Source: Sporopachydermia quercuum
Lineage: Eukaryota
Direction of reading: 5' to 3'
Length of the DNA stretch: 64,000 bases
Assembly (NCBI GenBank): GCA_001599295.1
Contig: BCGN01000006.1
Location: forward strand, 682,001-746,000
Shown: positions 1 to 64,000 of the stretch, in pieces
How the letters are laid out: the number at the start of each line of letters is the position of its first letter
Numbering within the stretch: position 1 is the stretch's first letter
Made by a program: the position numbers and the translations under genes
Notes under the pieces: generated by a model
Told to the model about the DNA's origin: nothing
What the model saw: only the letters and a program-made list of their open reading frames with translations
The model's database searches: none

Positions 1-1401
1 AGCCACCAGTTTTCTTTTGACTTCATCAAGCCTATCTAACATATAATCAGGATCACCAAATGTCTCAGGCTTCCAAGTGAAATATTTCTTATCGTCAGTG
101 TATTCAATATCAAGCCATAGAACATCATTGGGTAGGCCATATTTATCCATATTAGCCGACACCTCTAGTACATCTTCTTGGTCGTTGTAATTCCATCTAC
201 ACTGATGGTATCCTAAGGAAAACAGCTGTGGTAAAGCTGTAGTTCCTGCTAGGGAAGCATAGGAACGAATGACAGATTTGGGAGTAGGCCCAATCATTAC
301 AATGAAGTCCAAGACACCATTTTCAGAGATCCAATGTGTAATGGTGCTCTCTTTATTAGCGACATTTCGGTATTTCTGAATATCAACGTAGGTATCAGCA
401 GCGTTGAGCCAAAATAGGCCAACGGTGACATTAGGCTTATAAGCTTGCATCAAAGGAATTGATCCATACATAGGTAGAACGCTGTTCGTAGTGTATTCAA
501 ATATATCAACGTTGTAGAGTCTATAGGGCTGGTTATGAGTATTATCGTTGCTATCATCAGCTGAGGAAATTCCTGTTTCTTTTAATGCAAATGAATCACT
601 ATGCTCGGGTATACCATATACATTACTATAGCCAGGGAAATTGAAATCAACAGCAACTGACTCTGGGCCAATAACACGTTTCTCTCCAGAAGAGTCCTTA
701 AACGAGTCTTTCCACATGTCATCGCTGATTTCCAACTCTGACAATGTTTCATCAATAGCTTCTTCTTCAGATTTAGCTCTAAAGTGCTCAATATTCAGTA
801 ATCCCAGCTGATTGACCCCTAGTTGTAGTTCTCCTTTATAATAGAACACCAGTTTGAACGGATTAAACGTCAAGTGGAACTCATAATTGTTGTCCTCACC
901 GTAGCTTGCTATCAAACTAGAGGAGTCCTCGCTGAAGCTGTATTGGGCTGCTGATGGTTTGACCCCATTTGTTAGAACCCATTTCTCAGCTTCGTTGTAC
1001 CTTTGTTTCCGAACAAGATTATTTATCAGATCTGCGCCCTGGCGAGCTTTTTCATCAGCAGTGAATCTGACAGTGTTGTCCTGTAGTACTGTTAGTTTGA
1101 AAGGGAATTCCACCAGTTCTGACGTTGGTAGCTGCTTGAAAACTGTACCTGTGAGAGTACCATCGTGTTGTAAGTTGATAGATAGCTCATCAGGGTTGAT
1201 GAAATAAGGAGACTTGAAAGTTCTACCAAGGTTTGCTATTTGGCTGGCATAGTGTCTATTTCTTTTACAGAATCCTGATTGTTCGCAGGACTTGAATAGG
1301 TATTCTTTGACTGCTAGAGACTGTNGAGGAAATAGAACTAAGCATATAGTGAGTATGGTTATGAACTTGATACCAAATATGTGATTGATCTTTGACAGCA
1401 T
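1..1401 (-). CDS. ROT2: Glucosidase II alpha subunit (GH31); 5' part only, runs off the left edge
   Basis: Manual translation from ATG at 1401 (absent from ORF track): signal peptide MLSKINHIFGIKFITILTICLVLF, then FKSCEQSGFCKRNR, PYRLYNVDIFEY, MYGSIPLM, LGYHQCRWNYNDQEDV, WLDIEYTDDKKYFTW. Confidence 0.95.
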   Translation of the reverse strand, partial: MLSKINHIFGIKFITILTICLVLFPXQSLAVKEYLFKSCEQSGFCKRNRHYASQIANLGRTFKSPYFINPDELSINLQHDGTLTGTVFKQLPTSELVEFPFKLTVLQDNTVRFTADEKARQGADLINNLVRKQRYNEAEKWVLTNGVKPSAAQYSFSEDSSSLIASYGEDNNYEFHLTFNPFKLVFYYKGELQLGVNQLGLLNIEHFRAKSEEEAIDETLSELEISDDMWKDSFKDSSGEKRVIGPESVAVDFNFPGYSNVYGIPEHSDSFALKETGISSADDSNDNTHNQPYRLYNVDIFEYTTNSVLPMYGSIPLMQAYKPNVTVGLFWLNAADTYVDIQKYRNVANKESTITHWISENGVLDFIVMIGPTPKSVIRSYASLAGTTALPQLFSLGYHQCRWNYNDQEDVLEVSANMDKYGLPNDVLWLDIEYTDDKKYFTWKPETFGDPDYMLDRLDEVKRKLVA

Positions 1402-2559
1402 GATGATGGTTATGATGGTGAATGATAGGACATCAAGGAAGCTATTCCATTAGATAATAATAAAAGCAAGAATTATTATGTTATTTAAACAAATTTTGAT
1501 CAGTAATTCAATTAGTATAACTGAATTGTAGTGCGTTAGTATATGATTGTAGTGCCAGTCCTTCTCTTCTGTTGTGTAGTTAACAGTACTCAACAAAGTG
1601 GAGGAATCGTATCAATTGACAATTGACTGTGGAGTCTATCAACAAACAATCTCACGCTGATTACCAATCCATCAGTATGTAATCTGTAGTCAAATGTTCT
1701 ATTGATGCAGTTAAAAGTAGTTATAAGCCAATACTAGAAGTGTTTATAATAAATAAATGCATAAATATCAGAAACATAAGATCAGAGTAATTATTGCAAA
1801 AGACCTGCTTTCTGAAGAGAAAACTGTGAATGCATATGAGATGGTTTCTTGATAGATTATGCATAATCACGCATATTGAGAGAAAGGTACACAAAGAGTA
1901 GTAGCTAGCAGGAAGATGACTGGGGAAATAACAGGGAAGCAAGATGTTTGTTGTAGTTGGTAGGCTTCATTTATCGGTATCCAGTTATTTTAAAGAANTT
2001 TTATATTGAACTATTAGTGGTTGTTAGTTAAGAAGGTGCTAATGATGATTGTAGTAGGTTGAGATCTATATGCACACATTTCTGAGGGTGATAAACCTTA
2101 TTTCACAAGTATATCTAAATGGTGTATGAAAAGCAAACTATCTGGAGATTAGGAGCTCTAAGTACATTTTATGAGTGGCAAATATTTTGAAAGGAAACCT
2201 GATTAACATATTGTTCTATTAGTTTCCATTTACACAATTCGAATTGCTTATAATTTCTCTCTCCTTGCTCGATGTACCACCATCCATTGTCCTGCATTCT
2301 GTATGCACGTTTGATGCGTGTGCTCATACTTAAACTATTGAGGGAGGCGCTTGGGAGGTTTTTTATTTACAATCATCAACAATTGATATCTGGGGATTAG
2401 AATGCTACTTAGGCTGTTCAATTGACGATAAACTACAGGTTTCTCTCTATTTTCTGGTAAAAAATTGATCAGAATATACGCTTACATATAAGAAAATAAT
2501 TTTGTTAGAAGATTGGGTTTCTAGCAGTAATTTTATTGTAGAAACTGGTACATCATATA

Positions 2560-3486
2560 ATGTTTTGGAGTAAAGGACACTTCCCCATTGAAGGACGAAC
2601 ATTCCTTATATCTGGTGGGTCTCAAGGTGTTGGAGCTGCCTTTGCCAAAGCGGTAGTTGCAAAAGGTGCTAGTAAAGTGGTAATTGTAGCTAGAAACAAG
2701 GAAAAGCTGGCAGAAACACTAAAAACGTTGAATCAAAGTAGAATAACTGACAGTCAAACCTGTGATTACATATCAGCAGATCTATCAGATGCTGATGAAT
2801 GCAACAGAGTTTTCCAGGAATTGAATTACTGTCCTGATGTAGTTTTATGCTGCGCAGGTAGCAGTAAACCTGGGTTATTTCTTGATCTCAGTACGAAAGA
2901 TCTAGAGATGGGAGTTAAAGTGAATTACTTAACAGCTTTGTTCTTCTCCCATGCCGCAATGAAGAAAATGGTAGAAGCACCAAAGACAACTCAACCAAGA
3001 CACATAATGTTCTTTTCTTCAGTAGTGGCATTCTACTCGTTTATTGGCTATGGTCAATATGCCCCTTTGAAAGCGGCTGTTAGATCTTTGGCCGATACTT
3101 TACGACAGGAATGTGTGCCATATAATATTACTGTGGAGTGTGTATTTCCTGGAAATACTATGTCTGAAGGTTTTATTGAAGAAGAGCTTACCAAACCTGA
3201 AATAACCAAGCTTATCGAGGGTCCTTCTACACCCATATCAGCAGAAGATTGTGTTGAAATAATACTCAGTAGGTTGGATTTAGGATATCAACATTTTGCT
3301 ACTGATTTTATAGGTTGGGTATTAAGTACTGTAAGTCTCAGTGCGTCTCCGAGATGTTTTAATTTCTTTCAAATAATTATTGGGCTCTTTATGCTGATAC
3401 TAGCTCCTATATTCAATTGGAGTGTGAACAGAGAGATTAGGAATTATTTTGCTAAATTGCCTCTTAGCGGAAAGAAAGGCGAATAA
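2560..3486 (+). CDS. TSC10: 3-ketodihydrosphingosine reductase (SDR family)
   Basis: ISGGSQGVG Rossmann motif, catalytic YAPLK (YxxxK), LRQE, FPGN..SEGF.EE..TKPEITKLIEG, C-terminal hydrophobic segment. Confidence 0.9.
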   Translation: MFWSKGHFPIEGRTFLISGGSQGVGAAFAKAVVAKGASKVVIVARNKEKLAETLKTLNQSRITDSQTCDYISADLSDADECNRVFQELNYCPDVVLCCAGSSKPGLFLDLSTKDLEMGVKVNYLTALFFSHAAMKKMVEAPKTTQPRHIMFFSSVVAFYSFIGYGQYAPLKAAVRSLADTLRQECVPYNITVECVFPGNTMSEGFIEEELTKPEITKLIEGPSTPISAEDCVEIILSRLDLGYQHFATDFIGWVLSTVSLSASPRCFNFFQIIIGLFMLILAPIFNWSVNREIRNYFAKLPLSGKKGE

Positions 3487-3928
3487 ACATAAAGGGGATA
3501 AGTGGTGGCAGACGTGAAAGGGCAATCTATCTTCTACCAATATTAATGTATACAATCCTCAATTGAAAGTAAAGAGTTGTTGATTATAGTAGATGTGATT
3601 GCCATGTACCAATAGTGAAAATATTATGATCAGCTTAGTTATTATCTACATCATAATGTAAACATACTAGTGATCCTCATTATCATAGTCCTTTATGAAT
3701 ATTCTCCGTATAAACAATGTTAATGCTAATGCTGTATTATTAAACATACTACATAATATCTAATCGAATCCAGTCTAATTAAATGGCTAAATAACTATAA
3801 CTAATGAAAGAGAGAGTTGAATACGCTGATGCTCATGTTCCCATAATAAAAACCTGGTGCCCTACTTTCTTCTATTTCATCAATTCAAAACCTCCAACGC
3901 ACACACACCAATAATCTTCGATTAATAT

Positions 3929-4589
3929 CTATTTGCTCTTTTCTTGTGCTTCATATAAGAGACTCCTTGTCCAAGATTCAATCTTAGTACCCACAGATTC
4001 CCAGTTCAGGGTGTATAGTTTGTTGACGCCCCTGATGATCTCGTCATTCCAAATATCTTTGCTTGTCTCAACAACACTATCTCTTTTCTCTCCTTCAATA
4101 GCCAAAATTCTTTTAACCTCCTTAGGCGCATCAGCAAAATCAATCAACTGTTTGCTTTGAATTAAATGAGAGGACACTTCCTTTTGATATGAGTGGAATC
4201 TCTGCACAGTGAAGTAAGCAATTGAACTAGAGAACAAAACCCCTAGTGGTGACTGTTAGTATAATGCTAGAGGGACGAATCGAACAGCAGAACAAAAATA
4301 ATCACCAAACATTGACCCGCCCGTATGGGAAATAGATTGTGCACTAAAATCTATTGATCATTGTACAAGATGTCACTATGTATCAAGAGATGTTCCAAAT
4401 AAACGGGTAGTGGGTCGGAACGCCGGGATCTCACTACTTGTAGCAAAACTGTCGCCAATTGAATAAAACTCAATACTCTGAAACAAAACCAAATTGATTT
4501 TAAAACTGAATTTTCTCCGTTCCCCAGCACTCCCTATCCACTAACTAGACGTTATACATACCAGAAAGAAAACCCGTTATTCTACCCAT
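3929..4589 (-). CDS. MIC12: MICOS subunit Mic12/Aim5; exons 4589-4562 and 4242-3929
   Basis: Spliced product MGRITGFLSGVLFSSSIAYFTVQRFH...VETSKDIWNDEIIRGVNKLYTLNW; donor GTATGT at 4561, branch TACTAAC at 4261-4255, acceptor TAG ending 4243; frame preserved. Confidence 0.85.
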
Positions 4590-4850
4590 TTTACACCATA
4601 AGCTTGCCAATTCAAGTTGACCAAACAGTGACTTCACTATTGAACTAATGAATAGAACTAACAGAAAACCAGNGGATTTATCAAATAAGTACTGTTGAGC
4701 TGTATCTATCAATAGTCTTACTTAATACCGTTTTGCTGTATTAATCGTTATCAATATATGTAGATGGATAGTTGATCATAAGTAACCGATGAATCTCTAT
4801 CACCCAGTTGGCGCAAGTCCTTGGAGGTCCTCGGGAGGTTTGGGGTAAAG

Positions 4851-4858
4851 TTACCCGG
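4851..4858. promoter_or_regulatory. Reb1-type site (TTACCCGG) in the MIC12/UTP11 divergent intergenic region
   Basis: Exact match to the Reb1 consensus TTACCCG. Confidence 0.5.
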
Positions 4859-5410
4859 TGATGATACTAAAAGGTACAGAACAGATACAATTATTTTGAG
4901 GTTTCATTCTTGTAGGTAGATATGGGACGGAAATGGTGAAATTGAATTGCATGCTTGTATAGTATCCGGTATATATACTTATTTGGTCAATACTGAAGCA
5001 AAATTTCTTTACTATGAAAGGTTTTTCTTTCGTTAGTAATAGATAACGGAACTATTTTGACATAACGAATAGATTTGTAATGCTAAAACAGTTGACAGTT
5101 TGCAACTGATGAAAGATTAAGTAGCAGGAAAAGTGGTTTATTTGGCTTGGAATTTGATGAATTCAACGTAGTTGCTTTTCCCAACAGAGTAGAAAGAAAA
5201 GGAACTAAAGCAGAGACATCCAGGTTCCTATCTGCTGTCTATCAGAAGTGTAGTAATAATAAAAACTATCGCTGTCAATATAAACAACAAATAAAAAGAT
5301 ATCAAATATCACAACTCCAACTTTCTCAATATTTTGGTCACTTTCATTGATCATACTCAACCACCCTTTTTCTATTTTCAGAATATACATCTCGTTCAAT
5401 TCAAATCATA

Positions 5411-6157
5411 ATGGCAAGACTTATTCATAATATACAAAAGAAACAGCACAGAGAGAGAGCTCAGCCTCTGGAGAGGAAGCGATTAGGCTTGCTTGAGAAG
5501 AAGAAAGATTATCGTTTAAGAGCCCAAGATTTCCACAAGAAACAAGAAAAGATCAAAGCATTGAAAGAGAAAGCAAAGAATAGAAACCCAGATGAATACT
5601 ATCATGCTATGAACAAGCTGAAAACTGATGAACGAGGTGTTTTAATCAAAGAAAGGAAAGAAAGTGTTTTAGGACGTAGTTTGACAACAGATCAAGTCAA
5701 ACTGTTGAAATCACAAGATTTAAGCTATATAAAAACCAAGTTGAATGAAGAACGGGCAAAATTGCTCAAATTCTCTGACGAGGGTTCTTTCCTAAAAAGC
5801 AAAGGAAGCCATACAGTTTTTGTTGATAGCGAGAAAGAGATGAATGAGTTCAAACCTGAGGACTTTTTCAATACTGATGAGGCTTTATTGAAACGGAAGG
5901 AAAATAGATTGAGAATAGAGCAGTTAGAAGATGAAGAGTTCAAAAGTTTGAATGAAGATGATGTGAAAGCGAAGTTGAAGTTTGAATCAAAAAATTTGAA
6001 GCGACTAGAAAGCACAATTGAAAGAATCAATCAGTTAAAACAAGTAGAAGAAGAGTTAACAGTGAGACAGGAATTGGCAAAAAAAGGCAGCGCGAAGAAA
6101 GTGATAGGGGAAAATGGGAAAGCAACATTCAAATGGAAGAATGTTAGAANGCGATAG
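5411..6157 (+). CDS. UTP11: U3 snoRNP / SSU processome protein Utp11
   Basis: HRERAQPLERKRLGLLEKKKDYRLRAQDFHKK, RNPDEYY, LLKSQDLSYI, C-terminal FKWKNVR. Confidence 0.95.
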   Translation: MARLIHNIQKKQHRERAQPLERKRLGLLEKKKDYRLRAQDFHKKQEKIKALKEKAKNRNPDEYYHAMNKLKTDERGVLIKERKESVLGRSLTTDQVKLLKSQDLSYIKTKLNEERAKLLKFSDEGSFLKSKGSHTVFVDSEKEMNEFKPEDFFNTDEALLKRKENRLRIEQLEDEEFKSLNEDDVKAKLKFESKNLKRLESTIERINQLKQVEEELTVRQELAKKGSAKKVIGENGKATFKWKNVRXR

Positions 6158-6324
6158 GTGTAGTTAGTGCAATGTTTTATTACAATACGTATAATACTGA
6201 ATGTATATCTAATGTGCATTGATTCTCTATCTNTCAATTGGTTGTAGTTTGTAATTCAAACATGGTATTATTTCCGTTATCGTTCTTGAGGTATTATAAC
6301 ACGAGATGTATTTTGATCCATACT

Positions 6325-8376
6325 TCATTTTTCAAAAATCCAGAATTTGATACAAGCATCAGAACCTGCAGAGACAATAGTCTTCTCATCAATCCAATCA
6401 ACAGCGTTTACTCCCTCTTTATGAGCCCCAATAAATTTCACGTTCTTACTTGGTCGTTCAATACTATAGACAATGATATTGGTATCCAATGATGCAGCAA
6501 CGGCAAATAAACTATCAGGAGACCATGCAATGGAGTTGATTTGACTGGTATTGAATTGCCATCGTGCGGTATGAACAGAGAAATCACTGGTGTTGTAAAC
6601 AGTGATTTTTCCTTGGGCTTCGCCCGCAGCAAGGTACTTACCATCAGGAGAAAAAGATAAAAAGGTGGGTTTGGCTCTGAGAGCTGTTGGTTTATATGAT
6701 GTAGCTTTCAATTCAGTATCGTAAATTGTAATTGCAAAATCAGCTGTACCGACAGCAACATATTTATCTGACACTGCGACAGCCGTACCAGGGCTCGAGA
6801 GCTTTTGACTGGTATTTGAGGATCCATAAGTATTCACTGAATTCTCGCCAATAAGAGCAACAAGATCACCAAATGANGCAATCGCTTTTGGTTGGAATCC
6901 TAATGGTTTGCTTGTCGTTACTTGTCCGTTGGTGATACTTTTCAATTGATCGTCCCACCCACAAGANTTGTATCCATCGCCGCTATTGACAATACCTACA
7001 ATTAAATTNGAATGGGCGTCTGGAATACTAACAGTTTTTCCTGATTTAACATCCCACTGCACTATTCGTCCGTCGTATGAACCTGTGTACATTGTAGACT
7101 TATCTGCTGATAATGCTAACGTTGTGATCGACTTCTGATGACCAGTGAGAACAGATTTTGGCTTATCTGAGTCAATATCAAAGTATACGATATCTCCTGA
7201 TAAGGATACTGCGAGAAATGAGTTGTCTGAGGTAGCAGTAACAGCGACTTGATGATTATCAATCTTCTTTTCAAATGCCCACTCTTTTACTAATGAGCCA
7301 TCTTCGACATTCCATAATTTAACAGAACAATCAGCTGAAGCTGTGAGAAATTTAGCGTCAGCAGGTAGCCAGTTCAGAGAGAAAATACTTCCTGTGTGCC
7401 CTGTTTCCTTATCGCCAATCTCTTTGATAAAATCACCTTCTTTTCCATCATATAGAGCAATCTTCCGATCTGCCCCTACACTGACAAAATATTTTCCATC
7501 TGGAGAGAAAGCTGCATCATTGACAAAGTTTGAATGGATTCCTTTCAAACTCTTATTGAATTTGAATGGTGGACCAGTATAGAAAACAAGATTACTATCG
7601 TCAGAGACAGTCACAGCTCTATAAGGTCTATTTTTCTTGATGGAAATGCCATTGATAGCAGCACTATGACCAGAAATCTCACCGACAGAGTTGCCGGAAT
7701 CCATAGTGAAACAATGTCCGTAGCGCTCTTTTCCATCACCTACAGCAATAATTCTCTGTGAATCACCGTCCCAATCGAGGTCGTTGATTCTACCAGAGAT
7801 GACGGGATAGTCACCTTTGACTACTTGATCTTCTCCCACTGCATCCCATACTTTTACATTGCCGGCAATATCGCCAGATGCAACATAGAANCCTGATGGA
7901 GAGAATTTTGCGACTGTTGTAGCAACTGAATGACCCGTGAATTGAGTTGACTTTTCCGGTTCTGCGACAGATCTCAAGTGGATTGATTGATTAGACTATT
8001 AGGTGTTAGTTAGATAATCGACACCAGGTAATTGTACCGGCAAGATGCCCTATAGGAAGGTAGGTCAGCTTACAACGAAATCCATGGTTGATAGTTAACC
8101 CTGATAAGAGTTACCACCATCATTGGGTTATCAAATACCCAGATCACTTACAGCATATGCTATTCTATCAGACTTTTTGTCATATGAAACATGACTAGGA
8201 GTAGCTCTAGCTGTTGTCGGTAGAGCTGCCCAATTTGCACCTATGTTATTGTTAGCCTAGATCCTCTGGAATGAAAATCAAACATCTATCATATCCTTAT
8301 CGGCAAAATGTTTGGACGTTTTCCTTTGATCCTCCATTGAGTTGAGACGTGATAACATACTCAGTTTTAGAGACAT
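6325..8376 (-). CDS. AIP1: Actin-interacting protein 1 (double WD40 propeller); exons 8376-8361, 8240-8152, 7995-6325
   Basis: Spliced N-terminus MSLKLSANWAALPTTARATPSHVSYDKKSDRIAYASNQSIHLRSV; VAKFSPS.FYVASGD, DSGNSVGEISGHS, RPYR..TVSDD, GPPFKF; donors GTATGT and GTAAGT, branches GGCTAAC and AACTAAC. Confidence 0.93.
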
Positions 8377-8882
8377 TGTTAGATTGATTGTAAACACTTT
8401 GTCAGCGGAGTAGTAGTTAAGTGTCAATGGGATAAAGATAAGGCGTATCTATGTGATATATTTTTGTTCATAGATGATGAGTTTGTTTGTGAGTTTTGTG
8501 ATGGGCTCAANATACCATTGTGTTAATGATTACTACTACATAAACCTGAGTAAAAGGGTGATTGATATTGTGGTACACCCAAACAGCTGTGATAGATTGA
8601 TATAATATACAACGGAATTTCACTTTCTAATCTAGATTACGTAATACAAAAAGAGAACAGTAGAAGAATTGATGGTTATCTCAATTGAAGCATGGTGGGA
8701 CTAGGGAATAAACAACAAGTGAGCTATGATTATTACATTACTGAGACCATATCAACCGTTCTATCTCCTGTATAACATATTTGCTCTTACAATCTCATGT
8801 ATTCCATGCCAATTCTCGGTATTGCAAATTCCTCTTCCCTACCATCAATATCTATAGCCAGTCTACCCCTTCTATCTTTTCC

Positions 8883-8936
8883 GAAAAATTTCACTCCATG
8901 ATGAGACCCGATGACTTCTCAAACTAAAAAAATTTT
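8883..8936 (+). promoter_or_regulatory. RRPE-like and PAC-like elements upstream of UTP15
   Basis: GAAAAATTTCA 8883-8893, GATGAG 8900-8905, AAAAAAATTTT 8926-8936; typical ribosome-biogenesis promoter motifs. Confidence 0.55.
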
Positions 8937-9132
8937 ATGTATGAGAGAATACTTATCAACTAGGTATTCCTGTTTAATGAATACTGTTTATTTACAATTC
9001 CACTATATCTCTTTACTATATGAATATGCGAAACGCACATATATTACATCAAATAGTTCAAAGTCAAGTGTGATATTACGCAATTGTGTTTACTTCCCTA
9101 GAAGCCCATCCACGGTTGCGAACCCTTCAATC

Positions 9133-10644
9133 ATGTCGTCTACTTTATCCCGAATACAGCCAGTGCGAAATGCTGTTCTACCAGCGCAGACAACTCCAGA
9201 ACAAAGATACTGGAGAGGCTATGGGAGCTCTCTTCTTATAAAGGAACACAACGCTATTGACCATATAAATTTCAACCCTGTGGCTCCTCATGATATTGCA
9301 ATCACATCATCAACTAGAATACAAATCATATCAAGTAAGACTAGGCAGGTAGCTAAAACTATCTCCAGATTTAAAGATACAGTTTACAGCGGTGAATTTT
9401 CAGCGAACGGTAAACTAATTGTGGCAGGTGATGCTACAGGCTTAGTACAAATATTTGACTCTTCGACCAGATCCTTATTAGTTACACTCAACCCATCAAC
9501 ACATCCTACCCATGTAACGAAATTCAACCCAGTGAACTCAACTAATCTTCTTACTGCATCTGACGACAGAGTTGCTAGATTATATGACATTAGTCAATCT
9601 AAGCCTGTGGTTGAGTATGATGATCATACCGATTATATTCGATCGGCTTGTTTCATTCCAGAATCAAACTTATTTGCTACAGGCTGTTACGATGGAATGG
9701 TTAGAGTGTATGATCCAAGAGTTTCCCCTGCAGAGTCCAGTGGACCTGTGATCAAGTTTTCTCATGATGGCGAACCTATCGAAGATATTTTAGCATTAAA
9801 TACAACTACTTTAGTTTCCGCCGGAGGACCCACGATCAAAGTTTGGGACATGGCAACAGGAACCCAGCTTAAGAACTTGGGCAACTTCCAAAAGACTGTT
9901 ACGTGCTTGGTTAATGCTCAAGAGAAAGGACTGATTGCTGGATCGTTGGATGGCCATGTTAAAGTGTTTGACTCCACATCAGTAAAATGGGATGTAAAGT
10001 TCGGCTGGAAGTTCGGTGGAGGTATTCTCAGCTGTGGCATATCACCCAATAATAAGCATCTAGTAGTAGGTCTTACCTCAGGGTTATTGGCCATTCGTAC
10101 TAGGAAAACAGAACCAAAAGTAAGACAAGGTGTGAAGCAAGCCAAGCCCTCTTCTTATGCTAGAATGATGAGAGGTTCTGATTATGTAGCCATTGGAGAA
10201 AGCGAGAATGTTAAGATAGTTAATGATAATAGACCAAAGGAGAAAACCAAAAAACTAAGGCTGTTCGAGAAGCATTTGAACGCATTCCGTTGGAGTGATG
10301 CTTTAGATGTTGCATTTGCAGTTGGAATAACGGAGGAATTGACTGTGACTGTGTTAGAAGAGCTAAAACGAAGAGGTAAAGTAAGGGTTAGTTTGTTCAA
10401 TAGAGACGAAACATCTATAGAACCCTTATTGCACTGGTGTGTCAGCCATATTGACGATGTGAGATGTGTCAACATTATTGCTGATTGGGTTGGCGTTGTT
10501 ATTGATATGTATGGAGGTTTAATAGATAGATCGCCAGTGTTGGAAGAACTAATTTATACTTTACGACGGAAAGTTAATAGGGAGATAGAAAAAGCTCAAG
10601 AAGCACAGGAGATTGAAGGAATGTTGGAATTGTTGGCAAATTAG
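9133..10644 (+). CDS. UTP15: U3 snoRNP protein Utp15 (WD40 plus C-terminal domain)
   Basis: LPAQTTPEQRYWR, KTISRFKDTVYSGEF, KTVTCL, ELKRRGKVRVSLFNRDE; start placed at ATG 9133 because the ORF-track extension from 8911 overlaps promoter motifs. Confidence 0.93.
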   Translation: MSSTLSRIQPVRNAVLPAQTTPEQRYWRGYGSSLLIKEHNAIDHINFNPVAPHDIAITSSTRIQIISSKTRQVAKTISRFKDTVYSGEFSANGKLIVAGDATGLVQIFDSSTRSLLVTLNPSTHPTHVTKFNPVNSTNLLTASDDRVARLYDISQSKPVVEYDDHTDYIRSACFIPESNLFATGCYDGMVRVYDPRVSPAESSGPVIKFSHDGEPIEDILALNTTTLVSAGGPTIKVWDMATGTQLKNLGNFQKTVTCLVNAQEKGLIAGSLDGHVKVFDSTSVKWDVKFGWKFGGGILSCGISPNNKHLVVGLTSGLLAIRTRKTEPKVRQGVKQAKPSSYARMMRGSDYVAIGESENVKIVNDNRPKEKTKKLRLFEKHLNAFRWSDALDVAFAVGITEELTVTVLEELKRRGKVRVSLFNRDETSIEPLLHWCVSHIDDVRCVNIIADWVGVVIDMYGGLIDRSPVLEELIYTLRRKVNREIEKAQEAQEIEGMLELLAN

Positions 10645-11220
10645 GATAGCAATAGCAAAACATGTGAACGTGAAGGATGTAGTATACATAATTTAAATAG
10701 TATATGACAATATTATTTATAAAGAAAGAAATAAGTGATGAATTATCAGTCATAACAGGCGTTTTGGTCAGAGTAAGCGTATTTTTCTATCCAGCCTCAA
10801 ATCTGCAAGGGGAATCAAACAAGCAGTTGGGTTCTGACACTGTAATTACTGAGATCTACTGTTATTACCTCAGTACCAACCTCTTGAGAACTATTTCAAG
10901 AAAACCAAAAACTATTCAAGCATACAAGACAGCATTCATTGCTGTAAGAGCTCGAATAGTAGCCTTTGAATCACTATTATTATGCTTAATATTGCGATCG
11001 ATNGTTTTCATGGGCATTACAATTGGTATAAAATTCATGCTGTTTGCTATCATACATTGTATCTATTAAACACATTGATTATTATTAAACACTTGCTTAA
11101 CATTTCATTCCCTTCTTGTTGCATAGAAGATTACATTCAATGATAGAAACGATAATCATCCACTATTCCTCCTAATATNCGTATATTTTTTCTACCATTT
11201 CCCGACTGTCAAACTTCAAT

Positions 11221-12894
11221 TCATCTTCTGAATCTCCTAAAGTTCTTTGGTTTGTTGATCTTCAGCTTTCTAAAGTTATTACTTACTAAATTATACTTAG
11301 GCAGTCTTCCTTTCCTTGCCTTTAATTTCACTTCATCCACGACTGCTGGCTGTAGAGAACAAGTTGTGCCGTTTTCATTATCAGCTTCACTACCTTGTGC
11401 TTCAATTGAGTCATTACCCTTGTCTTGCTCTTCATTAGCCTCGTCTACCACTGACATTGGCACAGGTTTCACTAGAGATATTAGTAACAGTCCAAGTTAT
11501 TTCCAACAGGGGCCCTTCTTCCATGCAACTTAAACTATACTTACTTCTATAACGACGCGTTGTTCGTTTCTGACCCTTCTTCTTCCATTTTCCTGTACTA
11601 GAAAACACGCTCTTTGATCCTTCAGTTGTTAATTCATCTCCTTTGTCATATCCCTCTTGCATATCAGCTTCTTCCTGCTCCATTGCCTCTATATCTCTTA
11701 AGACAGCTTCTTCATCGTCATACATATGGTCCTTAATTTCCTGAAGCTCGTTTAGCAAAACAGACAAGCCTCGTTTAATACGAAATCCCGCTAATGGAGA
11801 CGGTGATGTTGATATTGCTTTGATGCTAGGGTATTTCATATAAGCAGGAGTAGCATCAGTTTGGCTCTGATTGAAGGAACTTGTATTATCGTCACTATAA
11901 TCCTGTGATATCCGAAGCAGCTTGTTATTGATAGGGGTTGACTTGGGACTCGTTTTCACCGGCGATGAGGTTTTGCTTGGTGTTAAAAGGAAGCTTGGCT
12001 TGTATGTTTTCTGGTTCTTTTGTTTAGTAGGCGTTTGAAATATAACAGCTGTAGCGCTGTGTTTAGGAAGTGATACACTGATGGTATCAAGAGTATTATT
12101 GGGTGCACTATCGGTGTTCCTAACAGCATTAACAGAACTATCTAAAGTACCACGTATCCTTGGTTTTGTTGGTGTGACAGATGGCGATATAACTATATCA
12201 AACAATCCTAATGCTTTACCATACAATTGAGGTGTGGGACCTACTTCATTTATAGGTTCGTCATCAGATAAGTCAGAATAAGCCTGTGGAACACCTTGAG
12301 GGCTTGCTTGTATGCTAATTAAATCTTTTGATGGTTTTTCTGGTGAAATATGACAGTCATCTCTTCTTTTTTTACTTTGTTTGGTTGGTGTTGTGAAAGC
12401 AGACGATGGAAACATTGATGGTAATTCACTGAAAGACTCAGAAACTACCAAATCGATTTTCTCAGTATCAGCTTCTTTCTTATCCTGCTCCTCTTTTGCT
12501 GATCGTCTGCTATCTTTCTCAATTTTTTTATACTTTTCATCCGACTCCGTTTTCATTTGTTTGTAGGATTTATACATTTGAGCTTTGAAGGTGAGTTAGT
12601 ATGTTACAGGAGCAGTTCTAAATCTAAAGCTCATTCAGTACAGTCAAACAAGTGAACTGTGNATACTACAACTATCTCTTAGTTGTATAAAGCAAGTAAA
12701 ACTGATAATAAAAGAAAATACAATTCTACCTCAGGTGATTGAATATACTTACATATTTCATCATTCAGCTTGATATCAGACTTTTTTGGTTTTCTTTGAT
12801 GTTCTAACTCAAAGCTCTTTTCCCACAGTTTTATCTGCTTCTTCAAAAGATTCAANGCTTGGGAATTGTTGTTTTCTTTATCGCCTATATGCAT
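11221..12894 (-). CDS. SLD2: DNA replication regulator Sld2/Drc1; exons 12894-12753, 12582-11545, 11471-11221
   Basis: LKKQIKLWEKSFELEHQRKPKKSDIK N-domain, EVGPTPQLYGKALGLFD, many S/T-P-x-K CDK sites, spliced KKKGQKRTTRRYR|MKPV, C-terminal SNNFRKLKI; both donors GTAAGT. Confidence 0.9.
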
Positions 12895-14229
12895 GATGGA
12901 AAGAAAGAAATTACTACTGCTAACAATGAAGGAGGAGCACAAAAATGCCTGATGTATAGTTGTTGGAGAATGCGTACGACTTATTGATAGCGACAGTTCT
13001 CCTGCATGTCCATAATATTGGTGAGATCTCTGCTGTGTAAAGAAAGTGGAACTAGTTCAATTTATACGATCACCAAATCAGTTAATCAGTGAGTTTGCTG
13101 GAAGTAGTGTTTATGGTCGTGATATTTCCAGCTGACTGACTTGTAGGTCCTGTTGATATGATAACGCGCAGCCTGTTCTTCTGAAATGCAATTCGAATCA
13201 ATGCAATCTGTAAAATGATCAACTCACATAAACGGGATCAACATAAATAGATATTACGGTCTCTTGATGGTAGCAATGATAGTATAATATCAAAAGTAGC
13301 AGTATTATTTCGATTATACATTAACTTATCTANAGAGTAAACATAACTCATCTCAACCCTTTATAAATCGCATCGCGTAAATGAAGAATCCAGACACGAA
13401 TCGCTGTCCGGTCCCATTTTTTACTTTGCCGGACATTGTGTGGTTGGTAAACAATATCTCCAAAAGTGCAAAATATGAAAGCTGAAAACTCACAGAACAT
13501 TGCAAAATTACTGAACAATAATTTCAAACTAGGAGGTCCTAATGAGATGGATAAAGTTGGAAATTTCGAAATTAGTGTAAAAAAAGATTCAAACAAAACT
13601 ACAGAAACATGAGAATTCCCCAGCATAGGAAAGGCCTGACAGAAAACTGCAAATTATCTCAGGCGTGATGACCCAAAAATTGGAAGAAATACGAGACCCA
13701 AAACCAAAGCGGGGGTGGTTTGGTAGATGAAGTGAAATACCCCTTAGATTGAAATTTTCATTCATATTCATGTACTTGCCTTGCAATAGACTTATTTGAA
13801 GTGAGATATGATTATGTGTTTATGAGAGTTTTCATGAGTGTATAGTGAATGCATGGGAGGGTTTAGAATTGGTTTAGTAGAAGCATTTTGAATAGAATAC
13901 GGGAGGAACTTGTTCTCAGAAGGAAACTACATACCTCCACGGCACAAAAGCACTGTTNGAAGGATTAGCAAGATACTGAGGCGAATAAAGAAGAGATTTA
14001 TTAAACAAGTCTTTATCCTATAGTTTTTTGTTTTCAAGCAAGTAATCCTGAAGAAAGAATTTCCTGATAAACCCAAAACGAAACATTTAAAGCATTGCTA
14101 GTTGAATTCTCTGTACTAAAAGCTTGAAATCGCTTCCTGTTAGTATTACTTCTATTTCATTACAACCAAGTGCACTACACAGTTAATGTTTACATATTTC
14201 AGCTATTAAAGACTATCAAACAAGAAAAC

Positions 14230-16569
14230 ATGATTTTTCGGATGCAATTTTTAAAAGTAACACAGTCACAATATTTAGTTGCCGCGAGAAGGAATCTCTG
14301 CCAGAATGTTACAACGAGAGCCATTCCCTCTTGGAGTGCAAGATCCGTTGAAATCAACCACAATCAAACTAGATATTTCAGTACGAAGAATGATAGCATA
14401 ACTGGCATTGAAGGTGAGTCAACGGGGGAAGCAATTGACAAAGCTACTGANAATAGTACAACCGTTTCGAATGCCACAGAAGATATAAAAGCTGTTTCAA
14501 CATCGGCAGAAACGGCTAAAGAGACAAATGCTTCAACNGAACCTGAATCAATGCCGTGGTACCTTCGTAGCTCTAAGCCATTAGTACCTACTCAGACTTC
14601 CGCCTCAGACCTGATCCAGCTGCCAAATGATGCACCCCAATCCCTTCATCGTATTGTTCAACACATGAACGACGAACTAGGTCTAAGCGACTTGACATTG
14701 ATCGACACTAGAACAAATACAGATAAATCATCTCCGGCAGGCCACTTTGAATTCATTATTCTCTCCACTGGAAAATCTGAGAATCACATTAGTAAAGCAG
14801 CCGAGTTGTTGAAATTATTCATTAAGCATGACCTTCAATCGTTGCCATCTATTGAAGGACTCGTCAAAGGTAAACAGCTATCCTTGAGAAGAAAGAGATT
14901 AAAGAAGAAGGTATTAAGAGCAAGTTATCGAGCAAGTGCACGTGCTATGGAGTTGGATAATCTGGCAATCAATAATTGGGTTCTTGTTGATACTAAGATT
15001 GACGGTATAGTAGTTCATATAATGAAGAGTGATAAGCGTGAGGAGTTGGATTTGGAATATATGTTTGCCAGTGAAGAAGAAAAAGCTGAGATAACTAGAG
15101 AGAGAGAGAACAGTGCTCGTGAAAGGGAACAAGAATCAAGATTAGAGAGAGAGCAGGAAAGAGAAAGAGTGTTGATAATCGATGCAGATGTAANAGAAGA
15201 GGTTGCCAAAGATACTACAGCTTCAGAAGACACTCCAGAGCATGATACCTCAACTGAGCCAAAATCCAATTTGTTCAACCCNTTGGGATCTACCACCTCA
15301 GTTAGAGAGTATCATATAAGTGTGAAAGGAATCAAAGCGCTAACAGGAATAGTGCCAACGAGCTTTATGAATAGAAGTAGGGGTATCAATAGAGTTGCCA
15401 TAAACAACGACTCTAATAATGAGCCAATTGTTCCACCATCTAGTGAAAGGGACACCAATATTGGTGAGCTCAACGATCTATGTGAAAAAGGCGAATACAA
15501 AGATCTTATCAAGCTTATTGGTGACTCTAAAAAGGAGATGGATACAACTGAATTGATATTGAAGGCTCATATCAATCATCTTCTTCATAACCTACCTTTG
15601 TCACCAGATTCTGAGCTCTTGCCTCAACGCTATGGAGAAGAAACGCTTTTCACAACATCCTTCATATCCGAACTTCCTACACACCCAACAGTCAACCACT
15701 GGAGATTGAAGTATATTTTTTATGAAACCGTTCATTTAGCAAATCCAGTTGCTTTTCCCTTAGAAACTCTATTGAATCTACTGATTACCCGTCAAGCTTT
15801 TGGCGAGCCAATCGAAGTCTGCGATGTTGAACGTTTTATGAATTTGATTCAAACATCTAAGCAATTTAACGATACTAGCATCAGGGAAATTCCTCATAAG
15901 AAGCTTGAAATAGTTAAAAATTTGATCGAACTAATTGTGAAACCTCAAAATGACTTGTTTAGTATATGGAATAATGCATCATTTATTGATTCCATTGTGC
16001 GTATTGGTTGTTATAGTCGTAATGGTCGTTTCATGACTGTGGACGACGTGATAGCCAACAACCTACCAGATTTCACTGTTGAGGGTAAGCCAGTCACTGT
16101 TGTTGGTTGTGAGATGATCGCTGAAGTTAGTAGAGTACTAGAGAATGTCATTCGCGTCGAGAATAAGAGGAGCGAAGCTATGAATCTTGAGGAGTTGAAC
16201 AACCTTGTGAGAATATGTGAATCAGGTTTAAGTGCCTATGGTAACTGTTTGAACTGGACGAAATTCGACTTGTGGTTGAAAAGATCTGGGGAGCATATTT
16301 CGGTCATCTGCAACTCTCCTGCTGAACCATTACTAAGGTTATGGACAGTTGCTACGAGCTTTGTTGCCCGAAGCGGTGATCGTGAAGCTTGTGAAGATTT
16401 CTTGGGATCGCCTACTGAGGACTTGTTCAATATCTTGAAAATAGAAGGGCCAGAGAATTTGGCCGATTACGAGCAACAGTTAAACATATATAAATCCAGC
16501 CTGAAATCGGTTATGAAAGTTGCCAATGTATCAGATCAAAGAATCCAGAAGTTTATAGATAGTGCTTAG
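14230..16569 (+). CDS. ATP25: Mitochondrial Atp25 (RsfS-like N-domain plus mRNA-stabilisation C-domain)
   Basis: Presequence-like N-terminus, PWYLR, ELGLSDLTLID, STGKSENHISKAA, IEGL, WVLVDTKIDGIVVHIM..KREELDLE; start ATG approximate. Confidence 0.85.
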   Translation: MIFRMQFLKVTQSQYLVAARRNLCQNVTTRAIPSWSARSVEINHNQTRYFSTKNDSITGIEGESTGEAIDKATXNSTTVSNATEDIKAVSTSAETAKETNASXEPESMPWYLRSSKPLVPTQTSASDLIQLPNDAPQSLHRIVQHMNDELGLSDLTLIDTRTNTDKSSPAGHFEFIILSTGKSENHISKAAELLKLFIKHDLQSLPSIEGLVKGKQLSLRRKRLKKKVLRASYRASARAMELDNLAINNWVLVDTKIDGIVVHIMKSDKREELDLEYMFASEEEKAEITRERENSAREREQESRLEREQERERVLIIDADVXEEVAKDTTASEDTPEHDTSTEPKSNLFNXLGSTTSVREYHISVKGIKALTGIVPTSFMNRSRGINRVAINNDSNNEPIVPPSSERDTNIGELNDLCEKGEYKDLIKLIGDSKKEMDTTELILKAHINHLLHNLPLSPDSELLPQRYGEETLFTTSFISELPTHPTVNHWRLKYIFYETVHLANPVAFPLETLLNLLITRQAFGEPIEVCDVERFMNLIQTSKQFNDTSIREIPHKKLEIVKNLIELIVKPQNDLFSIWNNASFIDSIVRIGCYSRNGRFMTVDDVIANNLPDFTVEGKPVTVVGCEMIAEVSRVLENVIRVENKRSEAMNLEELNNLVRICESGLSAYGNCLNWTKFDLWLKRSGEHISVICNSPAEPLLRLWTVATSFVARSGDREACEDFLGSPTEDLFNILKIEGPENLADYEQQLNIYKSSLKSVMKVANVSDQRIQKFIDSA

Positions 16570-16849
16570 GATTATTATATGCAATTAGCTTTTGGTGGAC
16601 AAGTCAGGTAAGTAAGCCATCACCTATGATGGAAACGTATTATTCATACTTAGATTTGACTGCTCATTGTCATAAGGCGACAAGGACAACTACGATAGGA
16701 TTCTCTCAGTTAATGAGCTATCATTTATTGGTTACTCTCTTCTTGTATTAGAGCTAAAACCTTCAGATTCCATGATCTCCTCCTCTATCTATAGATTTTC
16801 CTCTTCTGATCTCAAGAATCATCACACCAATTGCCAAACTTCCACATAC

Positions 16850-17560
16850 CTTAGCTACATAGCCTCTTCTTCTTTCTTTTTCTACCTTCTATTGTGGTTT
16901 CCTTTTCTATCTTGTATATAATTTCGTATAAATTCATTCTAATTCTGTAACTGGCTATAGTAGATTGTAATGAAAAAAAGGAAGTATGATTTCTCAGAGG
17001 TTCTTCCATTATCTCAGCTAATGTCTGTATCTTTAGACATTTCTCGAGTCTACCGTGGTCGTCGCATTGAGTTAAATACCCGATGGAAGGAGTATCAGCA
17101 TACCATTTTCGATCAATCATTACACTGGTTTTAAACTTTCGCAATTTGTAAATTTCAAGAATTAAGCAGGAAATAAGAAACTGTATAGGAACGAACATGT
17201 TCTTCCTTCAAATGCCAGTACATCGGATGATTATATGATTATTGAACAAATAATTAAGAATCGAAATTGTCAAGAACGTTCAAAAAAGCAAGGTCTCTTC
17301 TATTTTCCACTTTTTTGTTGATGTAATTTAAACTCCAATCTATTAATCTTTGATCTCTAATTTTCAAGGGTCTTCCCTATTGCTTTGCGCTTTTAGATGA
17401 AATAAAAAATGATGACTGATCAATTATTCGTTGTTAATTGTAATAATAGTGAAATGCCCTCATTGATATTGTATGTAGAAATACTGAATATAAAGTTGAA
17501 GTATTAATAAGTCTATTAGTTTTTGTACAAATGTTGAATGCATGGAAAACGAACTGGGCA
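16850..17560 (-). mobile_element. Decayed Mutator-like (MULE) transposase relic with stops and frameshifts
   Basis: Ordered minus-strand fragments STYNIN (17479-17462), RDLAFLNVLD (17298-17269) and IIRC-x-WHLK across a 1-nt frameshift (17231-17206); spacing resembles the MULE DDE core. Confidence 0.5.
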
Positions 17561-18025
17561 TTCACCAATTTGGCTGACCGTACTACTATCAAGTCTTAGA
17601 AGACAACAAGTATCCTATTTTTTCTCCAAAAAAGCTTTCTCAGACCGATGATTGTTTCGTTTGAATTCGGTATCTCTATTGAGGGAGATCCTCTTTCCTT
17701 CCCTTTATCTTTCTCTAACTACTGTCCAATGACGACNACAATAATGTCAAGTTTTTATGTTTTGAGATTTTGTTTTCTGTGATTTCGCCTGGAAAGAAAT
17801 AGAAAAAAAATTCTTCGGCATCCCACATCTGTCGTTCAATTCTTACTCCCGTACTCGCTGTTCACTTCTGATAGACCAAATGCCATTGTTTTAGAACAAT
17901 CTATTCAATGATATCTAAATCAGTTCCTCATTTAATACTNCGAATGGTATCGGCTTTTATGTCTCCAGCCAAACCAGCTTCTATATCATCGTTCCTTTGC
18001 TTTCTTGTTTCTGACTCTCCATCTG

Positions 18026-18895
18026 TCATTGTCCCTCTAAGTTTTTATTAAGATAATCGACAAAGATGCTGACTATCCTATCACTATCTAACGTTCTCAT
18101 TTTATTTAATGCAATGAAGCTTCGTCTCATCCTTTGCAATTGAGGTAAAGATACATGGCTCACAGGTAAATCGACAATCAGCCCTTCTTTACTATCAATC
18201 ACAACACTACTAATACCAGGATTCTGCTTCTGTTCACTAAGCACCTTGCTAATTACTTCTTGAGTCTTCTTGTCCAGATCATAGAGAAAATTGGAACTAG
18301 TAGCTTTTTTGATCACTGTTGCCTGATTTGGAGGTTTGGGCTTCTTGTTGATCAGTGTATCATATAATTGGCTGAACACTGTCTGCTCTATCTTTTCAAT
18401 GTCGTTATCATCAGGAGCAATAGTGAAAAGAGGAGAATCCCATCTGTTTTGACCATTTGGTTCTTCATAACGGAAAATCAGTTGATCCATCAAATCCTCA
18501 GGCCAAGGATCGCTTTTCTGTTTGTTCCACAATTTACATTGCTCCACCGGGGCAATTACTTCGACCACACATGAATTGGTCATAAGAGATTTTGCCTCGC
18601 AAAACAACTGATAACGATATCCTTTGATATAGCATAAGTTATCAAGAATAACGATGTTGCTTTGGCTCAGTTCCCTGGTTGTAGCGGTCATTTGCTGGCC
18701 TCTGATGGCCTTTTCTGTTTTTGATTCATAGTAAGAGGATTTGGGTATTTGTAAAGACTCATCATTGATGAGCGTAACTTTCAGTTTGTTTTCTTGATTT
18801 TCAGCATTGATTCTCTTATTGAGATATTCTTGTAGTTGTAGTGCCCTATGAGTCTTTCCCGAGCTTGGAAAGCCTGTGAATACTATCAAAGGCAT
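18026..18895 (-). CDS. KTI12: Elongator-associated Kti12
   Basis: MPLIVFTGFPSSGKT P-loop, YIKGYRYQLFCEAK, FRYEEPNGQNRWDSPLF, LPQLQRMRRSFI. Confidence 0.95.
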   Translation of the reverse strand: MPLIVFTGFPSSGKTHRALQLQEYLNKRINAENQENKLKVTLINDESLQIPKSSYYESKTEKAIRGQQMTATTRELSQSNIVILDNLCYIKGYRYQLFCEAKSLMTNSCVVEVIAPVEQCKLWNKQKSDPWPEDLMDQLIFRYEEPNGQNRWDSPLFTIAPDDNDIEKIEQTVFSQLYDTLINKKPKPPNQATVIKKATSSNFLYDLDKKTQEVISKVLSEQKQNPGISSVVIDSKEGLIVDLPVSHVSLPQLQRMRRSFIALNKMRTLDSDRIVSIFVDYLNKNLEGQ

Positions 18896-19697
18896 CGTAT
18901 GGAGGAAAGTGGTTAGAGTAAAGATGCGATGATGGCTGTTGCAATTCTGCTACAATCTACCTAATCCTGACTCACTGATGAGACAATAACATCGATAACA
19001 AGTAAAAAGTTCAGTTCAAACTTTGNTTTCAACAGTTCTAGCGGAAAATGGTAAAATGTCTCCTGTATCCAGTAATCAACTGGCTAGGTAAGTTTCAAAA
19101 CCTTTTTCAATTAATGGGAGTTCAAGCTGCAAGTGAGATATCCCAGACAACATCAAATGCATGTATTCAAGTAAATAGAGTTGAAAACATATATCCCTAC
19201 TATTTCTCCTAATCTTCTACCGCCGCTCAATGGATAAGCATATCAGACACAACAATAAATGATAACATCAACGAAATCTGCTTTATAAATTCTATATAAA
19301 ATATCTTTTCTTTCATGTTGATAGGTATTGAGTTAATAAAGCTCCCCTCTCAAATGAGACATATACTTCCAATGAATTACGGAAATGATTTTCTCCACCA
19401 TTGACGGAAATAACAAACGAGATTTCTTGGTCTCCGTTTTCCACATTAACATTTCCGTCTCAATTCACCTCATATTTCTTTTCACTTGCTTCCTTATAGA
19501 AGCGATAAACATTGACAGTACAAAATTTTCTATATATACTATATATATACTCTCTATTAACACTACTCAATGATCTATTGTTGATATGACTTCTTTCTTC
19601 ACTTAANCATCAAACTAATACACTTTTGGCCAACGAATCAAAAGCAATTTTGAAATTAACCCAGAATTTTCAGGCTAGTACTGTTGTGATACTGAAA

Positions 19698-20945
19698 ATG
19701 ATTGTTTGTAAGGCATCTTANCAGTACCAGCAGNTGTATCAGCATGGGCAAAGGACGCTAAATTGCTTTGTAAAAGTTGGGATTGCTTCAACACAGTTCA
19801 AGCGTTCTTTTGTTCTGAGGAACAAGAAAAGGACTTTTAATGTGCCAACCTTGAAACCTGGTGAAATGACATTAACCGCCACTAAAGAGGCTGTCAAGAA
19901 TTTTATACCAAGGGAGACATTCCCTCCATACAGAGTGACGATGTCTGAATATAAAAAACATCAAGTTTCAGCCATGTTGAGATTGATGGGTATGATAGGT
20001 TATATAGACGTTGTTTTGGATGTCAGAGATGCGCGTATCCCTGTGTCAGGACGCAACTTATTGTTAGATAAGTTATTGATAGGAAAGAGAAAGCTTATAA
20101 TTTACACTAAGAAAGATGTAAGTACTTTAACGTCAGCGGATTTGAAACGTTGGCATGGACCAGACAGTGAAGGAAAGAAGTTTTTACTAATTGATACTGG
20201 AGATCAATCGGATGTTATGAAAGTTTTAGATGCTTTGAAGGAAATACACGCGGAAATGTACCCCCCTCCACCATTGGGACTGAGAGTTTTGATCATGGGA
20301 ATCCCTAATGCTGGTAAGAGTACATTACTGAATGAATTGAGAACAATAGGGTTAATCAACCAGACTATACAGCCAATTACAAAAAAGGTAGCTAGAACTG
20401 GTAATTTGCCAGGAATTACGAGGGTCACATCTGAAGTTATCAAAGTTTCCAAATCTCCAGATATCTACATCAACGATACTCCTGGTGTATCCTTACCCTT
20501 GGCACCGGACGAAGAAACAATGATCAAACTAGCAATTGTTGGTGCAGTGAACCGAACGATGGTTCACTATACTACTCAAGCTGACTACTTGTTGTTTCAC
20601 CTCAATAGATTATACGGAAATCATCGTGCTTATAAGAAATATATGAACAGACCAACCAATAACATCGACGAATTTTTGAGATATTTAGCTGATAGAAGAC
20701 AGACTAGAAGTCGTTTGAAGAAACCAGATGCGGCACAAAATGTTATTGCTGCGCATTGGTGGGTTGATCGATGGAGAAGAGGTAAAGAATTCAAACTTTG
20801 TCTTGATGATACTGGTATGTCTTATGACGAGTATGCCAGATTAGAAAAGGAAGAGTATGAAAGATGTATGGATCTGAGGCGAACTTTGAACCTTGACCCT
20901 AAGACTATAATCAAAGGAAATAAACCTTTCAGTTTAAACCTTTAA
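19698..20945 (+). CDS. MTG1: Mitochondrial ribosome-assembly GTPase (RbgA/YlqF-type circularly permuted)
   Basis: DVRDARIPVSGRN, TKKD (G4), GIPNAGKSTLLN (G1), PGITR (G2), DTPGV (G3); start taken at first in-frame ATG. Confidence 0.9.
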   Translation: MIVCKASXQYQQXYQHGQRTLNCFVKVGIASTQFKRSFVLRNKKRTFNVPTLKPGEMTLTATKEAVKNFIPRETFPPYRVTMSEYKKHQVSAMLRLMGMIGYIDVVLDVRDARIPVSGRNLLLDKLLIGKRKLIIYTKKDVSTLTSADLKRWHGPDSEGKKFLLIDTGDQSDVMKVLDALKEIHAEMYPPPPLGLRVLIMGIPNAGKSTLLNELRTIGLINQTIQPITKKVARTGNLPGITRVTSEVIKVSKSPDIYINDTPGVSLPLAPDEETMIKLAIVGAVNRTMVHYTTQADYLLFHLNRLYGNHRAYKKYMNRPTNNIDEFLRYLADRRQTRSRLKKPDAAQNVIAAHWWVDRWRRGKEFKLCLDDTGMSYDEYARLEKEEYERCMDLRRTLNLDPKTIIKGNKPFSLNL

Positions 20946-23900
20946 AAAGAGTATCGACCGGTACTGGTCTCTCTTTTCATCCTGTAAATACTTATTGATA
21001 GAGTGACTTATTTGATTGAGTTACTCAACATGAAATACATTTTTGATTATATAATCAACAATTTTAGTAAATAAATGATTAGCTGATACATTTATTTGTT
21101 TATCAATTAGAAGATCTGAACACTCTTCCAAACTTGATGAACGCTTAATTTACCAAGGTTGCAGTAACTTGCATCAACTATAAACCCTATTCAACTTGAA
21201 AAGCGGTCTCGGACATTCCGGATGACTGGATATATAAGTACAATGAGCGGTCTCGAAACAATATTGGAAAAAAAGANACCACTTGTGACCGACTACTTTT
21301 TCACTAATGGTTAGGTTGTGAGGAGGAATTTAGTGTAGAAAGTTCCATTCATGCTTAGATAGACTTCACCTTTTTTTCTATGCAAAACGGATGGATCTTC
21401 GAAAATCAAGGTCTCTGGTTGCAGTACGATAAGTAGCAAACAATGTCTTAAAGTTTCACTAAAATTGCTAATGGAGATATGATTACCAATGTCATGATCC
21501 TCCAATGTTATGTTTATTTCTATATTTGCTTTGCATAAGAGCGAAGCAATAGTAAAATTTGATGGAAAACTTTTGACACTCAAACTTTGCTCGAGGACGC
21601 CTAAACTTGAAATGGATGCGAAATTTTTACATTAACACGAAGTCTTGTACTGAAGTATTCAAAAAAGCAAATTGCTATTTATTTGTATTGATCGATAAAA
21701 AAGAATGAGTATATGGGTATCGAATTATTAACTATTTGACCGTTGTCTTCATTGTATGGATTGTCTTTGCATAGGAAAGATCCACAAAGTATTGCATATG
21801 ATATTTAACTATTCCGTTAACTCAAATTCTTTTAGATTTTGTTTTGGTCTGTGTGAAGCTTTGATGTAGTAGCTTACCGCTGATGCGCACTTCAAGCTTT
21901 TCTCCTCCTAAAAGTCTGATCTGATCCACTAAACCTGGGGAAACCGGATTATACCTTTTGATATCTCCCAAACTTGACCTCCTTGAAGCCAAGTAAGGCA
22001 GGAAAACCTCTTGGTAATGATAGAAAAATTGTTGATAGAGTTGTAATAATGGTTAATCCAAGTTGACGTGTCAGACTGTGCATTCTCCTCATTTGATCTT
22101 CATAATGTATAAGTATTACTTATCAAACCAGATATATTTTGATTCCATATGAGCATTTCTCAAGTAAAATAATCCAGCAAATGATACTCCGAGTTTTCCT
22201 GCTTACGCGACTGAATATACCTAATAAGAAACAATTCTCTTGTTAGATTAACGTAAACTCTAAATGAATAGAAGCAATTTTGGTATTAGGTTTTAGTTAA
22301 AATGGAAGTTGAAAAACGTTATATACAGAAGGGAATGAACCTGCATATCATCACATAAGTCAACAAGGGGTGAGGGAAAATGTGACCAATCGAGGATGAC
22401 TAGGCAAAGAGTATATAAGGACTATTTGTCTATTAGAGTAAATAACATGAACGTAACCTAACCTATGAAACAACTCGTTTTAATTCTGAATCAAAAAGAA
22501 GATTAAGGTGAATTGATTTGAATATAAGTTAATNTCAATTTAATGCTACCAAACGACGCATATACTTGAATCAAAAACTCTACTCTAGTTTCTCTGGGCA
22601 GAGAGAAACCATAATCATAGGAAGAAAAGTCTCATGCAACCCTATGCACTGACTCGTCCGTATAGCTTACCCATTTCGTTCACATTTACAGCTAAAAACC
22701 TCTCAAAATCACATTTTATCAAGCATTACCTCTCAGTATATTCTTTTTATACTGTCTTATGACAATGAGTTGTATATTCATAACGATCGCCTTTCAAGAG
22801 GTGTATACTGTTAGACTATTTTTGTTTCTTCCTCGACATAGATAAGATTTATTGTCATGTATCCTTAGAAATAGAAATGCAATGAACTAGTGGTAAAATA
22901 TGTAAAATAGCAAAACGAAAGTGATAATGTAGTCAGATTTACCTTGATACAGAGACCCAATTGACATCACACTCTTTCAATGTCAATTGTTTGTCAGTTA
23001 TTTTTGGTTCAGCACCTTATCTAAATTCTTTAATAGCTCTTGATAATAAGAGTTTTATCAATGAATAGGTGAAATATAGTATTTACTCGTGACATATAGT
23101 TAGTTACCTGGTGAAGAAATAGTGAGTGAATTATTAGTTCCCGAGTTCCGCTTCCGTAGCAGATGGTATAGATAAAGAAGTTTCCACGACGTAATTAGCC
23201 AGTTGTATCTCATGCCGTACAGCAGATAAATACTATTAAGCTTGGAGTGCCATTTATATAGAAGATTAAAAGATTCTAAGAATGGTAATTGTACTGGAAC
23301 CTATATATCAATAAAACTGCCATAGTGCAGAATTTAGTGGCGTTATTATTGAACTGTTAGTTAGAACAATTCGGTGCTAACAACCGCTTACCGAAATGAG
23401 CCATCATAATACGATGACAATACATTGTTTGTATTGTGGATGAAAGTTACCAAAAAGCAAAGCATTATGTTTGAGTATGTGGACTATTGTAAAGGATTGA
23501 GTTGTGCAACTTAAGATAATTGAGGAACGAGAAATACGTAACGTGTTTCTTTGTTTATGTCAGTCAATAGTTTATTTGATGTAAGCCTTTCCTAATCAAT
23601 TCTTGAGGAAAAGGCCCATTAAATCTACTACGATGATCATAATGATCAAATAAGTAATTAAATGAAATAGAACTGTATCTCTCCCTCTTCAAATAGAAGT
23701 TCCATTATAGAACCGTCAGTTTCGTTCAACCATAGTTGGTGCATCAAACAGCCAGAATCTGCTCCTCTTTCCACAACCAGACAATAACTATTATCTGAAT
23801 ATAATCGCTTCCTAAACGTTGAAAGTTACTGTACGTTTTTCTGTTACAACCATTACCAATCGATCAATCAATCAGTCAATCGTTCCGTACTTCTCTCAAT

Positions 23901-25219
23901 CCTTCTCATCATTATTGAAAGCTGATGTCAAGTTATAATTCTAAAATAGAGTTTATGGATGTAACTAAAGTTTAACGGATTTAAACTTCTCAGAATATGT
24001 AGCGAACAGGAAATTTACAAAGAAAACCAAACTTGTTAACAAATAGCGCCAAAACTTACTTAGGGTTCCTACTCTGTGGCCGATTTCAACCGAGCTTTTC
24101 CGAACTTGAAACTTACTGAGATATTATTTGATTGATGAAAGAAGAGAACTCACTACGGAAAAGCAATTGAATGTGGTATGCAATTGTTCGAAATGGAATA
24201 CTGGAAAATGGAATAATAAACAAAACGATTGAATATATATTGGTGAAGGATTTTATTTTCAAATAAAACAGTTTTCTATTGTCATTTGATTCAAATAACA
24301 TATGATGAACAATAAGAGCAACGAAATTCTTCCGATATACGCCGAGAATGAAGGTAGTGATTTCAGTCTCTTTAGGAAAGGATAAAAGACAAAGAAGCAA
24401 CATATGCCGTGAATGCAAACGAAGTACTAAGAATATTATTTTATGGAGAAAAGGCAGAAAGAGTGAGCAAGACCAAGAAAATGAGAACGCTGCCAATCTG
24501 ACTTCCTTTTTTGTTTAGCTAGTGAAATACAAACAAAGTGGAAAAGGGAAGTTTCTTACTGTTTCTATTCTTTGTCCTCAAGAAGGTTCCTCACATATGG
24601 ACGAGCCATATGGAAAGCACTCTAGGTAGTTCTCCATCCATCCATTGTGAAATACATAGCACGATCATTTTCCAAGTTACCCTGTACATGTAATTCATAA
24701 CTATCTTCAAATCTTATTCTTCAAATCTTCCAGCTTTGTGCATGCAGATGCAGCCGATCTCTCCTTCGTACAGTACTCCGTGTATAAATTAATTACGTAC
24801 ATCCTTATTATGCAAATTTTCATTTCCAGGTTCCAAACGTTGGCTTCTTTTATAAAATCTTTCTTCCTTTTATTTGAGATAAAAAATGAATAAAAAGTCG
24901 AAATATCATGTTTATCATGTTTTTTTCACNCTTTCAAACCATTTCCTCGGTCCATTTATGTTCATCTTATCTTGAAAGTGTGTAAGAGTGTGGTGTGTGT
25001 AGTCTGGTTGCTTACTAGTACTAGTACTATCACTACTACTGTAGATTACTACTTCTAATCAACAGATCTAGTTGTGTTCGTGATATCGTGAATTAACTGT
25101 TTAATTGTTCAATAACAACGTTTTTTCTTACCTGTATTTTATTGATACCTTTCAACCTCGAACGGATAGTCAAGTTTGCGATTAGCTACTTGATCACAGG
25201 TTCATTTTCAATATATCGG

Positions 25220-25392
25220 ATGACCACAACAGTCTTTTCTTCCCGGTTTAGACGGTTGTAACAGTTTATGTTAACTGTTGGTAACCTAGTAATCGTTTCC
25301 ATTCAAAAATTTAGTCTTTGATTTTTATGATACGAACAGGCAATAGAAACTTGTTTCCTGCTTTTTGTTCGTTGCCAGGAGAAATCTGCTGA
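25220..25392 (+). promoter_or_regulatory. Three tandem uORFs upstream of the Hap4-like gene (25220-25261, 25268-25321, 25327-25392)
   Basis: ATG...stop units of 13, 17 and 21 sense codons separated by 6 and 5 nt; being inside the 5' UTR is inferred, not shown. Confidence 0.45.
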
Positions 25393-25515
25393 ACAATTTT
25401 CAAAATTTCTTCAATTGCTATAGCACCATTAGTTCCTGGTACAGGAACTGATGCAGGTTCTAGTACCGGCTCAAAAAACTTAAACGCAAACTCAACAACT
25501 GTTTTATCAAAACCT

Positions 25516-27117
25516 ATGACTTCTATTGCTTCTAATTCTATTTCCTCCACATCATCTACAGGACAAATCCAATCCCAGTCTTCATCGTCACACTTACATC
25601 CGATTGCACCAGCACCTATTACTGCGCGTACCAAACAGCAAATCTCACCGAAGCTTTCATCAGCTGCAATTGCAAAGTTTTTTGCTTCGGCTTCTGGTAG
25701 TAATTCCAATAATGTCCACACTGGTTCAGCACCTCAGGATAAGAAACCAATTGGTGCATCTTCATCTGGAATCAAGTCGTCGAAGCCTACACCTTCATCA
25801 TTTCCTAGCCAGAATCTTGCTCCAGCTCCGGTTTCAACATCAACTTCTGGGCCACCAAGCATAATTCACTCAAACTCTACTACTTCGTTGTCAGCTTCTA
25901 CCAGTAATACTCCTATACAATGTATTTCGACGTCCAAAACCTGGGTGCTACCGCCACGTCCTAAACCAGGACGAAAACCAGCTTCTAATTCAAATGGCTC
26001 AACATCTGGTAGAAGAAAGTCTCAGGCTACCAGAAACAAATCAGGAACGAATCGAAAGGAGTCTGTTTCAGTATCTCCTCCCAGTAAAGAAGCCAGTTTA
26101 GCTGGAAGTACCGACTATTNTAGCAACAGCAATAACATCGGTAAGTCAACTATGAACTCTGAGACAATCGGANGGAAACTTCCATTACCACCTAAATCAA
26201 CCTTCACTTTGAAACAAGGCTTAATGAATGACAAGAATGCACATACTATGCAATCAAACAAGACATTATCTGCCACCTCTATTGAAATCAGGAAATCGTC
26301 TTCCACATCTGCTATTTCTTCCGCTTTCAAACCATTAGCTACTCAAATTGGTGAAAATGCTTCTGAAGTTCGAAACGCCACGGGAATGATGCGGAGAGAG
26401 TCCGAGTCTTGCACGGTATTGTCTTCTCTCAATTCTTTATCAATTGAGCCAAGAAAACTCCTCGATCTATCAACAGAAACTATTACAGAAAGTCTTTTGA
26501 TGAACCCTAAACCACAACCAAAACGAAAACGATTCAAGAAACAGTCACATTCAGAAGGGGATGTAACTTCACCAAAAGAAGACCCCACTCTAGGGTTGAA
26601 CGTTCTTTCAGAAATCACCGAATCTTCTCCTGTACTTTCTGCTGGTTCAGCAACGCCGGGTGATTTCGAATTTGATCTCTCTGATTATCGAGGAGCGGAA
26701 CTTGAATTGGAAATTTCTCTATCCCCCTTATCTTCTGTCGAGTCTCCGTTACATGATGATGATATTTCTATTGTTGATACTGTTATTCCATCCTCTAAGA
26801 ATATTGCCAACTCTGCTCTCCGGCAACTTGATGGTGGTGCAGTAGGTGTTGATTTCAGTTTTTTCTCTACTCAGTCCCAATCGATCAAGTCAAAACCAAA
26901 ACCTGACTTTTCCTCCCATCCAACTATCGCTGGAGTTTTTTTTGATGACTATGATTATACAAGTACTCTAGTGAAATCGGAAGATGAGGACGATGTTGAA
27001 GTTGATCCTTGTGGATTTTGTTCTAATGGGACACCTTGCTTGTGTGCTTTGGCGGCAAAGGAAAGACTGAGGCACAAAAAGAAAGAGTCGTGCAAAAGGA
27101 AGATTGATAGTAGCTGA
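25516..27117 (+). CDS. HAP4: Hap4-like CCAAT-binding-complex regulatory subunit (Hap4L motif, C-terminal Cys motif, no bZIP)
   Basis: ISTSKTWVLPPRPKPGRKP Hap4L motif (about 25924-25980); CGFCSNGTPCLC at 27010-27045; lies near SLD2 and KTI12, which flank HAP4 in S. cerevisiae. Confidence 0.75.
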   Translation: MTSIASNSISSTSSTGQIQSQSSSSHLHPIAPAPITARTKQQISPKLSSAAIAKFFASASGSNSNNVHTGSAPQDKKPIGASSSGIKSSKPTPSSFPSQNLAPAPVSTSTSGPPSIIHSNSTTSLSASTSNTPIQCISTSKTWVLPPRPKPGRKPASNSNGSTSGRRKSQATRNKSGTNRKESVSVSPPSKEASLAGSTDYXSNSNNIGKSTMNSETIGXKLPLPPKSTFTLKQGLMNDKNAHTMQSNKTLSATSIEIRKSSSTSAISSAFKPLATQIGENASEVRNATGMMRRESESCTVLSSLNSLSIEPRKLLDLSTETITESLLMNPKPQPKRKRFKKQSHSEGDVTSPKEDPTLGLNVLSEITESSPVLSAGSATPGDFEFDLSDYRGAELELEISLSPLSSVESPLHDDDISIVDTVIPSSKNIANSALRQLDGGAVGVDFSFFSTQSQSIKSKPKPDFSSHPTIAGVFFDDYDYTSTLVKSEDEDDVEVDPCGFCSNGTPCLCALAAKERLRHKKKESCKRKIDSS

Positions 27118-28232
27118 TTGACTTTTTTTTTGGTTCGTGTTAAGAGAATCATATGAAATAGTTNTGTTTCTATGATCAATGGCTTTTGTTTTTGTGGTTT
27201 GTGATTGTGATTGTGGTTATGTTCAATTTATTGAACATAATCACACGGACGGAATGGTTTCACGGCTGGGCGTTTATTGCTCCATTTATATTTGGTTAAA
27301 TATTTGGCTATAATTTGATACAGTTTTTCCATGGACAATGCGGAAATAACTATTAGAAAAAGAGCCGTCTAGTCTAATATTTGTGGAACAAAATTGAAAT
27401 TGGTTAATTGGTTATGTATATTAACCGGAAGTATTATGGAATCAGAGGTTGCGTTGATCTGATTATCAATTTACTGACTTCTTATGGCTAAAATTTTTTA
27501 TTCTCTTATTCTGCGACGTTTTTCATGACTATGTTATGTTGATGGCTATTTTTATCACTTTATTAGACATATGTCGATTTATGTTTTTATTGCCCTACTT
27601 ACTATATTTATATTCATTTATTCATCTTGCTAGTTATCTACGTTTTTTTATTTGGTATAATTGGGATTGAACAATTAGGATTATGGTTAACGATTGACTT
27701 TTTATTACTTTATTTTANAACTTATTTATTCTTATCTTATGACAGTTATGATACAGAACGTTACTTTTTTATTTCTTGCTTTATTGTTATTAGTTGTTTA
27801 AAGTATTCTATGAACCTGATTTATTATATATAAAATGATTGTAGAGGGCTGAGAATATTCAACTCGAACGATAGGTGTGCATATCTTGATAATACTATTA
27901 TTCACTGAAACACTCTATGTTAACCACAGTTTTGTTCGATGCTCACTGCTGTCAACCATTGCGTACTAAAAAATAGCCGACCAAACGATTGGGTTTTAAT
28001 AGCTGAAATTAGATGGTAATGCTGGAATTTTTATNCGAAGATACTTCAATTACGCTACCTCCTAATAGGATTCAAATCAAAGTGATAAAGCTTTGCATTT
28101 TGCAATCCAGGTGGTACAACAAGTGTTCTATGCAGAGCTCCCTTATATATTGAGGGAGCAGAGCTCACAAGCAGCAAAGTAAACTAATTAAAAGTAATTA
28201 AATGTAAACTGTATTTTATTCATACTCACATT

Positions 28233-30791
28233 CTATGTAGTCCATAATCTACAAGTACCATCAGCACCACAGCTAAACAACCATGCTTCTCTTGGATGCC
28301 AGACAGTCTTCATTATACCAAGAGAATTGATAACAGAATGACCCTTAAGTATCTTCAAAGGGACCAACAACGGATTTGTCATCAAATCATCATACACAGT
28401 TGCATGGAAAATATTGATATTACCATCATCTGATGCTGAACAAAATAATGGTAATCCGTTTTTATGGAATGCAACATCGCGAACAGCCTTTTCGTGATAA
28501 CGAAGCGTTTTGTAGGGTTTATCACTAAGATCTAAATCATGCCATATAACTCTTTTATCGTAACTTGATGCAATAACATTATCACCGAGAGGGTGAATAT
28601 CAAACGTGCTTAACCATCTTGCTCCTGGTAGTAATTTCTTACTAAGAACTTGTTGCTGCAGATCATAAATACGGATATATCTTTGAGTAGCAACATAAAG
28701 GTGAGGTCTGAAGGGATGGAATTTAGCCTGTTGAACAATACCTCTTGATTTTCTAAAAGGTGATTGGGAAGAATGTTTGGATAACTGGTGAATCAAAACA
28801 GCTGTGTTTGCAGCTTCAGGACTAACAGTTACAAAATAATCACCTTTTCTGTGCCAGGAGAACTGTTTGACAGTTCGTTTCAATTGAATAACTGCTGCCA
28901 AACCCTTGTCAACTTGCTTAGTATTTGTTGGTTTGATCCAAACACCAGGAGATGATCTAGCAGTTGAAGTTGTGGCCGACTTTTTGCCCTTAGAAGATGT
29001 AGTTTCTTCATCACTATCATCATCATTGTCATCGGCTTCATCATCAGGCTTAACGCTACCACCAGAAACGTTATCACCAAAACTCCAACCTGACTCAATC
29101 TGTGATTGACCAGTTGTTATAATCTCCAAATCCCATATAGTAGGAACAATCAAAAAAACATTGTTGCCAGCAGTTACACCAAGTATACCATTACTACTAG
29201 AATCGGGGTTCCATTCTAAAGCATCGACATTATCCTCCTCGTTTTCACTCTTCTTAACTAAGTGCATTTTCCATACTTCACGACCAGTGAGTACTTCCCA
29301 TATACGAACAGTACCATCGTCACCACCAGATGCAAGCCATTGACCAGTTGGATCAATGGATATTGACCTAACTTTACCTTTATGTCCTCTATAGATAGTT
29401 GAACATTTAATAGGGAAAGGCCGTAAATCCTGTGGTGATGGTAACTTTGGTATCAATGATTCAGGATCAATATTCAGTTTGTTTTTACGTACTCTAGGTG
29501 CTAGATATAAATCCAGAGAACGCTCGAACCTTTCTCTTACTGCTTCAGAGTAGCCAGGAACCTTTCTTAAAGACCCAAACTTTCTTGGTAAGAAATCACG
29601 CTCTCTATCTTGAGGATCTGTGTTTTTCCATTCTTCTTCCTCCTCTTTTGAAAGTAGATATTCTTCAGGAGGGTTATAACTTTCCTCATTAGTAGGTAAA
29701 GGTAATTTAGGAGCAGGGATATGCATTACATGATCGGGCATGTCATCAGCATTATCACCCCAAATGTCATACATATTAGAGAAGTCGTCTTCATCAGGAG
29801 TCTCGGGCTTATTAGGGACAATTCTACCATCTCTAATAGCACGTACAATTTTCATGATCCTCTTTGCCTCATGTTTAGAAGGAACAAATCGCCTTTTTGG
29901 TTCAGGAATAGCAGTAACAGGCATAACAGATGTCTTACTAGTGAACCATTCAATTGTTGGTTCATATGGATTGATATCTTCGTCAGGATTTTCTTTTGTT
30001 TGAATTTTCTTGATTAGATTTAATTCCTCTTCAGTAAGTTTTAATGACGTACCAGTGTTTTGATCCAACAAACCTGTCCATCCTTCAGGGATATCAATTG
30101 TTTCTAATAATGCATCAAGAGCTGAACCTGTTGCTGGTCTCATAATACGTTTACCATTAATACTATAACCTATATGAGGATACTCGTCGTAAGCTGATAA
30201 AGGAATATTTCCAATCGTATTTGGTTGTTCAACGTCAGAATCATCAGAATCATAAATTGGTATAATCTCTGGTCTTATGGGTCTCAACTTTCCGTCTGCT
30301 CCTGGAATGTATTTAGTAACGGAGTCAACCGATGAATCGGAATCAACATCTTCCGGTTCAGAGTTGAACACGGATTGTTCAGTTTCTTCGTCTTCAAACA
30401 GAAATTCACCTACATTTTTATCAGCTTCAATCTCTTCTTCGTCTTTTTCTTTATCACCTTTTTCAATTCCATCCTGTTGGTCGTCTTCCTCTTCATCTTC
30501 TTCACTTTCTTCTTCATCGCTTTCTGATGGATCAATTAGATTGCCTACATCAAACGATTCATCTTCTGAATCTTCAAGTTCATCTGAGCTTTCAATTTCC
30601 TTTTCTTCATCTTCTTCAAAATCTTCATCCTCTTCGTCCTCGTTGTCCTCTTCAAGCTTTTCGTTCTTCCATTTTCTTATTGAGGTTGAATCCTCCTTTC
30701 CCGCATTNTTCTTATCATTCAAATTAACTTCTTTACCCCCATTGGTCTTCTTCACTTGTTTCACTCCGTTTCGTGTTCTTTTTGAACCCAT
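28233..30791 (-). CDS. ERB1: Ribosome biogenesis protein Erb1/BOP1
   Basis: Acidic N-terminus, [60 protein letters not shown]40 C-terminus. Confidence 0.97.
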
Positions 30792-30962
30792 GATGAATCA
30801 AAGAGTCAATTTAACAAGACAATGCAAGGTTTTTAGTCTCGATTGAAAACAATACTCCTCTCTCAACAGATCTTTCATCTATTCATTATCTATTCTTCAC
30901 TATGTGTACAAACAAACAATCTCTCATTCTTTATGCCAAAAAACTCATGGCTCATACAAATC

Positions 30963-31061
30963 AAAAAATTTTGTTTAATATGAAAAGCTCCGGGTAACAT
31001 TTTCTGAAAGAACAATTTTTCACCCTGGTAAAACTCGGGATGTCTAACTTGAAGTCTCATC
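30963..31061. promoter_or_regulatory. Shared ERB1/MAK11 ribosome-biogenesis promoter elements (RRPE, Reb1, PAC)
   Basis: AAAAAATTTT 30963-30972, CCGGGTAA 30990-30997, AATTTTTCA 31014-31022, CTCATC 31056-31061. Confidence 0.6.
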
Positions 31062-31330
31062 TTGAGCATTGATATTTTCTCCGTCTTATATCACATATAG
31101 TGAAAGTTTCTTCCTTTCCCACTTCTCATAATAAAGAAATTTTTATTTTGTATGTGAATTTATCATGAAATATTCGGTAATCAAGAGAGACCTATCAAAT
31201 GTTACTTCCTATTGCATTGATTCATCTATCTACTAGATTTGAATAACTAGTATATGATNAAATACTCAAGGATATAATATTGAGGTAAGAAGGAAATANN
31301 CTTATTTTTGTTGACTTGGAAATAGAAGAA

Positions 31331-32881
31331 ATGCCAGGAGAGAAACGAAAGCAATCGCTGGCTGACACTGAAGTCAGCAACAGTACAAGAAGTAAGAGCG
31401 TCAAGCATAAGGTATCAAAGCCTAATAGCAAACAAGTAAAAAAGCATAAACCATTGAAATCAATTTTGAAAACCAGCGAGAGTTATAAACAGAAAGGAGA
31501 AGTGAAGACCTCGGCTGAAAAGGAAGAGGACATTGAAGAGGACACTGACAATAATGATGAGGAGCCGGCATATCAACAACCGGTCAATGACAAGAAAGCT
31601 TTATTATCTANATCTTCAACCTCTAAACCTGTAAATCATGAAAATATAACGTTCAGAATAGTAACAGGATCTTATGAACATTATTTATTATGTTTACAAT
31701 TAACTCTGTTGAATAAGAAAACACCTGATAACGGAGTTGAGCCTTTATTTACTCCTATCTTCCATTTTGAAGCTCATACTCAATCAATTAAAACTGTTAC
31801 TAGTTCAAAGAAATTCCTTATATCTGGTGGTAATGATGAACATATTAAAATTTACGATATCCAAAAAAGAAAAGAACTTGGTACTTTGCTTGAGCACAAT
31901 GGCTCAATCACTGTATGTAAGTTCACAACTGGTGATAAGATCGATGGTAAATGGTTATTATCCGGCTCGAATGATGGCAAAATTTGTATATGGAGATGCA
32001 AAGATTGGGAGCTATTAGCAACAATGAAAGGTCATAAAGGGAAAATCAATGACTTTTCAATTCATCCTTCTGGGAGAATAGCGATTAGTGTTGGTGATGA
32101 TCGCACGTTACGATTATGGAATTTAATGACAGCAAAGAAAGCTTCTGTTGTGAAATTAGGCCAAATATGGCCTAATTATTACTCATCTGCTGAATTTGTT
32201 CGTTGGAATGTCAATGGTGATTACTTCATTGTTGGATTCTCAAATCGGTTAGCTATTTTCAAAACTAGCGAAGCCAAAGTTATCGGTATTGTTGATATAC
32301 CAATAAAGATTGGGTCAATCATGTGCACGGAACTGTTCTCTAATAATCAAGGACAAGAACTAATAATTACTGGTCAATCCAATGGTAAGATTCTATTATT
32401 TAATTTACAAACTATCATTGATTATTATACAAATAAAGAGACAGAGGAGAAGATTGATACAGTTGGTAAAACATATACTAAATACGAAATCACACCAACT
32501 GCTGAAATGACAGGACATGCCATTAGAATCAAAGGTATTCATTATCATAGATATTTTCCAAGTGCAGAAGATGNAAAGTCAGGGGAGAATGGCAAAGATT
32601 TCTTGATTTCTGCGTCTTCAGATGGTAAAATTCTCGTGTGGGATTTGGATATAAATGATCAAATCGCTGTTTATGATTCTGGTGAAAGAATAAATTGTGT
32701 GACTGCTTTCAACGATTATCTAGAAAAATATGAACATGTCCTTGATAAGAGTACTAATGATATTGATACTGATTATGAAAGTGAGATCGATGTTGATGAA
32801 TTGAAGCCAAAACTGAGTCGTTCAGCAAAAAAGAGAATAAACAAAAGGAAGAAGAATCTTGTAAAGGTTGAGCTTGAATAG
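31331..32881 (+). CDS. MAK11: 60S biogenesis WD40 protein Mak11 (PAK1IP1 family)
   Basis: FRIVTGSYEH, FTPIFHFEAH, DEHIKIYDIQKRKELGTLL.H.GSIT, IHPSGRIAISVGDD..LRLWNLMTAKKA. Confidence 0.93.
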   Translation: MPGEKRKQSLADTEVSNSTRSKSVKHKVSKPNSKQVKKHKPLKSILKTSESYKQKGEVKTSAEKEEDIEEDTDNNDEEPAYQQPVNDKKALLSXSSTSKPVNHENITFRIVTGSYEHYLLCLQLTLLNKKTPDNGVEPLFTPIFHFEAHTQSIKTVTSSKKFLISGGNDEHIKIYDIQKRKELGTLLEHNGSITVCKFTTGDKIDGKWLLSGSNDGKICIWRCKDWELLATMKGHKGKINDFSIHPSGRIAISVGDDRTLRLWNLMTAKKASVVKLGQIWPNYYSSAEFVRWNVNGDYFIVGFSNRLAIFKTSEAKVIGIVDIPIKIGSIMCTELFSNNQGQELIITGQSNGKILLFNLQTIIDYYTNKETEEKIDTVGKTYTKYEITPTAEMTGHAIRIKGIHYHRYFPSAEDXKSGENGKDFLISASSDGKILVWDLDINDQIAVYDSGERINCVTAFNDYLEKYEHVLDKSTNDIDTDYESEIDVDELKPKLSRSAKKRINKRKKNLVKVELE

Positions 32882-33368
32882 NAAAGTACAAACAAATGTT
32901 GATTGTTTTATGATATACTTTATTATATGAATATTTATAGAAATTGGATTTTTAGNAGAAGATAATGATGGTCAGAAATCAAAATAATAAATCTATGTAT
33001 TGTAAATTGGCTGAANATCAGCAATGAAATAGTTTCTATAATTACATAAGTATTTTATCGTAAATCAGGATAACAAATATCACAGCACTCATGGCATGGA
33101 CTGTTCATTAATGATAGATACATACAAATACGTCATATCACTCACTATCTTGCCACCATAGTCTATCAACATATTCTTACAGGTTTTAATAGCTATAGTT
33201 GCCCTCATAATGCCGTTTATTCATAACCAATTTACCTATCTAACCTATTTAATAATTATCATATCCACAACTTAACATCTCTANCGATTTCTAATATCCA
33301 TTTTGCCTAACAGTCTTTCTTGTTTGTCTCTTTCATATTTTTTCCTATATTTCCTTTTTCCAATCCTT

Positions 33369-35525
33369 TCAAATACTATAACTTTCTTCGTAAAAATTAA
33401 GTCCTGATTGTATACTCCATTCCCTGGTATGATTAACTAATCCGATTGGACCAGAAGCAATGACCCAGTTACCAATTGACTTTTCGTCTTCAGTCCCATT
33501 AGAGTTTCTAACAGTGCACTCAGAATCAGATGGCGTAACAAAATTATTACCTGTCATACGACAGCATTGACCATTACTTGGTTGATTCTGACAGCAACCA
33601 AAATTATTAAACCAATCAAACAACCTACATCCTAGCACTGGTCTTGAGTAGAACACTTTGATATCTGATGAGAGATTTAGTGGAGAAGAAAATGNGTTTG
33701 CTGAATTTGAGTTTCTTGATTGTTTGTTTTCCTCCTGTTTTCTGTCATCATTGGCAGCACTACTGAGATCTGAACTGCCNTCTATTAAATTCATCGACAC
33801 ATCATTTGTCATTTGACAAGACATGTCAACTTTCACATCAAGATTCAATTCATCATCAATAGAAAAGGAGGCTTCATCGTTATTACCGTTGTTATTATTA
33901 TGACCAGAATTTGTAGTATTGATACTGCTGCTGTTATTGGGATTGAATGGTTTGTCAGATGTATACGGGATGAAAGGAACTGGCATTCTTATTGATGACA
34001 ACAAAGGAACAGTTTCTACTGAATTTCCATTTGATGACGAAGCTGATCCCGATGATAATAAAGGTGCTGGAGAATTTGATCTTGATGTCGGATTGGAGAA
34101 AGTAGCAGTGTTAAAATAAGTGGAAGTATTACTGTTGGTACCCCCAGTGACATATAATTCAACATTCGAGGTAATTCCAAAATAACTAAGAACTTTCACT
34201 TCATTGATATCCCTGATTGTCCAGATTAATTTATATGGTACACCAGAATATTCAAATAGACGTATTAACGGGATAGCAAAGGAAATAGATGAGCCTCCAC
34301 AAACTAATAATACTTTGTTGATGTTTCCAATGTTATTCAGTTTATCATTCAAATTCTTATAAGAATAAAAGCTTTTCTTATTCGTTCTTGGTCCCAAAAA
34401 CGAAGCAGTAAGCTTGGAACTTAAAGGACCAAACATATAATATGATTGATTGGTACGTAATTGAAAATGACTCCTTCTAACTATCAATTTGACATACTCT
34501 TTCTCACTTGCAAGACTTGCAATGGTATAAGGATGGGAAAGATTGATTGAAGATAGCCATATATTTGTTGAAGGATTAACAATTCTCAAATGTGAAGCAG
34601 GATCAAAGTATTTACCAAATTGTTTTCTTGGTATTGATACAACTTGTAAAGAATCTGTTATTGGTTCAATGATTATAGTTGCTTTGAAGGTATTCTTCAG
34701 TCTGTAAATAATTTGACCAACTAATATCGCAACGCTTAATCCTAAAGCAAGATTAGCATTGGGTCTTGCGTGGAAGATCAAGCATAAAATACTAATCCAA
34801 GTAGCAGAATAATGAACATAGTAAAACACTCTGTAGGAAGATCTTCTTGAAGCATTAATTGATGTGACAGNAATTGCAATGAACATCACCATTGCCACAA
34901 CACCAGCAACATTTGCACCTTTTCCCATTTTATTCATGGTTCCAAGGTATGCAAAGTAATATAAATACATTATCGTGTGAAGGAGAGCTTCAAGCACGAC
35001 CATACGTGCAAGCCATTTATGAATTGGTACCAGCCATAAGTATAAGGTCAACGGTAACGGTGACGGTTTAATTGTTAAGAAGAAAACTGCCGGTAACATT
35101 GAAACTGATATTCTACCAAGTCTTTTCGCGACAAATAGAAAATCTCCATGATTTTCACTCCACGATAAGTAGAAATTGAGGGAGAACCAGAAAAGTATCA
35201 TTACTATTAGGCTATGATGAATAGCTAAATGATATTTGTTTGCTATGGTGTTTGCTATCATCCCAATGATGTTATTCGTTTTTTCTCTCTTTGCCTTCAG
35301 CCATCGATTCTGCCGTAAGGAGTTCCAATTACTGGTTTTCCTTAAAATAAGTAACCACATAGGTATTACCAAAAGAAGAGCTAATGGTACGAAAATACCT
35401 ATATTACCGTATTTCATTGTTATTATTCTTCTAGTCCGCACAATCTCCGGTGGAGGATGAGGTGATATATCTAATCGGAACACATCTTCCAGGTAGTCAA
35501 GAACGACTGTAAATGGTGANTTCAT
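33369..35525 (-). CDS. FRE8: Ferric-reductase-like transmembrane protein Fre8
   Basis: KRLGRISVSMLP, PSPLPLTLYL..VPIHKW, SYRVFYYVHY, FAD motif HPYTIAS, C-terminal SGPIGL...FYEESYSI; divergent from RPS0 as in S. cerevisiae. Confidence 0.85.
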   Translation of the reverse strand: MXSPFTVVLDYLEDVFRLDISPHPPPEIVRTRRIITMKYGNIGIFVPLALLLVIPMWLLILRKTSNWNSLRQNRWLKAKREKTNNIIGMIANTIANKYHLAIHHSLIVMILFWFSLNFYLSWSENHGDFLFVAKRLGRISVSMLPAVFFLTIKPSPLPLTLYLWLVPIHKWLARMVVLEALLHTIMYLYYFAYLGTMNKMGKGANVAGVVAMVMFIAIXVTSINASRRSSYRVFYYVHYSATWISILCLIFHARPNANLALGLSVAILVGQIIYRLKNTFKATIIIEPITDSLQVVSIPRKQFGKYFDPASHLRIVNPSTNIWLSSINLSHPYTIASLASEKEYVKLIVRRSHFQLRTNQSYYMFGPLSSKLTASFLGPRTNKKSFYSYKNLNDKLNNIGNINKVLLVCGGSSISFAIPLIRLFEYSGVPYKLIWTIRDINEVKVLSYFGITSNVELYVTGGTNSNTSTYFNTATFSNPTSRSNSPAPLLSSGSASSSNGNSVETVPLLSSIRMPVPFIPYTSDKPFNPNNSSSINTTNSGHNNNNGNNDEASFSIDDELNLDVKVDMSCQMTNDVSMNLIXGSSDLSSAANDDRKQEENKQSRNSNSANXFSSPLNLSSDIKVFYSRPVLGCRLFDWFNNFGCCQNQPSNGQCCRMTGNNFVTPSDSECTVRNSNGTEDEKSIGNWVIASGPIGLVNHTREWSIQSGLNFYEESYSI

Positions 35526-37272
35526 GATTGAAATGTATGATAAATTAAAAGTAGAAGATTCAGTCGATATAGACAATGCAGAAGATATAGATGATAGTTG
35601 ATTGTTGATCTCAACAGCAGTTGAATCGCCCTTAGCATAAGAAATTGCTACAAGTCATCTAGAATTAATTGAAGCTTTTCCTTAATTCGTATTTTGAAAA
35701 TTGTTTTAATTTCTTCTCTGTACCTATTGAACACTGACAAGATAATGTAGCAATTAATCACTAATCAGTAAGCAAAATTTATCCCACTTCAAGTAAAATA
35801 AATATCAAAGTGCTCTTTGATAGTTCTAACCATTAAACCGTTGAAAGGTTTTCACGAATCATACATTAATTTGAACGCTCAATAGATTGCTATTAAGACG
35901 TTTATGTTCAAAAATTCTAATAAAGCAAACAAAGGAAAGAATATCTAGTAAATAAATGCCCATAGATACGGGGAGTTCAATCAGTATCCCCATCAACAAA
36001 TCAGTACCCAGAGTATTATTTATAAAAAGAACAAATGATCAGCTTCGTTTTGTGAGGAATATTTGATGAAACTGCGAGATTCTCCGAGTTTAAGCTTTTG
36101 ACTTAGGGGGTTAAATATTTAAATGGGACATTGCATAACTGTGCATAAGACCAGATTTTCTTCCAATAGCATCTAGAATTACGTGTGCAAATAGTTCAAT
36201 ACAAGTAGGGAAATATTAATGGTCAGGTCTCTGATAAATATATAATTATCTTGGTAAATCTAAGGTGTTTCCAAGCAGTTATTTAAGTGGTAGCTGATCA
36301 TAAAATTATGAAATAATGGTTTAAAGTAATGGACATATAGTGGCTAAAACTTCGGAGTTCGGACAAACTAAAAAGCTTTATTGCAAGTAAGTTTGGTTTA
36401 GTCATTAAACTGTCATTGCGATGAACGTGCCTCAGGAAAAAATGCCAGTGTCATAGAAAAGGAGTACTAGAAATTTCATGAACCGACTTCTATATACGGT
36501 TTATTTCATTAATGAGGCTTTACAAACCATTAATAATTAAACAGCTCANTGAATAATGAATAAGTTGTGATAATGGTCATCTACTTCATGTGACGAAGTG
36601 ACTTGAATAGAGTTTAAAAGTAAAAATCTTTTATAGGCATTTCAATTAAAATCAAAGTTTTAAATTAGCTGATGAGATGGATTAGATAATGTATGATCGA
36701 TTTAACCATGCATTCAAGTGCGTATAATTCAAAATCTTAAGAGGGCTTAAGTAGTGACATTCACGTGCTATTTATAAGGGTAAACAACCAGAGGATCTTG
36801 AGCTTAAGTATACTGAGATTTACTTCATCAAGTAGTTTTCAGGACCCTGTAGTAGCTCTTGTTAATCTTGCTTAAATTTACATAACACTCTANTCACTGT
36901 GGTACAGAATCCTAATTTTTGGTAGTGTCTCTTTTTTTTTCTTTCATGCTCAAACTCTCAAAAGAGGAATTCATGTTCCAAAACCTATTAGTACAGAGAT
37001 AGTGAGAGTCAAATTTCGACCCACGCAAATTTTTGAAATCCACGCAATAATAATTTCAACTTACTGTAAGAAGTACTGACGCATTGAGAACCAGAGGATC
37101 GATTACTCTGAGCTGCTTGGTTGGACTCACACAGGTTAACCTTTCTCTATANTATATTTAGATTCTTCTTTTCTTTGTTACTATATACAAAGGCACGAAT
37201 AGGAAACACATATTCGCTATATTTGTGACTAATTAAATTGGATTGAGAGTATTTAATACCAATTAGATTCTA

Positions 37273-37705
37273 GTATGTTGAAAGCTGAGCAGTAAATGAA
37301 ATTCGTTTTTTGTTGTCGTGATAATGAAGAAATGTTTTTTTGATCATGAGGATGATATTGATTGCGCAAAGTGTTAGAAAGAGGGTCAGTGCCATTAGTA
37401 CCAACAAAATGTGATGTCAATAAGAAAACAATCTGTACCAACGATCATAGAAGAAGCCATAGTGTTTGCACAACGAATTAGAAACATGAAGTGAAGAAAA
37501 GAATGAAATGGGATGATTAGAGATATCAACAAAAATAATTTGTGAATGAGTACAGCATAATAAGACGTCGGAATAAAGTTATACAATACGGAGACAACTG
37601 ATCACATTGTTTCTTCTAGTATATTATACTCTCCCTCTTAAGATGATGGGTCAACGAATTGAAATGTTTTATAAAGGAGGACGTTGTTACTAACCTTCAT
37701 CTTAG
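37273..37705 (+). other. Predicted 5'-UTR intron of RPS0
   Basis: GTATGT at 37273, TACTAAC at 37688-37694, TAG acceptor ending 37705, 11 nt before the ATG. Confidence 0.65.
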
Positions 37706-37716
37706 ATATTTGCAAA

Positions 37717-38583
37717 ATGGCTGCTCTTCCTGCTTCTTTCGACCTCACTGCTGAGGACGCCAAGTTATTGTTGGCTGCCAATGCTCACCTTGGTGCTAAG
37801 AACTGCCAAGTAAGTTTCTCTTTTTCTCTGATTCTATCTATTATTTTCGTATCGTACTCCGGAATATTTCTCTAACATGAATAGGTCCACAACGAACCTT
37901 ACGTTTTCAAGACCCGTCCAGATGGTGTTAACGTTATCAACATTGGCAAGACCTGGGAAAAGATTGTTTTGGCTGCCAGAATTATCGCTGCTGTCCCTGA
38001 TGCTGCTGATGTTGTTGCCATCTCATCCAGAACCTTCGGTCAGCGTGCCGTTCTGAAGTTCGCTTCCCACACTGGTGCCACTGCCATTGCTGGTCGATTC
38101 ACTCCTGGTTCCTTCACTAACTATATCACCAGATCTTTCAAGGAACCCAGATTAATCATTGTCACTGATCCTAGAACTGATACTCAAGCCATCAAGGAAG
38201 CTTGTTATGTTAACATTCCTGTCATTGCTTTGACTGATTCTGACTCTCCTTCTGAATATGTTGATGTTTCTATTCCTTGCAACAACAAGGGAAAGCACTC
38301 CGTGGGTTTAATCTGGTGGTTACTTGCCAGAGAAGTCTTGAGATTAAGAGGAGACTTACCTGACAGATCCGTCGAATGGGACGTTATGCCTGATTTGTAC
38401 TTCTACAGGGATCCTGAAGCTGAACCTACTGCTACAGAAGAAGCTCCCAAGGAAGAAGAAGCTCTTGCTGGCGAATGGACCGAACAACCTGCTGCCACTG
38501 AAGAATGGGCTGAACAACCTGCTGCCACTTCTGACTGGACCGCTGAAGCCACAACCGCTGCTGCTGCTGAAGAAACTTGGTAA
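37717..38583 (+). CDS. RPS0: 40S ribosomal protein uS2 (S0); exons 37717-37809 and 37885-38583
   Basis: [78 protein letters not shown]; intron GTAAGT..CTAAC..TAG; strong codon bias. Confidence 0.97.
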
Positions 38584-39391
38584 GTACCAAAAATCTCTAT
38601 ACTATAATATTTTTAGATATTTATGAGTTCGTGAATGTTTAAAATGATGTTTAAATAAAAGTTTATTAGTAGTTCTATCTCGTAGAATTTAAATCCAATT
38701 CAATGACCTGAAACTCTTCATTGAGCTACGGGCAAAGTTAAGGGCTCTTGAGTACCAAAACCTACGAAGATTCCGAGTGNAGCTATGGTACTGGGACTAG
38801 TATTTTCTAAATTGGATAGCTCAGTAACGTAGCAATTGGTGATAAATCAGATACGAGTACATAATTACGTATTTCCTCCAGTCGTGATCCTTTACAACCA
38901 TTCTTTCCAAATAGTCATTTCATGAGGGAGAATTTCGGAGATGATATCAATGTGTCTTTTTCTAACTATACTCTAACTTTGATAGCAGTTAACGCCATTG
39001 ATTAGACTCAAGTAAGAATATATAGCCGAAAAGTCCCTATTTTAAACTGATTGCCTATTGAAAAGGATCTGGGTTTCAATTTAGCTGAGTCTTGTAATTA
39101 ATAATGATAATAAATAGTACTATCTTTCTACAATCCAATTCTCATTACGATATGGTATGAATCCATCATTTCCGAAATATCTTCAACTATCCCATTATTC
39201 ATTAAACCACACAAACTGTTAACTCTTTTACCCTCAACTTCCAAGCTAATAATCAAGAATTATTGCNGTGAAACATTTTGCTGTATATCCGTTGCATTTA
39301 ATTACTTCTCATGCTTTCCCAATTGCCATGCTCTCCACTTGAGTTTTGATCTTCATAAATCCCCCCCCTTCAAGGTTTATCAATCCTTTCC

Positions 39392-39399
39392 CCGGGTAA
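39392..39399. promoter_or_regulatory. Reb1-type site upstream of RSM27
   Basis: CCGGGTAA about 200 bp upstream of the ATG. Confidence 0.45.
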
Positions 39400-39600
39400 C
39401 TCTTCTTACATGGTTTTCCAATCCGCAATCGTGAAGATGCTTCTGGATAATCGCAAAACAACTGAAACCACAAATCACAAAAGAAAATACAGGAAATCAA
39501 ACACAGAAGCATATTTTACGAGGCGAATACACTAGAAAGGTCCAGTAGATCAACACCATAATCATTACAGTGTTAGAGGTTGGTTATCATANAACTCAAA

Positions 39601-40037
39601 ATGTCGTCATTACTACGAACCCCAAGCAGGAGCCGATTGTTGCAAGTGATGAAGAAATCGTGTGAGGTCTTTGATCAGAATTTCAACCCAACAAATGAAA
39701 GAAACGGTGCTAAATACTTGAGAAAGCATTTAAAGGGCCCGAGTNTCGCACAATATTATGGCCCATTGGATTTCCCTAGATTTTCATCNATAAAAAGGCG
39801 GTTGCCTCACCTCAATCTAGTTGATAGAGATCAAGAGTATAAGGATAATCTTAACAAGGCGTATGTTACTATTTTAAGTCTCNTGAGGAAATCTTTGATG
39901 AACAATGCGATTGTTGTTAATAGCAAGTACATAATCTGTTGAATTAAGGTACTAACAAATGTAATAGACGATTTGAAAGAGGAAAGGGTGCTCCTAAGAA
40001 GGTGAAGAAGAGTAAAGATGATAAGAAGAAAAAATAG
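39601..40037 (+). CDS. RSM27: Mitochondrial ribosomal protein mS33; exons 39601-39860 and 39968-40037
   Basis: SCEVFDQNFNPTNERNGAKYLRKHLKGP..AQYY; spliced tail RFERGKGAPKK; GTATGT at 39861, TACTAAC, TAG ending 39967. Confidence 0.92.
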
Positions 40038-40409
40038 ACAGCGAATGACATCGAATGATAGAGAGTAACTTTTTTGATGCAGTGTTTCGTAAAATGCTAA
40101 ATATGAACAAAATATGAAGCAAATAGTGTGAGTCACAGTGTAGTTTGGAGGTGTTATGTATATATTTCGTTTTTAACGTGAAAGAAACCAATAGCTCTGG
40201 GCTAGTGGTTATATATGAGTCTCATTTCTTCAGTAAGGGAGATGACATTGGTTTCTATGTTATGATAGAGGAATGCATTGTAAGTTAATATTGACCTTAT
40301 TGTAATATACAGATTGTAGCAGGATGTAATATGAGGAAATAAATAACCTAGCATCTGAGAACGAGAATAGAACAGGATAAAATAAAACAGAATACCCATT
40401 CTTATGAGT

Positions 40410-42599
40410 CTAAATTTTGCTCCTTTCTTTATAGGAGTATTGATTCAGTCTTGTCCGCAGTTCCTGTAATGATACCCTTTCTTCAGGCAACATTGAGTAG
40501 AGAAAACTATAGAAATTCCTTCTTGGTATTCGAATTAACGTGCCAGTGACCAATTTTCCAATTGTAGATGTGGATAAATAGTGCTCTCTCAATCTATAGG
40601 CCAGTTCAAAGTAAGACTGGAAGATCAATGGGTAGCTTAATGGAGTGCTCTTCAAGAACAAGTAAACAGGTTTTTCTATGTCAGCGACAGTATTATCAGT
40701 TTTATTATTCGGAGAGCCATTCTGACTATCAAAGACCAAATCAAATTTAATTCCCCCAGGAATTCTATTAGAGTCCTTCAGTCGCAGTAACACTACAAAT
40801 AAAGGAAAGTAGTTCAGACATGTTAAAAAGGTTTCCAGTAATGCGTTTGATAGCATCACAATGCATCTAGTGATAGCAAAAGTGAGATAAAATGTCATTA
40901 CGGTAGGAAGAAGAAAAAGTAGCAAAGTGAAGAAAAGAGTTCCTAAAAGAATTTGATCCAGCTCGTAATTACATGAATCGATTCTTTTCCTCAGTATATT
41001 CTTCCGCTTGCCACGAAACATATGAAACAAAGAACTTAACACCTCCAATTGCCAATGATACAATCGAGCACCTGCCACATAATAACTGTATATATGCAGT
41101 GTGAGAATTGATATACTATCAGAAATAATCGACAATGACAGTGTGCAGCCACCACACATAGCAACAAAGGCAATGAAGTTAATTAGATTTGGTATCATTG
41201 GTTTAAATGCCACATTGATGCAATCTCTCCAGAACTCCAAGACCCACAAAAACAATTCACCAAAAAATCCCGCTAATTCGTTATTCAGCTTCAAACCTGC
41301 TGGCCAATCCATTAACCACAGAGTTAATCGTCTCAACCCATCAAATAGAATACCGTCAATGAACCAGTTGATGTTCCCAACAATAACATCTTCTCCACTC
41401 TTCATCTGATCAGAGATATAGGTTCCAAAGGCTATTCCTAGTATTATATCATTCACAACAAGCCAGAGTGTATTGTATAATACAATATATTCAGGATATA
41501 TGCTTAAATAACAGTTCTTCTTTTGACGAATGGTTTCAAATTCAGAATTGCCATCTCTATATTGAAAAATACCTCGTGATGTATTAATATATCCTACGGG
41601 CCAATAGCAAAACTGCTGGAGTCTCAAATCTATCTGTAATGCTGTTGCTGAAATATCTTTCAAAGGAAAGAAAGCGAAATCGTTTCCTTCACCAGTCCAA
41701 GGGGTCCATTCCAAGACGATAAGTATCACTTCGGCGACGATTCGAATTGCTAGTAACAAATTATGTACTAACGGTTGAAACCATGGTGATGTCAAGTAGT
41801 TTCCGGCGAGTTTCAACTCGTTGAAAACGTACTTCACACAGGCAATCCAAATTGCACTTTTGTTGTTTTTAGCATAGTTCAGTATGGGATGCTCATACTG
41901 TATGATCTGTCTTGTATGATGACACAGATTAATCTCATGAATACACCATTCCAATGATTGCTCTTCCGGTGAAAGATGAAAAGGAAATGCTTGTAAATGT
42001 ATTCTTTGAGGATCTTTTGATACTTCTTGCTGGTTTGATGTGGTGGATAATTGAAACTTTATAGGAGTGATTGAATAATATTGAAGGTATCTTGCTTTAG
42101 GTGGAATATACCTCACGATTTGTAAATTCTTATTTCCTATGATAGTTGGTGTTGATGAAGCTGTACTATATGTGATAGTCGGGATGTCATTTTGAAAACT
42201 TTTAGGATTCTGAGCCGAATTTATTGATATGATTGCTACAACACTAAAATATGGGAATGTTGCTGCTTCTCTTTCATTTCGTTTTCTGCTTGCTGATGAC
42301 TTCGTTACTGATTTGACTGGTGATTTGCTTGATAGACTTTTATTCTGTAGCTCACTCAATGCTAAGATATCAGTCGCCTTGTAACCATTAGACAGTTTAT
42401 TGAAATTACTGTTGATAAACTTCTTGATTTCGGATGCCTTGCAAGGTATCACATCTATTATCACTATATCATGAATACTATTGATCCAGCCAATAGCTAT
42501 AGCATATGATGTTGATGATGGTGATGATGATGATGTAGATGCCGAAGACTTGATCACCACATCTACATCCTCAGGCCAAAATATTCGTTTGAGGTCCAT
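40410..42599 (-). CDS. GPI1: GPI-GlcNAc transferase subunit Gpi1 (PIG-Q)
   Basis: RIFWP, LKDISATALQIDLRLQQFCYWP, WLMDWPAGLKLNNELA, LFHMFRGKRKNILRKRIDSCNYELDQILLGT. Confidence 0.95.
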   Translation of the reverse strand: MDLKRIFWPEDVDVVIKSSASTSSSSPSSTSYAIAIGWINSIHDIVIIDVIPCKASEIKKFINSNFNKLSNGYKATDILALSELQNKSLSSKSPVKSVTKSSASRKRNEREAATFPYFSVVAIISINSAQNPKSFQNDIPTITYSTASSTPTIIGNKNLQIVRYIPPKARYLQYYSITPIKFQLSTTSNQQEVSKDPQRIHLQAFPFHLSPEEQSLEWCIHEINLCHHTRQIIQYEHPILNYAKNNKSAIWIACVKYVFNELKLAGNYLTSPWFQPLVHNLLLAIRIVAEVILIVLEWTPWTGEGNDFAFFPLKDISATALQIDLRLQQFCYWPVGYINTSRGIFQYRDGNSEFETIRQKKNCYLSIYPEYIVLYNTLWLVVNDIILGIAFGTYISDQMKSGEDVIVGNINWFIDGILFDGLRRLTLWLMDWPAGLKLNNELAGFFGELFLWVLEFWRDCINVAFKPMIPNLINFIAFVAMCGGCTLSLSIISDSISILTLHIYSYYVAGARLYHWQLEVLSSLFHMFRGKRKNILRKRIDSCNYELDQILLGTLFFTLLLFLLPTVMTFYLTFAITRCIVMLSNALLETFLTCLNYFPLFVVLLRLKDSNRIPGGIKFDLVFDSQNGSPNNKTDNTVADIEKPVYLFLKSTPLSYPLIFQSYFELAYRLREHYLSTSTIGKLVTGTLIRIPRRNFYSFLYSMLPEERVSLQELRTRLNQYSYKERSKI

Positions 42600-44189
42600 C
42601 AGCTACCAGTTGTTTCAATCCTACAATGTAAAAGTATCTATCAGGTGTGTTGGTATGCTGCCTCGATGAATGTTTGTATTCTAGTATCATACCATGCAAT
42701 TGATCAATAACTCGGTGATTGCACCATTCCAATTCCACTCTTGTATTGAGTTAACTATAAGATGAGTGAGTAATTGTACACAGTTCTTTTCAGAAAACAA
42801 ACTTAGAATAATATTCAGTTGATACTATCAATATGAATTTTAGTAATTCAAGGAAATAAATACATCTGATAATTGAGCTGTTGCTCAGAAAATGCCAGAC
42901 AGTCAAATCAAATAAGCATTTTGGTGAATGTATAAATATGTAATAATATGCATGTTCCTGTGTTATGTTTATTTAACATGTATGAAGTTGAAACATTTCT
43001 TATCAGTGGAGCATTCTGTCAGCATATGTCAATTGATTATCGAAATAAGCCTGAGGAAGTGAATGTGTTTTATTGAGACTTTTAGAACTTGTTGATGACT
43101 GAAAACGAAATAAAAGAGCAAGGCAAGATTAGAAACCCGCTGAATTTCGTAGGTTTAGTTGACTTGGTGAGANATCTGAAGAGTAGTTCTCGGTTCCTCG
43201 ATTCCTATCCACATCAATGTGAAGAGAAGCAAGTACTAGCCACGAGCTCAAGCATCGTATATACTGAAATGAAGCGAATAGTTGGAAACATGAGAGCCAA
43301 ATAATGGCTGTACGAAGGAAATCAAGTCAGGTAGCTGNAAGTCTTTCTTAGTTCAAGCTTTCAGTGTTCTTCCATTTAATGAATTCAACTAATTGAGGAA
43401 TCTGAAGATTTTAGAATTCTTTGATGATTCAGTTAGGGTTTGAACGATTTCTTTCATAGACACTCTTTGAACGCTATACACAGGAATGTTACAATAGAAG
43501 AGCAAAAGTACATTTATTATATGATAAATAATAATACTACTAAATAAAGTGCAAATCATGCTTAGATTAACTGATATTAAGCTAGTAATAAATTAATGAA
43601 ATAGAGATATTTCTGCTGAGTTTATATGTACACATGTTGAAAATTGAATCCAGCTAATATCCCCAATAAGCAATTATTCAAGATAAAATTTAGAGGTTAC
43701 CGGGTATTAAAGTTAAGCATTACCTAAACCCGAAACAGTGCTTGAAGCGTGCATGTTGCACCAGCATGATTAACTTCTACAGAACTCATGATACACGATA
43801 CATGATGATACATTATTGCTATTATATTACTGATGTTCTCAGTCAATAACGAATGAGTAGGGAATAAATGCAAAATTCAATCCAATCACCCCATTTACTG
43901 TTGATTAATGTCTCATTCTTTCATTCTTTCATTCAGTATAATAACAGCAAAAACCCAAAAATCGGTTTCTTCAACTCAGCGTGCTCCTAGAATACAAATT
44001 ACATTATACAAATTTCTCATATGCCTTTACTTTCAAGTTTCATTGCCATTAAATCTCTCTGCCTTTCCTACCTTTTCCCCGCTCACCAACATATTACGTA
44101 TAATTCAAACATCTCATCTCTTCCAACAAAATTGCAGGAATCTACCACATCGAATGTATTTAACACATCCACTTATGCAAAATTCTCTT

Positions 44190-46892
44190 TCAAATTGCAC
44201 ACATGAACAACTCCGTGAATTTAGGCATATCCAACAGAATATCTAATCCTCTTCCTAAAGTTTTAGACATCTTGATTCCGCCTGGGGGAACAGGTATGAA
44301 AACTTCATCGGTACCAATCGCCCAAAACCAACCCCATACTTCTGAAGCATATGCTCTAATTTGTGCTTCAGTAATAGTGTGTAGTCGTCGATGAACATTA
44401 ATCAATCTCGAAAAGAAAAACTCTTGATCTTCATGATTATAAGCTGCTGCTCCTGCAATACACATTCCCAGATATGTAAGAAAGCTCCCTGAAAACGATT
44501 CAGGAACACTTCTGATCTCTCGGACTATGGATTTCAAAAGAGCTCTTATGGGAGGATCGAAAGCTTGTAATGATGGGTTCAACAGTTTCATGAGATAAAT
44601 CCGAGCTATATACATGAGGGATCTGTCAATAGCCAAATTATACTCTGCAGATTTCCATTGCTGCACAGTGAAATTCAATTCAATACGTTCCTCTCGACTG
44701 ATTTCATACTGTCGGTGATTTTCAGCTCGATATAATAAGTTCTGCACTAACTGTCGGTTGGAAATGTTTAAGGGAAAGTGACGACGCGCAATCCATGAAG
44801 CTTTCGTTAAATACTCGACAGATTCTGCAGTAAATCCCAGCACGGTGTTGTATAGCCAAGGAGTTTTCCGAAACTTGCCCTTCATATCAGACTGTTCCCT
44901 AATAATTCTATAAATCTCAAACACCTGGAAAGGGCTTGGAAAGTTCTCAGCACTGAACTCGGGGAACACTATTACCTGGGTTGAATAATTATAAACAAAG
45001 GAATCAAAAATCGATCTTTCAGTTGGTGAGAGGTCGATATTGAGATCAAGTGACTTATCCTGTTGATCTGAGTAATCATATTCAATATCAAGAGTTAAGG
45101 AATAAGGTGATAGCAGTATTTGTTGCGGAGATGAGTTCTTCATGTTAGAGATATCAAATATAGGATATAACTGAGATGCTGCGTTAGGATATCCCCTAGA
45201 ATTATCAATAGGACTACCACCATTACTGCCACTACTACTGCTAGCAGTACCAGTGGTAATACCAGTATCAGCATCAAGAGAAGAATCTTCAAGTAACTCA
45301 GTATTAATATCAGATCTAGCTCTTGGCTGCATGTCATTAGGTGAGTCATATGCTAAATATGACTCAATATACTTGAACTTTCTGTTAAATACCTTGTGAC
45401 AGAGCATATTGTACACAACTCGCATATATTGAATTCCTCTTCTGTTAAACCTGCCATACAGCTTTTCCATAATACCCATTAGTTGTAATGCCACCATTAA
45501 CCATCCAGAATCCTTTTGATTAGAAGGACTCTGCACAATATGATAATGAATAGCACGTAGACACCGCTCATGGTGTACTTGTGCCACATTCCGTAGTTCT
45601 GGGTTAACATACGTAAGAAATGCTGCTCCACAAGATATGAACAAATCAGTAAGAAATGTGGTTCCTTTTTCCGAAGTAGTGAAAACCGTTAAAGGGCTAA
45701 TTTCTGATGGGGTGAATGTGAACGGTGTAATTTGTTGTAAGAAATTGTTCATATAAGTATAAAGGAATAATGCTGATTGGGGGTCTAACTGCACGGAAGG
45801 AATCCAATCTCTGTAGCCAGAAAGTGTTTTGGACTGGTGTAGCAAATTTGATTGCATGTGGATGATTGTGGATTCTGCAGATTTTGATTGAGAATTGAAC
45901 AATGACGGAGTCATTTTATGATATGATTGAGTGGGTGAATAATGCTGTTGATTTTGGTCTTGATGATCACGCTGTTTGTTGGTACTTGAGTTGTAGACTG
46001 GAATTAGACTATTGCCAAGAGCATTGAAATTGGGTTCAAGTTCTTCAACAGTATTTTGATCAGTAGAAGGCACTTTTAGAATTTGAGCCTCGTAGAAAAT
46101 TGGGCTTGAAGGAGTAAAAGGCAGGTAGTGAGTGCAATCTACTGCCTCGTTTAAATCTATTGGCTGTTGTCGTGAATTTGAACGCGACTGTCCTAATGAG
46201 GTTATTGCGGTGGATGCAGGTAATTCTTCTGGTAATGGGTATAAGTTTTGATGCTGAGTGTGAAGCGNGATTGTCGGTTGTGCTGAGGGTGCTAGAGGTT
46301 GAGGCATATTCGGTCCTGGAGTTGGTACCGTACCTGTCATACTTATTGATTGAGGTGTACTTTGCATGTTCTGCATACCCTGCAAAGGTTCTAATTCGAA
46401 TTCCCTTTCTAGCTTGGGACTATAGAAGGGTTCACTAACTGCGTCAGAATTTCTATTATTAGTAGTATTATAAGAACCAATCTCACCACTAAGACCAAGT
46501 ACACTATTTATGCCAATTCCCATATTTTGTCCAATACCTATGCTAGCATCAACACCGATTCTTACTCCTATATCTGTAGCTCCTGGTGTTGTCAAACCGA
46601 TACCTTCAANATGTCTTCTAGTTTTCTTCTGTCGATATTTCTTGAACTCTGAATTTCTGGGCAAAGAAGCTGCCCCATTCACTGGCCAAACGCATACATA
46701 ACCATTTCTCACACAATTCGAACACTCTGGGTGAATCTCATCACATTTCTTCTTTTTACTACGGCAAGTGAAGCATCCACTTTTACTGCGTCTACCTTTC
46801 TTTGATATATTTGTGCTGTCATTATTTTTAGAAATAGCTTTGGAGCTTCCAATCGCATTTGCACCTGCACTAGAACTGTCACTTGCACTCAT
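44190..46892 (-). CDS. Zn(II)2Cys6 fungal transcription factor
   Basis: RSKSGCFTCRSKKKKCDEIHPECSNCVRNGYVCVW binuclear cluster, low-complexity linker, helical C-terminal regulatory region. Confidence 0.9.
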   Translation of the reverse strand: MSASDSSSAGANAIGSSKAISKNNDSTNISKKGRRSKSGCFTCRSKKKKCDEIHPECSNCVRNGYVCVWPVNGAASLPRNSEFKKYRQKKTRRHXEGIGLTTPGATDIGVRIGVDASIGIGQNMGIGINSVLGLSGEIGSYNTTNNRNSDAVSEPFYSPKLEREFELEPLQGMQNMQSTPQSISMTGTVPTPGPNMPQPLAPSAQPTIXLHTQHQNLYPLPEELPASTAITSLGQSRSNSRQQPIDLNEAVDCTHYLPFTPSSPIFYEAQILKVPSTDQNTVEELEPNFNALGNSLIPVYNSSTNKQRDHQDQNQQHYSPTQSYHKMTPSLFNSQSKSAESTIIHMQSNLLHQSKTLSGYRDWIPSVQLDPQSALFLYTYMNNFLQQITPFTFTPSEISPLTVFTTSEKGTTFLTDLFISCGAAFLTYVNPELRNVAQVHHERCLRAIHYHIVQSPSNQKDSGWLMVALQLMGIMEKLYGRFNRRGIQYMRVVYNMLCHKVFNRKFKYIESYLAYDSPNDMQPRARSDINTELLEDSSLDADTGITTGTASSSSGSNGGSPIDNSRGYPNAASQLYPIFDISNMKNSSPQQILLSPYSLTLDIEYDYSDQQDKSLDLNIDLSPTERSIFDSFVYNYSTQVIVFPEFSAENFPSPFQVFEIYRIIREQSDMKGKFRKTPWLYNTVLGFTAESVEYLTKASWIARRHFPLNISNRQLVQNLLYRAENHRQYEISREERIELNFTVQQWKSAEYNLAIDRSLMYIARIYLMKLLNPSLQAFDPPIRALLKSIVREIRSVPESFSGSFLTYLGMCIAGAAAYNHEDQEFFFSRLINVHRRLHTITEAQIRAYASEVWGWFWAIGTDEVFIPVPPGGIKMSKTLGRGLDILLDMPKFTELFMCAI

Positions 46893-49386
46893 ATCAGGCT
46901 CACTAAAATGTAATCTCCATAAGCAAACACATTGATATCAAATGAACAAACAGCTAAAACTGAGTGTTTTATTTATATCTTACTATTTTTATAGTTATTG
47001 CTATTATAACAGCTTCTGAAAGCTTCTACAGCTTCAATCCAGTTATAGAGGTAAAAACCAGCGTTGTAGACACAACACATATACATAAGTACCCTTAGGA
47101 TATTAGTAGGGAGATGGATTGATCGANAGTTGATTAATAAACGGATAATATGTGTATATCTGTTCGTATATCGTAGAATATACGATATATGTGATATACT
47201 AGCTACAGCAATGAACAGTGTTGTTTTCAATCACAGTATCTCATGTTATTATTATCTGTCTATCTATTCAAAGTACCCTTATTATTATATCATCAATAAT
47301 GGTCTAGAAGCAAATAGGAAGTAAAAGAAGCAACCAAGCTTTTGTATGGAGAGAGATTGTCCTGCGTCTTAATAGAGTTAAGGTCCGCCATGTTATTTCC
47401 ATGTGGCACTATGCGAGGCTGATGCTTAATTTTGGGAGTATGACTCAAACGGGAAACAGCGGAGCAGAGCGGAAGATGCTAGGAAGAAGTAGAGTAATGG
47501 AACTGATGGTGCTAAGAGAAGAGTGAGGGAAGATAAAAAAGAGAGACGAGTTGGTTTAATGTGTTACTCTTCATCTTTCCCTATTTTATTTTCTTTGATT
47601 TTGGCAATTATGGACAGAGTGAGTAAAGATTGAGTACTAATCTTTGGACGCCGAGCGACAAAAGCGATAACTGTAAACTAGTGAAAATGAAAAAAGACAT
47701 GTCAAATCCAAGGCTTAACTTTATTTTATTGACGTTAAGATTAAGTCATATTGACATAACTGTTAAGTTTCTAATTTACTCATGGACTAGCGTAAACAAT
47801 CAGAAAGAAAACTCAAGAAAGGATAAAGCCCTTTGTTCACAGGCTGGATCTTCCAGTAAACTTGGAAAAATGAGTTTGTAAGAAAATAGCCAAACATTTA
47901 ACTGGAGAATGATCTACAGAAAACGCAAAATAAAGTTTATGCACCGGCGATGCAGCATCGAATTACAACTTGCATCTTAACGGTTTTTTTCTCAGTATTT
48001 TTTTGGTTAAAAAAGCCTTAATATGTTAACAGATCGTAACGCAGGTCGAATATTACTCTTTGTTACTTTAATGGTGTGTCAAGTATTTTCAACTTCGCTG
48101 ACTGTTCATGACAAAATTATCACAGTTCCTTTCGTCCAGCCCAACCAACCGTTCGGAAATTGAAGAAAAAGTTAACGGGATTATTACATTCAGTTATTGC
48201 ACTANGTTCGTAATATTTTGAATGGTCTTAAAATAAAATGATCTAGAACTTAGAGGAACTAAATACATTACTAATTACAATACAATATAACAGTAGGAAA
48301 TAATACCAAAAGAAATATTCCAATCACATGACTCACTGAAAGTGAATGTTAGTCTGCATTAGCTCAATTTGAATCCCTTTCTACCATCATTTCTTTTACT
48401 CCATAAAGCTTGAGAAACCCATACGTAAATGCTTGAGCTCCGTGTTTTGAACGCTGCTATCCGTTGTCAATATTTTATGGATATGTAAAATAGTTTCCCT
48501 ATGCTACTGTCCATTAAAGGGCCCGTGATCAATGGAATGCTTAACCCTTTTAAACCTTAACCCTAAGGTTTTACTGAAGTTTAGCCAAATGGCTTATTTG
48601 ATTACGTGATATTTAAAAAATAGGCCTAATGAAATGAGATGTGATGTATGTTGGTAGTGAGGGAACAATGAGTAGCTTTTTTCAGTGATATAGTTTTATG
48701 TGAGGTCACTGAGTCATCGAAAAGCTGCCTCTTGTTTCAATTAAGACTGAAATCAAGTAAAAGAACTTGAAAGCCGAAGCCAATCAAAAAAAGAAAAGAC
48801 ACATAGAGGTATCTTATGCATATATACTGACTTATTGATAATAAGAATTAAGATGAAAACTATAGTGCGTGGCTGCTCATGATAGATGTTGGGTAAAACC
48901 TTTAACTATCAAACCCAACCAATAGAATTTTTTCCTACAGATTGCTTGATCATCATCTGATCATCACCTCATAATATCCTCTGTTCTATCTCTATCACTG
49001 ATTTCTCAAATATCAAGAACTCCAGCAATCAAATAAATTGATAATCACGAAAGAAAAAAGATAGATAAAAAGATGTAGTAGAGCGGGGATATAACAAATC
49101 TGAGAAAGTTACACGTACATTATCAATAGTGAAAAGTAATGGTTCAGAACCACTAAAAGTGCAGCTCATCTTATACGAGACGAATACTCTATTGATACAG
49201 GCTGGAAAACCGACCTGTTATCTAAAGCAACTTCGTCAAAGTGGGTTCTCCTTCAAATTTAAAGTGCATAGTGTGATATCGATATGATTTTTTTCTTAGA
49301 GCAATTGAGTACGATAGGATTTTCTTTAACTCGTTTGTCAATCGATGCTTTTTCAACGGTTTTCCAAATAAAGTTAAACAGTAGTT

Positions 49387-52158
49387 GATAAGCATTCGAA
49401 CTTTGCTACCAAAATGCTTATCTTAAACCAAACTCAAAACAAGGTTAATTAACTAGAACTTTATCAGTGCCTTTTGATCTTGAACTTTAAAGTCTCACGT
49501 CATCTCATCGTTTGGCTGGTGGTACTCTTCGCGAATAAAAAAACATTGAGCATTTGATTACTGTAATACTTTCGCATGTAAGCCATGAAAAAATATAAAT
49601 TGATTTTGAGGTTTTCTAGAGACGTACATCTAATTAGTATTAATAAGAGCAACTATCTATAACATAATTTATTTTGCAATACTCACACAACCAAGACCGA
49701 GAGAAGTTACCTCAACCAACCATATTACTTTGTACCTCCCAACTTCCTCTTTCTGGTTGTGTGGCTTATTTACAGCTGTTGGTTCATGATAGAGATTCCT
49801 TGAAAACTCAATCTACTCAGAAATCCAATTAGATTGAATAATCAGCTTACCTGTGTGTGTAGATAGAAAAATGAAATGATTGAACCTTAATACTTGTTTA
49901 TTCTTGCTAGCATCGAGGCTTAATCTACAAGCTACCTAGCAAATTTTTGTAATAAATAAGCTGTATAGTATAAAATAATACTTGATAATGACTTTCTACG
50001 ATACCCTTAATATTTCTGCGAAAAAAGAAAGAATTATGAGATTATGTCAAATCTACGTGGAAATCAGTCGATCGTGAATTAACTTCGACGTTTAAGTTTT
50101 ACAATCTAACGGTTAAACTAAACATTAAAAATAAAGTTTATTCTAGAAAGTTATAAATCAAAAAACAGGTTCCCGCTCATGGAAACATGTCTCTTACTAA
50201 ATTCAAAAATCAAGTAACAATATTTTCTTCTTGTTAATTTTTATAACGCTCTAACGGAAAAGAGCGTTATTTCCTTCTTTTGCGGGAATTCTCAAAAATT
50301 TTCGTACATTTGCTCCTCATTTACCTCTACTCACGATTCTGAAGCTCCTGAAACAATTAATTAAAAATNTAGATAGNTTTGGATTATCTTTTTCCCCCGC
50401 CTTCAATGTCAATTGGGGTTCTATGACATTTTTAATTAAACTATGAGAGGAAATTCTTTTATTTGAGAGGACAACGTTTATTGTTCTTTAGCACTAAAAG
50501 TATTGACAGTTCTATGTAACGACATTATAGTAGCTTTTGGTCTCAACATCGAATCAACATGAGCGGTATATGCATTGGCATTACATATTGATGTCGTCAA
50601 TCATAGCCAGTGAAAGGAGCCAAAGTAATTATTTCTTCGGTTCTTCGGTTCTTTGGTTCTTTGGTAAATGACTTTGAATATACTGACAAGTGTGTAGATC
50701 CAAAGCTGGTTCAGACAGAAGCTATTGTTTTATTCATTTTGGTGAAGATTATTAGGGTTTAATGGTTACGTGTGATTAATGAGTTGAGTTATCCTGCGAA
50801 CTCATAACCCAAAAAGAAGTAAGTGAGATATCCAAGGGTTAATTTACAATTTGATTGAAATGGTTGAAAATTAATGGATTATCCAAGCTGCTAGCTCGCT
50901 AATTAATTACAGGTATTAATTTAAGTTGCTTATAGTATCTTTAGAATCTGTCAGAAACCTGCCCAAAGGGCCCTGAGCGAAGTAGATTCATACCCGCGAA
51001 CTAAGGGTCCATTCTCAAAAACTGTGATGAAAAATAGTTTTATATGAAATGAAGTTAATGATTGTTGTTCATAATATATTACTATATAGTATCTAGAAAT
51101 ACTACCTAAATAAACCCAAGTTGAACAATAAGCTTTCTTTTTAGGTACCTGATCATACCATCTATGCTTTTATTATACTTTTTTCCTATCAGTCGACAGT
51201 TGACTAATTTAAATCTAATTATATTAAACCGTAGCGAAACAAACCATTAAGGAAGGAAAAACGAAAGGCTAGCTGNATTCAAAGAAAAGTCCGATCAGCT
51301 GTAACAACTCTTCTCCCTTATTTCTATTGAAGTAAATGTTGGTATCCGTTTTATTGAAGATGGAAAAATAAACTGAAAATCAAGCCGTTATTACTCTCTA
51401 ACTGTAATTCCAAGATAATGTTAAATTGTTTACATTTACCATATATATATTTAAAGTTGGAAGTGGTTCCAGCTTATAGCCTGCCAAACTANCAGTTAAT
51501 TGACTTTATATTTCTGAACCTTGATAAAAGCAAAACCTACTTCTCTTATCAATCTTTGATTTTTCAGGATTAGCTGTTTGTTCGAAAACAGTTGAGAGTA
51601 AACAACTCTCTTCAGCTGGTTTTTATGTGTAATTTTTAATTATTCTGCCTCACCAGAATAACTTTATGGAAAGCACACAACGGTACTGACCGGATGTCCC
51701 GGCACTGACAGTTCAATGGGAATATTCTATATAATATTCTATATACTGTAATCAATCTAACGAAGTATTTGAAAGAACATATATAGTACTTTTCATTGAA
51801 ATCTGAAAACTTGAAAAAAGGGACCTCCCCCTTTTAATTTTGTTTCATGGAAAGCTGATATTGAGACTACTGTTCTCATTGCTTGGGCGTCATTCATTCC
51901 TTTCCTAACTTGAAAGTTAACTCTTGTTTGATGGTCTTCCTACGGTAATAGCAACCACGCTCTTACCTGCAATTAACTACCCTTTCTTAACTCAAAAAAT
52001 AGTATGAAAATAGAGATCTAATTCAGCTTTATTAGTCAGCTGACCACGTAATATTACTATTCTATCTTACGAGTTACTCTCTCACTAAGTCAAAGTAGTA
52101 GACTCAATCTATCTTTTCTCCCTACCAGCAACGCTAAAGAAAGGTAAAATCTCTTATC
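49387..52158. promoter_or_regulatory. GATA (nitrogen catabolite repression) sites upstream of MEP2
   Basis: GATAAG/CTTATC at 49387, 49417, 51545 and 52153; hexamers are common in AT-rich DNA, so function is inferred from the downstream gene. Confidence 0.35.
50634..50665. repeat. Short 8-bp tandem repeat, about 4 copies (TTCTTCGG x2, TTCTTTGG x2)
   Basis: ttcttcgg ttcttcgg ttctttgg ttctttgg read directly. Confidence 0.8.
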
Positions 52159-52583
52159 TTCACTAAGCTTTGAAACCTTAACTCAAAAGTAGTTTAGCCT
52201 AACCTAAATATTGCTGATAACTTTATTTATGAAGCTTAGTCTTCATTCATTTTATATCCTATCACTCTATCGAAGGCTGAAATATTATGCGAAAACCTCG
52301 TGCAAACAAAATATTCAACTGTTTTACTCAATTTGTATATAAACACACTTTATTCCTACTATTGAGTTTCGTTCTGCCTGCAGNTTAGTTTGTGCGGTTG
52401 TACTTTGTTNTCNTTCTTTTGCTTTTCTTCTTCTTTCCCTTCTTTCATTGTTTGTCTACCTATATCAACAATCTTAATTGTCCAAACTTTCCCAAGTACC
52501 CCGAAAACGCTTTCATATAACAATATTTTCTGTAAATATATCAATTGGGGTTTGTTTGTTAGTAACAGTGAAAACATTCTAAA

Positions 52584-54056
52584 ATGAGTGAGGAAACATT
52601 ATTGCCAGGNGTCACTGACACTGGTACTGGAGGTGACTCCCTTACTGTCGATTTAAACGCAAGATACGATCTAGCAAATTTAGTGTGGGTCGGTGTTTCC
52701 GCTTGTCTTGTGTGGATTATGATTCCTGGAATCGGTTTGCTATATTCTGGTATGGCAAGGAAAAGACACGCCTTGTCTTTGTTATGGGCTTCAATCATGG
52801 CCGCCTCATTGGTTACATTCCAATGGTTCTTTTGGGGATATTCTCTCACTTTTGCATCCAATGCTCATACTTTCTTAGGTACGCTTGAAAACTTCTGTAT
52901 GATGAATGTTTTGGCTGCACCCTCTGGTGACATCCCAGAAATTCTTTTTGCCTTTTACCAAGGTATGTTTGCATGTGTCACTGGTATACTTATGATTGGT
53001 GGTGCTTGCGAAAGAGTACGTTTAGGTCCAATGATGGTTTATTTATTTGTATGGATGACTGTTGTTTACTGTCCTATTGCCTGCTGGACTTGGAATGGTA
53101 ACGGATGGTTGAACACTTGGGGTGCTCTTGACTTTGCTGGCGGTGGCCCAGTTCATATGGCCTCTGGTGCTGGTGCTTTGGCTTATGCTTTAGTTGCTGG
53201 TAAGAGAAATGATCCAACCACCGGAAAAGATGTGCCAAAATATAAGCCTCATTCAGTTACCTCTGTTGTGTTTGGAACTATTTTCTTATGGTTCGGCTGG
53301 TTTGGTTTCAACGGTGGTTCTGCTGGTAATGCTACTATCAGAGCTTTCTATGCTGCTGCCAATACTAACCTTGCAACTGCTTGTGGTGCGTTAAGTTGGA
53401 TGTTCCTTGACTATTTTAGATCTGGCAGAAAATGGACCACTATTGGCTTATGTTCGGGTGCCGTTGCTGGTTTAGTTGGTATTACCCCAGCTGCAGGATT
53501 TGTTCCTATCTATACTGCAGTACCCATTGGCTGTATCGCAGGTATTGCTTGTAATTTTGCCGTCGATCTTAAGACAATCTTGAAAATTGATGATGGTTTA
53601 GACGTTTTCGCTTTACACGGAGTTGGTGGTTTCACTGGTAGTATCTTAACTGGTTTCTTTGCTGCGGATTATGTTGCAGCCTTAGATGGTGCCACCGTTA
53701 TTCCGGGTGGTTGGATAAATCATCATTACAGACAATTAGGTCTTCAAATTGCAGCTGCCCTATGTGCATTGGTTTGGTCCTTCTGTGTCAGTTGCATCAT
53801 TTTATTGGCTATGGACAGAATTCCATTCCTTAAGCTTAGATTACCAGCTGAAGCTGAAGCTTTAGGAACCGATTTCACTCAAATTGGTGAATTCACTTAT
53901 CAAACTGAAGATGGTTATTTGGATTTTGGACCTCATGTTACAGGTGTCGATAAGAAAGTTGATGAAGAGAGCACCAATGATCTTAATAACAAGATTTTGC
54001 AAAGTGCTACTGCTAATGAAGAAGTGAAAGATGGAAAGACTGAAAAGAAGGCATAA
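52584..54056 (+). CDS. MEP2: High-affinity ammonium permease (Amt/Mep/Rh), Mep2 type
   Basis: GTGGDSLTVDLN, RKRHALSLLWAS, DFAGGGPVH, KYKPHSVTSVV, IDDGLDVFALHGVGG (both pore His present), QIGEFTY. Confidence 0.93.
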   Translation: MSEETLLPXVTDTGTGGDSLTVDLNARYDLANLVWVGVSACLVWIMIPGIGLLYSGMARKRHALSLLWASIMAASLVTFQWFFWGYSLTFASNAHTFLGTLENFCMMNVLAAPSGDIPEILFAFYQGMFACVTGILMIGGACERVRLGPMMVYLFVWMTVVYCPIACWTWNGNGWLNTWGALDFAGGGPVHMASGAGALAYALVAGKRNDPTTGKDVPKYKPHSVTSVVFGTIFLWFGWFGFNGGSAGNATIRAFYAAANTNLATACGALSWMFLDYFRSGRKWTTIGLCSGAVAGLVGITPAAGFVPIYTAVPIGCIAGIACNFAVDLKTILKIDDGLDVFALHGVGGFTGSILTGFFAADYVAALDGATVIPGGWINHHYRQLGLQIAAALCALVWSFCVSCIILLAMDRIPFLKLRLPAEAEALGTDFTQIGEFTYQTEDGYLDFGPHVTGVDKKVDEESTNDLNNKILQSATANEEVKDGKTEKKA

Positions 54057-54159
54057 AGTTTCTGGCGGTGTTTAATATGCAAGTGTGAATTTTTTTTTAT
54101 ACGATTAGATATTGATGAGAGTAATAGAGATAATGATAGAACGAAGTTGTGATAATAAC

Positions 54160-54160
<1 letters not shown>

Positions 54161-54205
<45 letters not shown>
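54161..54205. repeat. (GTA)15 microsatellite between the convergent MEP2 and MSC2 3' ends
   Basis: Perfect trinucleotide run read directly. Confidence 0.95.
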
Positions 54206-54332
54206 TCAGTATTAATAAAAGTATGGCAACTCATTCATCGACTTCTTTATTATACACACTATATACACATTAAATACCAGTATTATATAAGTATTATCTC
54301 AGTTATTCACTATCTCATAATACAATCTACTA

Positions 54333-56525
54333 TTACTTGCCAATAGAATTACACCAGCAATTAGATCCTTCGGGTTCTATTTGAACAAATACTCCTTCCA
54401 TACCTCTCTGTCGCAATTTCGTCTCCACTCTTTTCTTGATAATAGTACTGTTTTCTCCTGCTTCATATTGAACATGAATAACGCCAATAATACCATCATT
54501 TTCACCTTTCGACCAAAACCTTGGTACTTTATAACCTGTAACACCATTGATCACACTTATGTCACTTAAAACATCACGGATCAGATACTCTTGTTTGGAN
54601 TTCAGTGCTAATAATAGCTGTTTTGCCGCTGATTTAACAAGAGGTAAAGCCGATATAAATACAAGTACNGCAATGAATATCGAAGCAATAGGATCAAATC
54701 CATACCAACTAAATGATTTTATAAGTATTGTTGAGATGATTACTCCTACTGATCCTAAAGTATCAGCTAGAACGTGTAGAAATAATCCATACATATTGTC
54801 GTTTTGATGTTCATGACATTGGGAATGATCGTTCTCATGGTGATGACTATGAACATGGTCCTTTTCATGATTATGCTCTTTTTCGCAATCACTATGATGC
54901 TCATGTTTATGCTCATGTTCGCGCTCGTGTTCGTGCTCATGTTCATGTTCATTTGCATGTCCATGATTATGGCTATGACCATGACCACCATGACTATGAC
55001 CATGATTAAAAGCAACAATACCAACTAGATTGACCAATAAACCCAAAACACTAACTACCAATAACTCAGAAGTTCTCTCTAGCTCAACAGGATGAACAAT
55101 CCTATCAACCGCTTCACAAACAATGCTTATAGATATTCCTATCAACAGACAACCATTAGCAAAACCTGATAATGTTTCAATTCTACCTAGACCAAAGGGA
55201 AATCTGCTCGACGGAGGTCTTTTTGATAATGTTGAGGCTACCAATCCAACAAACAACGCCATACAATCAATGAACATATGAATGGAATCAGACAGTAACC
55301 CTAATGAATGTGATAAAACCGAATACAATAATTGAATCAACATAAATGAGAAGTTCAATAGCAAGAAATAGAAGATATTTCTTGTATCAGAATAAAACAG
55401 AACAGTATCAATGAACCTTTCATTGTTCTCTTTCAAACTATGTCTTCTTTCTGTTATAATAGCTTGAGTAACAGGCTTATCACTTGATGATATGAATATT
55501 GTTGCTATATTTAATAAAAGGTCAACGACTGATATATGAAATCCTTTATCTCTGTAATATGCCAGATGATGTAAAGTGTTTGCTAGAGCAAATGATATAA
55601 ACACATTGAGTCTGTTAGGGCCAATTTCGTGTTGAACCAGAAAAAAAACACCTGAAGCACCAAGAGTAATTATTAGTATTATTGAAGATATGTTAAAAAT
55701 AAATAGCAAAAGGTAGACCGTTATTACAGTTGTAACACTACCTGCAATCACAGGAATATAAGATACCGTCTTCAATGGATGCATCAAAATATAATATGAT
55801 GTTCCAANGGCAATAAAATAGCCCAAAGTTAGAGGAAAAACACCAGGAAGAGCAATAGAAGTGGATATATCTTTATCACTAAAAATGTCTACCAAATCCA
55901 TACCATATGATATAATTATATACCCGAAGCCAGCAATAGTTCTGAAAGTGAGGGTAGGTTCCATATTCAAGACTGTAAACAAGATACATGAGAGTCTTTT
56001 AGTTCCCATTAAAAAAGTTGACATGAACATTGAGACAACAGCTAGGAAAAACTTCAGTGATGGGATATAATCTTGCTGTGATACCATGGTAAGCTTTGCA
56101 CTTGTGAATGAGAGACTACCGCGGAATATAAGTGATATGCCTCCTNTGGCAAAACACAACAGAAGCCCTATTAGCAAATGAGTAAAANTATCGTCATTAC
56201 TATCAAAACCAAGTCTGAGAGAAGATAATTGATCGTTGTAAGAGGCCATATGAATAGCTAGAGCTACCGTGGGTAATGATGATAGTGCAGGAATACATTC
56301 TACCACACTTAAGTTGGAGTTTTGGTGATCATATATCTTTTCTATTGGTGTGTTCGGTATTTTTGACGAGATNTTTTNCTGTAGTTTTTGTGTGAATGTT
56401 TTCTTCAGTGNTTCTGGTATTGACTGTTTTTTATCATGCGTCCTGTGTAAAATATGTAAAGGATTCTGTTTGGCATCGCTATATGGTGAGGTATCATAAG
56501 CTGTAGCATCGGGTAGTAGAGACAT
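54333..56525 (-). CDS. MSC2: CDF-family zinc transporter of the ER/Golgi (Msc2/ZnT5-like)
   Basis: Multi-TM N-extension, DTRNIFYFLLLN, SLGLLSDSIHMFIDC, FPFGLGRIETLSGFANG, His-rich loop, NMYGLFLHVLADTLGSVGVI. Confidence 0.9.
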   Translation of the reverse strand: MSLLPDATAYDTSPYSDAKQNPLHILHRTHDKKQSIPEXLKKTFTQKLQXXISSKIPNTPIEKIYDHQNSNLSVVECIPALSSLPTVALAIHMASYNDQLSSLRLGFDSNDDXFTHLLIGLLLCFAXGGISLIFRGSLSFTSAKLTMVSQQDYIPSLKFFLAVVSMFMSTFLMGTKRLSCILFTVLNMEPTLTFRTIAGFGYIIISYGMDLVDIFSDKDISTSIALPGVFPLTLGYFIAXGTSYYILMHPLKTVSYIPVIAGSVTTVITVYLLLFIFNISSIILIITLGASGVFFLVQHEIGPNRLNVFISFALANTLHHLAYYRDKGFHISVVDLLLNIATIFISSSDKPVTQAIITERRHSLKENNERFIDTVLFYSDTRNIFYFLLLNFSFMLIQLLYSVLSHSLGLLSDSIHMFIDCMALFVGLVASTLSKRPPSSRFPFGLGRIETLSGFANGCLLIGISISIVCEAVDRIVHPVELERTSELLVVSVLGLLVNLVGIVAFNHGHSHGGHGHSHNHGHANEHEHEHEHEREHEHKHEHHSDCEKEHNHEKDHVHSHHHENDHSQCHEHQNDNMYGLFLHVLADTLGSVGVIISTILIKSFSWYGFDPIASIFIXVLVFISALPLVKSAAKQLLLALXSKQEYLIRDVLSDISVINGVTGYKVPRFWSKGENDGIIGVIHVQYEAGENSTIIKKRVETKLRQRGMEGVFVQIEPEGSNCWCNSIGK

Positions 56526-57401
56526 GGTTGGCAGTATTAGTTGTGAAATCTGATGAGCCTGTATGCAAATAAAGATAACAATCCTTACCAAAAGTGAGGA
56601 GAATAACACAGGATTAATGTTGTGTGAAACGATTACAATAGATATCGAGCAATTAGCTCTTCGTTGATGTATACTATACTATGCTGAATGTTCAATTCAG
56701 TTCAGGGAATTTTTTTAGATGAAGAATGAGTAAAGTTGGGAAAGTAAACTAACTTTCTTGTACCAAATAAAATAGGGGTTTGATGATTGATTCAACTGGA
56801 AATATGTATTCTAACAATCAATTGTCAGTTTGTCTGGTCAATTCCCCCATTTAGTTTGCCGATAGACCATGATGATGATGATATGACGCTTNTTGCGCTG
56901 GTGTATATCTATCCACATGGTGGACCCAATTAGAACCTTCAAGGTTGTCCGGGTATATGTGACCTTAAACTTCAAAAAGAAGATTTAGAGGGAAACGGCT
57001 ACCAAGATGAAACATTGTAGGACAGAAATACATGAGTCTCCCGCTGCAATACATACACTAAGGAAACCTTTGTTCTAGACCACGTGATCTAAAGCAGAAA
57101 TATTAAGAATAATTAGGAAATAGTGTCCGGTGGATAGGGGTGCCTCGCACTTGAGAGATGATTACTTTATCATTTTCATCTTTATGATCTTTTCTTTTGG
57201 CATCCTTCATAGTTATGTAGCTTATGATAAGAAGATTCATTGTAGATTTCACATTATGAAGTTAATTAAGGATAGAGCAGTTGCACCCTATGACATTTGA
57301 GAACTAGGTCTTGTAGATTATCATTGTAAAGGTCTGTCCTATTTGGATTATTGGTTATGGAATCAATAATTTATAAATCATAGGCAATTCACATCTCTAT
57401 C

Positions 57402-59735
57402 ATGAATGAACCAACCATCAAGATCGAAGAGTTAACAAATGAAGTATCAAAAATTCGATTCAGCAAAATATGTCACTCATGGAAGCATATTAAACTGAAC
57501 TACCCCTTTTTTGATTCTCTTAGATCAGAAGTTACCAATGGCCGATATATGGATAGATACAAAAGGACTGATCATAGCGTTGAGCAATTGAATCTTATCA
57601 ATGAAGGAAGCAGAGGGCTGTTATGGAAAGTATGTTAAGATGAGATGATTAAAAAAGGGATAGTATCTCATTATTAATGGAATCTTTATCTACGTTTATT
57701 TTTCAGCTTGTATAAAATTGAGAATTATACGTGATAGACATTTGATTTTGGGTGATTGTGAATACCTGTTATATTAACATATCAATCATTAGATATTTCT
57801 ATGTTTTCAGTCATTTGATTTCGCAGTTTGGAAGAAAACATTGTCACAAGAAAGGTCTGCTTATGAATCATTAAAAGAGAAATATCGACCAACCCTTCTT
57901 ACAGTTAGATCATCTGATGATAGCACTACCAGTAGGACCAGTTTATCTGATCTCGATGACAAGGTCGAAGATGACTTAATGGGATCCTTTCAATCAGTCA
58001 ATATAGCTGAAGAATCAAGTGATTTGTTAACAAAAGAAGTAAGTAGAGATATTCAAACGAAGAGAAATGACGATAGAAATCTAACCTATCATAATACTAA
58101 CATACTATTATGATAGTGGTTTGCTAGCAATGCTGAAGATGATAGGATTGCGAAAGAAATCATGCAAGATATAGACAGAACCTTTCCTGAGATACTTTTC
58201 TTCAGAAACAAGTCGATTCAGCTCATGATGTTAAATATTCTATATATATTTGCCAAACTGAACCCAGATTTAGGCTATAGGCAAGGTTTACATGAGATAC
58301 TGGGTCCGCTAATATATGTTATGCATAGTGAAGCAATACTTGCTGATTCGATCAAGGACTATAGCAACACGACAAAGCTATCAAACGAAGATCTGAAAAC
58401 CTTGGAATACTGTTTTTTATCACAATATGTGGAGCACGATGCATATATGCTTTTCATGGTGCTAATGAGAACCATGAAACCATGGTATGACTTTAACTTA
58501 GTACCTTTAGTTCAAGGCAGTGTGAAGTATACAGAAAATGGACCGNCTATATGCTCACCGGTTGTACAGAAATCAAGATACATTCAGCATGTACTATTGA
58601 GAAAGACTGATGTGATGCTAGAAAGAGCTTTCAGAAGATTAGGTGTTGAATCCGAAATTTGGGGAATGTGAGTATTTCATTTGTTGCATTTTAAGTTGAT
58701 TATTAGCATATATATACTGACCTATTTTTTAGCCGTTGGCTGAGACTGTTATTCGGTCGTGAATTTGGATTCAAGTACTTATTCTCCTTATGGGACTCAT
58801 TATTTGCTTATGACAGCCAATCATTGAGCCTTGTTGACTATATAAGTGTAGCCATGATGATCCGAATAAGGAATATAACCAAATCAGGTGAACAAGATGA
58901 TATTTTACACGCTTTGTTGAAGTATCCTTATGATAAAACTGAGCCTTTATCAAAATATGTAACAAATGCTATATATCTAAGGAACCACTTAAATCCCGAC
59001 GGTGGCAGATTCATTATTAACCAGTACAAGGATTTGTTCAAAAATGGTTCACCNATACCTCAACAGCCTATAAAGCCTCTTGAGACATCTTTCTCTAGCT
59101 TAACTAAGATGATAAATGACAGTGATGGCACAGTAAAGAAAATGAGCAAACTGGTCAACGATGTGAAAGCCAAATCAATGAAGCAATTGAGTAGATACGG
59201 TACTAAAGCTTTAGAGAAGTATATAGAAGAACAGGAGCAGACTATCAAGCTTAATGAAACAAGAAATATGGTACTAGGGGAAGTATTGAAATCATGTATA
59301 AAGACCATAAAGAAAGTGAGAGATGATGTAGATGGTACGAATGAAGAAGAGTATGTGAACAGCGTCAAGGGATTGAATCATGTGTTGGAATGTTTACTTG
59401 ATAGCTCATTACCACCTGACTCTTCATTTCTATCAAAGGCGATCAAAGAGATCGCAGTTGAAGAGAAAAGGAGTGCTAAGATACAGAAAGATTTAGAAGA
59501 AAATGATGATAGCAAAGAAGAGAAAGAAGGAGAGCTGGACAAACATACTATAGGAAATGAGGATCCATTGTTAGGACTTGTATCAGAAGATTCGACTGAA
59601 ACTCAAGTGTCAAGAATATCAAATTCCAGGCGAAAAATCAGACATTCAAGAGAGTTGAGTAGATCAAAGATAGTCCATTCTTCTAGTCCAACACCTGGAT
59701 CAGGATCAGATTCTGTTTCATCAGCTCGTGGTTAA
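57402..59735 (+). CDS. GYP6: TBC-domain Rab GTPase-activating protein (Gyp6/TBC1D5-like); exons 57402-57629, 57793-58038, 58117-58667, 58733-59735
   Basis: Spliced RGLLWK|IFL, IMQDIDRTFPE (R finger), YRQGLHEILGP (Q finger), WGI|RWLRLLFGREF; donors GTATGT, GTAAGT, GTGAGT; all junctions keep frame. Confidence 0.85.
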
Positions 59736-60910
59736 TGTTTAATGGTGTAATAGTGATAATACTATATCTTTTCAAGATCGATATAAGAAAAATCAATGAA
59801 ATAAGAGGTATCCCACTCGAAGTATTGGATCAAAAAAGCAATTTATTCATCATAAGTAATTTTCCCCCTCTTTAGCATCAATAAAGATTTCACTGTTGCA
59901 AAGTCAACACTTCAGGGGTAGCATAGATTATGAGCCAGTGGCCGGTGGGTCATAGTCGATACCTATTTCTGTTCTTAAACTACCAACTCCATCCTATTTC
60001 CATCAAAGACTACAGAGAACCATTTGATTAACTAAATGTGCTATTATTTCACCTCTCAATACACAACAAGCTGTCACGTTAGTGACACAGGTACATCAGA
60101 TAACATAGTACAATACCATGATACCAATTCATTGTATGTCAGTATGGATGAAAGTCCACGTAGATAGGTTGAAATTGAGTTGTGAGAGCTCAAGAAGCTA
60201 AAATATTTTGGTAAAAATACATTTTTGATCCTGATATATGCTCCTCAAAGAGTTTGATACTATATGCGTAGATTCTATCAATTGAAAACAGGTTGTAGTA
60301 TCAAGTATACAGATAGAAATCTAGTGAGCTACGAATGAAAACTATTGACATATATATGTGGTGACAGAAACACGATGTCTAGCTCCTGCTCTCTTGGTTG
60401 TTTCCGTCGTCGTTTCTTTAAATAGTTGATTATGATTATCATGGCAACGCCTCTGTAAAATAGTTATGGGTTAATCTAGCGCACGTGCGTTTCTTATCAA
60501 AATAGTTACTTGTTTTGGAATTCCTTCCTTCTGATTACATTGTTTCTAGAAGCATGTTACCTTTCTGGAATATTTTCCTATCTTTCTACAAACTCGTTGG
60601 CGCGTGACACAGGGTGGCTTCAGTATCTAACATTACCCTAGAAAATCTCATCTCCGTCGCATTCCGGCGGGTACCGTTACCGTCAATAGCCGAAACTTTA
60701 GTTTTGAAATTGAAGGAAAACGAATAATCATTTACTATTTATTGTGTTTCATTTTTCTATCCCTTTTTCTTTTATTTTTTTTACTGATATTAAAGATAGT
60801 GAACTGGTTCAAACAGAAGACAAAAAACATAACCTTTTGGCTGAGGAGCAGCTAAACTTTTAGAGCATATAACACTAATAGACAATAGAGAATCGCCAGA
60901 TATTTATTCT

Positions 60911-62065
60911 ATGGCGAAGTTTGCAGCTCTTTTTTCTTTTATTTCCTCTTCTTTTTTTGAAATACTTGAAAGTAAACACACTCCTAGAACAGACATACTC
61001 TTTGCTGCTGGCTCGTATTATTGGACTTCAAAAGAAGGTGTCTCACCGTCCATAACGATTGATGGCTCAAGCTTTGACACCGAACCTGAACTTCAGATTG
61101 TTCCAAAAAGAACGAATCAGTTCAAGTTTCCAGGTTTTATTTGTAAAGTAAACAGGATTCAAGAATTCAAAGAATTCGACCGATCAAAGTTAGTAGAAGA
61201 AGTGTTGAGATCAACACTAATCGACCCGTTAGAGAACAATATTAATGAGATTCTGAACGATCCTTCGAAGCTCAATATATTCCTTTTGCTTGTATTCTGT
61301 GATCTGAAGAAGTTCAAGTACTATTACTGGTTTGCGTTTCCTACGCTTGCTACTAAATGGACGTTGGAGGTGCTTCATAAATCAACATATAGTCTTGATA
61401 TTCATGATGGCCCTCTGGCAAATACAATCCGACAATATTTGGTGGATATGACTAGTATTGATGTACGGCAGAAAGGTTTTTTTCTGATACGTGAAAGTTT
61501 ATTTGGTAATGAGAGAGGTGAATGGGAGGTATCTCCATTGAATGAATTCACTGATGACTACTGGAAGGAAGAAACACCAATAGTAGGATTCATTGATTCA
61601 AGCACTATTCCTAATGCGCCATCATGGCAACTGAGGAATTTCTTGACACTATTAGTATATTTGGGGATCCAATCAGTAAACATTGTATGCTTCCGTGATG
61701 TAATTGATACGCAGCATGCTGGTGATCCCAAAACAATTGTTTTAGAGGCAAGATTGAACGAACCTGAAGATTCATATAATACAGGGAATGGGCTAGGAAA
61801 GGTTATACAGGGATGGGAAAAAACACATGATGGAAAATTGAGACCCAAAGCAGTTGATCTAGGAAAGCTCCTTGATCCCATTCGGCAAGCCGAGACAGGA
61901 ACCACATCCTTCTACAGAAGGAATAATTTGTATTTAAAAGCAAAGAATTTCTGGACGAGAATTTATCGGGTGTTTCTTAACAATTCAAATTCTTTGGTGG
62001 AAGAGACAAAAAATTCTCTTTTTTTGTTGCCAAGTATCCCTGATACATTTGGTGAACAGTATTAA
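60911..62065 (+). CDS. Atg7 N-terminal-domain-only paralog (384 aa, no adenylation domain or catalytic Cys domain)
   Basis: N.IQEFKEFDR, DLKKFKYYYWFAFP, FIDSST..NAPSWQLRNFL, GWEK...GKLRPKAVDL...LDP, then an unrelated 56-aa tail; uninterrupted ORF. Confidence 0.85.
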   Translation: MAKFAALFSFISSSFFEILESKHTPRTDILFAAGSYYWTSKEGVSPSITIDGSSFDTEPELQIVPKRTNQFKFPGFICKVNRIQEFKEFDRSKLVEEVLRSTLIDPLENNINEILNDPSKLNIFLLLVFCDLKKFKYYYWFAFPTLATKWTLEVLHKSTYSLDIHDGPLANTIRQYLVDMTSIDVRQKGFFLIRESLFGNERGEWEVSPLNEFTDDYWKEETPIVGFIDSSTIPNAPSWQLRNFLTLLVYLGIQSVNIVCFRDVIDTQHAGDPKTIVLEARLNEPEDSYNTGNGLGKVIQGWEKTHDGKLRPKAVDLGKLLDPIRQAETGTTSFYRRNNLYLKAKNFWTRIYRVFLNNSNSLVEETKNSLFLLPSIPDTFGEQY

Positions 62066-63707
62066 GCTGTTTCATAGCAATTTAATGTTTTTTCTCTTTC
62101 TTAATGAGTATCTTATTTTCTTATCGTCCTGCATGCCTCACATACCAACGGTTTACGTATTCCCAATGGACAACATCTAGCATAATGCAAATCTTACAGA
62201 TAGAAATGGCGAACATCCATTATATATTCACTTCTTGTTACTCGAATTTATTAAATAAAAGATTTAAGTCATGATTTCCATTCTTTGGTGTTCCAGAGAT
62301 AAGCCGTAGCTGAATGCTTATCATCACGTGCGTGTTGGTTACCTAACTAGGCTGTTCCGGTCATTTAGTACTCACACACACTCCTCGTTTCTTTGGCAGT
62401 TAGTTATCTTCGAGCACAAATGGACCACAGTTGTACTCCCACATAATCAAGGAACAAACAGAAGTATTAGACAGCTCATATCTATGTTATTAGATAAAAC
62501 TGATTATCAGCGGAAATATAATGCCTAAAGGAAAAGCGTAGGNGTACACGGTAAAACAAGTAAGCGAGTTAAACTGGGCACGCAATCATCATTGTGTCTC
62601 TGAAAGTCTAGGAATCTCATTGATACACCAGCAAACCAATCAGTATTGACATCAACAGTTTGGAAAAGAAGCAAACTGCTGGTGACAAATAATGGAGACC
62701 AAGATATCGGATCAAGTGAAGTATGCTCCTATTTTCTCTTATGCTACCGCACCATTTTTCTCAAAATTGTCATCGAAAAAACTAAATGAATTCAAACTGA
62801 AATCTTCATTGATTCCTATTACCGGCAACTATAACTGCCCAATAACCAGCGACTCGAGTCCTTCTATCACTTTGGATGGCAATAGTTTTGAAAATGATCT
62901 NGGTGTTGAGTTTTGGAGGGAAAATTTCAATCTACTCTCATTCTCGGGGTCTGTTTACGTAGTAAACACAATTGANGAATTCAAAGAATTCGACCGGTCA
63001 AAGTTAGTAGAAGAAGTGTTGAGATCAACACTAATCGACCCGTTAGAGAACAATATTAATGAGATTCTGAACGATCCTTCGAAGCTCAATATATTCCTTT
63101 TGCTTGTATTCTGTGATCTGAAGAAGTTCAAGTACTATTACTGGTTTGCGTTTCCTACGCTTGCTACTAAATGGACGTTGGAGGTGCTTCATAAATCAAC
63201 ATATAGTCTTGATATTCATGATGGCCCTCTGGCAAATACAATCCGACAATATTTGGTGGATATGACTAGTATTGATGTACGGCAGAAAGGTTTTTTTCTG
63301 ATACGTGAAAGTTTATTTGGTAATGAGAGAGGTGAATGGGAGGTATCTCCATTGAATGAATTCACTGATGACTACTGGAAGGAAGAAACACCAATAGTAG
63401 GATTCATTGATTCAAGCACTATTCCTAATGCGCCATCATGGCAACTGAGGAATTTCTTGACACTATTAGTATATTTGGGGATCCAATCAGTAAACATTGT
63501 ATGCTTCCGTGATGTAATTGATACGCAGCATGCTGGTGATCCCAAAACAATTGTTTTAGAGGCAAGATTGAATGAACCTGAAGATTCGTACAATACAGGG
63601 AATGGGCTAGGAAAGGTTATACAGGGATGGGAAAAAACACATGATGGAAAATTGAGACCCAAAGCAGTTGATCTAGGAAAGCTCCTTGATCCCATTCAGC
63701 AAGCCGA
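61163..63707 (+). repeat. 731-bp direct repeat (61163-61893 and 62977-63707, offset 1814) shared by the two ATG7 copies
   Basis: By-eye alignment shows 5 substitutions and no indels. Confidence 0.95.
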
Positions 63708-64000
63708 AGAAGCTTCAGAGCTGAATGTGAAACTAATGAAATGGAGAATGGCTCCTGAATTAAAGCTAGATGATATATTCTCCAGGAAGTGTCTCTTGTT
63801 AGGAGCAGGAACTTTGGGTTGTAATGTGGCCCGTAATCTTTTGGCTTGGGGTGTGAAACATATTACCTTTGTTGATAATGGAAATGTAAGTTTTTCTAAC
63901 CCTGTTCGTCAGTCATTATTTACCTTTGATGATAGTGTACATGGTGCACCCAAAGCTNAGGCTGCTGCTGAAATGTTGAAGAAGATTTTGCCTACTGTAA
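62692..64000 (+). CDS. ATG7: Autophagy E1-like enzyme Atg7; 5' part only, runs off the right edge
   Basis: Manual translation: METKISDQVKYAPIFS..PFFSKLSSKKLNEFKL, N-terminal domain, then LNVKLMKWRMAPEL, KCLLLGAGTLGCNVARNLLAWGVKHITFVDNGNVSFSNPVRQSLF. Confidence 0.95.
   Translation, partial: METKISDQVKYAPIFSYATAPFFSKLSSKKLNEFKLKSSLIPITGNYNCPITSDSSPSITLDGNSFENDXGVEFWRENFNLLSFSGSVYVVNTIXEFKEFDRSKLVEEVLRSTLIDPLENNINEILNDPSKLNIFLLLVFCDLKKFKYYYWFAFPTLATKWTLEVLHKSTYSLDIHDGPLANTIRQYLVDMTSIDVRQKGFFLIRESLFGNERGEWEVSPLNEFTDDYWKEETPIVGFIDSSTIPNAPSWQLRNFLTLLVYLGIQSVNIVCFRDVIDTQHAGDPKTIVLEARLNEPEDSYNTGNGLGKVIQGWEKTHDGKLRPKAVDLGKLLDPIQQAEEASELNVKLMKWRMAPELKLDDIFSRKCLLLGAGTLGCNVARNLLAWGVKHITFVDNGNVSFSNPVRQSLFTFDDSVHGAPKAXAAAEMLKKILPTV

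Follow-up and report, generated by a model that had tools for sequence, protein, structure and literature searches.

An old partial copy of ATG7 beside ATG7 in Sporopachydermia quercuum spans the Atg7 N-terminal domain alone and shares a core with its neighbor that is read as gene-converted

The DNA analyzed here is a 64-kb stretch, hereafter the window, of the Sporopachydermia quercuum assembly GCA_001599295.1 (contig BCGN01000006.1, 682,001-746,000, forward strand). The window ends within ATG7, and upstream of ATG7 lies a second, shorter ORF that resembles only the first part of the same gene (Table 1). An earlier reading of the DNA without database searches (the sequence-only reading) had described a stop-free 384-aa ORF about 630 bp upstream of ATG7 on the same strand; it was indeed found at 60911-62065, with a gap of 626 bp between its stop and the ATG7 start. 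In BLASTP the paralog and ATG7 products share 269/334 identities, and the likeness stops after LDPI(R/Q)QAE. The two ORFs have in common a 747-nt core, the sole repeat of at least 60 nt within the window, and a contig with a loose end at 61893 continues into ATG7 sequence. The standard translation is valid for ATG7, since four of its seven CTG codons fall on columns where Leu is conserved (in 48/50, 47/50, 44/50, and 50/50 sequences). As for possible rearrangement hot spots, there are no tRNA genes in the window. The N-free stretch 59055-62542 was considered as a sign of haplotype divergence and rejected, because comparable gaps are found elsewhere, for example at 39883-43173.

Table 1. Features of the ATG7 region (positions in the window).
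Feature	Position	Strand	Remarks
Upstream region, window's haplotype only	59711-60849		Sample S1: half depth; run X3: no cover
Segment inverted in second haplotype	60850-62313		Joint 60850 to 62313, 140 other letters between
Partial ATG7 paralog ORF	60911-62065	+	384 aa plus stop, stop-free; Atg7 N-terminal domain alone
Diverged unique N-terminus of paralog	60911-61162	+	84 codons; 26/82 aa identical to ATG7 N-terminus
Core repeat, upstream copy (read as gene-conversion tract)	61147-61893	+	Near-identical to ATG7; includes F86, K87, W140, P311
Unrelated tail	61894-62065	+	57 codons plus stop; no ATG7 likeness; predicted disorder
Spacer	62066-62691	+	626 bp; likely paralog 3' end signals and ATG7 promoter
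ATG7 proper, first 436 codons	62692-64000	+	N-terminal domain and start of ThiF; gene cut by window end
Core repeat, copy within ATG7	62961-63707	+	DNA match to 61147-61893

We examined the domain content of the paralog, for which a whole N-terminal domain (NTD) and no catalytic half had been claimed, and found both parts of that claim to be correct. A Pfam search with the 384-aa product detected ATG7_N (PF16420) at residues 4-320, corresponding to positions 3-308 of the 309-position profile (1.5e-55; score 189.4 bits, gathering cut-off 27), and no family besides it, ThiF included; ATG7 proper gave ATG7_N (4e-67) plus ThiF (3.6e-23). When 61894-62691 was searched by tblastn with four full-length outgroup Atg7 proteins, no relic of the catalytic half was detected after 61893, and there was no match past 61903 until ATG7 proper near 62704. 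The ORF stops 57 codons past the last Atg7-like residue and is devoid of the catalytic cysteine and of the half that forms the homodimer interface; in PMC13712035 and PMC8255673, the Atg7 catalytic cysteine and dimer contacts are placed in the C-terminal half. The structure prediction that the sequence-only reading had proposed also agrees: AlphaFold, run on a 52-sequence alignment, predicted an Atg7 NTD fold with a mean pLDDT of 81.3, a pTM of 0.81, and well ordered residues 1-333, although the model draws on an alignment of Atg7 proteins and this fold test is thus not independent of the sequence match. The 16 best PDB chains listed by Foldseek for the model (ranks 1-17) are all Atg7, with E-values of 5e-21 to 1e-16. 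TM-scores by target for the NTD-only chains are 0.73-0.82, the highest (0.82) being that of Arabidopsis Atg7NTD in the Atg7NTD-Atg3 complex.

The arrangement of the two copies was followed in contigs of three public runs (X1, X2, and X3), none of them recorded as RNA, that represent two samples from two studies; X1 and X2 are the best-matching runs and may be the window's own assembly data. Haplotypes were phased from contig depth rather than from long reads. Contigs exact to the window run at half depth over 59681-61136, 61854-62121, and 62199-62474; the first of these has a depth of 51.1, whereas the shared contig stopping at 59710 has 97.2. The upstream DNA of the copy differs between the two haplotypes. 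With the likeness threshold set to 88, X3 gave no cover of 59500-60849 or 61894-62312, from which we draw nothing further. In the second haplotype, a reading built on the listed differences and contig pieces, which are part of the full set, the copy is inverted and stands head-to-head with ATG7. The opposite-strand joint has a depth of 38.1 in X1, 11.2 in X2, and 31.6 in X3, and the inverted arrangement is the only form seen in the second sample. The tandem pair of the sequence-only reading therefore exists in the window's haplotype and not in the other one, where the copy is inverted. Its presence in two samples from two studies shows that the copy is real DNA, and the duplication is older than the divergence of the two deep haplotypes, of which one is tandem and the other inverted.

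The first 84 codons of the paralog had been described as homologous to the ATG7 N-terminus, strongly diverged, and kept in frame. This holds: the 26 identical residues in 82 correspond to a local score of 96, while 500 shuffles gave 26.1 +/- 4.7 with a maximum of 45 (z = 15), and the frame is open in both haplotypes. Between the paralog and ATG7 N-termini dN is 0.72-0.82 and dS is 1.05-1.37 (about 1.0-1.4), with a dN/dS of 0.5-0.8 and identities of 0.49/0.57/0.44 at the three codon positions. This dS, and the second haplotype's own version of the sequence, bear out the view that the copy is an old duplicate and not fresh debris. The first eight 10-residue blocks of the paralog have pLDDT values of 93, 95, 84, 93, 95, 81, 68, and 95. 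Among 25 family columns with at least 60% conservation, the paralog N-terminus keeps 12 and ATG7 keeps 16. Near-invariant residues lost in the paralog are a K (49/49) replaced by H23, an L (86%) replaced by T24, an L (96%) deleted, and a T (94%) replaced by R82. Compared with four outgroups, the paralog shows 10, 13, 16, and 10 unique changes and ATG7 shows 6, 6, 5, and 3, so that the paralog has 2-3 times more; at 3-6 columns per outgroup, the outgroup residue is kept by the paralog and not by ATG7. The first 84 codons evolve independently.

Comparison of the two haplotypes gives a second view of this region, whose DNA differs between them by about 11-12%. All indels in the unique N-terminus are multiples of three. 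Among the differences listed, the second-haplotype version has 0 stops in 76 codons, a net insertion of 3 nt, and 63/75 identical residues. Disabling mutations, which the sequence-only reading had named, for relatives, as a sign against function, are missing from the two haplotypes: no stop or frameshift occurs in the 84 codons of the one or, among the differences listed, in the 76 codons of the other. The same reading had proposed a dN/dS comparison on the unique ends, and here the outcome is divided. Over the N-terminus pN is 0.074 and pS is 0.199, a pN/pS of 0.37 (Fisher P = 0.012) that indicates fewer amino-acid than silent changes; codons 1-37 taken separately give 0.49, which is not significant (binomial P = 0.17), and the low pN/pS of codons 38-75 rests on just 4 differences.

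The core presents a very different picture from its flanks, a mosaic that had escaped the sequence-only reading. The 747 nt of the two copies differ by 9 mismatches including one N (about 99% DNA identity), and only 5 of those mismatches fall in the 731 nt of 61163-61893; the flanks beyond the core give no DNA alignment at all. Over 243 core codons the paralog and ATG7 differ by 4 synonymous changes and 1 non-synonymous change (R326/Q), with a dS of 0.026. In X3 a single 614-nt core contig with a depth of 58.1 represents both copies, the unique flanks being at 31.6 and 28.9. This contig shows 26 differences from the window, or about 4% between haplotypes, and the X3 letters make up about 45% of the core depth in sample S1 (102/226). 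Ten listed core differences touch 9 codons, and 8/9 are silent. The cores, some 730-750 nt long, are thus 99-100% alike inside each haplotype and about 4% different between haplotypes, with sharp tract ends, which argues for an old duplicate homogenized by gene conversion. We read this as recurrent gene conversion (concerted evolution) that holds the core identical to the neighboring ATG7; with ongoing conversion, most of the paralog's apparent intactness is borrowed from the parent gene. The ATG7 core differs by about 4% between haplotypes, whereas the N-terminal 477 nt of ATG7 differ by 0-5 letters, and therefore conversion may run in both directions.

The other unique end carries less information. 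The tail resembles neither ATG7 nor the C-terminal half of any of four outgroup Atg7 proteins, and its pLDDT in the AlphaFold model is below 50 at residues 334-384. A second contig form in sample S1 skips 61846-61993 (148 nt) and has indels at 62028 and 62042. Given its variation from haplotype to haplotype and its predicted disorder, the unique tail at 61895-62062 is a poor marker of function. The spacer that follows contains the motifs TATATA (62221), AATAAA (62254), and CACGTG (62325). The base at -3 of the start codon is T in the paralog and A in ATG7. Paralogy of the two upstream regions was rejected, as their local score of 16 lies within the range of 100 shuffles (14.0 +/- 1.8, maximum 22). 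CACGTG is common to 60482 and 62325; it is too short to carry weight. Splicing of the copy into ATG7 was also rejected, since none of GTATGT, GTAAGT, GTACGT, and TACTAAC occurs in 60801-63100.

Two simple explanations of the locus conflict with the data above. An assembly artefact, in which haplotypes or misplaced reads of one real ATG7 were stitched into a false tandem, has some circumstances in its favor: the sample is heterozygous and the window contains 86 single N, the near-exact 747-nt repeat is too long for short reads, no single contig runs across the whole stretch, and the tandem order is seen in sample S1 only, possibly the source of the assembly. However, the diverged N-terminus, with 26/82 identities, is a sequence of its own and no allele of the ATG7 N-terminus, and contigs carry it in both samples, which come from separate studies. 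Half-depth contigs link this N-terminus exactly with the upstream gene, and others run from the end of the core into the tail and from the tail into the ATG7 promoter; the core can be entered at two points and left at two, and the window order is the only linear path through them. In X3, moreover, the depth of the core is double that of the flanking sequence. Such an artefact is very improbable. It is also scarcely credible that the copy arose by partial duplication only recently, as fresh debris still near-identical to ATG7 because it is young. A core identity of 99.3% and a dS of 0.026 would fit that reading, but the adjoining 84 codons have a dS above 1 relative to ATG7 and the upstream DNA has no likeness. 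The second haplotype carries a paralog-type N-terminus at about 88% DNA identity, so the copy is older than the haplotype split, and two cores from different haplotypes are less alike (26/614 differences) than two from the same haplotype.

A non-functional relic is a substantial possibility, somewhat short of an even chance. The copy would then be an old partial duplicate, its center kept open by conversion from ATG7 and its N-terminus by luck or by a recent loss of constraint, and its effect would be at most indirect, as a conversion partner that occasionally passes variants into ATG7. The 99-100% core identity to ATG7 in each haplotype fits well, as an open frame needs no selection if ATG7 overwrites it, and the ATG7 core that differs by about 4% next to an N-terminal 477 nt with 0-5 differing letters fits conversion from the copy into ATG7. 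Features of the unique sequence point the same way: four near-invariant family residues are gone, unique changes are 2-3 times those of ATG7, dN/dS relative to ATG7 is 0.5-0.8, and the pN/pS of codons 1-37 (0.49) is not significant. The tail, predicted to be disordered, is not conserved from one haplotype to the other, the start codon lies in a poor context, and both the orientation and the upstream DNA vary by haplotype. Against a relic, neither haplotype has a stop in the unique 84 codons, and the indels there are multiples of three; in neutral substitution-only simulations (4000 copies) the stop-free fraction fell from 3.7% at K = 0.3 to 0.55% at K = 0.8, frameshifts not yet counted. The pN/pS of 0.37 between haplotypes (P = 0.012) and the high confidence with which the N-terminus is predicted to fold into the NTD also argue against it.

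The explanation that we consider best, and to which we give about an even chance, holds that an old partial duplication of ATG7 took in the promoter-proximal part through the end of the NTD and that the product would be a free docking domain. That the copy is still a protein-coding gene is suggested, at about even odds, by an open unique part with in-frame indels only, by fewer amino-acid than silent changes, and by the fit to the NTD fold. The domain layout of Atg7 is described in PMC13712035. According to PMC8255673, F93, K94, W139, and P283 of yeast Atg7 form the pocket for the helix of the Atg3 flexible region. These residues map to F86, K87, W140, and P311 of the paralog (chain numbering offset +2); all four are present and unchanged relative to the organism's own ATG7, and they lie inside the core read as converted. 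This makes a free E2-docking decoy plausible. In the mechanism given in PMC8255673, Atg8 passes between subunits (in trans), leaving the catalytic half of one Atg7 for an E2 on the NTD of the other, and a free NTD could on this basis hold Atg3, and perhaps Atg10, but not load it.

The predicted product would consist of a monomeric E2-docking domain on its own, with about 50 disordered residues behind it and no ATP site, catalytic cysteine, or dimer interface. Its most likely action would be competition, by which Atg8 lipidation and Atg12 conjugation would be damped or buffered in proportion to its expression. This decoy step itself, put forward in the sequence-only reading as a decoy or adaptor role, is doubtful, though not far-fetched, and we judge it unlikely that the copy is expressed and that its free docking domain, through titration of Atg3 and/or Atg10, determines the gain of both Atg8 lipidation and Atg12 conjugation. 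If it does, gene conversion would keep the pocket of the decoy matched to that of the working enzyme, and the diverged first 84 residues could shift the preference between Atg3 and Atg10. The wiring would also differ between haplotypes: the tandem copy would have its own 1.2-kb upstream region, and the inverted copy would have in common with ATG7 a two-way promoter of about 580 bp, so that the two arrangements could persist as a balanced structural polymorphism. Nineteen other ORFs of the window gave no Atg3 or Atg10 in Pfam.

Close relatives were sought in protein databases by two routes, and neither yielded one. A word-indexed search returned 6 matches with a best identity of 35%. An exhaustive search returned 718 matches at E <= 0.001, one of them at E <= 1e-30 and the best again at 35% identity; it contains many short matches (lengths 175-450) that are indistinguishable from cut gene models and were not counted as NTD-only genes. 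In the literature, the titles and abstracts searched describe no partial or NTD-only ATG7 paralog, and a 2026 ATG7 review (PMC13712035) has 0 occurrences of 'paralog', 'duplicat', and 'truncat'. That review does deal with ATG7(2), a short splice isoform of mouse and human that does not support LC3/GABARAP lipidation. As described there, ATG7(2) is, like the paralog, a natural ATG7 variant with no E1 reaction and with the N-terminal domain kept, but it arises by exon skipping within the one gene and retains the larger part of the catalytic half; the paralog is a separate locus devoid of the adenylation, dimerization, and catalytic part. Closer in extent are the Atg7 NTD fragments made for crystallography (PF16420; 3T7F, 3RUJ, 3VX6, and 3VX8), which have the same family, fold, and four Atg3-pocket residues and the same end point, just past the linker. 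In contrast to these laboratory fragments, the paralog is encoded naturally, at a gene copy of its own. Its identity to Atg7 of the same organism is only 32% over the first 84 residues, where four family-conserved residues are missing, and it adds an unrelated tail of about 50 residues predicted to be disordered. Another entry, PDB 4GSJ, is by its title a K14A F16A D18A mutant of the yeast NTD; this stretch has drawn the interest of structural groups.

Atg7 is the single entry point to both autophagy conjugation systems, and its NTD is the sole handle for both E2 enzymes. A natural handle-only gene, if the decoy reading is true, would provide autophagy conjugation with a ready-made competitive inhibitor and would be a regulator built from the E2-recruiting domain of an E1, a kind not described in the titles and abstracts searched. 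Catalytically dead relatives in the ubiquitin system act by binding, for example E2 variants with no active cysteine, and by analogy the paralog may follow the same logic, with a binding surface kept, the chemistry lost, and a partner occupied. Other genes with a partial copy under conversion show the same likeness within haplotypes, sharp tract ends, and old diverged flanks. Most partial-copy conversion partners are plain pseudogenes. Unlike such pairs, the paralog is open and in frame outside the tract, with a pN/pS of 0.37, and occurs in two orientations in one species. Even if inert, it would be a clean small case of a partial duplicate that escapes decay through rewriting by its parent, and an example of possibly two-way conversion in one species with the copy in two orientations.

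The 384-codon ORF upstream of ATG7 is a duplicate of the Atg7 N-terminal domain (NTD) alone, judged from its profile match. Pfam assigned it to one family only, ATG7_N (1.5e-55), with residues 4-320 covering profile positions 3-308/309. The downstream ORF matches ATG7_N (4e-67) and then ThiF (3.6e-23), and is therefore ATG7 proper; its CTG codons sit at columns where leucine is conserved, in line with the standard code. In a BLASTP comparison the two proteins share 269/334 identities and the similarity stops past LDPI(R/Q)QAE. A tblastn search with four full-length outgroup Atg7 proteins found no trace of the catalytic half from 61903 to the ATG7 start. The sequence-only reading had described a stop-free ORF of 384 aa about 630 bp upstream of ATG7 in the same orientation, spanning the whole NTD and diverging past LDPIxQAE, and this description was borne out.

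Features of the duplicated ATG7 region (window positions)
Feature	Position	Strand	Length and content
Copy ORF	60911-62065	+	384 codons, ATG7_N only
ATG7 proper	62692 to window end	+	436 codons visible, ATG7_N + ThiF
Spacer, copy to ATG7	between the two ORFs		626 bp
Core repeat in copy	61147-61893		747 nt
Core repeat in ATG7	62961-63707		747 nt

The copy is a mosaic of three parts, a structure that the sequence-only reading had missed. The central core, the only repeat of at least 60 nt within the 64-kb window, differs from ATG7 by nine mismatches including one N. Five of them fall in 61163-61893, where four are silent third-position changes and one is R326 to Q (dN 0.0018, dS 0.026). The first 84 codons have no DNA match to ATG7 by local alignment; in protein they share 26/82 residues with it, and the local score of 96 against 26.1 +/- 4.7 in 500 shuffles indicates that they are clearly homologous to the ATG7 N-terminus. 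The single internal indel is a four-codon gap, dN is 0.72-0.82, dS 1.05-1.37, and identity per codon position is 0.49/0.57/0.44. The third part, the 57-codon tail (61894-62062), and the spacer have no counterpart in ATG7, nor in the region upstream of the copy itself.

The stretch was found in three public runs of DNA contigs and in no RNA run: X1 and X2 (sample S1, study P1), possibly the source data of the assembly, and X3 (sample S2, study P2). The comparison covered 59500-62900 and its figures rest on the contig pieces and differences listed, a further 40 pieces and 57 differences lying beyond the listing; contigs being k-mer paths, long-range order was inferred from contig depth and joints. 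The copy is present in both samples and takes one of two arrangements, in tandem (haplotype A, that of the window) or head-to-head with ATG7 (haplotype B), and S1 is heterozygous for these two deep haplotypes. Contigs common to both forms have a depth of 85-97 in S1, and window-exact contigs at about half depth join the upstream gene to the copy's N-terminus (59681-61136, depth 51.1), the core end to the tail (61854-62121, 47.5) and the tail to the ATG7 promoter (62199-62474, 51.3). Given two entries and two exits of the repeat, the tandem order of the window is the only linear path. A 551-nt contig of X1 (depth 38.1) aligns in reverse to 60850-61136 at ~88% identity (34 differing letters, four gap letters), continues with 140 other letters and then enters the ATG7 promoter from 62313; this opposite-strand joint of 60850 to 62313 occurs in X1, X2 and X3. 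X3 has the second form only: a 1247-nt contig (depth 31.6) runs from the reversed copy N-terminus through a spacer and the ATG7 promoter into the ATG7 N-terminus, the depth of 58.1 for a 614-nt core contig means that it represents two core copies, and a contig at depth 28.9 continues into the ATG7 catalytic part. In haplotype B, 60850-62313 is inverted, and 62366-62423 is replaced by 18 letters; 59711-60849 (~1.1 kb) is present in S1 at no more than half depth. The proposed tandem pair therefore holds for haplotype A but not for haplotype B.

The paralog-type N-terminus occurs in both haplotypes, with ~88% DNA identity to each other and ~50% to ATG7, so the duplication predates the haplotype split; together with the dS of the unique codons, this upholds the view of an old duplicate over fresh debris. 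Within haplotype A the two cores share 99.3% identity, and within X3 they are indistinguishable over 614 nt (one contig at double depth). Between X3 and the window, 26/614 core positions differ; the X3 letters make up ~45% of the depth in S1 (102/226). Cores closer within than between haplotypes, beside old flanks, bear the signature of recurrent gene conversion. Among the ten core differences listed between haplotypes, eight of the nine affected codons are silent. The tract seems to start ~100 nt further in in the X3 strain, where the reverse-strand piece extends to 61246 and its differing letters outnumber by 25 those of the S1 piece, which ends at 61136. ATG7's own core (compared over 61217-61830) differs by ~4% (26/614) between haplotypes, mostly at silent sites, against 0-5 letters in its promoter and N-terminal stretch (62424-62900, 477 nt); this would fit conversion also from the copy into ATG7, and hints at it. 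The copy had been called intact; its frame is indeed open, but gene conversion largely accounts for this.

The odds that the copy is still coding are about even. In favour, the unique 84 codons are open in the window, and the haplotype B version, built from the differences listed, is stop-free over 76 codons with a net insertion of three letters; 63/75 residues are identical between haplotypes. In neutral, substitution-only simulations of 4000 copies starting from the ATG7 N-terminus, the stop-free share fell from 3.7% (K = 0.3) to 0.8% (K = 0.55) and 0.55% (K = 0.8), fractions that frameshifts, if counted, would reduce further. The predicted structure, a check proposed earlier, came out as an Atg7 NTD over residues 1-333 (AlphaFold, 52-sequence alignment; mean pLDDT 81.3, pTM 0.81; first eight ten-residue blocks 93, 95, 84, 93, 95, 81, 68, 95), and its best PDB matches are Atg7 without exception. 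Against coding, constraint on the unique N-terminus is weak and patchy: pN is 0.074 and pS 0.199 between haplotypes, a ratio of 0.37 (Fisher P = 0.012) that counts in favour overall, but codons 1-37 give only 0.49 (P = 0.17) and the low ratio of codons 38-75 is based on four differences. In comparison with four outgroups, unique changes number 10, 13, 16 and 10 in the copy and 6, 6, 5 and 3 in ATG7; of 25 conserved N-terminal columns the copy retains 12 and ATG7 16, and among others a K found in 49/49 family sequences and a T found in 94% are lost. Disorder is predicted for the tail (pLDDT <50, residues 334-384), and a second S1 contig form omits 61846-61993 with small indels beyond, so the copy's C-terminus is not conserved. 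The upstream DNA of the copy differs between the two arrangements, and position -3 of the start codon is T in the copy and A in ATG7.

Excerpts of a 2026 ATG7 review describe an NTD that recognises both E2s, Atg3 and Atg10, joined by a short linker to a C-terminal half, with the catalytic cysteine in the adenylation domain (PMC13712035). Within the dimer, Atg8 passes from one subunit's C-terminal half to Atg3 on the other subunit's NTD, and F93, K94, W139 and P283 form the docking pocket of the Atg3 helix, as stated in an excerpt of a second review (PMC8255673). Aligned to the yeast chain (chain numbering +2), these residues correspond in the copy to F86, K87, W140 and P311, none of which is missing; all four lie inside the converted core and are identical in the organism's ATG7. 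With the pocket kept and transfer in trans, a free NTD should therefore still take up Atg3, without activating Atg8 or joining a dimer. The simplest outcome would be competition for E2, and a decoy function is a reasonable proposal. PDB entry 4GSJ carries, by its title, K14A F16A D18A, a stretch that falls within the diverged first 84 residues. The mutated stretch presumably has a role in E2 contact; with it among them, these residues could conceivably shift the preference between the two E2s.

Profile, fold and pocket place the copy in the ATG7_N family; with adenylation domain, cysteine and dimer interface all missing, it does not count as an Atg7 enzyme. The nearest natural analogue documented in the review excerpts is the mammalian splice isoform ATG7(2), without the exon required for binding ATG8s (PMC13712035); it comes from the same gene and retains most of the catalytic half, whereas the copy is a separate ORF without it. 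The words 'paralog', 'duplicat' and 'truncat' have no occurrence in that review, and a full-text literature search, at the level of listings and abstracts, returned no NTD-only ATG7 copy. No close relative of the organism's Atg7 was found in protein libraries (best identity 35%), the nearest named sources being Saccharomycopsis and Wickerhamomyces. The copy evolves in concert with its parent gene, and what makes it unusual among partial duplicates is the domain that it isolates.

Outside this region the window is ordinary for a fungal chromosome arm, with Pfam families assigned to 18 of 19 other ORFs, among its genes Utp11, Utp15, Sld2, Kti12, Erb1/BOP1, Gpi1, a Zn2Cys6 factor, an ammonium transporter and a cation-efflux protein. 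CACGTG occurs at 60482 and 62325, 429 and 367 bp 5' of the copy and ATG7 start codons; a motif this short is no evidence of shared regulation. A RabGAP-TBC gene appears to be split between two ORFs, 58162-58671 and 58854-59735 (+), ~180 bp apart, with the Pfam match (3.6e-14) on the first only; an intron, a frameshift or a sequencing error could be the cause. The window holds 86 N (~1 in 744 bases), all of them isolated and none in runs; these may be heterozygous or low-quality positions, and one, at 62976, lies at the 5' margin of the core repeat in ATG7. A 189-codon ORF at 30277-30846 (+), antisense to the BOP1/Erb1-like gene (28233-30791, -), is probably a chance frame.
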